Source: Eledone cirrhosa (lineage: Eukaryota). From it: a DNA stretch of 64,000 nucleotides. The translations under genes and the position numbers were made by a program. The first letter of the stretch is position 1. Each line of letters begins with the position of its first letter. The DNA is taken from contig OZ024740.1 in assembly GCA_964016885.1 (NCBI GenBank), forward strand, positions 325,128,001 through 325,192,000, written 5' to 3'. Positions 1-64,000 of this stretch are shown here, one piece after another. The notes under the pieces were generated by a model. It searched no databases. It saw nothing but the letters and a program-made list of their open reading frames with translations, and had not been told where the DNA came from.

Positions 1-189
1 TATGTTTGCATAATAAATTGTATTAGTTTCAAAGTTTATTAAATAAACATATTTCTATTCTTACAGCATATGGTAAATACGTATATACACAAACACCCAT
101 ATGCAGACACACATATACACATACTTACACATGTATATACATTCATGCATGTGTATATATATACATATATGTGTGTGTTTATATATCTG

Positions 190-636
<447 letters not shown>

Positions 637-1039
637 CTAAATGCAAATTACATATGTAGACTTGAATCAGATTTCGTAAATTCTTGTTGCCGTCTACACC
701 CAGATCAGCCTCGGTGAAGCAGACCTAGATAGCTCTTTTGATACCAACACGGCTGAAACCGCCTCAGTCTCTATGAAAGAACACCCGCCATATGACGAGG
801 TTCCTATTTCGATATAAATCTTCCAGCATCATTTTATACAGTAACCTTTTGTTAAGGTGTTACATATATCATCTTGGTAATGAAATTATTTATAATTTCA
901 GTAGTTCCCTTAAAGTTCTTCATTAGTTAATTTTAATACTTTGTAATTCATTATAAGTAAGGTAACGAGCGTTAAGGTGTTTTAGATGAGACAACTTCGT
1001 CTTTTATATGAAGGACTTCGTAACACATCACATCGTTCC

Positions 1040-1544
1040 TTTTTCGGCTTATGGCGGCTGTAAAAGTCTAACTCGTTATCTTCAATTCGGTATTCATGCC
1101 AACTCTTACCTATGATCAGAAATCTTGGGTAATGACCGAAAGAATACGATCGCAAATACAAGCGGCTGAAATGGAGTTCCTCTGAAGAGTTTTTCGAATA
1201 ACGTTATTCGAAAAACAATCAGAAAGACACTCGTGGTAGAGCCACAACCTCTCCGAATTGAAAGACCACAGCTCCGATACTATGGGCATGTGGTTAGAAT
1301 GTCTCAGGAAAGAATCGCTGGATAGATTTTACGAGGAAAACTAACCGGCAGAAGACCCAGGGGTAGACCCCGAGCAAGTTGGTTGGATAACATCCATGAG
1401 CTTGGCTGCTCTCACTTGGGGATCCAGCAAGATCAGATAGAGACGTTTGCTTCTGATAGGGCCCACTGGAAGGAGGGTTTGAGGACTCTGCCCTCTCACG
1501 ACCCTCTCAAGAAGAAGAAGAAGAAGAAGAAGAAGAAGAAGAAG
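1040..1544 (+). mobile_element. RTE-clade LINE 3' fragment with (GAA)n tail
   Basis: Decayed translation PTLTY..WVMTERIRSQIQAAEMEFL..QLRYYGHVVRM..GRRPRGRPRASWLDNI matches the RTE ORF C-terminus, and (AAG)n follows at 1509-1544. Confidence 0.85.
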
Positions 1545-1929
1545 GCTGTTCCTTTGAGCGAACCTCACATCTAAACCAGCCAGCTCTGACATTCCTAAAA
1601 AGCAATGGGTACCCCTTGATCGGATCCCCGCAGCTCGTGCCGGTACGGCCCATCATCTCCATCAAGGAAAAATCAAATATGGCCCAGCGCATGACTGTGG
1701 GTGACGTGATTTGACAGTACTGCATGTTGTTCGGAATTACCCCCTACGACGTTTTCCTGGTGGCGTGGAATCTCTCCATATTGCTGCAGATGATACCTTC
1801 ATCTGACTCGCCCGTCCCGGCAAACCTATCTAGCTACTGTGTATATGCCATATTACAAGAAGAAGAACTAATCTTGAAAAACCGACGCATGTACATTCCA
1901 TTGTAAAAAGGTGTGTGCAGTGGTTACTA

Positions 1930-3020
1930 TAGTGGTTAGATAGTGGGTTCTCCGTCGGTATCGACGATGATCATTCAATAGACCACCCAATTTTTGATTC
2001 AATGTGTAAATCGTTGAGTTTTCTTTAGATACTTATACCGTTTAACGTAATTCGCAAGTTGAATCAGCGTGACAAAGCTGTGCTGTTTGAATTTCAGGTA
2101 CAATTATAATTGTTTCTACTTGTGGCACAATGCCAGGAATTTTCCCAGTACATTACTGGTACTTTATTTTATAGACCTCGTAAGGATGAAAGGCAAAGTG
2201 AACCTCGGCGGGATTTGAACTCGGACCATAAAGAGGCGTAACTCTATTCTACTATTATAATACAAGTGGCTGAGTATTCCACAGACATATATACACCCAA
2301 TATAGTTCCCAGGCTGAACCAGCGTAACACAATATATTACAAGGCAGAACCTTTAAATTACAGGTACAATTCATCCAACGGGATTTCATGTATTTTTCAT
2401 CTGCTCAACCTCACTCACATGGTTTCATCAAATGGTAAAAAAAACTCATGCCAAATCTGTCACATTGTATGATGGATCGAACTGGAGACTTCATGATTGT
2501 GAAGCTAACTTCGCAGCCATTCAGCTAGTCGTTAGATATTTCATTCATAGACATACATCCAGGTGGATAATTTACTGGAAAATAAGGAGTTTTACGTAGA
2601 CTATATTTAAACTAAACCATATCATTTTACGAATGTTCGCATCTGGGAGTTTTCAACCAACAGTATTGCCAATTAATATATATTTATAACACACACTACT
2701 ACAGTTAATTAGCATGCATTAGTAACCACACAAAAATGAAAAAATCAGATACGAATAGAAATTCAGCATGGTGTTATTATGTGAATATATATATAGCATG
2801 GTATTATAGTGAATATGTATAGTATAGGAAGAAATGGGTCTCCGTCGTCTCCGACGATAAACGTTCCAGTAGTTCCCTCAACAGAATAGCCTGCTCATGA
2901 AATTAACGTTCGTTTGAACCTCCTCCAAACATGTTTACACTTAATGCAATTCTCAGGGGGATTCAGTGTGACACAATGTGGGACAGTATTGGCCCTTTAA
3001 ATCACAGGTTCAGTCCATCT
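1930..3020 (-). mobile_element. Cluster of nested or decayed SINE copies (Meta-type SINE at about 2130-2240 plus a second SINE family)
   Basis: The segments match, in reverse, the SINE bodies at 6247-6425 and 25385-25660 (e.g. ggatgaaaggcaaagtgaacctcggcgggatttgaactc and caagtggctgagtattccacagac). Confidence 0.7.
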
Positions 3021-3348
3021 GGCTAGTTTTCCAAACAGTTTCTGTCTACACAATTTCCCTCACATGACATGCATAACATGGGTCGACCCGATGCTGCAAC
3101 CAAAGACAATTGCTCGAAGTGGCATCAAACATGGGGCCAATAATTACGAAGCAAACTACTTAACTATTCAGCTAGATTATGGCCATATATAGTAGGGTGT
3201 TACGGAGAATATATGGTGTTATGGTGAATATATAGAGTATATTGCTGTAGTTAATTTGTAGTGCCATGTAGAGGGTTATGCAGAGTGGTATGTCTACCAT
3301 CTTCAAGAATACATAGATGGAGCTTCATAAACCAAAACCTTCACAGAA

Positions 3349-3362
3349 ATGACAGTATTCAA

Positions 3363-3403
<41 letters not shown>

Positions 3404-3418
3404 GAATTGAATACTGTC

Positions 3419-3420
<2 letters not shown>
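3349..3420. repeat. Short perfect inverted repeat around a (AT)n core
   Basis: atgacagtattcaattc-(at)n-gaattgaatactgtcat. Confidence 0.9.
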
Positions 3421-3468
<48 letters not shown>

Positions 3469-3567
3469 TCTAATTTACTGAAGCATAATGTTCTATGTTT
3501 GAAGAATGGTCTTGCTGGCATAAACGTAGTATGTGTGTGCCTATATATATGTGTGTGTATGTGTGCC

Positions 3568-3663
<96 letters not shown>

Positions 3664-3805
3664 CATATATATATTCATATACAGACACATTTACACTTAC
3701 ATTGTGTCTCACAAACATACACACACAAACATATCAACATACATGTAAATGAGTCGGTATAAATATAGTCTCTAATTATTATTTCCTTTTTCTCACAGAA
3801 ATCCG

Positions 3806-3855
<50 letters not shown>

Positions 3856-3872
3856 TTGTATGTGTGTGTATG

Positions 3873-3991
<119 letters not shown>

Positions 3992-4598
3992 TACACACAC
4001 ATACACACACACATATATAATGTATATATGTATTTATATATGCATACATACATATATATAATGTATATATATATATATATTCAGCTAGGATACATTAGGG
4101 TAAGATGTATGTGATTATGTTTCTCATTGAGCGAAATAATGAAACAGTTGTAATGGATATGGAAGCGAATTTTACTTATCCTTACGTATAATCTTCGAAA
4201 TAACATTCATTTAACTGTACACAATTACAGTATTACAGAATTGAATACGGTTATTATTCTTGTGAACTGGGAATTGATTAAGCATGATATTTTTCATGTG
4301 ATATTATATAGGGTGAATAAAGTTTCAAGCAGGTAGTTTTGTCATGTAACTTCTAAATTTGGTTGTGAAGTTGCACAGTTGTTAGAGGGTAAGACAAAAA
4401 CCCTTACCGTAATAGTTATGGCTCACTCGAATCTCTATGGCTAGCACATGCATCTATGGACCTGCAACCTTATGGAATATTTGGGATGTAGTAATAATAT
4501 AAGCTGTATCAGGGGTACTTTTTAAAACCTTTTGTAGTCCATCCATTTCCAGGTCTGATCATAACCGGTTTCTTCCAGAGAAGGAGAGAGAGGGGAAA

Positions 4599-4644
<46 letters not shown>

Positions 4645-4689
4645 AGAGATAGAGGTGGTGTGATAAATAACTATAGAGAAAGAATAGAC

Positions 4690-4820
4690 CCAAGTGCTGG
4701 ATTGATACCATTTTATCGACCTCGAAAGGATGAAAGATAAGTTTGGCCTCAGTGTGATTTGAACTCGGAGTTTTAACGACTATCCGAGGTTTTAACGACT
4801 CTGCTAATTCGCTGCCATCT
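4690..4820 (-). mobile_element. Meta-type tRNA-derived SINE (decayed)
   Basis: ttttatcgacctcgaaaggatgaaag...gatttgaactc is the reverse complement of the SINE core that recurs across the window. Confidence 0.7.
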
Positions 4821-5029
4821 GGAAAGATAAATAGAGGAAGAAAGGCGTAGATAGGTTTAGATAGACACGAGAAAAGAATAGATCCTACAATTGGGTCAAT
4901 ATTTCATATAGACAGTCCGAAATACTTAAAAGTAAAGTTAACCTCCTCGAGACTTAAAATGAAAGTATAGAAGGCTGGACAAAATACCACAAAGTATTGT
5001 ATCCGAGAATCTAACGATTTTCCAATTCA

Positions 5030-5278
5030 CCGCCAACCGGTCGCTCTCCGACAGGTTTGCGGTCGTTGCCCTGGCAGTGGAAACTTCTGGTGTCCTCGGC
5101 CCCAGGGCTACCTCCTTACTCACCACCATAGGCGCTGAGCTGGCCAGCCGCAGGTGTGAGCCCCACGAGTTGGAGTGGCTTTTCCAGCGCGTCTCCCTTG
5201 CCGTCCTCCGGGGAAACGCCTTCTCCATTCTGTCCGCCGGGGATGTGGGTGGGCCCCATCGCGTACCAATACATTAGT
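5030..5278 (+). mobile_element. CRE-like non-LTR retrotransposon 3' fragment (restriction-like endonuclease C-terminus)
   Basis: AVETSGVLGPRATSLLTTIG..WLFQRVSLAVLRGNAFSIL resembles the RLE C-terminal motif of CRE-clade elements. Confidence 0.7.
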
Positions 5279-5802
5279 TAAATACCATTCTTTCATCGTT
5301 ACAACTTATATCCACATTAATGACGTATTATCTTTGTTGTCACTGTTTGACCGTTACATAATTATAGTAAGACTCTATTAATATTACAAATGAGAGATGA
5401 TGGTGGATCGGGGGAATTGGTAGAACGTCGGCGCCCTACACTCTGAGTTCTAATCCTGGTCAACCTTGCCTTTCATCTTTCCAAGGTTGATAAAATTAAG
5501 TATCAGTCAAGTACTAGGATTAATTTACTGCAATTTTTCTTGAACTACTTGTATGGGTGAGAGATGGTCCACGTATATTATTTTCCCATGTGTATTCCAT
5601 AGGGTGATTTATGTGGTGTATTCCCATATTTCGGTCACGAGGGTGACATGTAAAATGACCCTTTGAAGGATAACAAACGGCGAAAATAACAAAAATGGCA
5701 AAAATACGTGGACATTGAAAACAGTAAAATTCACGGATGAGTTGAAAGTATAAAATAAAACATGTATGTTGCGCAATCTACGCACACATATATACACACA
5801 CA

Positions 5803-5851
<49 letters not shown>

Positions 5852-6015
5852 TTATTTATCTCTTTTCTCTCTCTCGCTCTCTCTCGCTCTCTCTCGCTCT
5901 CTCTCACTCTCTCTCTATCTATCTATCTATCTATCTTTATCTCTCTCTTTTCTCTCTCTCGATCTCTCTCTCTATCTATCTATCTATATATCTATCTATC
6001 TATCTTTATCTCTCT

Positions 6016-6100
<85 letters not shown>

Positions 6101-6246
6101 CTTTATCTATCTCTTTTCTCTCTCTCTCTCGCTCTCTCTCACTCTCTCTCTCTCTCTCTATCTATCTTTCTCTCTCTCCCTATACATACATGTATCATTT
6201 TATATATTATATCTATGTTATTTATAATTTATTATTATTTCTTTAA

Positions 6247-6425
6247 TTGGCAGTATCGGTAGAGGGTCGGACGCCATGCTTTGCAGCACAGTTGCGTCCC
6301 TTTACGGACTGAGTTCAAATCCCGCCGAGGTTAACTTTGCCTTTCATCCTTACGGGGTCGATAAAATAAAGTACCAGTAGTACACTGGGATAATTGCTGG
6401 TCTTGTGCCAAAAGTAGAAATAATT
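6247..6425 (+). mobile_element. Meta-type tRNA-derived SINE
   Basis: A-box-like tggcagtatcggtag, B-box gagttcaaatccc, core ttgcctttcatccttacggggtcgataaaataaagtaccag and an (ATT)n tail; more than 15 copies in the window. Confidence 0.85.
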
Positions 6426-6509
6426 ATTATTTCTTTATTATTTTCATTATTATTTTCGATTTTAATATTGTTTTACTACTATAATTATTACTATTATTAT
6501 CATCATTGA

Positions 6510-6660
6510 TTTTAGAGGCAAAACCAACCAGCAGATGACCCGGGCGTAGACCCCGAGCAAGATGGTTGGATAACATCCATAAGCTCGGCTGGTCTCACTT
6601 GGGGATCCGGCCGGATCAACTGAAGACGGCTGCTTCTGACAGGAACCGCCGAACGTCATA
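6510..6660 (+). mobile_element. RTE LINE 3' fragment
   Basis: Similar to 1330-1470 (ggcgtagaccccgagcaagatggttggataacatccat). Confidence 0.75.
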
Positions 6661-7002
6661 CCTGGGTTCTTGATATCACAAAAAGCAGACGGTCAGATGC
6701 CCCACTAAAGATGAAAATCTGGATGCATAGAAACATTTCTTGTTTGCCCGCTGTAGCCATATCAAAGTGGGGCTGGCAACATTGAGTTGTCGTGGAGAAG
6801 TGCTTGTCACTAGAGCCAACAGTCAGCTTCAAAACCAAGGACAAGTTGACATGGCTTTCTCATTTTTGTAAAGCTTTTTACAATTTGTTGGACACCAGGT
6901 TCAAACACAGAGGAGCCGAACTCCCCCTGTCATCGCCTCCACCTCTCTCACCCTCCCCCTCTCTCCCCCTCCACCTCCCTACCGCTCCCCATCTCTCACT
7001 AT

Positions 7003-7190
7003 TATGAGCAAATGGGGTCCCAAGTCCTGGCCGCCCCACGGCCCCGGCAGACAGAATGGAGAAGGTGTTTCCCCGGGGGATAGTAATGGGGATGGGATGG
7101 AAGAGCCATTCCATCTCGCGAGGCTCCCAGCTGCGTCTCACCAGCTCAGCGCCTATGGTGGTAAGTAGAGAGGTAACCCTAGGTCCGGCT
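7003..7190 (-). mobile_element. CRE-like 3' fragment, second copy
   Basis: Minus-strand EPREMEWLFH..RGNTFSILSAG is homologous to 5100-5260. Confidence 0.7.
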
Positions 7191-7536
7191 TTACTGAAAG
7201 GTCAAACGACCCACACCCTCTCAACCTGAGACAGGCAGCTGGAATAACAACATCAATATTTATGACTGTCTTCATATCACTACATTTCGGGGCACTGCAT
7301 ATGGATTACATATCGATTGCCTAATGTACCGTGTGAAGACTGCATGTCATAGATTGTGTCATGGTAGCATGACGTAACTATTTCTCCACAGATATAAATA
7401 TCATTGTTATTGCGTAAAGTTACGCAATCTAGCATTCGTGTTGTATTATTGACACACACACAGACACACACACACATACACACACACACAGACACACAGA
7501 CACACACACACACAGACACACACACACACACACACA

Positions 7537-7568
<32 letters not shown>

Positions 7569-7833
7569 ACACACACACTCACGCACACACAATCACACAC
7601 ACACTCACACACACATACTCACACACACACTCACATACACACTCACACACACAATCACACACACATGCACACGCACACGCACACACACACTCACACACAC
7701 GCACACACACACGCACCCACACATATAGTTCAAGATGAAAAAAGCCAAACACATGGATATAATTACACAAATTCTTATTAGTTTCACGCTTGCTGGAAAA
7801 GGAATATGCATATATTTATTTATATAACATATA

Positions 7834-8328
<495 letters not shown>

Positions 8329-8632
8329 GTGAGGCTGAATATCAATAAAGAATTATTCATAACCAATGAAGAAAGGAGGATATTTGAAAATAAGATTGGA
8401 GAGAGAGAGAGGGGGGTGGAATATAGAGAGAGGGATAGAGAGAAGAAGGAAAAGAAACCACACTTTAAATGTATTCTGTTAATTAAATACCCGAAAAAAA
8501 TAATACCCGAAAATAGGAAATCACGTTAGAAACATTCTAAAGTGTTGGTGGTTAGTGTGTTCCATTAAATTTTCTTTAAAAGGAGGTGGAAAATAATGTC
8601 TAAACAAACACATTCGGGAAAGGACCGTGGTT

Positions 8633-8685
<53 letters not shown>

Positions 8686-8687
<2 letters not shown>

Positions 8688-8872
8688 CGAAGGAAATGTG
8701 GTAAGGAACCAGATGGACCATAACGCACCAAAGTACTCAATACTTTGGGTAGTAGAGTGGGTAATAAGAACGAGTAGGACCCCGACGGCTGAGCTCAAGC
8801 CGTTTCGACTAAATGTCCAGAATTAACCGTCGAAACGACTTCAGCTCAGCCGTCGGGGTCCTACTCGTTCCT
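8686..8872 (-). mobile_element. (TA)n-flanked fold-back element carrying the 3' half of a hammerhead (PLE pseudo-LTR remnant)
   Basis: Inverted arms span 8768-8870. Each arm reads GAAAC-GGCT..AGCC-GTC-GGGGTC (HHR stem III, cleavage triplet, stem I 3' strand). A near-identical copy lies at 57670-57810 and a diverged piece at 16880-16922. Confidence 0.65.
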
Positions 8873-9886
8873 ATATATATATATATATATATATATGGAG
8901 AGAGAGAGAGAGAGAGCGGGTGGGGGGGGGGGGGGGGTATGTGCTGCTGACACAAGTCAAAACTTCTTGGTGCCGCAGTCGGGATTTTACATCTCTCTCT
9001 CACTTTATAAATTAAATATATATATATATGCGTGTGTGTGTGTATGTATATATATATATATATATCATCATCATCATCATCACCGTTTTACGTCCGTTCT
9101 TCCACGCTAGCATGGGTTAGACGGTATATATATATATATTTATATATATATATATAGGTGTGGTAGAGGTAATATGTAGATAAAATGTGTTGCTCTAGTG
9201 AGAGAGGATAAGGAGAAAGAAAGAAAGAGAGAGATGAATAGAGACAGGCATTCATACAGACAATCAGAGAGTCACAGAGTAAGATTTAGAGAGAATTAAT
9301 AAAAACTGAAAATCATAATAAACAATGAAAGCTAATTTTAAGAAAAAATAATTAAAATCATAATTAAAAATATTGTAAACAAATATTAAATAAATATTAA
9401 ATAAATATTAAATAACAAATATTTCCAATAACTGAAAGATTAATGATTTTATTAAAAAGAAAAAAAAAAAAAAGAATTTCGTATTGATTGTGGCGGAAAA
9501 TTTTTCATTTTTCATTCATGAAAGAGTGCGAAAGCTGGAAGAAAGAAAGTTGTTTATATTAATAAATTTACCAGCTTTTCTACCCAGCACTTAATTTCAT
9601 TAGCTACTCGTCATGCTCCTCTTCTATTATTCATCGACGTATTATATATAACAAATATTATATATTTATTATATTATATTCGTATTATAGTATATATATA
9701 TTTATAGATTTTACGTTATATATAGGGGTATATACTTTTTTATATATATATATATATTTCATTTTGTGTATGTATATATTTATTTTTATATTTATCAAAG
9801 CTCCTTTTATGAGCTTTCTTAGACAAAGTAATTACTTCATACATGAATGTTTGTGTATGTGTGTGTACATGTGTATATATGTATTA

Positions 9887-9942
<56 letters not shown>

Positions 9943-9947
9943 GTGTT

Positions 9948-9988
<41 letters not shown>

Positions 9989-10003
9989 GTATACATATGT
10001 GTG

Positions 10004-10056
<53 letters not shown>

Positions 10057-10581
10057 GGGGGGCGAGAGAGAGGGAGTGAGATATGTATATGCGTGTGTGG
10101 AGGAGTCTGTGTGTAAGTGTCTGCTATTAATGTGGCGTGTATGTGTTTGAATGAGTGTCTGTGATATGAGGTGTGTGTGTGAGTGTATGTTAGTGAGTGC
10201 CTGTTGTTAGTGTGGTGTATGTGTGACGTTGGTGTGAATTTCCATTATACAAACTAAGTGTATAGAGTACAAAATAGAGAGAGAAACCATTGTTCACTGA
10301 AAACTATCCGTGAAAATGTGGCACATTTCATTAAAACTCTTCATATTTATCTTCATTAAATTGATTCCGAACCGAACTAGAACACATGAGAAATTCTTTC
10401 TTTTATATTAACGCTGATATAACAGAAACTTTAATTGGCAAAAAATGGCGCTCTGATTTCTTTACAGAGGCTGAAGCAAAGTTATTCGGGTGATATAAGA
10501 ACAGGTATTGATTATTCGGTGAAAAGATACAGTTTGGGGAATATGTTTAGCAATCTATATATAATCTCTTGCTACACACAT

Positions 10582-10612
<31 letters not shown>

Positions 10613-11059
10613 TATTTATAGCGAGATATATACACACAATTGGCGGAGCTGATGTCTTTTATCAGGTTAGTTAGAGTAATTGTTAAGCATTGAGGATAAA
10701 TTGGAAACGACGCCTTTGTAAACTCGACTGTGATTCTTAAGATTTTAGAAACTTTATTGTCATTTTAAAATCGTGATTCATTCTTTTCACTGAAGGATTT
10801 CGTAATAAACAACAAAACAAAAAACAATGTGTAAAATGTCAGAAAATCAATATCATACGTATAACGTGTAAGTGTGGCTGAATATTGACACATTTCTATT
10901 ACATATCTCTCTTACATATCACTCCTACATATCTCTCTATTACATATTTGTATTATATATTTGAATTACACATCTGTGATGGATCCTCAGTCTATGTCGA
11001 CGAGGAATAGTCGTTTGTTCGAGCGATTAAACGTTCTGCTCGTAAACATCAACAGGCGA

Positions 11060-11245
11060 TCATCTTTCATCAAATCGGACCGAGGAATCAATGTTTCCAT
11101 TGATCTTTCCAATCGCTAATAATATCTATCCAGGTAGAAGTGAAATAAAGTGTCTTGCTCAAGGACATAATTCCCCAGTCCGGGAATCGAACTCACATCC
11201 TCACGATTGCGAATCGAATTCTCTAACCACTCAGCCACGCGCCTT
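11060..11245 (-). mobile_element. tRNA-derived SINE (family also at 27243-27455 and 43790-43990)
   Basis: The reverse complement has the A box gtggctgagtggttag, the B box gagttcgattccc and ccttgagcaagacactttatttcac. Confidence 0.8.
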
Positions 11246-11679
11246 CACAAACATACTACTCGTAAACATTCAATGCGAAAATGGTTGAGTATTTCACAGG
11301 CACATGTACACTTAACATACTTATCAGGCATAATCAGTGTGACATTGACGGCTGAACCATTGAATTGTTGAATTGTAGATACAAACCATCTTATACAATA
11401 GCGAACGGACTTCAGGATTTCAAAGGTACGTGTACAGTTAATGCAATTCTCACGAAGATTCAGCATGAGATCATAATCACCAGTAGAGTTAATTTTATAG
11501 TGTAACTAGCTGCGTAATCCACAAATATGTCTGCCTTCAATCGAATTAATAGGCAGAGTAATGTGTGGAGGCGCATATGAGATATAAATGTGTATTTTTA
11601 TAATAAAAATGCAAGCGTGTGTGAGTTGTGTATGATTTGCATAAATGTTTGTATGTGTGTGTATATATCTGATAATTGT

Positions 11680-11852
11680 TTCTACTTTTGGCACAAGGCC
11701 AGCAATTTACCAGTGCATTACTGGTACTTTATTTTATCGACCCCGTAAGGATGAAAGGCAAAGTTAACCTCGGCGGGATTTGAACTCAGAATGGCAAGGG
11801 CCGTAACTCTATGCGTCAAAGCATGGCGTCCGACCCTCTACCGATACTGCCA
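11680..11852 (-). mobile_element. Meta-type SINE
   Basis: Reverse complement of the 6247-6425 element. Confidence 0.85.
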
Positions 11853-12389
11853 ATCTTACGATAATGTTGACCAGTTCTCCTTTTCGGGTAGTGTTTTCGA
11901 TGCTCAGAGAGTGGGATTGATCGAGTTCAAGGCCTTTCACCACTTACAGAACCTTCAAAGCACACAGATTGCTTGTTAAGGATATGTTACAAGTTCGTGT
12001 GGCTAGTCGTAGCGTAAAGGTGGCACCATTTTCTGTAATCTGACAAGCGATTGCAATACTGTTAGCAGAGTTTGCAGCCACCATATGCGAGGTACAATGG
12101 ATGATATTGCGCATACATGTTTGACGTATAGTAAGTATATGTATGTGTGTGTGTGTGGCTGTGTCTGTGTGTTGCTTATAATGTATATATGTGTATGTAT
12201 GAAGTATAAATGAACGGGTTATAAATATGTGTGTATAAATGTTAGATACCAATAATGTATAATTATTATATATATATATTACATCATCCATTTTTGGAGG
12301 AAGTATTTGAAAGAATCAAATTGTCTTTTAACTTTTGTGAAATTGTTTTTTTTTAATATTTTATACTCTCTGGCCTTAAATACTCTCTA

Positions 12390-12460
<71 letters not shown>

Positions 12461-12494
12461 TGTATTACTATCTCCTAGACCTAATGATTAAATA

Positions 12495-12560
<66 letters not shown>

Positions 12561-13207
12561 TGTATTATCTCCTAGACCTAATGATTAATTGATTAATTTA
12601 ATTTGACAATTCCATTGATTGGTTAATTATTTAAGTTTGTTTAATAACGGTCTGGTTGAGTGCTTAATTCGGTTTGTGTATGGAATGTTTTCCATTGCCC
12701 ATAATTTTTTAATTGACCGCCAGAAACTGGGGTTACCTCCCTTTGGAGTAGCATGTGCTCCACACTGGGCTTTGGGTTAGAACGAAAGCCTGTAGAGAAA
12801 GTAAATTCCTCTGTTCGATCTTCCAGAAACCTAACTTGTATACACCACAAGCGGATTTTGTTGATTTCGGATTTACAGAAACCTCACTTGGATATTCAGT
12901 AATTTCCAACTGACGCTCCAGGTATGTTATATATACAGATATGTGCATATATGTATGTATGTATATTTTTATATGTATATATATATGTATGTGTGTGTGT
13001 GTGTGTGTATTTCCTTTTCTCACTAGTCAGTTCTTTCGTTGCTACAGATCACGCAGCCTAATTAGCGGTCGCTATTTTCAATTTGCAAAGCCCTTTAAAC
13101 TGCATGTTATTTCTCTGAGCTCTATTCCTCGTCGAGTGCTTGGCTGCACTGCTGAAGGCATTCGTTGGCTTAGCTGCTGATCGAACTTCGAATATGATGT
13201 ACTATTG

Positions 13208-13261
<54 letters not shown>

Positions 13262-13273
13262 TTCATTATATGA

Positions 13274-13740
13274 GTTTGCTCATTTATTTGTTTCCTGTAT
13301 CGCTGTCAACTTTATAATACTTTTTACATTTATTTTTATTCTTATGTGACGGCCTATATGGTTGTCTGTTGTTTTATATTTTTATTATATTTTTATTATT
13401 ATTTTTTTTCTTATAATTAATTGTGTGTGCGTATGTAGGTGTGTGTACATATATCTATATTTGTGTGTGCGTATGTATGCGTGTATATATATGTGTGTAT
13501 GTATGTGTGTGTATGTACGCGTGTATATATGTATAATTATGTGTGTATATGTATATATATATATATATATACATGTGTGTGTGTGTGTGTGTGTTTGTGT
13601 ATGTGTCTGTATGTTTATGTATGGATATGTGGATATATATGTGTGTATGTATGTATGTGTATGTATATATATGTGTGTGTATGTATGTATATGTATGTGT
13701 ATTTGTACGTGGATGTATATGTGTATGTATGTATATATTT
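13274..13740 (+). repeat. Direct repeat, copy 1 (copy 2 at 18852-19290), flanking the Naiad element
   Basis: catttatttgtttcctgtatcgctgtcaa..cttatgtgacggcctatatgg..gtatttgtacgtg is present at both positions with scattered differences. Confidence 0.85.
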
Positions 13741-13789
13741 ATATATGTGTATGTATATATATATGTGTATGTATATATGTGTGTGTATG

Positions 13790-13874
<85 letters not shown>

Positions 13875-13979
13875 ATGTGTGTTTATTTTTCCTTTCCTTC
13901 TTCATTTCCCAGCCTCACTTTCATATAGATTATATTTTTATTTTTAAAATCCAATGTGAATAAATACACCAGGATTTTT

Positions 13980-14036
13980 TCATTCTGATGATTGAAAGCA
14001 AATCTTGTTTGCTTTCAAGAAACCACTGGTAAATGA
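13980..14036 (+). ncRNA. Type I hammerhead ribozyme upstream of the Naiad ORF
   Basis: Stem I TCATT/AATGA; core CTGATGA; perfect 11-bp stem II TTGAAAGCAAA/TTTGCTTTCAA; GAAA; stem III ACC-act-GGT; GUA cleavage triplet. Confidence 0.9.
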
Positions 14037-14251
14037 TATAACTTTCTTATGTTGTTTATTAAATAACTATTAAGCTCTGTAACCTACATAGAGCACTCTT
14101 TTTTCCTGGACTTTTCTGACGGAATTACTTCATTTATACAGCTCCAACCGGGATTGATTGAAGCATATTCTATATTACATATATAATTGGCACTTTCCAG
14201 CCCGATTAGTTGAGCACTCTACAGTTTTCAGGAATTTAACCAACATACACC

Positions 14252-16386
14252 ATGGACCTTTATGAATTGGATTATTCAATCAAAAATATACCTACTCCTT
14301 CCAACACAACTTATACCAAACTGCTTATAGATAAAATCGAACAAGTCGTTAAAAGAATGAGATGGAAAGCAATGGTTTACGATGGACTATTCAGTGCTGA
14401 TACTAATAATTGTTTTGACATAAAATCCCGTAAATACCCACCTAGAATTAAAGACATGGCCAACTTCGAATTAGACCTTGTTAATTTAATTAGTGATATA
14501 ACATTTCGTAAGTACAATAATAATTTTCAAACTAAACTGTCTAACAATATTTCTAATTTTAAAAATTCTACAAACACTTTTGTTCTTTCCGATAAAACTA
14601 AAAATCTCTTTTAAGTTAATAGTATTTTATATAACCAACTTTTAACTAATAGTATCACCAACAAATATCAATTAACTAATAATAACACCTACAATACTAT
14701 TAATAAAGAAGCTAAAGAACTAGCTAGTTCTTTAAAAATAGACAACCGGATTGAAAGCCTAGCTAAACGTAAAGCATATATTACCCTTAAAGACCATAAA
14801 TTAGACTTTACTAATCGACCTAGTTGTAGACTGATTAACCCGGCTAAATCCGAAGTTGGCCTTGCAAGTAAAAAAATCTTAAGAAAAATAATTCTCCGAA
14901 TTAGAACTAAGACTGACTTATCACAATGGTTAAATACATCCTCTGTTATTTTTTGGTTTAATAATATACAAGGTAAAAATAAGTGTAGATTTACCCAATT
15001 TGATATTGTTGATTTTTACCCCTCTATTATGTTTCCTTATTAACTAAAGCCTTAGATTTTGCAAGACCCTTCATTAATATTTCTAAATTAGAAGAAGACA
15101 TTATCTTTCATGCTAGAAAAACTCTACTCTTTACTAATGAAAGTATTTGGGTTAAAAAGTCAAACCCTGAAAACTCTTTTGATGTTGCAATGCGTTCATA
15201 TGACAATACGGATGTGTGTGACTTAGTAGGATTATTCTTTCTCCACACCCTTAAAGAGACATTTCCTTCCCATAATATCGGTTTATACCGTGACGACGGA
15301 TTGGCAATTTCTCATACCACCAACGACCATAACCTTGATAAATTCCGTAAAGATTTAATCAATACTTTTGCTAATCTTAATCTTAAAATTACTATAGATA
15401 CGAACCTTACCAATGCTAACTTTCTTGACATTAATCTTGATCTACTTACTGCCTCTTTTAAACCTTATCATAAACCTAACGAAAATCTTAGATATATACA
15501 CAAAGAGTCTTGCCATCCCCCTATAGTTTTTAAAAATCTTATTCCCAACATTAGCCGTAGGATTTCTACCTTATCTTCGTCTCTAGACATTTTTAACAAA
15601 GCCGCCCTTATTATAATAAAGCCCTTAATAACAGCGGATTTACAGAACACATTAATTATTTACCTACTCCTCCCCCTAAAACTAACCACAATAATAGGAA
15701 AAGGAAAATTATTTGGTTTACACCCCCCCCCCCTTCTCTCTAACTGTCAAAACTAATGTAGGGAGGAAATTCCTTGACCCCTTAGGCAAACATTTTCCTC
15801 CTAATCATAGATATTATAAGATATTTAATAGAAATGTAGTTAAAATCAGTTACTCTTGCTGCCCATCAATGAAGTTTAAAATCACCAATTCTAATCGTAC
15901 GAGAATAAATCCAGGATGCAGTTGCAGGAAGCCGGATGAATGCCCATTACAGGGCAAATGTAACACCAAATCCGTTGTATATGAGGCCAAAGTGACACCT
16001 TTAATTAAGAACCAGCCAGCCAGGAGTGAACGATATGTTGGCATGACTCAGGACAGGTTTAAAATCAGGTTTTATGCACATGTCGCTTCTTTTAAAAACT
16101 CCGATAAAAGAACAACAACGGCTCTCGCAAATAAGGTGTGGGAATTAAAGGATAAAACATCCCATACTCTATCGATTGGTCTATTATAGACCATTCGAGG
16201 GATTACCAAAGGGACACAAAGAATTGTTCTTTGTGTACCACTGAAAAATTTAGGATTTTACAAAGGTTGAAAGCCACTTCAACTTGCCTGAAATCCAAGA
16301 CCGAGATCTTCAGATGTTGTCCTCACCTGAAATCACATCTGATCTGTAACTGGATTGACATTCCTACGATGACTCAACGACCTTGA
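14252..16386 (+). mobile_element. Naiad-type Penelope-like retroelement ORF (RT + GIY-YIG endonuclease), disrupted
   Basis: Motifs MRWKA, ITLKDHK, RLINPAKS, FDIVDFYPSI, GLYRDDGL, FLDI, CSCR..CPLQGKC, VVYEAKV..YVGMT..RFKIRFYAH and CSLC. One TAA stop (14612) and frameshifts near 15030, 15610-15730 and 16158. Confidence 0.93.
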
Positions 16387-16604
16387 ACTTCTTCTCTGCT
16401 CTCTACGCCTTACATCCACTACGATTTTTATTACTTTCTGAACTCACTTTCTGTACGCTTATATTCTTTTTCTCCCTTATCTCCCCTTATATTTAAACTT
16501 TTTCCTATGTCATTTATTTTCCTTATCCCCCTACTTTCTACCTTACCCTTTAAATACCCACCTTTTTTATTTTTAGATATTTATTTGTGTCTGTGTGTGT
16601 GTGT

Positions 16605-16691
<87 letters not shown>

Positions 16692-17566
16692 ATGTATATG
16701 TATATATAATTATATATATCTGTACGTATATGTATGTGTGTATATCATTGTATTTTATATGTATCTGTTGCAATTGTGTGTGTGTATATATATATATGTG
16801 TGTGTGTGTTTATATGTGTGTGTGTGTATGTGTATTTTTATATATATATGTTTACGTGTGTATATATATAATAGCCTCAGAAACGGCTTGAACTCTGTCG
16901 TCGGGGTCATACTTTTTCCTATATGTATATATATATATATATGTATATGTATGTATATGTATGTATATATGTGTGTATTTGTATGGTTGTGTGTGTGTAT
17001 ATATATATATATGTGTGTATGTGTATGTATATGCATAATTACATACAGAGAGATTTAATGCCTATTTTCTGTGATTATTTGCTCCAGGAACTTGTTGAGT
17101 GCTTTAAATCAGCTATAAACATTTATACCCTTATCTATTTATTTATTTATTTATTTATTATTTGTCGTATTCCCAACTATTTGTTTACCCCTTTCACTTT
17201 TTATTTATGTATATATATAATATTTAAGTATTTTCTTATATATATATATATATATTTAAGAGTTAAACAAGGTTCAATGAATACATCTAAGAATGAGTTT
17301 TACACACATACATGTGTGTGTATGTATTTATATGTGTGTGTGTGTGTGTATATGTATGTGTATATATATATATATAAATATGAGGTAAATATCTCATTGA
17401 GCACTAAGTAAACACTGAGATATATAGGGTGTCTATAATATAATTGTTGTTTTATGGTACTAATTCGAGATACCAGAACTATAAAAATTGATGAGCAGAA
17501 CAAACAAACATTAAACAATCCTTTAAATAAATTAAAAAATGATTTAAATATCTACCTGTTCATAAT

Positions 17567-17645
17567 GCTATTACCGGCGGTTTCGATCCACAAAAAATTG
17601 GAAATTCAGAGAATTTCCAACGGAAAGCAGATTTCATCAGATAGC
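17567..17645 (-). ncRNA. Type I hammerhead ribozyme (left arm)
   Basis: Reverse complement of the 18063-18141 motif. Confidence 0.88.
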
Positions 17646-18062
17646 TATTTCCTTTCTATAGGACATTTGTCCCACGGTCAGCAAATATAATGCTAACTAC
17701 CAGCTCGTATGGGCTCATGCCGTTAAAGTGACCCATACGTGACCTGGCCACTAGAGCAAGCGGGAATATTATAGACTTGTTGATGGCTTGGCTGCTAAAA
17801 AAATAGCAGTAAGCAACAACGAATTTTTTTCTCTACATAGATTGGAGAATATATAAAAGTGAGGTAAAAAATGAGGAAAAAAATTCGTTGTTGCTTACTG
17901 CTATTTTTTTAGCAGCCAAGCCATCAACAAGTCTATAATATTCCCGCTTGCTCTAGTGGCCAGGTCACGTATGGGTCACTTTAACGGCATGAGCCCATAC
18001 GAGCTGGTAGTTAGCATTATATTTGCGGACCATGGGAAAAAATCTCCTATAGAAAGGAAATA

Positions 18063-18141
18063 GCTATCTGATGAAATCTGCTTTCCGTTGGAAATTCTCT
18101 GAATTTCCAATTTTTTGTGGATCGAAACCGCCGGTAATAGC
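18063..18141 (+). ncRNA. Type I hammerhead ribozyme (right arm)
   Basis: Stem I GCTAT/ATAGC; CTGATGA; stem II ATCTGC/GTGGAT extended by TTGGAAATT/AATTTCCAA; GAAAC-cgccg-GTA. Confidence 0.88.
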
Positions 18142-18219
18142 ATTATGAACAGGTAGATATTTAAATCATTTTTTAATTTATTTAAAGGATTGTTTTCTGT
18201 TTGTTTGTTCTGCTCATCA

Positions 18220-18278
<59 letters not shown>

Positions 18279-18540
18279 CATTATTCTTTAATAACATCAA
18301 ATTTTCGTGTACCTTTCACCGGCTTGACCACCTTTCATCCCCAAAGTAATCTTTTCATTCAAAATAGTCTTTCCATTAAAAACTGAAGTCTGCATTCCTC
18401 TACCCCTAAATTAAATTTCTACTACTACTATTCTAGCAACTTGACCACTTACTACTTTTCTATTGGTCAATTCAAAACCTGTTCCCAAACAGACCTATTA
18501 TATTAAATCTTTGTTGGTTTTTTTCAATAAACAAATATCA

Positions 18541-18670
18541 TTATTTCTGAAGACAGCATATATATGTGTAGGTATGTATATTCCCTCTGATAGTTTGTAA
18601 AATTTTTACATAGATCTATATGATATACATACCCACACACATATATATCCTAGAAACGATCGTGAAATGA
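18541..18670 (+). ncRNA. Hammerhead-like motif with a very long stem II
   Basis: Stem I TTATTT/AAATGA; CTGAAGA; stem II ATATATATGTGT.GGTATGTATAT/ATATACATACC.ACACATATATAT; GAAAC-GATC-GT. The cleavage triplet reads GUG, which is non-canonical. Confidence 0.7.
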
Positions 18671-18851
18671 GGAATTGTTTAATATGAGGAACTGTTTCTT
18701 TGTTTTTATTCATTGTTTTTATTAATTTATATATATATGTGTGTATGTATATGCATATGTATATGCATATGTGTATGTGTATGTGCGTGTGTGTGTATGT
18801 ATATATTTATATGTATATATGTGTATGTGTAATTGTGTGTATTGCACGTGT

Positions 18852-19107
18852 GTTTGTTCATTTATTTGTTTCCTGTATCGCTGTCAAATTTTATAATAAT
18901 TTTTACATTTATTTTTATTCTTATGTGACGGCCTATATGGTCGTCTATTGTTATTTATTTTTCTTATTATATTTTTTCTTATAATTAATTGTGTGTGTGC
19001 GTATGTAGGTGTGTATACATATATCTATATTTCTGTTTGCGTGTGTATGCGTGTATATATATGTGTGTATGTATGTGCGTGTATGTACGTGTGTATATAT
19101 GTATGAT

Positions 19108-19156
<49 letters not shown>

Positions 19157-19290
19157 GTGTGTGTGTGTGTGTTTGTGTATTTGTGTGTATGTGTATGTAT
19201 GGATATGTGGATATATATATGTGTGTATATATGTATATGTATATGTATGTGTATTTGTACGTGTATGTATATGCGTATGTATGTATATAT
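18852..19290 (+). repeat. Direct repeat, copy 2 (of 13274-13740)
   Basis: Same sequence as copy 1, ending in (TA)n. Confidence 0.85.
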
Positions 19291-19336
19291 ATATATATAT
19301 ATTATATATATATATATATTATATTATATATATATA

Positions 19337-19409
<73 letters not shown>

Positions 19410-19571
19410 GTAAAAGTGAAGAATAACATGGTCTACAGTACAAACAAGGAAATTTAGTTACAGTCTAGGTAAACATCTTGTTGAGTCATACAACGCGGTA
19501 CGCTAAAACTATCCATGATAAGAAGTATTCACAACCTCTAATCGGATTACCTATAACGATATCTTGTTATC

Positions 19572-19603
<32 letters not shown>

Positions 19604-19697
19604 TTATATATATATATATATATATATACATATATATTATAAAGTGACATGACAGGAGGCCAGATATATTGAATTTCCTTAGTTTTTTATTTCTGCA

Positions 19698-19757
19698 AAA
19701 ACTATGCACATTTCAGTAGCCAGTTTGCTTAAGAACCTGGTTACCTCATCAGGTGTA
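19698..19757 (-). ncRNA. Type I hammerhead ribozyme
   Basis: Minus strand: AC CTGATGA GGTAaCCAG..CTGGcTACT GAAA TGTGCA TA GT. Stem I is short or degenerate. Confidence 0.7.
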
Positions 19758-19903
19758 AATTGCGTAATAGGTGTGTACCAACGGAATGATGGTAAACTTT
19801 AAGGAAACAAGCAAAGAAAACACAGAGAGGAAAAAGTTTGTGTTTATGGTTTTGACCCACAGACGGACGTAGTAGCATGCTGCCACCTTGCTGCGCCGTC
19901 TCC

Positions 19904-19988
<85 letters not shown>

Positions 19989-20080
19989 AGAACACTGGAG
20001 GGTAATATCCGTTGTAGTAGAGCACTCAGTCCATGGGACGAGTTTGGTAGAAATATTAACACAACAGTTAGTTCACCATA

Positions 20081-20118
20081 CTGAGAACAATTGTTTCATC
20101 TTCCGGATCTTCAGCTTT
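20081..20118 (-). ncRNA. Minimal type I hammerhead ribozyme
   Basis: Minus strand: AG CTGAAGA TCCGGAAGAT GAAAC AATT GTT CT. Same family as 55400-55437. Confidence 0.65.
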
Positions 20119-20472
20119 GACTGACAATTGTTACACGGAACAGGAAAAGAAGAAACAACCGTTTGAATACGCATGCGCAGAAACGGTCACTTCTCCCAAA
20201 CGATAAAAAAACTACGGTCGAAAGGTGTAAGGGAGATAACTGCGAATGTCCGGAATAAATTGTTCGAGTTGATTAGAATATTAGAATGTTGATGTTATTC
20301 AATCCGGAGTTTTGTAGTTATGCAAGAGGTGTTTCCAGACGTGTGGACAACGTCAAAACTTTCATTACTTGAATTTAGGAAATCGCTATTGCGTAATCTC
20401 CTTAAATATTGATCCCTTCTTCAATGCACAATCCACAAGACGGATTACCCTCCGCGTATGCATTGGACATAA

Positions 20473-20560
20473 TGATAGCTTTCCATTGAATGGAGTAGTC
20501 TACACATATGGTCCCTCAAATATTGAGGTCTAGACTACTTCATTCAATGGAATGCTATCA
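20473..20560. repeat. Imperfect hairpin (about 30-bp arms)
   Basis: tgatagctttccattgaatggagtagtcta ... tagactacttcattcaatggaatgctatca. Confidence 0.85.
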
Positions 20561-20581
20561 CTAAGTCGAAGACATACGCCA

Positions 20582-20583
<2 letters not shown>

Positions 20584-20671
<88 letters not shown>

Positions 20672-20749
20672 AAGAAGAAGAAGAAGAAGAAGAAGAAGAA
20701 GAAGAAGAAGAAGAAGAAGAAGAAGAAGAAGAAGAAGAAGAAGAAGAAG
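20584..20749. repeat. Compound (TAA)n-(GAA)n microsatellite
   Basis: Directly visible. Confidence 0.95.
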
Positions 20750-21030
20750 ACAGCAGGCCATTAACGAATGCAGAAGATAATATACCACCATAATAAAAGA
20801 TGGGTTTTCACAATTGATATCATACATCCATATCTCCCAATCTTCGCTCGATATTCACAATCCATGACAAGATTATAGGTATGTCCTCCATTTTAACAAT
20901 TCGCTTATTGTCTATGGTTTGTATTTGTTTTCTTATACGAAAGAAAAATACATTGAAAAGGGCAAAATACTTTCTGTCGCCCTCGGTTTATGTCTCTACC
21001 CCTCTCTCGCACACGCAATTGTATATACAA

Positions 21031-21070
<40 letters not shown>

Positions 21071-21106
21071 ATGTGTGTGTGTGTGTATGTATATATATAT
21101 ATATAT

Positions 21107-21173
<67 letters not shown>

Positions 21174-21327
21174 TATATATATATATTCCTATATATGTAT
21201 ATATATATATATATATATACATATATATGTATATAAATATGTGTGTATATATAAGTATAATAATATATATATATATATATATATATAAATACATATATAT
21301 ATATACATATATATATATGTATACATG

Positions 21328-21372
<45 letters not shown>

Positions 21373-21452
21373 ATGTATGAACGTATATATGTATATATTA
21401 CATATATACATACATATATGCACACATATATACATATATATATGTATACATG

Positions 21453-21501
<49 letters not shown>

Positions 21502-22070
21502 ATGTATGAACGTATATATGTATATATTACATATATACATACATATATGCACACATATATACATGTGTATGCATATACTTATGCAGTTTGGATGAAAAAC
21601 GAATCGAAACAAAAAGCTGAAACCGGAATGCTACACTTAAAGACAACCCCCTTGAAATCATAAGTTTCCATTTCTGATCCAATAATAATACCTTTCAGTG
21701 ATGGTTTTATTCTCACCCCAAATTCCTGAGATTAATGTCGACGTTTTCTGTCACTAGGGATCTTGTTGGAAAAAGAACACCCCCAACCCCTCCGTACAAA
21801 AAATATATATATATATATAACAGAAACGTTTACCTTACATCCGCACACATATAAACACTAAGCGCTATATATTTAACACTAACTACCATTTACACATACA
21901 TGCTATAGACATTGTATACACGCACGTATATTATAAGCATTACTTACACAGATATATACAGCAACTAATCTTTTACACATAAACATACCATCAACTACCA
22001 CATTCACATCTACTCTAACCACCCCTAATCACCCCGTATACATACATACGCATTTTACCATTACTACCAT

Positions 22071-22205
<135 letters not shown>

Positions 22206-22792
22206 AGTGAATGACATATATACATACATAAATATCTAATGATATAAATGCATAATGACGGTATGACGCATATCAAATCTTATATTTTGTGTGATAAAAA
22301 CGTACTTACACACCATTGTACCTTTGAAATATGAATAATAAAATATATATTTTGATTATGAGAATATTTTTCATTTATTATTATTTTGAATAATATTAAA
22401 TACTCCAGGAAAATAGACTGTCGAGTGCTTCTAATCTATTGTAAAATTTTGTTCGTTGAATAATCAACGAACCATATTAATATTTGGTTATATATATATA
22501 TATAGAGAGAGAGAGAATTTAGTATATCTGCCAACATATGCGTACAGATGTACACTAATGCTAGCAAATACATAAGTTATGTCATAGTACCTAGGTGGTT
22601 CAATGCAGGAGGATGCAGAACAGTAATATGAAAGACGTAAAATAAGAAAATTTAAAAAAAAATTAAAAATTAACTTACTTACTAAAATTTTCACTCCAAC
22701 TAATTAGTTTCTGTAATGGGATAAAGATAGTTACGTAATATAACCATCGAGAATTCAATTTTTAATTTTTTTTAATTTTCTTATTTTACGTC

Positions 22793-22848
<56 letters not shown>

Positions 22849-22891
22849 AAGTTAAATAAAAGTCAAATGATTAAATTTAGCTTCGTTTATT

Positions 22892-22946
22892 ACTGCTATA
22901 TATATTTCAGTGACAGCCATCTTTGGCTGTGACCTCTTCAGGCAGT
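22892..22946 (-). ncRNA. Type I hammerhead ribozyme
   Basis: Minus strand: ACTGC CTGAAGA GGTcACAGCC aaagat GGCTGTcACT GAAA TATATA TA GCAGT. Confidence 0.88.
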
Positions 22947-23047
22947 TTGAATTAGTATGGTATAGACAAGGAACTGGGCATATCAGAGTATTGACAATAT
23001 CATACACCTAAACAACATATGTACTTGTCTATACCATACTAATTCAA

Positions 23048-23102
23048 ACTGCCTGAAGATGTCACAGCCAAAGATGGTTGTCACTGAAATATATATAGCA
23101 GT
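23048..23102 (+). ncRNA. Type I hammerhead ribozyme
   Basis: ACTGC CTGAAGA tgtcACAGCC aaagat GGTTGTcact GAAA TATATA TA GCAGT, with a palindromic stem III. Confidence 0.85.
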
Positions 23103-23415
23103 AATAAACGAAGCTAAATTTTAATCATTTGACTTTTATTTAACTTTATTTTACACTACTCCGGAGTAACCAAACCAACCTGCGCACTTCGTCGAGTGCT
23201 CCAGCCTGCATACTGAGGTGTTGGTATACAACCAACATAAACTCAAAATCTATATATATATATATATATCTGTGTGTGTGAGAAAAACCACAGACCCTCC
23301 ATCTTAACTCACCTTTTGAAAAGCAGAACTGCGAAACCGGTAAAGGAACCAAATAAATTTTTTTTTTTTTTTTTTAAATAAGACTCCAGCTGCATTTTCG
23401 ATTTCATCTCTTTTT

Positions 23416-23446
<31 letters not shown>

Positions 23447-23496
23447 AGAGACGTAAGATAAGAAAATTATAAAATTAACTTACTTACTAAAATATC

Positions 23497-23578
23497 ACTT
23501 CCAACTAATTAGTTTCTGGAATGGAGTAGATACATCTTCCGAAGAAGGTGTGGAGAAACATCCCGTCATCAGGAAAGT
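23497..23578 (-). ncRNA. Type I hammerhead ribozyme
   Basis: Reverse complement of 24274-24355. Confidence 0.82.
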
Positions 23579-24273
23579 CTATTCTCATATAAGCTTCGAG
23601 GCAAAGCGAGGACTCTGGAAGCTTACTAAAAAATAAATCAGTGAATAGGAAATAGCAAAGCGTGGACTTACTTCCTAGCCATTGAGAAAATCACTGCCTC
23701 TGTGTCTGTGGCAAATTCAAAAAGAATCGAGCACGTGACATCGAGGTCAATCGGTGGAAAGTGGGTTGTTAATAAGACAGCGGCCAGCCTACTACCGTAG
23801 CAGCAGTCATGGCCAGTATTGCTCGACAAATATTTTGGAGATAATAATAAAGAATGTATATCTAGTAACATATATATACATACAAATGCATATCGATGCT
23901 AGCAAATATATAGGTTTTGTCTTAATAACATTGTGGTTCAATGCATGGGGTTGCAGAACAATAATATAAGAGACGTAAGATAAGAAAATTATAAAATTAA
24001 CTTACTTACTAAAATATCACTTCCAACTAATTAGTTTCTGGAATGGAGTAGATACATCTTCCGAAGAAGGTGTAGAGAAACATCCCGTCATCTTCCACCG
24101 ATTGACCTCGATGTCACGTGTTCCATTCTTTTTGAATTTGCCACAGACACAGAGGCAGTGATTTTCTCAATGGCTAGGAAGTAAGTCCACGCTTTGCTAT
24201 TTCCTATTCACTGATTTATTTTTTAGTAAGCTTCCAGAGTCCTCGCTTTGCCTGGAAGCTTATATGAGAATAG

Positions 24274-24355
24274 ACTTTCCTGATGACGGGATGTTTCTCC
24301 ACACCTTCTTCGGAAGATGTATCTACTCCATTCCAGAAACTAATTAGTTGGAAGT
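24274..24355 (+). ncRNA. Type I hammerhead ribozyme with an extended stem II capped by UUCG
   Basis: Stem I ACTTTC/GGAAGT; CTGATGA; GGGAT/ATTCC with inner ACAcCTTC-TTCG-GAAGaTGT; GAAAC TAATTA GTT. Confidence 0.82.
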
Positions 24356-24524
24356 GATATTTTAGTAAGTAAGTTAATTTTATAATTTTCTTATCTTACG
24401 TCTCTTATATTATTGTTCTGCAACCCCGTGCATTGAACCACAATGTTATTAAGACAAAACCTATATATTTGCTAGCATCGATATGCATTTGTATGTATAT
24501 ATATGTTACTAGATATAAATTCAT

Positions 24525-24616
<92 letters not shown>

Positions 24617-25384
24617 AGGAGTTGACGGACCCAGCATATTTATCAATGCATGGACCGGTTGTATGTCAGCGTACTCAATGGGCAATGTAAGATACATTCC
24701 CAGAGTATACACACTGACTCACACATACCATAACAATCACATCTCCGCACACATATTAGAAGGAATAAATATATACTATTGAATACCTACACATAACATA
24801 TTACCCATATATTCCCACACTGCTTACACCCATACCATCACTAACAACCATTACACTGATTTACTACATTTATGCAAGTATACCATAGCATTGAGACACA
24901 CTTATGTACACATACCATAAATATCAGATATACACATACCATACATATCAGATATACACCTATAACTCTACAATTTACACATACATTCTACCACGACCCA
25001 ACAAATACACATTACTAACTACACACACATGTATATATATACCACTGCATGACTACACGTACATATTTATATCTACACCTGCATATACAATCCATTACTA
25101 ACCAAAAATATATACTATAGTCTACACATATATATATACTATTGCATACCTACACATACACACACATTCCATCATGAACCATCACACATACACATGCTAC
25201 TAGCTACATACTACATATCACCATTGACATACATAATCCACTACTACCCACCACTTAAACACATACCTACAATGAATTAAACATACACAACGGCATTCTA
25301 CCACTCATACACATTTATACGACGCACCGCCATATAACATATAGAGCCACTCCTACTTACACATACATATACTACTACCTCTAC

Positions 25385-25660
25385 GTGGCATCTTGGGCAA
25401 GTATTGCTAACCATAACCTTAGGCCGCCCCATGCTTTGTAAGTGAAACTGGATAGAAGGAAACTATTTGGAACAGTACATGTAATTCAAAGAGGCAGACT
25501 TGTCCCATTCTGTACTAGGCTGAATCTCCCTCAGAATTACGTTAAGAGTACACGTGTCTGTGAATATTCAGCCACTCACAAGTCAATTTCCGAAGCAGGC
25601 TGTTCCGTTGATGGATTAACTGGAACACTCATCGTCGTAAGCGATGAAAATCCTTTCCAT
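25385..25660 (+). mobile_element. SINE (second family; relatives at 1930-3020, 11340-11470, 61250-61520)
   Basis: The shared body gctgaatctccc..acacgtgtctgtg..tcagccact..gcaggctgttccgttgat is dispersed across the window. Confidence 0.7.
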
Positions 25661-26175
25661 TCTACACCTCCACACACACACACCCATTATATATATTTAC
25701 ACACACACACACACACACACACATACACACACAGAGACACACACACACACACACACACATACAGGAATCGAGTCAATGCCAATAAGCCGCTAAAGAGTCC
25801 CACCTTCATATATTTTAACCAATGATATGATAAGTGGAGGGTGGTGTGGCGGATAAATAGCAGTGTAAGAATGGAGGGGGGGGGCAGATCAATAACAGAG
25901 AGAGAGTAGAGAGTGGTGTCGAATCAATACTAGAGGAGGGAGGGAGAGGTCGGTCGGATCAATAGTAGAGACAATGGCTATTTAAGGTATTCAACTTCAT
26001 GTATATAGATTTCATATGTCAGCATATCAATTTGGCATGTCAATTTATACAAAAATATGTATGTATATGCATATTTGTATATATTGGTATATATATATAC
26101 ATATATATATATATATAATTACAATTTTATATGTGTGTGCGTATGCATACTTACACACACACACACACAAACACT

Positions 26176-26286
<111 letters not shown>

Positions 26287-26433
26287 GAGAGTGAGAGACA
26301 GAGACAGAGAGAGGGACAGAGAGAGGGATAGAGATAGAGAGAGAGATGTATATATATCCCACTCTCAAACAAGAGCGTGAAACTAATAAACCTTTGTTCG
26401 TACTGCCTCTCTGTTTTGTTCCCGTTCCATTTT

Positions 26434-26507
<74 letters not shown>

Positions 26508-26520
26508 TATATATATATAT

Positions 26521-26572
<52 letters not shown>

Positions 26573-26672
26573 GTATATAATGATGAAGGAAAATCAAGGA
26601 AATCTTGGCTGCCAGCAATCCTCCGAGGTGGCATCATATATAAATATATATATATATATATATGTATATATG

Positions 26673-26749
26673 CAGCGTGTCCCAAAAATGTATACGCACA
26701 CTTCAACAGCAGATAACTCGAAGCGTGTATACATTTTAGGGACACCTTG
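26673..26749. mobile_element. Tc1/mariner-type MITE (about 77 bp)
   Basis: TIRs cagcgtgtcccaaaaatgtatac / gtatacattttagggacaccttg within a TA-rich tract. Confidence 0.75.
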
Positions 26750-27242
26750 TATACATACATATATATAAAATCCAAAACCCAAGAGCAAGAACCCTTCTTT
26801 CGTAAGTTACATAACATTATTGGGTATCTATCATCTTGTTTAGAATTTACAGTGACAGATTATTACGACCGTTAAGGAATATGGTGGTGATGTAAAATAC
26901 ATCTAAAACTTATTGGAACCATTAAAAACAATAAATATTGCATCGAAACTAAAAGAAAAGTGTTAAATAAAAAAAGGGGAAAAAATCGAAAATTGTAATA
27001 ATTGATTTGACTTCACAAAAAATAGGATTACTTTCGCTTTTGTTTTTGTTTGTTATTTTGTTATTTTTACCATTACCATCATTATCATTATCATCATCCC
27101 TAGTCTCACATGTATTGTAACCCTTATATTTATAACGATTATTTTATTAATGTTGGGCAAGACCTTCTGACTAATAAAGATATCATTTCCGTTATTATTG
27201 TTATTAATATTTTATTATTATTATTATTGTTCTGTATGTTAA

Positions 27243-27455
27243 TGCGTGTGGCTAAGTGGTTAGAGAATAGGATTCGCAATCGTGAGGTTGTGAGTTCGAT
27301 TCCCGGATCGAGCGATGTGTTATGTCCTTGAGCAAGACACTTTATTTCACGTTGCTCCTTCTACCTGGAGTTGCGACTGAAGATAGTATTATAATTGGAA
27401 AGACCAATGGAAACATCGTTTCCTCGGTCCGATTTGACGAAAGTCGATCGTTCCT
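27243..27455 (+). mobile_element. tRNA-derived SINE
   Basis: A box gtggctaagtggttag and B box gagttcgattccc, followed by a non-tRNA body shared with 11060-11245. Confidence 0.8.
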
Positions 27456-27546
27456 ATTTATGTTAATATTATTGCCATTATTATCATTATCAGCATTACA
27501 ATCATCATCATCATCATCATCAATATTATGACCAATATTATTGTGG

Positions 27547-28370
27547 ATTGGCAGTATCAGTAGAAGGTTGGACGCCATGCTTTGCAGCATAGAGTTACGG
27601 CCCGTTACGATCTGAGTTCAAATCCCTCCGGTGTTAGCTTTGCCGTTCATCCTTACGGGGTCAATAAAATAAAGTACCAGTAATGCACTGGGATAATTGC
27701 TGGCCTTGTGCCAAATGTAGAAACAATTATTATTTCTATTTTTTTTTTTTTTTGTAAACTTCCACTATCCCTGTCTTTTTGTATAGTCCCCTACATGTAG
27801 ACTCATGTGGCCCATAAAGAAAGAATTATTTGGGTTTGCAGAATTGGTAGAGCGTCGAACAACATGCTTAGTGACATAGAGTTACATCCCTTTACGTTCT
27901 GAGTTAAAATCCCGCCGAGGTTAGCTTTGCTTTTCATCATTACGGTGTCGATAAAATGAAGTGCCAGTAACGCACTGGGATCGATTTAATCGACTTTTTC
28001 CTCCCCCAAAATTGCTGGCATTGTGCCTTTATAAGAAACCATCACGTCCCTTTACGATCTAAGTTCAAATCCCGCTGAGGTTGACTTTGCTTTTCATCCT
28101 TACGGGGTCGATAAAATAAAGTACCAGTAATGCACTAGGTAATTGTTGGCCTTGTGCCTAAAGTAGAAACAATTATTATTATGGCAGTATCGGTAGAGAG
28201 TCGGACGCCATGCTTTGCAGCAAAGAGTTACGGCCCTTATGATCTGAGTTCAAATCCCGCCGAGGTTAACTTTGCCTTTCATCCTTACGGGGTCGATAAA
28301 ATAAAATACCAGTAATGTACTGGATAATTGCTGGCCTTGTGCCAAAAGTAGAAACAAATATTATTATTAT
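27547..28370 (+). mobile_element. Head-to-tail array of about four Meta-type SINEs with an inserted Tx1 3'-UTR fragment
   Basis: SINE cores at about 27612, 27900, 28060 and 28245; 27750-27830 resembles the Tx1 3' UTR at 29940-30009. Confidence 0.85.
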
Positions 28371-28371
28371 T

Positions 28372-28863
28372 GTTCTTTGAGTCTCAGTCATTGATGTTAT
28401 TTAACTGGAAAGTTTGTTAAAATGAATATCAAGCCACTACCTGCACCCTCAGATATTCAGGACGTATCGGCTGGTTCTTGCCGTTCCCAGCAAGCGTGCC
28501 TTTTGAAGTGTTCCAAAAAACGGGGCTGGACTAATCTTCTTTAACCATCCTTGGAAACTCTTTGAGATAATACCTAGTGCGCCTATGACAATCGGGACGA
28601 CCTTGATCTCATGGCAGTTCCAAATCCTTTTAAACTCCTACTTTAAATCCTGGTATCGGTTAATTTTCTCCCTCTCCTTTTCTTACACTCTCGTGTCAAA
28701 TGGGCAGGCTATATCTGCAATCAGGCACAATCTTTTTTCCTTGTCAAAAACCACCAGGTCAGGCCTATTGTGTTCTAATTGCTTGTCCGTCTGTATCCTA
28801 AAATCCCATAGCACCTTCACTCGATCGTTTTCTATCACCGACTCTGGCTTATGCTCATACCAC
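28372..28863 (-). mobile_element. R4/Dong-clade non-LTR retrotransposon 3' fragment (restriction-like endonuclease)
   Basis: Minus-strand WYEHKPE..VLWDFRIQTD..HNRPDLVV..DIACPFD..EKEREKINRYQDLK..VVPIVIGALG..LQKARLLGTA, with a (TAA)n tail and (TAT)n on both sides. Confidence 0.85.
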
Positions 28864-28879
28864 TATTATTATTGTTATT

Positions 28880-30007
28880 CAGCACCCTCTACGCGGAGAG
28901 CTGGGCATGCCGTGGCTAATGATGCGCAGATATGCGTTGAGGCTGCGACATCTCCAGATATTCTGCTTAAACGGTGAACAGGTGTGGTCGCTGTTTATCA
29001 GACGGGCCTTTCTGCAGTTCATTTGCTTGACTGAGCTGCAGTCCTGGGTCAAGAAGAGACCGAGACTGGGCGACTGGCACCTGAAATGTTGCCAGGCACT
29101 CACTGCCCCCTACCAAGCGGGCAATTCGATCAGTGGAACTTCCACTCTCGAGTTCTATAGAGGATTAGTGGTGGGCAAGTGCGATGACGCTCGGAGAAGC
29201 TTTGGGCCTCGACGAAGTCGAACTGACCAGTCTGTACCGGAGGACTTTCGAGCCGGGGACGATGGATAATTTCCAGAAATCCCTCGGGGGGCATTGCCGG
29301 TTCGGGATAAACTCTACAGGCACGGAAGTGCTGTCAGACGGACCTGCCCAAGATGCGCACAGAACGACGAAACCGTTCTGCATCCACTTGTCCAATGTCC
29401 GTGCATTACTGACTTGTGGAGTTATGTCGAACAGCTACTGTCGCGTGTGGGTCGACCCGCCGCCTTCCTTAGGTCAGGAAGAGCAGGAAATGTTCCTCTG
29501 TCTGGTGGCAGTTGCGAAAGAGGTTATATGGTGGACCAGATTAAAAGGACTGAAGACAGACACTTTTCTCTTCGGCCAATCCCTCATCAACTTCTTCACG
29601 TTTCATCTGGAAAGGAAGGTGAGGGTGGAGAGAGAAGTGCTGCCCCCCCCCCCCCCCCCCAGTACATTTGCTAAAATGTGGATGTATGTCGCTAGAATGG
29701 CTCGTGTGAATGGGCCTACTCTGACCAAGCGCCTATAGGCTAGCTAACTTGAGGAGAGGGGTGCTCTCCCTGGGTGCCCTAAAAGCGCAGGGTGGATTGG
29801 TGGGGTACCCTAGTCACCCCAGGGTCGTCCACCCCCTATCGGGGAATTTATTTTGTTATATTTATGCATAGTTTATTTTATATTTTTATATCTTCATTGT
29901 TAAATTAATCTTGCCATTGTGCACTTTTACTCGACCTTATTGTAAACCCACTGTCCCTGTCTTTGTATTGTCCCCTACATGTCGGCCCTTGAGGCTAATA
30001 AATGAAA

Positions 30008-30009
<2 letters not shown>
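28880..30009 (+). mobile_element. 5'-truncated L1/Tx1 LINE (ORF2 C-terminus and 3' UTR)
   Basis: LGMPWLMMRR..LPVRDKLYRH..CPRC..ETVLH..C zinc motif is homologous to 34620-35500; AATAAA is followed by (ATT)n at 30010-30066. Confidence 0.9.
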
Positions 30010-30066
<57 letters not shown>

Positions 30067-30243
30067 GGCGACCTACGTAGGAAATCGTATTATCGTGAGC
30101 TCCGCAAAGGTTTGTTGTTTTCAGTTGTTTAAAATTGCCATTTATGGAAAATTGTTATGAAAAGGACATTCAAAAAGATTGGGGCCTTGAGTCCAAAATT
30201 TAAACTTTTATAATTAAGAAACAAAAATTTCTTTGAAAAAATC

Positions 30244-32161
30244 ATGGACGACTCACAGTCACACCATCCTCACAAACTAACACCTCACACCGACACCACC
30301 ATTGTAAATATTACTACATTTGCCAACACTAAAAATATAAGCAGTAGCAATAATTTAAATTTGTCACATGCAGACATTCATTTCACGCCATTACCAATGA
30401 CTGCAGGTTTTGAAGCCGCCACCCCCACCACCACCGCAGCGACAACAGAAACAAAAGAAAAAAATAAATTATCTCGTGACATCGAAATGGATTCACCTAG
30501 AATGGACTCTTCCACACCGAACACCACTGACGCCACCAACACCACAACTGAAACTAAAAATAACAATAACAAAAATGAGAATAAGCAACAACAATGAGAA
30601 TAAGAAAACCACCCTGTCTTTTGCCAGAGTAGCAAAAAAGTGCGAAGCCATCCAGGTACACTCAGGAGGAATTAGATGAAGCAAAGAGAATGGTAAAGAA
30701 AGATGGGGGCAGGGTTACCCCCCCCCCCCCCCCCACTGATAAAATGGAGCATCGGCGCCTATGCACCGTGTCTTATCGGACGATTAACATAAAATCGCGC
30801 CGAGTGGAACGGGCATCCGAATCCCAAATCCAAAAAGCTTTGGGACATGTGTGGGCAAAAAAAACCCACATCAGATGTGGGCAGAAATATGGAACCGTGT
30901 ACGTGTTCTTTGGAACACCACAGGGGGCCAGAGAACACTCCATGGCCCCATTAAGAAGTGACGACTTCACACTCGTCCCAAGCTATTGTAGCCAGAGACT
31001 CGTGAAGATCAGGGTGACCCACGTTCCACCGGCCATCAAAATTCCCTGGCTAATGGCTGCCGTCCTCGCCGGCATCGAAGCCAACACCAAGATAATCGAA
31101 ATAGCGAAAGAAAATCAGGAGAACTGGTCAGGATCTGGGATGGAGCTCCTGATCCAAGCGAACCAAAAAAGCATTGAGGAGATCCCAGAGGTAATAGACC
31201 ACCTCACTGACGGCAGCCATCTCACCGTAATCGTCGAGTGCAGAAGGCCTAGGTGTGTCGTTTGTGGTGAAGGAACCCACCTAAGGGCTTTCTGCTCTCA
31301 GGCTAAAAGGTTGAGTCCACCTCTCTTACCCACCCAGTGACTCAACCATCAACACCACCAGCAGCAGAAATGGCAGCAACAACTGTAGCAGCAGCAACAG
31401 AAGCAACTGTAACAGCATCAACCCCAGCAACAGTAGCAAAACCAACACCACCACCACTCAACGCGCCAGAACTACCACCAGCGCCTACATTATCCACCAC
31501 GCCACAACCAAAACCAACGCCTGTGGAGGATTTTCCACTCCCCGACCTATCGCAACTGGAGACAGATTGTGACGACGAGGAGTGGGACACGATATCAGGA
31601 AAAAAGAAAAAAAAATGAAACCAAAAAAGAAAAAATCCTCTTCCCTCCCCCTCCAAAAACAAAATACAGAGGGAAACAAATAAACTATCAAACAAAAAAG
31701 TTAGGACAGCTATGCCACCATCCACACCAGCATCACCACCCCCATCACCACAAACACCAACACCATCGCCATCATTAACCCCAACACCACCATCACCAAC
31801 ACCACAAAAGTCACCAAAAAGCGAAACAGAAACAAACCCACAACAAACGCAAACTAAACAAAACAACCAAAACGATACACACTACACAGCATTAAATTTG
31901 AACAACAACCAATTATTACACTACATCCAACACAACACCAGCATCACAGAAAAAGACTACACAACAACCAAAAAGTTCACACCACCTCCACACATACAAA
32001 TCACTCGCATCACACAGAAAACGTACACGACACTAAAACAAAAAATCCCCAAAGACATCGGAGACTTCCGACAAGCACTCTCCAGGAGGGTTTATAAGGA
32101 CATCCTTCCGGAGGAGGCCAGAAGCAGTGAAAAGGATGGAGAAACCATCCTTCCTCTATGA
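30244..32161 (+). pseudogene. Tx1 ORF1 (gag-like, frameshifted)
   Basis: ORF pieces 30244-30597, 30690-31340 (CVVCGEGTHLRAFC zinc knuckle), 31337-31618 and 31712-32161 (Pro/Thr-rich). Confidence 0.8.
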
Positions 32162-32207
32162 GAAGTAAGGTAAGTGGTCTTTCCCATCTTTTCCACTCCA
32201 TTTCAAC

Positions 32208-35200
32208 ATGACCTCGCTCAGAATAGGCAGCATAAATGCGCGTGGCTTGGGGTCGTCATAGAAGCAGGGCCCCCTGCTCAACGACCTCAGGTCACAAAAC
32301 ATAGGGGGAGGAGTTGCTGTGCTTTTTCGGAGAGGTTTGGATGTCGCCATACGGGCCATCTTCCTGGACCCAGAAGGTAACTTGGTGGTGCTGGACGTGA
32401 CCAGCGGAGACGGGCAAGCTTTCAGGCTAGTGGCCGTCTATGCCCCGACAGTAGCAGGGCGGCCTGATTTCTTCCGGCGTCTGGAGACCTTTCTTGGAAC
32501 GTCCCGCTCTTTAGAGTTAGTGGGCGACTGGAACGGGATCTTAGATGCACGCTGGGACTGTGTGGGATTAGCGGATAGGGGAGGAGGGTGCAAGAGCCTC
32601 ACCAACCTGCTCAGGCGTTTTGAACTGTCTGACAGGTACCGATTGGATTTCCCGAATGTGCCAATGTGGACTTGGACAAATCGCATAGGGTCATCCAGAT
32701 CATATCTAGATAGAGTATTTTGTAGGGAAATAGATAGGTCTAACATAGGCTGTCCACAATTCAAGATAGTCAGCTACACGGACCTCAAATTCGTGATCTG
32801 TGTACTTGACTTAGATAGCCTTCATAGACGAGGACCCGGATACTGGAAGCTAAACGCGTCCTTACCAGCGCGCAAGGCCTACAGAGACCGGATTAGCGAA
32901 CTAGTTAAGCGGGCGTTGGCGGGGGCCATCGTCAACAACAAGTGGTGGTTTCCTCTGAAAAGAGCGATTAGAATAGAGTCTATTAGGTTTAGTAAGGCTT
33001 TAGCAATAGAGAAATATAGAGCAAAGGGAGAACTAGTTAGAAATTAGACGAGGCGCTGAGCAAAGGCATCGCGACCGACGTACTTGCGGCGAAATTGGCC
33101 CTTGACCAATTCTTCAATGCAAAGCACGAAGGCTGCGTTGTCAGAGCAAGGGTGCGTGCTCTCAGACACGAGGGGACGAAAGCCGTTCAATGGGCCCGAG
33201 TGGCGGAGGCGCGTCGTGGCAACAAAGCCACGATCCGGTCTTTGGTGGACCACGACGGGCGCATGCTACTCGATCCCGGGCAAATGTGTGAAGCTTTTCA
33301 GCGACACTTCGCTCAGCTGTTCGGGGGCAGCGGTGGGCCGGGTCGAGGGATGGACTTTAGTGTCTACCTCGGCGGACTGCCGCGGCTCTCGGCCACTGAG
33401 GCGGAGTGTTGCAAAAAGTCGATAACAGCCGCTGAAGTACGGGAGGCAATGACTGGCTGCACAAGGGGTAAATCGCCTGGTTTGGTTGATCTGCCCTATG
33501 AACTTTACGTACAGATGCCAGACTTGTTCGGTGGCCTCTTGGCGGACGTCTACTACAACTGGCAACAGAGCGGGAGAATTCCCAGCTCTGTGAGCCGAGG
33601 AGCTGTGGCGCTGCTGAGAAAGGATCCGAACAAGGGGGATAACATAGATAATTTCAGGCCCATAACTCTGCTAAACACAGAGTTCAAGATTTTGGCCAAG
33701 GTGCTAGCAAAGAGGTTGGCGCTTGTCGTTGGTCGTCTGGTGGGAGAGGCGCAGACATGCGCCATTCCCGACAGATCCATCCACGACAACCTCCACCTCA
33801 TGCGATACATCGTAGAGAGGGTAGCTAGGGAACCTGGCACGGGTGGGTCCTTGATCAATTTAGATCAGTCGAAAGCTTTCGATAGGGTCGACCATTGTTA
33901 CCTAGCGAGAGTCCTGAGGGCGGCTGGCTTTGGGCCCGTCTTGAGAGGCTGGATCGCTACCATGCACAGCGACATCTGCTCTGTGGTGAGAGTGAACGGT
34001 CACCTTTCAGAACCGTTCAACATCATGCGCTCGGTCCGCCAAGGATGTCCCCTCTCGTCCCTCTTGTACGTATTGACTCTCGAGCCATTACTGCACAAAC
34101 TGGAGACGTTGAGGGGGATCCCGTGCGAATTAGGATGCGGAAGATCCGTGTCAGCATATGTGGACGATGTCACCGTAGTGGTGTCGAACGCCAAACACAT
34201 CGAGCGATCGGCACTACACTAAGAGAATACGAAGCGGTGACAGGAGCATTGATCAACCAAGAAAAGTCAGTGGGCCTGCAGCTCGGAACCTGGAGAGGCA
34301 GGTCCATGCCGTCCAATAGCGTCGTCGGGCGCTGGACGGAGGCACCGGTTAAATTGCTAGGGGTCTGGTTCGGTCCGGACCTCCAGTTTGACAAAAACTG
34401 GGAGGAGATGACGAGCAGAGTGGCTTCTCTCACCCAGAAATGGGCGGAGAGGAAGCCTGACAGGTCGAGCGGAGGTGGCTAACGCGTACATCGCGTCCCT
34501 CATCTACTACCGCCTGACCGTCGTACCTTCTCCTAAGCCCCGCCTGACTGCGCTGGTGCGTTTGCTCTTTCGCTTTTTGTGGAAGGGACGCGCACCGATG
34601 GTCAGGCGGTCCATCTGCTGTCAACACCCGCTACGTGGAGGGCTGGGCATGCCGTGGCTGATGATGCGCAGACACGCGCTCAGGCTACGTCATCTCCACC
34701 TCTTCCTCGACGGCGATCAGGTGTGATCGCCGTTTGCTAGACGCGTCTTTCCCCAGCTCGTCTCCTTGACGGAGCTGCAGTCTTGGGTCAAGCGAAGACC
34801 GAGAGGGAGCGCTTGGAGACTGGAATGTCTTCAGGCGCTCACAGCCCTAGACCAATCGGGCAATGTGATCGGTGGAAACTCCACCTTGGCGTTCTATAGA
34901 GGATTAGTGGAGGGGAAGAGCGACGACGTACTTGGAGAAACTCTAGGCGTCGACGAAAATCAACTAGCCAATCTCTTCGGAACAACTTTCGGGCCGGGGC
35001 CTATGGACAACTTCCAGAAATCCCTGGCCCGGCAGTGCTACCGAGGAGCTTTGCCAGTTCGGGATAAACTCTACAGACATAGAGGTGCCGTCAGTCGGGC
35101 ATGTCCGAGATGCGCGCAGGGCGACGAAACCGTCCTGCACGCACTCGTCCAGTGTCCGAGCTTACTGACTTGTGGGTTTATGTCGAACACCTGCTGCCAC

Positions 35201-35500
35201 GTGTAGGACGGATCCAGCTATCAGCTGAGTCCATCGTGAGGATTGCCCCGCCCTCCTCCTTTAGCCGGGAAGGGCAGGCAGTTTTATCTGTCTGGTGGCC
35301 ATGGCGAAAGAGATAGTATGGTGGACACGTTTGAAAGGGCTGAAGACGAGCACTTACCTCTTCGGTGATGCCCTGATTAACTTTTTCAAATTTCATTTGA
35401 AAAGGAAAATCAGGGTAGAGAGGGAAGTCCTCTCTTCCCAGCATTTTGTTGAAAGATGGGTGAGAGAAGCAACTATGACCCGAGTGAATGGCACTTGCCC
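32208..35500 (+). pseudogene. Tx1 ORF2 (APE endonuclease + reverse transcriptase), with stops and frameshifts
   Basis: MTSLRIGSINARGL, VYAP, GDWN, SYLDRV, GYWKLNAS, KSPG, FRPITLLNTEFKILAK, LDQSKAFDRV, SVRQGCPLS and YVDD. Confidence 0.92.
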
Positions 35501-35709
35501 TGGTGGTCAGGGTCACTGTGGCCTTTTAATGGGCTTTCTCCACAAATGTCCCTCGGAAGCCTACCCCCTATTGGGGAATTTTTCATTGTTATTTTTTTTA
35601 TTACATCCTCTGTTTTTTACATGCAGAAATGCCCATTTGTACCGTCCTGTATTGTCCTGTACTGTCCTTAATGTCTACTTTATGTAAACCCTTGTGGTTA
35701 ATAAAGAAA

Positions 35710-35761
<52 letters not shown>

Positions 35762-36340
35762 TTAATATCACCACGACTATTTATTACAATTATTTATATA
35801 TCTACTGTTGTTTTCTTTTTCTTTTTGTTGTCCCCTTTTCCTTTACTTGTTGTAAACCCCACTTTTATAGTTCCCAATGTCTTGGGCCTTTATAGCCAAT
35901 AAAAGAAATCGTTATCATTATTATTAGCACCATCCTACTCCTTATGCCTCTCTTCCTCCTCATCATCTTCAATTTCCAACATCAACATCATTATCATCAC
36001 CATTTCCAGTATTAGAAATTTGAATAAGAATTTAGAAGAAAAAAAATGTAAATGCATTATATTCAACGAATGGATTTTCCTAATGGGGAATTGTTAGCAA
36101 TTGTCTTATAAGAGGTTGTTTACACTCTAGTAGATGGATTAAAGACATCTATGGAATGGCGGAGTGGGGATGGGATGGTATACAATATATATATATATGT
36201 GTGTAGGCAGAAAAAAACAAAACAAATGCAATTGTAAGTCTTACCTCATATCGATTATCAGATAACAATAAAATACTTTAGAAATCAATAAAAACTCCCA
36301 TTTATATGTATGAGTGTTTATGTACACATATATATATATG

Positions 36341-36377
<37 letters not shown>

Positions 36378-36497
36378 TTCTGTGAGTGTCTGTACATATG
36401 TATGTAAACACAAACATTTATATATACACAAAGAAAGAGAGAGAGAAAGAGAGGGAGATGGATATTTATGGATGGTGTATCTTTTATTATATATACC

Positions 36498-36598
<101 letters not shown>

Positions 36599-36894
36599 TA
36601 TATATATATATATACATATGGTGTGAGCTAAAGATACATCTGCACTAATGAATTAATCAATAGTTCTAAAGTATGCAGTTCAATCGTTCGATATGTGTTA
36701 AATCCCGGATACTGAAATAATTTATGAAACAATAACAATTACAACAATGATGATATTATGGAAATATATTTATCACACTATTGTATATGCTATAAAATAT
36801 ATATTGATTTATTTATTGGGGATCATTGCAACTTAAAATTTATACATCACCCCCATGTACAAAGCAATAATGTTTTTAATTTTCTGTATTCTTA

Positions 36895-37230
36895 TTCTTG
36901 AGAGGGTCGTAGGGGCAGTATCTTTAAACACCAAGTCCTGTCATGGAAGTTATCCAACCACCTTGCTTGTGATCTGCCGCTGGGTCACCTGCAGGTTGGT
37001 TTTTCCCCCAAAATATGTCCAGCGATTCTTTTCTAACCACATACATGTCCATACTATCGAAGCTGTGATCTCTCAATTCAGATAAGTAGTGGCTCTACCA
37101 CGAAGGATTCTCTGATCTCCGAGCTACTTACTCTATCAAGTAACGTTACTCCAAAGAACCTTCTGAGGAACCCCATTTCAGCCGCTTGTATTCATGATCG
37201 TATTCTTATGGTCATAACCAAAGATTCATG
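36895..37230 (-). mobile_element. RTE LINE 3' fragment
   Basis: Reverse-strand homolog of 1100-1400 (ccccatttcagccgcttgtatt; gttatccaacca). Confidence 0.75.
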
Positions 37231-38250
37231 ATTATAGTTCATTATAGCGTCGGGTTAATACCTTCTGAAATACCTTAGTACCTTTTTCGGTTTTACTGCT
37301 CTGCATTCAAATCCCGCTGAGGTCAACATTTCCTTTCGTCTTTTCGAACTCGTTAAATAACGTACCAATCTAGGTGTGTAGGATTAGCAGACTTGTTAAT
37401 GAGGCTCTACATATTCTGAGTTCAAATCACACCTTCTGCTAAATGTTGAGACCGGCAAATAATATCAGCAATGGAGAAAACACTGGAACCTTTGTTTCCT
37501 AGGTCTACTCAAACGATCGGTTCCTTTCAATGGCACCATTACTACCATCCACCAATAGTACCCCTCACCACCACTATAACCCACCATGAGATGCTAGAAA
37601 TGGCAACCAAACATCTCTCAAATTTCTCTGTACCATTTTAAAATCAAAATTCCAGATATTATTACTGTAATCTCAGAAGTACAAGAATATGGGATAGTCA
37701 TGGCCGAAAGGCCTTTGATAATATTTCTAATCAGCTATGACTGGTTGGTGTTTAAACAGCATCAATATTCCCAAATTTACGTTTCTAGTGAGACCATGGA
37801 TCTACACCTGAAAAGTGCAAAAATGAAATTTACCGCTCACACATATTGTAGGGCAAAGTTGCTCCATAGAAGATTTCTTGGTACTTTAATGTGTCCTACA
37901 CACGAAAAGCTACATAAAATGAGTGATATCGCCCAAGAACACAAGCATATTGCTCGTTCCAGGTATACCATCTCTAATTGGAAGAAATCTGACAACCGCA
38001 AACCACAACCTGACGTTCTGCGCTTATCCCATCTCCTCACTATATATCTACATTTTCCACAATATTTTTCTAACACGCCAAGAACCATTCAAATGAGCAA
38101 CCCCTCCCATGAAACTCACACCTCTATAAAATCTATATATTTATGAAGTGGTATAGGACGGTATGCAATCTCTCATAATGGAATTTGCTGTCCTAACGTG
38201 AAAAGATCTATGAAACTTTGAGTATTTTTGAAGGTGTACGACTAATTAAA

Positions 38251-38356
<106 letters not shown>

Positions 38357-38359
38357 AAG

Positions 38360-38416
<57 letters not shown>

Positions 38417-38723
38417 ATAGATATAGACTGGTAATTGGAAGTAAAACTTTCACCAGATGTTTCCAACAAAATTTTTTTAACATATTTATTCACTGTTATG
38501 CTACCATATTATTTTTGTCTTTCCTTCTCATCTACCTCCTGCCCCCATCCCTGCCATCACTAACTCTGTTTATCTTTCTCTCTATTTATCTTTCTCTTTA
38601 TATATTCTAGATATCTTTCTTGCTCTCTCTTTCTCTGTCCCTCGCCATTAATTCTATTTCTTTTCCTTTTTCTCTATTTTGTCGTCATCATCATCATCAT
38701 CATCATCGTTATTATTATTAATA

Positions 38724-38775
<52 letters not shown>

Positions 38776-38939
38776 GCACCAAGCTTCGTTAATAAATAGA
38801 CTTATTTTCTGTGTGATTTGCTAATTTGGTAAAAATTGACAACAACACTTTTGTCCCGCTCGTAATCAACATTACCGTTTATCTATGAGTATTTGTCTAT
38901 GTATATCTATGTCTTTGCTTCTGTATGTTTGTATATATA

Positions 38940-39490
38940 TGTTTGTGTATCTATGTATGTATATATGCTTATGTGTGTATATATGTCTGTGTATCTATGT
39001 ATGAATGTGTGTTTATGTGTGTATATATATGTCAGTGTATCTATGTATGAATATGTGTTTATGTGTATATATATGTTTGTGTATCTATGTATGTATATAT
39101 GCTTATGCGTGTATATATGTCTGTGTATCTATGTATGAATGTGTGCTTATGTGTGTATATATATGTCTGTGTATCTATGTATGAATGTGTGTTTATGTGA
39201 GTATGTATGTCTGTGTATCTATGTATGAATATGTGCTTATGTGTGTATATATGTCTGTGTATCTATGTATGAATATGTGCTTATGTGTGTATATATGTTT
39301 GTGTATCTATGTATGAATATGTGCTTATGTGTGTATATATGTCTGTTTATCTATGTATGAATATGTGTTTATGTGTGTATATATGTCAGTGTATCTATGT
39401 ATGAATGTGTGTTTATGTGTGTATATATATCAGTGTATTTATGTATGAATGTGTGCTTATGTGTATTTATGTATGAATATGTGCTTATGT
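38940..39490 (+). repeat. 44-bp minisatellite (about 12-13 units)
   Basis: The unit gtgtatctatgtatgaatatgtgcttatgtgtgtatatatgtct recurs with a 44-46 bp period (e.g. 39257 and 39301). Confidence 0.9.
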
Positions 39491-40378
39491 GTGTATGTCT
39501 GTCTGTTTATTTATGTGCGTTTGACTATGTGTGCGTTAACGTATGTTTATATCTATCTGCATGTGTCTATGTGTGTCTATATGTATGTGCCAGGTTATTT
39601 GTCTATAAGTATGTGTATGTGTCTCTATGCGTATATGTACGAATTTGTGTGTTGTTATGTATGTCTATATGTAAGTACATGTATATAATCATACATACAT
39701 ACATATATATGTGTGTGTGTGTGTTTCTGTGTGTTTCTGTCTATATGTGCTTGTGTATTTCTATAATGTGTAACAATATGTTTGTCTATATTTGTATGTA
39801 TATATGTATGTGTATATGTGTTTCTCTATGTGTATAAATGTGTATGTATAAATGTGGGTTTGTGTCTATGTGTGACTATGTTTGATTCAATGTATGACTG
39901 TGTTAGTGTGTATGTCAATGTATATATGTGTTTGTGTCTATACACGTGTGTGCCTGCGCGTCTATGTATTCGTTTGTGGTGTAATTGTTTCTGCCTATAT
40001 GTGTGTATGTAAGAGTGTGCGATTAATAATTCAGATTTCTGAGTCTCTTTACATAATTGATATATAATATATATGTTCATTTTATTTGGCTTGTTTCGTA
40101 GAAGGCGTCTAACATCAAAGAGAAAATCTAAATTGCGACTCGTTTGTGCTGAAACGAACGGATTATGTGTAAAGATAAACATTATTGTTACAGACGACAG
40201 ATGTTGAAAGGAAAATATTATGGAAGAAGCCATTACAGATGTATCTCTAACCATTTATCATCTATCCCATCATTCCATTATCCCGTCATCCCGTCATACC
40301 ATCATACCGTCATTCCGTCATCTCATCATATCATTACACCATTATTCTGTCGTGCAATGATTTGCATGCATGTTTATG

Positions 40379-40464
<86 letters not shown>

Positions 40465-41257
40465 GGCGTGCGTGTATGTGTGTGTGCGTGTGTATGTGTA
40501 TGTGTAGGTTTCAATATGTAGATATTCATATATATATATATATATCTTATGTATTTATGCAAGAACTGGAGTAAACATCGGAAAGACAGGTGTTTCGTAC
40601 TAAGATCTCAATAGGTTTACTATCAAAGTATAATACAATACTTGAGGATGTTTTCAATCTCCGATGTTGTCAACAAGAAATGAAGTTAGGCTATATTTCA
40701 TCTCTTTAAATTGTCGGACTCTTGAATACTCAGCTGAACTCTCTGTATTTATGTTTGATATAGAATGGGCTCTGAACTATTAATAGCGTCGTAGGGGCGC
40801 TGTTGTAAAATACAGCATGTCTTCAGCATTTAAACTAGGCAGACCACATCACACTCCTGGCCTGAGTACAGCTGATATCTTCCAGAGAAAGTGTGAGAGA
40901 GAAAACCAGAGAGGATGTGAGAAAGAGAGATAGAAGAAGAATCAACCATATTATTGGACTGTTACTTTGTTCATCGACCTCCAAAGGAGGAAAAGCAACG
41001 TTGACATTTGACCTTTGTGTTATTTGAACTCAGAAAACATACCACACACTATTCTATTCAATATTATAAGGACTCTACCAATTAATCGCCTTTATTTATT
41101 TATTTAATTGTCTCTCTAATTCAGGATGAGAGCACCGTATCTGAAGAAAAAGATATGTTAGGTGGAATGTCTATCATATGTATATATGTGTATCTTTGAC
41201 TGTTTTTAGTGTAACTTTCTTGTCATCTTATCCACTGGGTGTTAGTTAAGATAGTGA

Positions 41258-41380
41258 ATGTTTTGTTATAATGACGCTGAAAACACCGGTCCACGTCCGA
41301 TCACTGAAGTTAAGCAACGTCGAGCCTAGTTAGTACTTAGATGAGTGATCGCTTGGGAAACCTAGGGGCTATAAGCTTTT
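41258..41380 (+). pseudogene. 5S rRNA pseudogene
   Basis: gaaaacaccggtccacgtccgatcactgaagttaagcaacgtcgagcctagttagtacttagatgagtgatcgcttgggaa..aagctttt aligns by eye to metazoan 5S rRNA (box A, box C, T-run) with many substitutions and a decayed 5' end. Confidence 0.85.
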
Positions 41381-42809
41381 CCTGTTTCCCTTCTTTACCC
41401 CTCCCCCTCTTTCCATTACTTATTCTTGTTTTTATCTTTCTTTTTCATATTTCCATCAATGTATAACTTCTTTTTGTAAATTATATATGATATAATAAAA
41501 GATTTGTTATATTAGTATATATTGGTTATCAATATATAGCGTATTGTGTGCTTCTTCATTCCAGTTACCAGACAACCAATCACTTCATTGCTCAGCTATC
41601 ATGCCAATAAACAGTCAGTTTTTATCAATCTCTATCATCTCATTACTTCCTTACACAGCATATAATTGTATGTTACTAATGGTTGGCAATGTGTAACAAA
41701 CCTGATTTTTATATAGTTTTTCTAATTATATTATTCTGTCAGTCTTCAACTTCATATTTTTTTCCGTTTATGAAAGATTAGATTTTCTATTTGAATTGAA
41801 CTCAAAAGTAAAAGTACCAATAACGAAATAATTATTATAAGATGTACTTTGGTAATATTTCAAGTTACCCTGAAGGCAGTATAAGAATTATTATTATCTG
41901 ACATCAAGTGACAAAATAAAATATTAAACAATTTATTAGATGTAAAACATAAAAATGTTGAAATGAAGTGTGAATGAAGAAAATAAAACGCCTTCGAAGC
42001 TTTTGGTTTCACTTTTTTTAAAATCTCAATTGCTATATGTATCAGAGAATGGAGTGAAAATCAGCATAATATGACGATTAGAAAACAAAAACAAAATAAT
42101 GGAAGAAGAGAAAACAGAAAAATACAGGTGTTCATTTTCATATATTTGTTTATAGTGTGTGATAATTAATTACCTCATTATCTAATTGATATAATTATTT
42201 ACTTACCAAAAGGATCAATCATCAACTATACTTAATGACATTACTGGAAAACTATAAATCACTATATATATATTTGGAAATAATGATCTGTTTTGCTGTC
42301 ATTATTCCTGTGAAACATGATTTTTTTCAAGAATTTTCTTGAATTTTTACTATAAACAATTGTTTAAAAATGTGTAGTCCCAACGCAAATGACTACAATA
42401 GTCGATCACTATATATATGAGGTGAGAAAAATCGGTAAATTACACATGAAGGCGACTCTTGTCATTTTTTTCAACTTCTGATGGAAATTTTACTTTACCC
42501 AATTTTATCAACTAGTGTCTACAGTGATCAATTATATCATTTTGGTCATTTGCCTTGGTGATACACACAGTTTCAGATTAAAAATCCCCCAAATGCTTCT
42601 TATTACAACTAATTTATTCATAGTAAGTAAAGGTATGGTATGGTATTGTATGGTCTCGTAACTCCTGACGGAGTCGTAGGGCATATGGCCTTTCTTGGGC
42701 ATATCAAGCCTGGCGGAGCGCAACCCTCTCCAGATCTGAGTACAGCAGATTACTTTCAAAGAAGGATAGGAATTGAAATAGGGGAAGTGAGAAAGAAATA
42801 TAGGAAGAA

Positions 42810-44520
42810 TCGACCCCAGTGCTAGACGCATTTCTTTTTTATCGACCTCGAAAGGATGAAAGGCAAAGGTGACCTCGGCAGAATTTGAACTCAGAGAGCA
42901 AAAAGCTGAAACCACTGACACAAAGTATTCTATCCAACATTCTAACGACTCTGCCAATTCGCTGCTTTAACAGTAAGTAATACATTTCTTTTTCTAAATT
43001 TAATGCGGGTTTATCTCGTTAACAGCGGCCAATTAGCAGTGTTGTCATTTGTTCCGAGTGACTGCGCTCTAAATTTAAATCTTGCTCAGATCAACTTTGA
43101 ATTTCATCACTTCGACGTCAATAAATAAAGTACTAGTTTAATACTGGGGTCGATTCTTCCTCTATTTCTGTCTATTTTTCTCTTTCTCTGAAAGAAATCG
43201 ATTGTGTAGCGACCAAGAGAGAGCTGGGTTCTGCCAGATTTAATAACTCTTTTAGTTTTATTCATGATTATTATTACCTGTCGAGGTTAGCTTAGCCTTT
43301 CATCCCTACGTGGTCGATAAAGTAAATTGCCAGTAATGCACTGGGGTCGATTTAATCGCCTTTCCCCTCCTCACAAAATTGCTGGCTTTGTGTCTAAAGT
43401 AGAAATCATTGTTAATAGTATTCCCATTTTGTTTTGAAAACGAATTGCGAAGCATTTTTACATATCTGTTAGTCATATGTAAATGACTTAGTGATTAGCG
43501 TTCGATATCTGGACAGGTCATTGATTTAAGTCGTGGGTTCGATCTCTGGGCTGGGAAGCTCGTTATGGCCATGAGCAAGGCACTGTATTTCATTTTGCAC
43601 TGTATTTCATTTTGTTCAATCCCCAGTTGCAGCAGATGGGATCATGTTTACCTTCCGAAGCTTAACGCCACATGACACTAAGACAAGCAATGGCTTTCGT
43701 ACAACTTATGCAAAGATAGAAACACAAGAGAACGGACGGACGTAAAAAAAAACGTAAAAAGAATCTAGTAACCTGTTGGTATACACGTCGTGACCTATTA
43801 GATAAAGTGTTGGACTCACTATCATAAGGTTGTGGGTTCGATTCCTGAACCGGGAAAAACGTTGTGTAGTACAAAATATTTTATTTCAAGTTGCACCTTC
43901 CGACAGGGTTGCGACCGACAAATAATATCAGCGGAAAGACCAATGGCAGCATTGTTTCCTTGGACTGACCTAATCATTGGCTCCTTTCTATATCGCTTAA
44001 AGTTCTAGTTCTTTAAACAATCATATGTAGTAGTAGAGTGTTTGATTAAACATTAGTATTTGTTCCACTCTCTGCATTCGGTGTTCAAATTTTGGCGTGA
44101 TCAACTATACCGTTCATCCATTCGGAGTCAATAAATAAAGTTCCAGTGTAGAGGCGTTGGATTGGCAAAGTTGTGAAATAATTGGTAGAAATAATTTGTA
44201 GTAACTGATCCGGTTCTCAGTTCAAATTCCGCCTTGTTCTGCGTGGAGCTGTGACTAACAGATTGAGTCAGCAATAGAAAAACCAATAGAAAAATTGCTT
44301 CCTTGGTTCGATCTGAGGATCAGCGCCTTTCTTCTACCAGGAGTTGTGATCGGCAGATAGCATCAACAATGGAAAGTTTAATGAAAACGTTGTTTCTTTA
44401 GTCCGATCTGAGGATCACTTCCTTTTTTTCTGCCAGAAATTGGGATTGGTAGATAGTATCATTAGAAAAGACCAATGGAAACATGGTTTCCCTGGTCCAA
44501 TCTAACGATCAGCTCCTTTC
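42810..44520. mobile_element. Cluster of decayed SINEs (Meta-type and tRNA-head family)
   Basis: SINE cores at 42810-42965 (-), 43030-43160, 43280-43410, 43480-43640, 43790-43990 and 44070-44150, with tandem 3' pieces at 44270-44520. Confidence 0.75.
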
Positions 44521-44909
44521 CCTTTCTTCTGTATACTAAAGTTCTATAATATCATCATAGTAAAAAATCGAGAGGTTTATATAAATACTACAAATCTTTG
44601 TCTTTTCTCCAAAGACTTGAACATGACTGGCCAGGCGTGTCTAAATAGTTTCACAGAGTTTAATATATTTAATAATAAGGTGGTGTTAGTAGAACCGGAG
44701 AAATGCCGGATGAAAGATATTCGGATATTTAGTTACGTTCAATTACGTCTGATGTTAAATCCCACCAGGACCAACACTACTTTCATCTACTCCATCGAAG
44801 ATCGATAAATTAAGTTTCAGCCAAGTAACGTGATAGATTTAATCGATTCTAACTCTCTCCCACCCCTAACCAGCGAAATGTGGCAACCTTGTAGAAAACT
44901 TATATTATA

Positions 44910-45297
44910 TCCTCGTCCTCCTCCTCCTCCTCCTCATCATCATCATCATCATCATCATCTGTATGACCATCTACATCAACATCAATGCCACCATCATTAT
45001 TTTCAACATTATGAAAACCATTATCATCATCATCATTATCATCTTCGTCGTTGTCATCGTCATCATCAACAATATTACCTCCACCTCCATCACTATCATC
45101 ACCGTTAGCACCACCACTACCTCCGTAACAATCATGATCACCATCATCACCATTACCATCATCATCACCATCATCATCATCATCATCATTACCATCATCA
45201 TCACCATCATCATCATCACCATCACCATCATCATCATCATCATTACCATCATCATCACCATCATCATCATTACCATCATCATCATCATCATCATTAC

Positions 45298-45328
<31 letters not shown>

Positions 45329-45349
45329 TTCTTCATCATCATCACCATT

Positions 45350-45380
<31 letters not shown>

Positions 45381-45620
45381 TCATCATTACCATCAACAAC
45401 ATCATCATCATCATCATCACTAACACCATTATCTACAACAACAACAACAACAATAATAATAACATTAATGAAAGCAACACTTACAACTATAACAACAACA
45501 ACAACTACTACTACTACAACAGCACAGAAGCAACAGCAACAGCATCTACGCCAGCTACACCAACAACAAGTACAACAACATCAACAACATCAACAGTATG
45601 CCACCACCATACAATAATAT
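44910..45620. repeat. (CAT)n/(CAC)n/(CAA)n trinucleotide low-complexity tract
   Basis: Directly visible; it produces spurious poly-His, poly-Ile and poly-Met ORFs. Confidence 0.95.
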
Positions 45621-46076
45621 CATTGATTGATTAAATCTTTATCTTCCTCTCACTCCCACTTATATATTTATCTATTTAATTATATATTAATTCCCAAATC
45701 CCAGCCCTTTATTTCTTTCTAACCTTATATAATTTTCTCTTTCCCGTAATAATATTTTTCTTTCCTTTAAAATATGTATTCAACCCCTCCCACACCACCT
45801 TCATGTTTATGCCAGAGCCCAAAGCAGAAACAGAACAACTCTCTTGTTTGTTTTATCTCTCCTGTGAGTGTTTTCCATCTCTTCTGATCTCATCTCTCCC
45901 TTGATTATCTCCCTTTATGCATTTATTTACTGGTTTCTTTATTTATCTATTCATTCATTTATTTGTTTATTTGTTTGTTTGCTTGTTGTTTGTTTAAAAT
46001 CAGAAACAGAAATACTCTTATTTGTTTTAACGTCTAGTCTATATTTCCTCTCTCCTTCGTCTCTTTGCTTAATATG

Positions 46077-46121
<45 letters not shown>

Positions 46122-46123
46122 TA

Positions 46124-46174
<51 letters not shown>

Positions 46175-46177
<3 letters not shown>

Positions 46178-46265
46178 GGTGTCCCCAAACAATGTATACA
46201 TCATTCTAATAAATATTGCCTGTACAGTTAATCAAAGTATGTATACATTTTGGGGGGACACCCTG
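46175..46265. mobile_element. Tc1/mariner-type MITE (91 bp)
   Basis: TA-CAGGGTGTCCCCAAAcAATGTATACA ... TGTATACATTTTGGGGGACACCCTG-TA. Confidence 0.85.
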
Positions 46266-47622
46266 TATATATATGTTTATACATACATACATACATACAT
46301 ACATACGTACATACCTATATACTATTTATTCACTTATGTATTTATGTATATATTTAAAACCAGAAATACTCTCTTATGTGTTTTTCCGTCCTTCTGTCTT
46401 AACTTGCTTCATTTGTGTTGTGTGTTTTGTCTATATTGTTTGTGTTATTTCCATTTTATTTCCAGTTCGCTCTTTAATCCAGTGTTTACTCCATGCCGAT
46501 CTAAGCATTCAGGCAGGCGGTTAATCCATAATGCGTCTTTTACTCCGTAATACATTACTCATCATAATGCCGGATTTATGATTAATCTGACAGATGTATT
46601 TGCATGAAGACATTAAGATGTAATCTTCCTAAGAGAATGGTTTTGCAAACAGTCTTCCTCTCGCAGTCATACAGAGATACACAGATACAAACACAAACAC
46701 ATACAATCACACATATACACAGATACAAACACAGATACACACGCAGATACACAGACACAATCACACATATACACAGATACAAACACAGATATACACACAG
46801 ACACAAACACAATCACACATATACACATACAGTCACATATATGCTGACACAAATGAAGACAGACACATATACACATACAGCCACATATATACATACACAA
46901 ATGAACACACACACACGCACACACACACACACATATATATGTATATATATATTTATATTTATACATACATGCACATATATATATATATATATACATGCGC
47001 AGACACATATATAACATACACAAACACACACATACATAAACATACATATGCTCATACAAGCTGACTTACACAAACGTACTGTAAGACGTGTATACACAGA
47101 CACAGATTATGTAAGCAAACACACAGACAAATACACAGACATGCTGACATGCAAACGCATGCACCAAATATACACTCACACATTAAGTGACACGTATAAA
47201 TAGGCTCACATAGAAATATACACACACGCATGTATTTCTCCCCAAGACAGAAAGAATTGGTTTTCAACCGTAAAACAAGTGATTTTAGTATGAATTTAGA
47301 CATCAACTGCGTTATTAAGTATGTATGTATGCATGCATGTACGCATGTATGTATATATGTTTGTTTGTATGGTTATATGTATGTAATATATACATATATA
47401 TATATGTAAATATCTTTAAGTCGTTTGGAAGCCTCGACAATGCAAATGGGTAAATCTCCGGGTAACAAGGTCCGGTGGTGGAGAGAGAGATGTAAGTGGG
47501 TGTACGTTGAGATGCGTGGTGTGTATAAGATGTGTGAGATGTGTAGAATGAAGGGAAGAGTATAAAGGATAAAAATAAGAATAACAACACAAGAGAAAGT
47601 TACCTTGGGAGAGATTTAATAG

Positions 47623-47660
47623 TCCCTATATATTTCGGATTCACATCCATCAACTGGGGA
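47623..47660 (-). ncRNA. Hammerhead-like motif with variant core (CAGTTGA)
   Basis: TCCC CAGTTGA tGGAT GTGA ATCC GAAA TATA TA GGGA; a mirror copy lies at 49097-49132. Confidence 0.6.
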
Positions 47661-47718
47661 TTTTTTCCGGGGTGGGGGAAAAGGTTGTCTGTCGGACAAG
47701 TCCGGAATGCGTCTTTCG

Positions 47719-48692
47719 GGATTGCCCATGGGATCAAGCCTATCAGGTGTGCTAGCGATCTCCTACATGGACAACCTCGAACGCAAGGCACTCAACGCCT
47801 GCCACCCTAACGCCGTAGCCTTTTTCTCAAGATACGTGGACGATATCCTCATCCTCACATCTTCCCAAGACACGGCGAACAGAATCTATGAGACGTTCAA
47901 CAACACGGACGAGAACATTCACTTCAGTGTTGAACACCCCAACGAAGACGGGTCACTTGCCCTCCTCGACTTCCGAATCAACATCACGGAACAAGGAGGG
48001 AACCACTGCAACTTCTACAGAAAGGCAGCCTGCAGGGACCTATTCGTTCACTACAAGTCCGCCCTCCCTAACAGTGCCAAAAGAGGATACATCACGAACG
48101 AGATCGCGTGAATCAAAAACAGATGCAGACGAACGGGTACCCTACCTCGATCACAGACAGAATAGGAGACACCAGACGCAAGAGACAGAGAAGCACCCAA
48201 GGCAAGTGCTTCCTTAAAATGCCACACCTGGGCAAGAAAACCACCAACGCTATCCGCAAGGATATACGGAGGGAGGGCCTCGACATCCACCTGGCCCACT
48301 CGGGCCCCTCCCTCCGAAGATGCCTCTCCAGGAATCCCGAAAAATCTACTGACGCATGCTCCCTCAGAGACTGCCCGATACGCCATGCTAACTGTTGCCT
48401 ACGCACATACGTCGTGTATAAGATAGAATGTGACAGGTGCAACCAATACTACATAGGTAGCACAATCCGACCTTTGCACATCCGGATCAAGGAACACACT
48501 AAAACCAAGGCCTCGTCTTTCCGGAAACACATAGACAAATGCGGAAACAAAGAAGGAAGGCCCATTGTCACAATTCTAGCGACTGAAAGAAACGTCGGCA
48601 CGTTACGTATCAAGGAAGCGCTTTTTATCAAACGAGTGCAACCGCAAATAAACAACCGATCAGAGAGAAGCGAAATGAAATGGCTGGTTTAG
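47719..48692 (+). pseudogene. PLE RT C-terminal half + GIY-YIG endonuclease
   Basis: GLPMGSSLS, RYVDDILIL, LALLDFRI, YRK, NGYP, VVYKIECDRC..YIGST.RPLHIRIKEH and EALFIK..PQIN, with one break near 48110. Confidence 0.9.
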
Positions 48693-49096
48693 GTTAACAA
48701 GCGATGCAACAACACACAACACACGCACACACACACACACGCAACCGAGACAACTACACACACACACGCACACACACACAGTAGCATTCCACCATACGAA
48801 CATACTACACTGCCAATACAGATGAACAAGGCAACAACACACACACACACACTCAAGCGAGACAACAACACACACACACACACGCACACAGTAACATTTA
48901 ACAAACAGGCAGAGAATGGACTGACAGCTAGCGCCATCCCACTCCCTCATTCGGCCGCTGACCTCTGTACGACCGACCCCATTTCAGGCGCACGCGCGCT
49001 CTGCCGAATACCTCAGATATTCAAAACAACAAACAGCGAAAGACGCGTTCCGGACTTGTCCGACAGACAACCTTTTCCCCCACGCCGGAAAAAAAA

Positions 49097-49132
49097 CCCA
49101 GTTGATGGATGTGAATCCGAAATATATAGGGA
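49097..49132 (+). ncRNA. Hammerhead-like motif with variant core in the PLE 3' pseudo-LTR
   Basis: CC CAGTTGA tGGAT GTGA ATCC GAAA TATA TA GG, with a GNRA-capped stem II and palindromic stem III. Confidence 0.6.
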
Positions 49133-49384
49133 CTATTAAATCTCTCCCAAGGTAACTCTCTCTTCTGTTGTTATTCTTATTTTTATCCTTTATACTCTTC
49201 CCTTCATTCTACACATCTCACACATCTTATACACACCACGCATCTCAACGTACACCCACTTACTTCTCTCCACCACCGGACCTTGTTACCCGGAGATTTA
49301 CCCATTTGCATTGTCGAGGCTTCCAAACGACTTAAAGATATTTACTTATTGTTCCACAATGCTTCAAGCAAACTTCAATACTCT

Positions 49385-50339
<955 letters not shown>

Positions 50340-50990
50340 TGTAGATAGGTTTGATGGAGGCAGATATGTATGTATATATGTATACATGTATATGAGTATA
50401 TATGTATATGTATGTGTATTTTTATGTAGGTAGATAGGCATGTATATATGTATGTGTATGCATCTACTGTATGAAAATATAAAACTACTAACCTACCACA
50501 AAAGGGTTTGCAATGATATTAGTAAACATGTCGCAGAGAGCGCGATGAAAATGTTGGTATCTTAAAACAAACGGAACGTGAATCGTAGATAAGAGAAATT
50601 TTGTTAGATTTCTTAATGACTAAAATGATTCTTCCGTGACATATCTGAAGTTGTCCCCTGTTTTTACTGAAACGATTAAAAAAATATTAACCCACGAAAT
50701 AATATCCTCGTAGTAATTTTATACCAGTAATTATCCTCGCCACATAATTATGTCTAATTAGATTTTTGATGCTCAATTCAATACATATGTTATCACTAAC
50801 TGTAATGTTGCTATATAACCCTTTCCTTCTGTCTCGCCACATATTTCTTCGTCTACTGTCTGACCTTCTTCTGATAGATACTTTGAAAAATGGGGATAAA
50901 CGAGTAAGGGAAGGGGGGAGATGAACACACACACTATCATTATACACACATACACATATATATATGTATATATACACATACATATATATG

Positions 50991-51031
<41 letters not shown>

Positions 51032-51047
51032 GTATATATACACATAC

Positions 51048-51094
<47 letters not shown>

Positions 51095-51162
51095 GATAGA
51101 TAGATACATATATAGACACATATATACACAAATATACATATACGCGCACACGCACACGCGCG

Positions 51163-51193
<31 letters not shown>

Positions 51194-51249
51194 CCGCAAT
51201 GTAGTTGACGGCGGAGAGAAAAGAGTACTCGATACCGAAGCAGAGTTTA

Positions 51250-51402
51250 AATATGTATTCTATTAAGGTTAAGTAGTGAGTCTTGTTACTCTGGCGGATC
51301 GTCTGCTATTCACAGGGTCATCAGACAAGAACAGTTCTTGTCTGATGACCCTGTGAGAAGCGAAACTTCAGACACCCTATTTAACCTTTATAAAATAAAT
51401 AT
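51250..51402. repeat. Palindrome with two degenerate opposed hammerhead cores
   Basis: Perfect inner IR tcacagggtcatcagacaagaac-a-gttcttgtCTGATGAccctgtga (51310-51356). The plus arm keeps GAAAC; the minus arm keeps GTA and stem I ACAAGA. Confidence 0.7.
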
Positions 51403-51489
51403 ATACATACACACACATATACACACACACATACACACACACACACACACACATACATACACATACACACACACATATATATATATATA

Positions 51490-51842
51490 CAGCGTGTCCC
51501 AAAAATGTATAAACACTTCAACAACATTCTAATAAAAGTGTGTATATTGCAATAGCCTGGTCTTCAAATGCCCTTAACTGTTCAACATGCCGCCAAGAAA
51601 TTTAAGAGGTCTGCATGGTGCGGATGTGGATGTTTTCAAGAAATATCTTGACACTCTGCATTTCAGCATCCCAGATGAGCCCACATCACAGAACGAAGGT
51701 AACCGCCACAACGAACTCCTTCTTACACCAAAGGCCATCTAACACAGGCTGGAGATAGAACGTGTAGCAACAAGCGTGGTGCCTCAGCATGGCTGGAACA
51801 GGCAATAAAGTAAAAGGGTATACATTTTTAGGAGACACACTG
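51490..51842. mobile_element. Tc1/mariner MITE containing a CR1-like LINE 3' fragment
   Basis: The TIRs match those at 26673 and 46175; the interior 51545-51818 is homologous to 57240-57530. Confidence 0.8.
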
Positions 51843-51844
51843 TA

Positions 51845-51936
<92 letters not shown>

Positions 51937-52103
51937 CTGAAGTAGAAGTTTTGTGTTTTATGTACAAGAATACAGAAAACATTCAAATATTAACGGAAAA
52001 GTGACAGCGATTTTCAAAATTCAGTTTGAAGACGCAACAATGCCGACACTTCTGAGTGAAGAATACCAACATGTTCTTTGAGAAAATACAGACTCGCGCG
52101 TAC

Positions 52104-52151
<48 letters not shown>

Positions 52152-52152
<1 letters not shown>

Positions 52153-52650
52153 AGCGGGTTCGTCTTGTAGGAAGAGTGTTGCGTGCCCACTAGATGGGGG
52201 CCTGTAAAAAGAAGGCCATAATATATACGGCGTCAGTCAGGACAACAAACTCAGAGCACCTCACCAGCCACAAGCGATATGTCGGACTCCCAGAGCGGCA
52301 CTGAGAGGAGGCTAATATTGAAGAAATCATTGCAATCTTACCTGTATTGAAGTACTAAACAAAATTCGTACTTCTGGCTTCCACGAAACCAGAGACCAAC
52401 GGTAAAACAGAACCAATGAAAACGTAACCGCTATAATACCGACACCTGTTAATACCGACCTGTTATTTTTATCTAAAGGCATTTTTTCCAATTCCAACCC
52501 ACCCGTCCCTTCAATCTATCTTATTATTCATTCTTTCTTCTGATGAAGGACTTGCCTCCGAAACTTTAAGACCCCTTCCTGCTATTTCAAGCATTAACCT
52601 AATATTTTCCTTCCATATACTCTACCGATTGTATTGTTATTCCTGTTTAG
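52152..52650 (+). mobile_element. Naiad-type PLE 3' fragment (GIY-YIG) with terminal hammerhead
   Basis: SCRKSVACPLDG(fs)ACKKKAIIYTASV..RYVGL parallels the endonuclease region at 15915-16050; flanked by (TA)n. Confidence 0.75.
52536..52571 (+). ncRNA. Minimal type I hammerhead motif
   Basis: TCTT CTGATGA aGGA cttgcc TCC GAAACTTT AAGA; stem III is one change away from the palindromic AACGTT. Confidence 0.65.
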
Positions 52651-52652
52651 CT

Positions 52653-52728
<76 letters not shown>

Positions 52729-53324
52729 TATATACATACATACATATATAACCTATATACGCGTGTAATAGTCTATTTTTAGCGAAACAATTTGGAATTT
52801 TACATAGAACTAGTATAAAAGCCAACCCTAATATTTCACGGATAACAGGTCAACATTGGTAGGTCATTGTATCACCGTGTATGTAGAAATAAAACTGTTA
52901 CAAAATCGTCATGAATTTAAGGTAGATTTATATTATTGCAAATATATGTCTGAAACTAAAAATTTACCCAAGCGTGTGCCAAAAGTGTGATGGAAAGGAG
53001 TTAAAGAGCAAGTGTAAATATATATATGAGCTACGCAGCCTCGTTTATGGATTTTAGTATTTACGAGGACGTGTGTTTTGATACATAAAATCGGGAATAT
53101 TACGTTAATTCATTGTGTTTTTGTTTTTTATTCATTTACAGATCAGTTGTATTTCTGCTACTGACAACGGTACTTTGGAATCTAGGTTGAATTTCAAGTA
53201 AGTAGTATCTATGCAAAAGTTGACACCATAAATTTAACCTTAAAAAATGGTCTAAAAATGTCTACTTTTACACGATAAATATTAATATATATACAGATAT
53301 ATATTTATTAAAATAACAGATTAA

Positions 53325-53375
53325 AGTTTAAGCAAAGAATCGCTGCTTTAACCCTTAACGGGATCTTCTGAAACT
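53325..53375 (-). ncRNA. Hammerhead-like motif, variant core CAGAAGA
   Basis: AGTTT CAGAAGA tCCC gttaa GGGt tAAA GCA..TGC TT AAACT; G12 is altered in this copy. Confidence 0.6.
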
Positions 53376-54469
53376 CTTGGGAGATCCTAGCTAGGGCTAG
53401 ATCGTATAACGGAAATAAAAGACCATGTGACCTCTGCGCCGCTGAGGCCCTGGAAATACTCTACGCCACAGACCACATCTTAAACAAAAAATCTGAGGCA
53501 ATTTCGGCTTGTACATAAATTGCACAAAACTTTCCTGTATTACAGCCCCACGTTATACCCTAACGGATAGTACGATCTATACGTGGATATTTTACGTCTT
53601 GATGTCGGAGCTAAGTATATGTTTTGTTTATACCATTACTTATTTGCATAGGTAAGTATATATTACCCGTATGTTTCGTGAAGGTACGTATGTTTACCTT
53701 CTCGTACGTATATTTGATTGTTTATGTTATTGAGTATAATTTTTTTTTTATTCTGGTACATATGGTTTGGCTATGTGTATACGGGAGTTTTGCGTCTGTG
53801 TGAGTATGCAGGTTCGTACGTATGTAGGATGTGTGTATATGTGTATTTCATGTTTTGGTTGACTTACGTCTCCGAACATTCGTGTATTTACATGTAGGTA
53901 TGTGTGTGCGCTTGTTATATACGTATTTATTTATTTATATACGTTTATTTAATTATTTATTTATTTGTATACACGCTTACACACACACACATATTTATAT
54001 GTGCGTGGTTTTGTATACCTATGGTAAGTGTTTTGTGTATGCTTGTGTATGTACGTCTTTGTTTGCGGGTATGTATTTACTTATTTCTATTACTTCTGTA
54101 TTGTATTTATTTACTTTGTTCTTAACTCTGTAGCGGAGATTCTTTCGGTCTCCTAGTTAGAATTTTTGTCTACGACTTCTGCTATACCATTTACGTGGTT
54201 TTGTCTTCGTTTTTTTCGTTCATTGCCAGAGAACGTCTCTATGCACCACCTAAGAGAACATTAGTCTACGACCACTTTTATACCATAAACGTGGTTCTGT
54301 ATTTGCGCGTAATTGTTTTTTACCGCTCCTATTAATGACGTTTCTTATTCGTTTTTTCCCGTTCTTTGCCAGCGAACGTTTCCACGAGCCAAAGTATCGT
54401 CTTCCTGTCTTCCTCCGGTTGCAACGTTTTTTGAAATATCCACTTCTGCGTTTACAGATTGACTTTGTT

Positions 54470-54520
54470 AGTTTCACAAGATCCCGTTAAGGGTGAAAGC
54501 AGCGATTCTTTGCTTAAACT
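54470..54520 (+). ncRNA. Hammerhead-like motif, variant core (CAcAAGA in this copy)
   Basis: AGTTT CACAAGA tCCC gttaa GGGt GAAA GCA gcgattctt TGC TT AAACT. Confidence 0.6.
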
Positions 54521-54649
54521 TTAATCTGTTATTTTAATAAATATTTGCTCTATGGTTCTTATATATTTGATATATATTTATCCTTATCGAGCCCTCTTTG
54601 GATTTTAGTCTTGAAATTTATTATTATTACTATATATATTTATTATTAT

Positions 54650-54770
<121 letters not shown>

Positions 54771-55399
54771 TCCTAGTAAGACTATTCTTGCATCTCTGTA
54801 TTTATTTTGTTTTATTTGTTCATATATATATATATATAAAATAAGAATTTTATTTCCCGCTCTAACACAGCTGATACATAAAAGTAAGTATGCATACGTA
54901 CCCACATATATATACAAACGTATATGTATATACCTATATATGTACACACACGCACACATATACATATATACGTATGGATTATATCGGCAAAGCCAGCCGC
55001 CACTGGCTCGGTATGCAAATGAGCCTAATCAAACTTGTATACTTACGAAAATACTATATATTTTCAACCGTTCAACACATTGGAAGGGAAGTACACAGTC
55101 CTAATGAAGGCTATTGACCCAGAAACATATTGATTGTTCCTCAAAGCCAGTGTTGTACAAACAGGTGATGATCGGTAACCGGTACGGCACAGCTTCCAAT
55201 CGGGCTCGTTTCTTTACAAACGAATCGAACATTATTATTAATGTTCGATATAACCCATACGTACATATGTATGTATGTGTGTGTGTGTGTGTGTATAGAT
55301 ATATACAGACATCTGTATATATATATGTGTGTGTACGTATGCATAGTTATATATATATATATGCATAGAAGTGGTTACACAACAGTTAGTTCACCATAC

Positions 55400-55437
55400 C
55401 GAGAACAATTGTTTCACCTTAGCGGATCCTCAGCTCG
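55400..55437 (-). ncRNA. Minimal type I hammerhead ribozyme
   Basis: Minus strand: CGAG CTGAGGA tCC gctaa GGt GAAAC AATT GTT CTCG. Confidence 0.8.
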
Positions 55438-55532
55438 TAATGGACATGGTTATGTTGTGCAACCACTTCTACCTAACTCATCCTATGGACTGAGTGCTCT
55501 ACCACTACGGATATTACCTTCCAGTGTTCTAC

Positions 55533-55580
<48 letters not shown>

Positions 55581-55979
55581 AGAGAGCGAGAGCGATGGGA
55601 GATGTGTGTATCATATGTATATATATATCTATCTATATCATATATTCTCCAACTTGAACGACAGATAGGTTATAGACGTTAAGTTGAAGCGAAGGCGATA
55701 AACCATTAGACTTGCTGGTTGATAGTTTACATATTTCTAGAGTAACGATATGACAGAGAGGAAATTCCTTTGGCCTCGTAAAGCTTTCATGATTCGTAGA
55801 CAGCAAGAATGTTTGTGATGTTTATGTGGGAATATAATTAACCAACCTAGACGTCATATTTGTGCTGTTTAGGCAGTTAGACGTTTAATATTTCGTTTCG
55901 TTTCACTTAAAATTCTAATGGAGACTTATAGTTGATATCAGGCTAGTCAACGGATCTTTTCAAGTTGATGGCTATATAC

Positions 55980-56043
<64 letters not shown>

Positions 56044-56157
56044 TGGGTGTGTATGTCTGTGGAGAGAAACAGAAAGTGCTTACACATACACATGTATATA
56101 TATATATATATGTGTGTGTCTGTGGAGAGAAATAGAAAGTGCTTACACATACACATG

Positions 56158-56249
<92 letters not shown>

Positions 56250-56362
56250 CATATATATATGTGTATACATATACACATGTGTATATAGATACATACATAT
56301 ATATACATGTATACATATATACACATGTGTATATATATACATATATATACATATATATATAC

Positions 56363-56397
<35 letters not shown>

Positions 56398-56450
56398 CTT
56401 ATATATATATAAATATGTATATATACATATATACATATATATATGTATAC

Positions 56451-56495
<45 letters not shown>

Positions 56496-56914
56496 CATAT
56501 ATATATGCATATATATATATACATATATATATATACATATATATATATACATATATATATATACATATATATATATGCATATACATACATATATATATAT
56601 ATACGTATATATATATATTTATATATATATACATACATATATATATACACACATTCACGGTACTTAAAATAAAATATTTTTTTTTTTAAATTAAATTACG
56701 TTACTTAACTAGCTTTCTATATTCTGTATGACATACAAACAAAATGAAAAACACACGTGTGTGTCTCTCGTCTAAAAGAATATCTAATAGAATGGAAACA
56801 AACCCGTTTAAAACGCAAAGATACGTAAATTAATCGCGTCAAAATACAGATACTGATCTTTCACATAGGTTTTTTGGTAATTTTAAGAAGTTAGCACTTT
56901 CCGGACAAGAGACC

Positions 56915-57538
56915 GAGACACCATGTTGACATTATGGACTATTGCTCCCAGTAGTGGTCGTCCTATAGTGTCAAACCAACCACGGAGCTTGAGGCAATCC
57001 AGCGAAGCTACACCAAGATGATTGCGATGATGAAGGAGATAAGCTACTGGAAGAGGCTAAAACAACTGAACCTCTACTCATTGGAACGAAGACGGGAGAG
57101 ATACGCAGTGATCTACATGTGGAAAATCTTGGAGGGACTAGCAGCAAACTTTGGCATTGGGAGCTGGACCAACCCCCGAACAGGACGTCACTGTGTGGTG
57201 CCAAAGGTCCCGTCTTCCACATCTAGTATAAGGAGCAGATATTGCAATAGCCTGGGGTTCAAGGGCCCTCAACTCTTCAACAAGCTGCCGAGGGATCTGA
57301 GAGATCTGCATGGTGTGGATATGGATATTTTCAAGAAACATCTCGACACCTTGCTATCGAGGATCCCGGATGAGCCCACAGCAAGGCACGAAGGAAATGC
57401 AAAGGCAGAAGCAACGAACTCCCTCTTGCACCAGTGGCCAACCAATCCAGGCTGGAGATAAAATGTGTAGCAACAAGGGCGGTGCCCCAGAATGGCCTCA
57501 GCCGGATGGCTGGAACAGGTAAAAGAGTAAAAGAGTAC
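56915..57538 (+). mobile_element. CR1-group LINE 3' fragment
   Basis: [62 protein letters not shown]. Confidence 0.85.
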
Positions 57539-58222
<684 letters not shown>

Positions 58223-58234
58223 TTCTCATATATG

Positions 58235-59455
58235 GGTGGCACGAACATGACTTATTAGTCCTTCCAATGACGTAGATTCCTTTCTACATATGCTGCAATG
58301 AAATAAGAAAATTAATCACATGCAATGGTCACGCAACACACGTTAAAGGCGTTCAGATCAAGAGATACCAGTGCTTGAAGCTTTATTAAGTGAAGAAAGG
58401 TCTTGCACTAGACCAACTGTGACAGGTGTTGAAAAGGAAGAATATCATCATTGGCTGCCATCGAGTCGCATGTTTTACGTTAAGGTATTCCTTCTTCAGG
58501 AATGATGTTCTAACAAGAACTGTGGGTATCTCGCTCCCGGTGGGCTAACCGTGCGCTGAGGCACCAAACCGAGTATTTCTATGTTCCCGCGTATACATAT
58601 ATACATAATCAAAAGCTCACCACCCAGGGAAATTCCCAGCAATACCGCACCGCATCCATGAGTGATAAACTGCATGTATATCAGCAAAAGCTCATGCATA
58701 TGTTGCCAGGAAGCTCCAGAGTGAGAGTAATATAGTTGAGCCAAGTAGTCTATCTTGGAGCAACAACCGTTATATTGGCTCCCACTTTGGAGGATATAAT
58801 TCAGCAATCCAAGAACAGGAAATCAACACAAAATACCTGATTCACAAAAGAGATACAAGTACAGATTCTGCAGAATTAGTACGAAAGATGTCACCCATTT
58901 CATAAGCACCTGCCCAAAGATGACATCGCGGTACTATCTACCTATGAGGCATGATGTAGTGACCAAAATACAGTACAATGCAATCCGTAGAAAAGATAGC
59001 CCAGATAATAAACACATTAAAAGCTACAGCAATGTGGAAGACATGCATATACATTATATATGAAAGAGTACTGGTGAAATGTTCCAGTAAAAACCCCAAT
59101 AAAATGCAGGCATAACAGACCAGATATAATGATATGGGACAGGGAAAAGAAGGCATGCACAGTAGTGGAAGTTACCTGCCCAGCAGATGCCAATATAATA
59201 TTAAAGATCAACGAAAGTAGAATATTTATGCAGAACTAATGAGAAATCTACAGATACTCCACCCTTATTATAACTGCAGATTTATACCTGTGATTATTGG
59301 TGCACTGGGATATGTTAGTAACTACCTCAGTATACATCTTGAGAAGCTAGGCTTCACAGAAACAGAGAGAACACAACTAGTTAGGAAATTACAAGTACAA
59401 TTCATTAATGGAACAGTAAAAATATGTAAAACATTCCCAAAATTCTGCATCTAAT
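58235..59455 (+). mobile_element. R4-clade non-LTR retrotransposon 3' fragment, decayed
   Basis: CCHC-like RFCRISTKDVTHFISTCP, RHDVV, HNRPDIMIWD..VEVTCPAD and FIPVIIGALG. Confidence 0.78.
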
Positions 59456-59649
59456 AACTGCATATATACGGAGGTGGCGGTGAATCGATAGAGGGGGCCC
59501 TGGTGCCTGAGGGGTACGTGGGGGTGCTAGAGATGATATAATAGTATATTAAATATCAAATGATACATATTAAATATATATATAGTAAAATAAAAAAAAT
59601 ATATTTATTTACACACAGTAAATATTATATTATTCATTATATATAAAAT

Positions 59650-59905
59650 AATTGTTTCTACGTATGGCACAAGACCAGCCATTATCCAGTGCATTACTGT
59701 TACTTTATTTTATCGACCCCGTAAGGATGAAAGGCAAAGTTAACCTCGGCGGGATTTGAGCTCAGTATGGCAATATATATATAAAATAATGATTTCATAT
59801 ATAAAGGTTAACTTTGCCTTTCATCCTTACGGGGTCGATAAAATAAAGTACCAGTAATACACTGGGATAATTGCTGGTCTTGTACCAAAAGTAGAGACAA
59901 TTATA
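59650..59905. mobile_element. Two Meta-type SINE pieces in inverted orientation
   Basis: 59650-59765 (-) and 59805-59900 (+) share the core and can pair. Confidence 0.8.
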
Positions 59906-60315
59906 TATAAAATAATGATTTTATTTATTATATATTATTTACATTGTGCATGTAGGCAGGTTTCTCTGGAAATAGGGGTGGGGGCGCTGAGGGTATCACG
60001 TGGCCGAGAGGCGGGGGAAAAGGTTTGATTACCTCTGTCCTAAATTGATGCAAAATGTATTACTCACGTTCTACTAATACGGTCGTGCTCTCCATATATT
60101 TTCCGTATTATTTTAATATAATTGCTTTCGGTTGTTTTTAATTCATTTATACCACCTAACCTTATATTAATTGATATTGGTCTAGGGAAATTCCTTTTTG
60201 AGCTCCTTGGTATATTTCTGCGAAAGGAAACACTCTTTTGTCGTATTCAGGGAAATATCTAAATATCTAAATAATATATATAAACGCATCCCAATGGAAA
60301 GACGAGATAATCTTT

Positions 60316-60405
<90 letters not shown>

Positions 60406-60629
60406 TCGTGGTAATTCTTCATATTTTCCACACATGTGTGTGACCTTTAATATTGTTGCACATATCATTAACGTACATATCACTCTGTATTTATATACGT
60501 ATGTTTGTACAAAGGTTTGTATGTGCATTTGTATGTATTAATATATATATGTGTGTGTGTGTGTGTGTATGGTAAAAGAAAAATGAGGGAGGAGGGGAAG
60601 AGACTCACGTTAATATACTATACTCACAG

Positions 60630-60713
<84 letters not shown>

Positions 60714-62603
60714 TCACATATACATTTACATATATACTTATTGCTAAGTGCACACTTCCATATATGCGTGACTTAATATTAATTTATAGTTATAGAGATT
60801 CCTTACTTTACGTTGACATATGCCGGATAGACTTACATATTAAGCTAGAGTTGTCAATCCAACTTACTTATATACTCAAGTGGTGTATAATCTTGCTGGA
60901 ATAAATTGGAAATCTAAGACAGAAAATGACTGGCGCAGAGCTAAAAATATAACTGGGCGCCATTTTGTTTTGATTTGGTTTCTATTTTGTTATGTTTTTC
61001 TATTTGTACTTGATCTGTTTTCAAGAATCATAGAAAATATTTCTATTTCTATCATGGTATTGTGAAAAAAAAAAATCAATTTTGATATATTTCTTTTACA
61101 AAATCGATTTGGTTCCTTACATAAGCTGAAGGTCTTAGCCTAATCGAAGGATTGCGACTGTGTGACGTTCATGTCTTTGTTAACGGAATTAATGTCTTCG
61201 CAGAAGTTACATATTTTCAATAAGTACTCCGTATAATGAAATACAGCACGGCCGAATACTTAAGACGTTCGTTTCGCAATCATAAGGTTCCGAGTTCGAG
61301 CAAGTATCTTTTACCATGTCCTCGTGCGGACTCAAGTCTTGAATGTAGAAGGAAACTGTTTGAAAGCCTGGTAATACAAATAGTCAGCCTTATGTTACAC
61401 TGTGTCGTACTGAATCTCTTTGATATTTTCATTATGGAAACACGTGTCTGTGGAATACTCAGTCACTTGCATGTTAATTCACCAAGAGGTTATTCCATTG
61501 ATAAAGCAACTGAACACACACATCTTCGAATTCTGAGTTAGTTCATTTTAGTAAGCTAAAAGAGGTTGTTAAGAGCGTCGAGTAGAATATCGTATGGCAT
61601 ATGTTCAGGTTCTCAGGGCTCTGAGCTCAAATCCCGCCTCTTACAACTTTTCTTTTCATCTATTCGCTTTTCTTTTTTAATAAAGTACCAATCCATGACA
61701 GTAGATTGGGAGAAATGTTTGAAATGTCTTGCGGTATATATTGTGTTGTTGTTGCTTAAATGATGACGTTGTGCCGAGTTAAAAAGAAAATGTTCATATG
61801 AGTGGTTAATCCATTCGTCTTAAAGTAGTTATATTGTTTATCCCTACTGTTGTGTTCCTTGTTTTGTCTAACGTTTCCTCGCGTATCCTGTGTACAGACC
61901 AAAAGGTTTCAACTCTGATGAAACTTTAATACAAAAACGTCAACACGAACATCAAAATAACTGATGGAATAACAATACTAAGACAGAGCAAATTTCACAG
62001 GGATGTCCAATACCATCCATCATCTGTAGATGTAATAAACTAACTGATTGAGGAAACAGCAAAATACAGTAACCCTTCTTTTGTCTAGTGTTCATTGGTT
62101 ATTAGATATAATCTATAGAGATCAGAGCAGGCTTAAATGTATGACAGAAACAAAGCAATAAATACTTTGAAACTGACATCTTTATATGAGTTTTGAAAAA
62201 CCTCAAAATACTTACTCCAATTATTTAGCTTTTTCATTGCAAACTGAGAATTGGACAGTATACTATGTTGCAGAGACAAAGGGTCGATATAATCGACTAA
62301 ATCAAGGCACTCTTCTAGCATAGCCGCAGCCTAATGGCTGGAGCCAGTAAAATACTAAAGATTCAACAGACCTGCATTGTTGACTTTTGACGTGAAAATT
62401 CCCTCTCTAAATGCAAATGAAACCTATCGTTTCAACTTGCAATCAATAAATTATACATCATATAGGTGATGGTATATGATACTGAATCCTGCAAACATCA
62501 ATGAACTGACAGAGAAACCAAATACTACCACGAGAAATAATCAATTTATGTATCATGCAGAAATGATATGATCAGGATGACTATAAGCGTCGTACATATA
62601 TAT

Positions 62604-62646
<43 letters not shown>

Positions 62647-62818
62647 AGTGTGTGTGGGAGTCTGTATGTGTGTGTATGTGTGTATATGTGTGTGTATGTG
62701 TGTGTGTGTGTAAGTGGTAGTATATACACATTCATACAGTCCTAAGCACGCAAGCAACCAAGTAATTGCATATATTCATTTGCAAATATATATATATATA
62801 TATACACATATATATATA

Positions 62819-62888
<70 letters not shown>

Positions 62889-62944
62889 CATTTAACATTT
62901 AATGTTCTACCATACTATTTCATTATAATATCATTATGATTTTA

Positions 62945-63045
62945 AAGGTTGACTTTGCCTTTCATCCTTACGGGGTAGATAAAATAAAGTACCAGTAATG
63001 CACTGGGTAATTGCTGGCCTTGTGCCTAAAGTAGAAACAATTATG
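62945..63045 (+). mobile_element. Meta-type SINE 3' half
   Basis: aggttgactttgcctttcatccttacggggtagataaaataaagtaccagtaatgcactggg..gtagaaacaatta. Confidence 0.8.
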
Positions 63046-63104
63046 ATTTTAAAGGATTGTAAATAAAACGAGTAAATCAGACAAAGTTGGAATTCCTTTT
63101 ATTA

Positions 63105-63176
<72 letters not shown>

Positions 63177-63388
63177 ATGACTCTGTGTGTGTGTGTGTGT
63201 GTACATATAAGTATTACCGAAGAAGCGTTAGTGGTAACTTTATAAACGCGTGTTATATCAACCATGGATGTTTCATTAACACATCCTCAGAAATTCACAC
63301 ACATACACATATACATCTATATATATATATATACACATACACACACACACATATACACACATATATACATACATATACATACATATAT

Positions 63389-63482
<94 letters not shown>

Positions 63483-64000
63483 ATTCCCTATTTCCTGGAC
63501 GTTCATCCATGACAAGCTGACATTCTCAAACGGACAAACATCTGAATCTAATTACCGCCATATTTTTTACTTACAACTGTGTAACATATTTCCTTGTTTT
63601 TCCTGAAATTACTGAGCGTAAAACAATATTGACGTCACGACACTATACTCCAAGCATTCACAGTTATAAATATTCCTATTTTGACAACCGTTTCCGAATA
63701 TACGATTCCTCAATTATTTCCAAATATTTTTAATTAGTCATCATTTTCTCTTTGGAAATATTAATTATCAAAGATGACGTACAAAATTGAGGTAGACCTC
63801 ATCGCGACGTCAAACAATCCGGTAACGATGTTTATATTTTAACAGCCGTTTCCGATCCTAAATTTACTTGATTTCTTTATTTTAAAATAATTATAATTTT
63901 CTCTCTGTTATCCAGAAAAGGAAACAATGTTGCTATTTGTCTTTGCGTTGCTGAAACTCTCTGCTGGTTGCAAATTCTGACAGAATGAAGCGGCATTTTA

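What the first reader, a model, noticed from the sequence alone, without database searches (positions are those of the whole stretch)
23446..24527. Three-copy hammerhead unit with both tandem and inverted arrangement
Seen: a minus-strand HHR at 23497-23578, a second minus-strand copy at 24019-24092 cut inside the catalytic core (GATGA kept, CT lost), and a plus-strand copy at 24274-24355. The two minus-strand cleavage sites are about 522 nt apart, and stem II is long and UUCG-capped. Established: retrozymes are non-coding units bounded by tandem HHRs that release monomers which can circularise. Inference: a roughly 520-nt non-coding monomer repeated in tandem and then inverted by template switching. 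It is the best retrozyme-like candidate in the window, and a diverged relative sits at 22520-22800.
Basis: partly seen in the sequence, partly recalled or inferred. Interest (0 to 1): 0.8.

Follow-up and report, generated by a model that had tools for sequence, protein, structure and literature searches.

The report
Hammerhead repeat with Penelope insertion footprint
This is one copy of a common, protein-free 522-base repeat with a predicted self-cutting RNA fold, laid down as two back-to-back arms whose ends look like those left by Penelope-type jumping genes, so it is likely a new example of a known class (animal retrozymes) that likely borrows the Penelope enzyme to spread.

Summary
In detail: type I hammerhead folds at 23497-23578 (-) and 24274-24355 (+), a core-truncated copy at 24019-24092 (-), sites 522 nt apart. 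Rfam finds none, but the fold beats shuffles and family variants spare its pairs. The locus is one two-armed insertion in (TA)n: a 651-nt minus arm (1.25 units, B-C-D-A-B) head-to-head with a 438-nt plus arm (A-B-C). Public runs show a high-copy, ORF-less family in which the unit's joints recur, so it is not a stub of an ORF-bearing element. The arms end at two sites about 120 nt apart that bracket conserved hairpins; the same ends recur in other copies and in the diverged neighbour. Three other elements in the window, one an RT/GIY-YIG Penelope fragment, show the same one-sided-tail layout. This matches the published Penelope footprint (two internal reverse-transcription starts). Simple fold-back template switching cannot build both arms. 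Verdict: new member of the non-LTR retrozyme / non-autonomous Penelope class, likely in an octopus genome. Cleavage, expression and circularity are untested; read-through RNA of this copy is predicted to be a hairpin that hides the ribozymes.

The parts
23442..24092 (-). Long arm, 651 nt, segments B-C-D-A-B in sense order (1.25 units of a 522-nt repeat); 3' end against (TA)n at the first fixed site
24093..24530 (+). Short arm, 438 nt, segments A-B-C; 3' end against (TA)n at the second fixed site
23497..23578 (-). Complete type I hammerhead fold, predicted cut between 23503 and 23502 (GUU)
24274..24355 (+). Complete type I hammerhead fold, predicted cut between 24349 and 24350; stem II = 6 bp + internal loop + UUCG hairpin (24301-24320)
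   Evidence: family variation
24019..24092 (-). 5'-truncated hammerhead (no C3, U4 or stem I 5' strand); keeps palindrome, GUU site and stem I 3' strand, so it could still serve as substrate half for the downstream core
   Evidence: predicted
23503..24024 (-). Site-to-site monomer, 522 nt, 37% GC, longest ATG ORF as a circle 67 aa, circular MFE -131 kcal/mol vs -98 +/- 6 in 60 shuffles
24411..24527 (+). One-sided tail (segment C, about 120 nt) between the two fixed ends: a small hairpin and a long hairpin also formed by the diverged relative; likely the reverse transcriptase docking module
   Evidence: function inferred
24092..24093 (.). Head-to-head junction of the two 5'-truncated arms, no microhomology
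23416..23445 (.). Left (TA)n flank
24528..24613 (.). Right (TA)n flank
22518..22800 (.). Separate insertion of a sister family: long minus arm (about 22518-22729) ending at the second fixed site and short plus arm (about 22761-22797) ending at the first; only the 3' half of a hammerhead
   Evidence: its segment-C sequence appears as loose ends in all 7 runs laid

Best explanation
This is a single insertion of a high-copy, ORF-less 522-nt repeat family with a predicted type I hammerhead (a non-LTR retrozyme), likely copied into a (TA)n microsatellite by the borrowed reverse transcriptase-endonuclease of a Penelope-like element. Shown by sequence: two 5'-truncated arms joined head-to-head, outer ends at two family-fixed sites about 120 nt apart, (TA)n on both sides, a circularly permuted unit without an ORF. 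Inferred: the GIY-YIG endonuclease cuts both strands of the AT-rich target; each cut end primes cDNA at one of two internal start sites that flank a hairpin module downstream of the hammerhead; the two cDNAs stop after 651 and 438 nt and are joined bluntly by repair. The template was longer than one cleaved linear monomer, because the long arm reads through both predicted cut sites: it was an uncut tandem transcript (I put about 0.6) or a re-ligated circle (about 0.4). The hammerhead is inferred to have been functional in the family (dimer-type, palindromic stem III) and would cut tandem transcripts into 522-nt units. This particular copy is probably not a source element: read-through RNA is predicted to form a long hairpin that buries both cores.
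For: Anatomy. Fixed ends: (AT)n loose ends at the first site in 9, 13 and 17 contigs of runs X1-X3 (one sample) and 1 of X4; at or near the second site in X4 (1 contig, 2 contigs) and X5 (1 contig); same two ends in the diverged neighbour. Same layout in 3 other elements of the window, tails of about 107, 100 and 41 nt, the last on an RT + GIY-YIG fragment. Published match: inverted 5'-truncated copy, one-sided tail and (TA)n bias of Penelope-like elements (PMC8557442, passages); the tail is the stretch between two internal RT start sites and both target strands are cut and extended in vitro (PMC11167929). Family: 1235, 1260 and 1257 contigs laid in X1-X3, 3646 reads in X13, 49 contigs in X5 (another organism label), 3 in X7. 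Permuted unit in other copies: a 587-nt X4 contig about 87% identical runs C-D-A-B (joint 24527 to 24093 with 87 letters between); 2 of 24 pieces shown bridge D|A with 31 or more letters each side and X13 read depth does not drop there. Structure kept: of the variant rows shown (40 of 64) that fall in 24274-24355, none hits the 12 fixed core positions, stem I or stem III; 24284 is the free N7, 24290 turns G-U into A-U, 24302+24319 turn C-G into U-A, 24304 turns C.A into U-A (3'-side changes in about 373-381 of 397-399 raw reads). Monomer is self-paired, z -5.3. Arms differ by only 3/189, 0-1/129 and 3/120 while most family contigs are 90-99% alike, so both arms come from one source.
Against: No Rfam hammerhead match; C.A at the base of stem II where PMC4209133 reports a highly conserved G10.1-C11.1; GUU rather than GUC (that GUU cuts less well is recalled). 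No autonomous partner found: the monomer has no similarity to the pLTR of the window's Penelope fragment (233 of 300 shuffles score as well) and no genome is held. The tail is about 120 nt against 30-40 nt in the papers read. Only 1.25 tandem units here, and no piece laid spans the whole stretch or two full units. Loose-end tables were cut (24 of 232 and 22 of 100 rows seen), so rare joints to an ORF could be hidden. X1-X4 are one study. One variant (24316 G>A) breaks a pair of the window's hairpin unless its partner changes too, which the joint letters suggest but do not prove read by read. Eight of nine Xenopus retrozyme dimers tested in the 2026 preprint did not cleave.
Confidence: 0.8

Rival explanations
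1. The arms are just 5'-truncated ends (pLTR plus tail) of an autonomous Penelope-like element, and the 522-nt period is a one-off deletion of the ORF at this locus.
For: Footprint is that of Penelope elements; opposite-strand hammerhead pairs 100-700 bp apart are described for truncated elements in PMC4209133; depth in public runs is highest over B and C.
Against: The D-A joint recurs in other copies: X2 and X4 contigs, flat X13 depth, D-like loose ends before 24096 in X4 and X5. No ORF over 67 aa; the two ORF-like frames that overlap the unit have no Pfam match; best tblastn of the window's Penelope peptides against the locus E 0.21.
Confidence: 0.08
2. One reading: a tandem unit was copied once and the enzyme then switched template and folded back, creating the inverted arm.
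For: The arms are 98-99% identical inverted repeats that abut directly.
Against: Fold-back from either end lacks a segment (C after B, or D after C); no microhomology at the joint; both outer ends coincide with family-fixed sites, as in four other two-armed elements of the window.
Confidence: 0.04
3. The repeat is a passive satellite or dead relic rearranged at DNA level (break repair in (TA)n); the hammerhead no longer matters.
For: AT microsatellites are fragile (general knowledge); non-standard base of stem II; no Rfam match; in vitro the anole Penelope protein does not need hammerhead cleavage.
Against: Fixed ends shared by many dispersed copies and by a 77% identical sister family; structure-sparing variation. 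This copy itself may well be inert, which the best explanation allows.
Confidence: 0.05
4. The family is mobilised by a LINE-type enzyme (the window also holds APE-RT LINE fragments at 28.5-35.9 kb).
For: LINE fragments are present; LINE twin priming gives 5' inversions (recalled); PMC7229834 names LINEs as possible helpers.
Against: No poly(A) tail; twin priming needs the two parts to fit end to end, whereas here they overlap by 249 nt or miss 273 nt; both outer ends are fixed internal sites.
Confidence: 0.03

Closest known systems
Metazoan non-LTR retrozymes (Cervera and de la Pena 2020, PMC7229834, parts 2-4 of 6 read; Li, Clavereau and Pollet 2026, bioRxiv 10.64898/2026.07.22.740005, parts 1-3 of 5 read)
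   Same: ORF-less unit with a type I hammerhead and palindromic stem III, GC under 50%, high copy number, repeated head-to-tail, predicted self-paired monomer, co-occurrence with Penelope-like elements; a mismatch at the base of stem II has a precedent (U.U in axolotl HHR_Amex2).
   Different: 522 nt is above the 150-450 nt of the 2020 paper (inside the 51-972 nt of the preprint); stem II carries a large insert; only one complete hammerhead in the tandem arm, so the locus fails the preprint's 'active' rule; two-armed insertion with a tail is not described for retrozymes in the parts read; RNA, cleavage and circles not shown here.
Endonuclease-bearing Penelope-like elements and their pLTR hammerheads (PMC4209133 parts 1-2 of 4; PMC8557442 12 of 24 passages; PMC11167929 parts 1-2 of 4)
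   Same: Inverted 5'-truncated arm, one-sided tail, AT-rich/(TA)n target without visible duplication, ends downstream of the hammerhead, dimer-type hammerhead with long stem II.
   Different: No RT/GIY-YIG ORF; tail about 120 nt rather than 30-40 nt; no sequence match to the one Penelope pLTR in the window.
Non-autonomous Chlamys elements such as MRC1 of Chlamydomonas (PMC8557442, passage)
   Same: Non-autonomous Penelope derivatives with pLTRs and head-to-tail copies, microsatellite bias.
   Different: Most Chlamys elements lack hammerheads and target (CA)n or (C)n; algal host; those share 3' sequence with an autonomous family, which was not found here.

Membership tests
Non-LTR retrozyme | Type I hammerhead with intact core in the unit | tested here: met
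   core untouched by the variants shown; but no Rfam match and C.A at the base of stem II
Non-LTR retrozyme | Head-to-tail repeat of a unit of a few hundred bases | tested here: met
   1.25 units here; C-D-A-B run in an X4 contig and D-A joint in other runs; long arrays not seen
Non-LTR retrozyme | [quoted passage not shown] | tested here: not met
   upstream copy lacks C3, U4 and stem I 5' strand; applies to this locus, not to the family
Non-LTR retrozyme | Non-coding, GC under 50% | tested here: met
   longest ATG ORF 67 aa, 37% GC
Non-LTR retrozyme | Monomer predicted highly self-paired | tested here: met
   circular MFE -131 vs -98 +/- 6 kcal/mol, 0 of 60 shuffles as low; 63% paired vs 56%
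Non-LTR retrozyme | No primer-binding site or polypurine tract | not tested
   no dedicated search run
Non-LTR retrozyme | Expressed as linear and circular monomer RNA | not testable with these tools
   needs RNA data from the host
Non-LTR retrozyme | Self-cleavage of the RNA | not testable with these tools
   only indirect: one contig in each of X1 and X2 (one sample) breaks exactly at the predicted cut site
Penelope-like element (autonomous) | ORF with RT and GIY-YIG endonuclease | tested here: not met
Penelope-type insertion footprint | Inverted 5'-truncated copy adjacent to the 5' end | tested here: met
Penelope-type insertion footprint | One-sided tail between two fixed start sites | tested here: met
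   length about 120 nt, longer than the published 30-40 nt
Penelope-type insertion footprint | AT-rich or (TA)n target | tested here: met
Non-autonomous Penelope derivative | Sequence similarity to the pLTR of an autonomous family | tested here: inconclusive
   none to the one pLTR in the window; genome not held

The most novel reading that the evidence does not exclude
The family circulates as a 522-nt self-cleaved, re-ligated circular RNA that a Penelope enzyme dimer copies from two fixed start sites flanking a 120-nt hairpin module, so each two-armed insertion is a direct record of rolling-circle reverse transcription; the core-truncated upstream copy can still be cut by the downstream core in a strand-swapped double hammerhead, so even this 1.25-unit arm could release a monomer.
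Probability: 0.3. Interest if true: 0.62.

Novelty: new member of a known kind. Interest (0 to 1): 0.4.

Why it matters
The papers read propose, from co-occurrence and sequence trees, that Penelope-like elements mobilise animal retrozymes, and leave the mechanism open. Here the insertion ends of an ORF-less unit carry the Penelope signature directly, and they name the two nucleotides where copying should start and the hairpin module that should bind the enzyme. That makes the helper and the circle-versus-linear question testable in the published in vitro system. Cephalopod retrozymes did not turn up in the literature searches. The interest is moderated because the class is known, this copy is probably inert, and earlier notes of this scan report the same footprint for several other families in this genome.

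Tried and rejected
Rfam, whole window and locus: no hammerhead. Own genome not held, so no copy count, array search or partner search. Sequencing-run search: no RNA holder listed; this says nothing on expression. Metagenome pattern scan: 3 hits, each matching only the 19-20-nt motif, rejected as chance. End piles in RAD run X13 (e.g. 23714/23717, 23990, 24029) coincide with AATT sites and were rejected as library cuts; its opposite-strand joint 23764-24026 (3 reads, 2 starts) lies in the palindrome beside such a site and was not used. RNA-editing scars: in X3 the window has G for family A at 6 places and C for family T at 9, no sense-strand excess, inconclusive. Shared promoter-like motif in the tails: focal vs 17-kb element tail 4 of 1000 shuffles, but the sister family lacks it (936 of 1000) and 10 pairs were compared; left open. 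Pfam on frames with stops could not be run; tblastn with the window's Penelope peptides gave nothing under E 0.2. Tail covariation rests on two independent sequences: 1 two-sided and 3 one-sided changes in 30 pairs, 5 pairs broken or gapped in the alignment: weak. Earlier-finding look-ups by place near, by sequence (twice) gave nothing; the two 'relatives' hits were microsatellite palindromes of another genome. Supplements of the papers were not seen; the preprint's supplementary tables and Fig. S2 of PMC11167929 may bear on tail length and on whether such ends are already documented.

Full report
Setting. The window is microsatellite-rich eukaryotic DNA with LINE fragments at 28.5-35.9 kb and a Penelope-like RT + GIY-YIG fragment at 47623-48689 (4 and 2 of the 8 frames with a Pfam hit among 124 scanned). 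The only longer homolog of that GIY-YIG frame (1 of 269 candidates) is an Octopus bimaculoides protein, 52% identical, and earlier notes of this scan call the genome octopus, so the host is likely an octopus.

Observation. All three hammerhead copies are at the stated coordinates. The complete fold has a 6-bp stem I, CUGAUGA, a C.A mismatch then a 6-bp stem II that opens into a 7x8-nt internal loop and a 7-bp UUCG hairpin, GAAA, a palindromic stem III (AACUAAUUAGUU) and a GUU site. A strict scan finds 6 such cores in the window against 1 in 30 shuffled windows together. Against it: Rfam has no hammerhead match, the isolated stretch is no more stable than shuffles, and the hammerhead fold of the 82-nt motif is 2.5 kcal/mol above its MFE.

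Anatomy. With A = 24093-24281, B = 24282-24410, C = 24411-24530 and D = 23843-23760, the minus arm reads B-C-D-A-B (651 nt) and the plus arm A-B-C (438 nt); the period is 522 nt. The arms meet 5' to 5' at 24092/24093 without microhomology and both 3' ends run into (TA)n. The repeated segments differ by 3/189, 0-1/129 and 3/120. The site-to-site monomer (24024-23503) is 37% GC, has no ATG ORF over 67 aa as a circle and folds far better than shuffles (z -5.3, 0 of 60).

Family. Twelve public runs share words with the monomer, two of them half or more; I laid 7 runs from 4 studies. X1-X3 (one sample) give 1235-1260 contigs each, most 90-99% alike; X13 gives 3646 reads; X5 and X7, under other organism labels, give 49 and 3 contigs. 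The unit's joints recur: a 587-nt X4 contig, about 87% identical, runs through C, D, A and B (joint 24527 to 24093 with 87 letters between); 2 of the 24 pieces shown bridge D|A with at least 31 letters a side; X13 depth is 724, 614 and 546 in the three bins across it; D-like letters precede A in X4 and X5 (judged by eye). No loose end shown leads from A or D into unrelated sequence of ORF type, but only 24 of 232 and 22 of 100 loose-end rows were displayed.

Selection on the fold. Among the 40 of 64 variant rows shown, 11 lie within 24274-24355. None touches the fixed core, stem I or stem III. One is the free N7 (24284); one converts G-U to A-U in stem II (24290); five rows at four places lie in the internal loop; 24302 with 24319 is a C-G to U-A swap, 24304 repairs C.A to U-A, and 24316 needs a partner change that the joint letters suggest. 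A 1-nt deletion at 24352 in stem I marks the sister family. In the tail, the common variants 24423, 24428, 24479, 24489 and a 4-nt deletion at 24490 fall in predicted loops. These are majority letters, not phased reads, and reflect selection in the family's past rather than activity of this copy.

Ends. (AT)n follows the end of B in 9, 13, 17 and 1 contigs of X1, X2, X3 and X4, and the end of C in 1-2 contigs of X4 and 1 of X5. The diverged neighbour at 22518-22800 has the same two ends with the arm lengths reversed. The stretch between the two sites folds into a small and a long hairpin in both families (z -2.3 and -3.8; covariation weak). Three more elements in the window have two opposed arms in (TA)n with a one-sided extension: 17378-18224 (107 nt), 22843-23250 (100 nt) and the ORF-bearing Penelope fragment 47408-49387 (about 41 nt). 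PMC8557442 (passages) describes this layout for Penelope-like elements, and PMC11167929 shows that a purified Penelope protein cuts and extends both strands of AT-rich DNA and starts at two internal RNA sites whose spacing is the genomic tail. I infer the same here.

Mechanism. Fold-back template switching fails: a cDNA begun at the left end has no C after its first B, and one begun at the right end has no D. LINE-type twin priming needs abutting parts; these overlap by 249 nt or miss 273 nt. Two primings at fixed sites explain everything. The long arm passes both cut sites, so the template was an uncut multimer (771 nt, B-C-D-A-B-C, would be enough) or a circle. The tandem B copies are no more diverged than the arms, which a circle predicts but a young homogeneous array also gives; in vitro, uncut RNA was the main substrate of the anole enzyme. 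One hint that cut RNA is used: a contig in each of X1 and X2 (one sample) leaves the unit exactly at the cut site 24024 and continues with letters resembling 23583 onward, i.e. a copy lacking the hammerhead up to the cut; a single event.

This copy. On the minus arm alone, a strand-swapped fold in which the intact downstream core acts on the upstream site is 4.4 kcal/mol above the MFE and the cis fold 7.2 (pairs forced, core not forced single-stranded), so the truncated copy need not block release of a monomer. But read-through RNA of either strand includes the opposite arm and is predicted 84% paired with the cores buried. Without an internal promoter, which I could not establish, this copy would give double-stranded RNA rather than circles.

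Comparison and novelty. It works like, and meets the sequence-level criteria of, a metazoan non-LTR retrozyme (PMC7229834, parts 2-4 of 6; preprint 10.64898/2026.07.22.740005, parts 1-3 of 5), except the two-complete-hammerhead rule at this locus; RNA-level criteria are untestable here. Its hammerhead resembles the Penelope pLTR type (PMC4209133, parts 1-2 of 4). Five literature searches listed no paper on cephalopod retrozymes or on Penelope-type ends of retrozymes; the library lacks most subscription papers and supplements were not seen. Earlier AI notes on this genome report the same footprint in other families; they are leads, not support, and my reading was recorded before seeing them. 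Verdict: real, a new member of a known kind, interest 0.4.

Noticed in passing
window 17378-18224: Another two-armed hammerhead element (cores at 18068+ and 17640-, A.C mismatch at base of stem II) with a 107-nt one-sided tail; its tail shares a GTTCTG...AGAC...CCTATATA pattern with the focal tail (4 of 1000 shuffles; monomer vs long arm 0 of 300).
   Followed up: partly
window 22843-23250: Third two-armed hammerhead element (cores at 23053+ and 22941-) with a 100-nt tail, lying between the focal insertion and its sister; the region is a nest of such insertions in (TA)n.
   Followed up: partly
window 47408-49387: Broken Penelope-like element: RT and GIY-YIG frames at 47623-48689, inverted pLTR copy at 47414-47718, tail of about 41 nt, a degenerate hammerhead-like motif near 49100-49135.
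   Followed up: partly
window 13985+, 55433-, 20114-, 51342+, 52540+: Further single hammerhead-like cores; 13985 passes the strict scan, 55433 a looser one, the others look degenerate. Several cores in this window have a non-G-C pair at the base of stem II.
   Followed up: partly
window 12655, 13131, 17094, 22420, 23191 (+): A GTYGAGTGCT motif recurs in several otherwise unrelated AT-rich elements; TTGTCGAG occurs in segment D (23829-) and in both Penelope pLTR copies.
   Followed up: no
window 41260-41377: 5S rRNA-like sequence (Rfam 67.6 bits) with several broken pairs, probably a pseudogene or SINE head.
   Followed up: no
window 28500-35900: LINE fragments with APE endonuclease, RT and zf-RVT frames, broken by stops and frameshifts, with a duplicated 3' part.
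   Followed up: no
window 24365-24476 (+): GTAAGT shortly after the hammerhead followed by a T-rich tract and TTTGCTAG, kept in the sister family: resembles the 5' UTR intron of Penelope elements.
   Followed up: no
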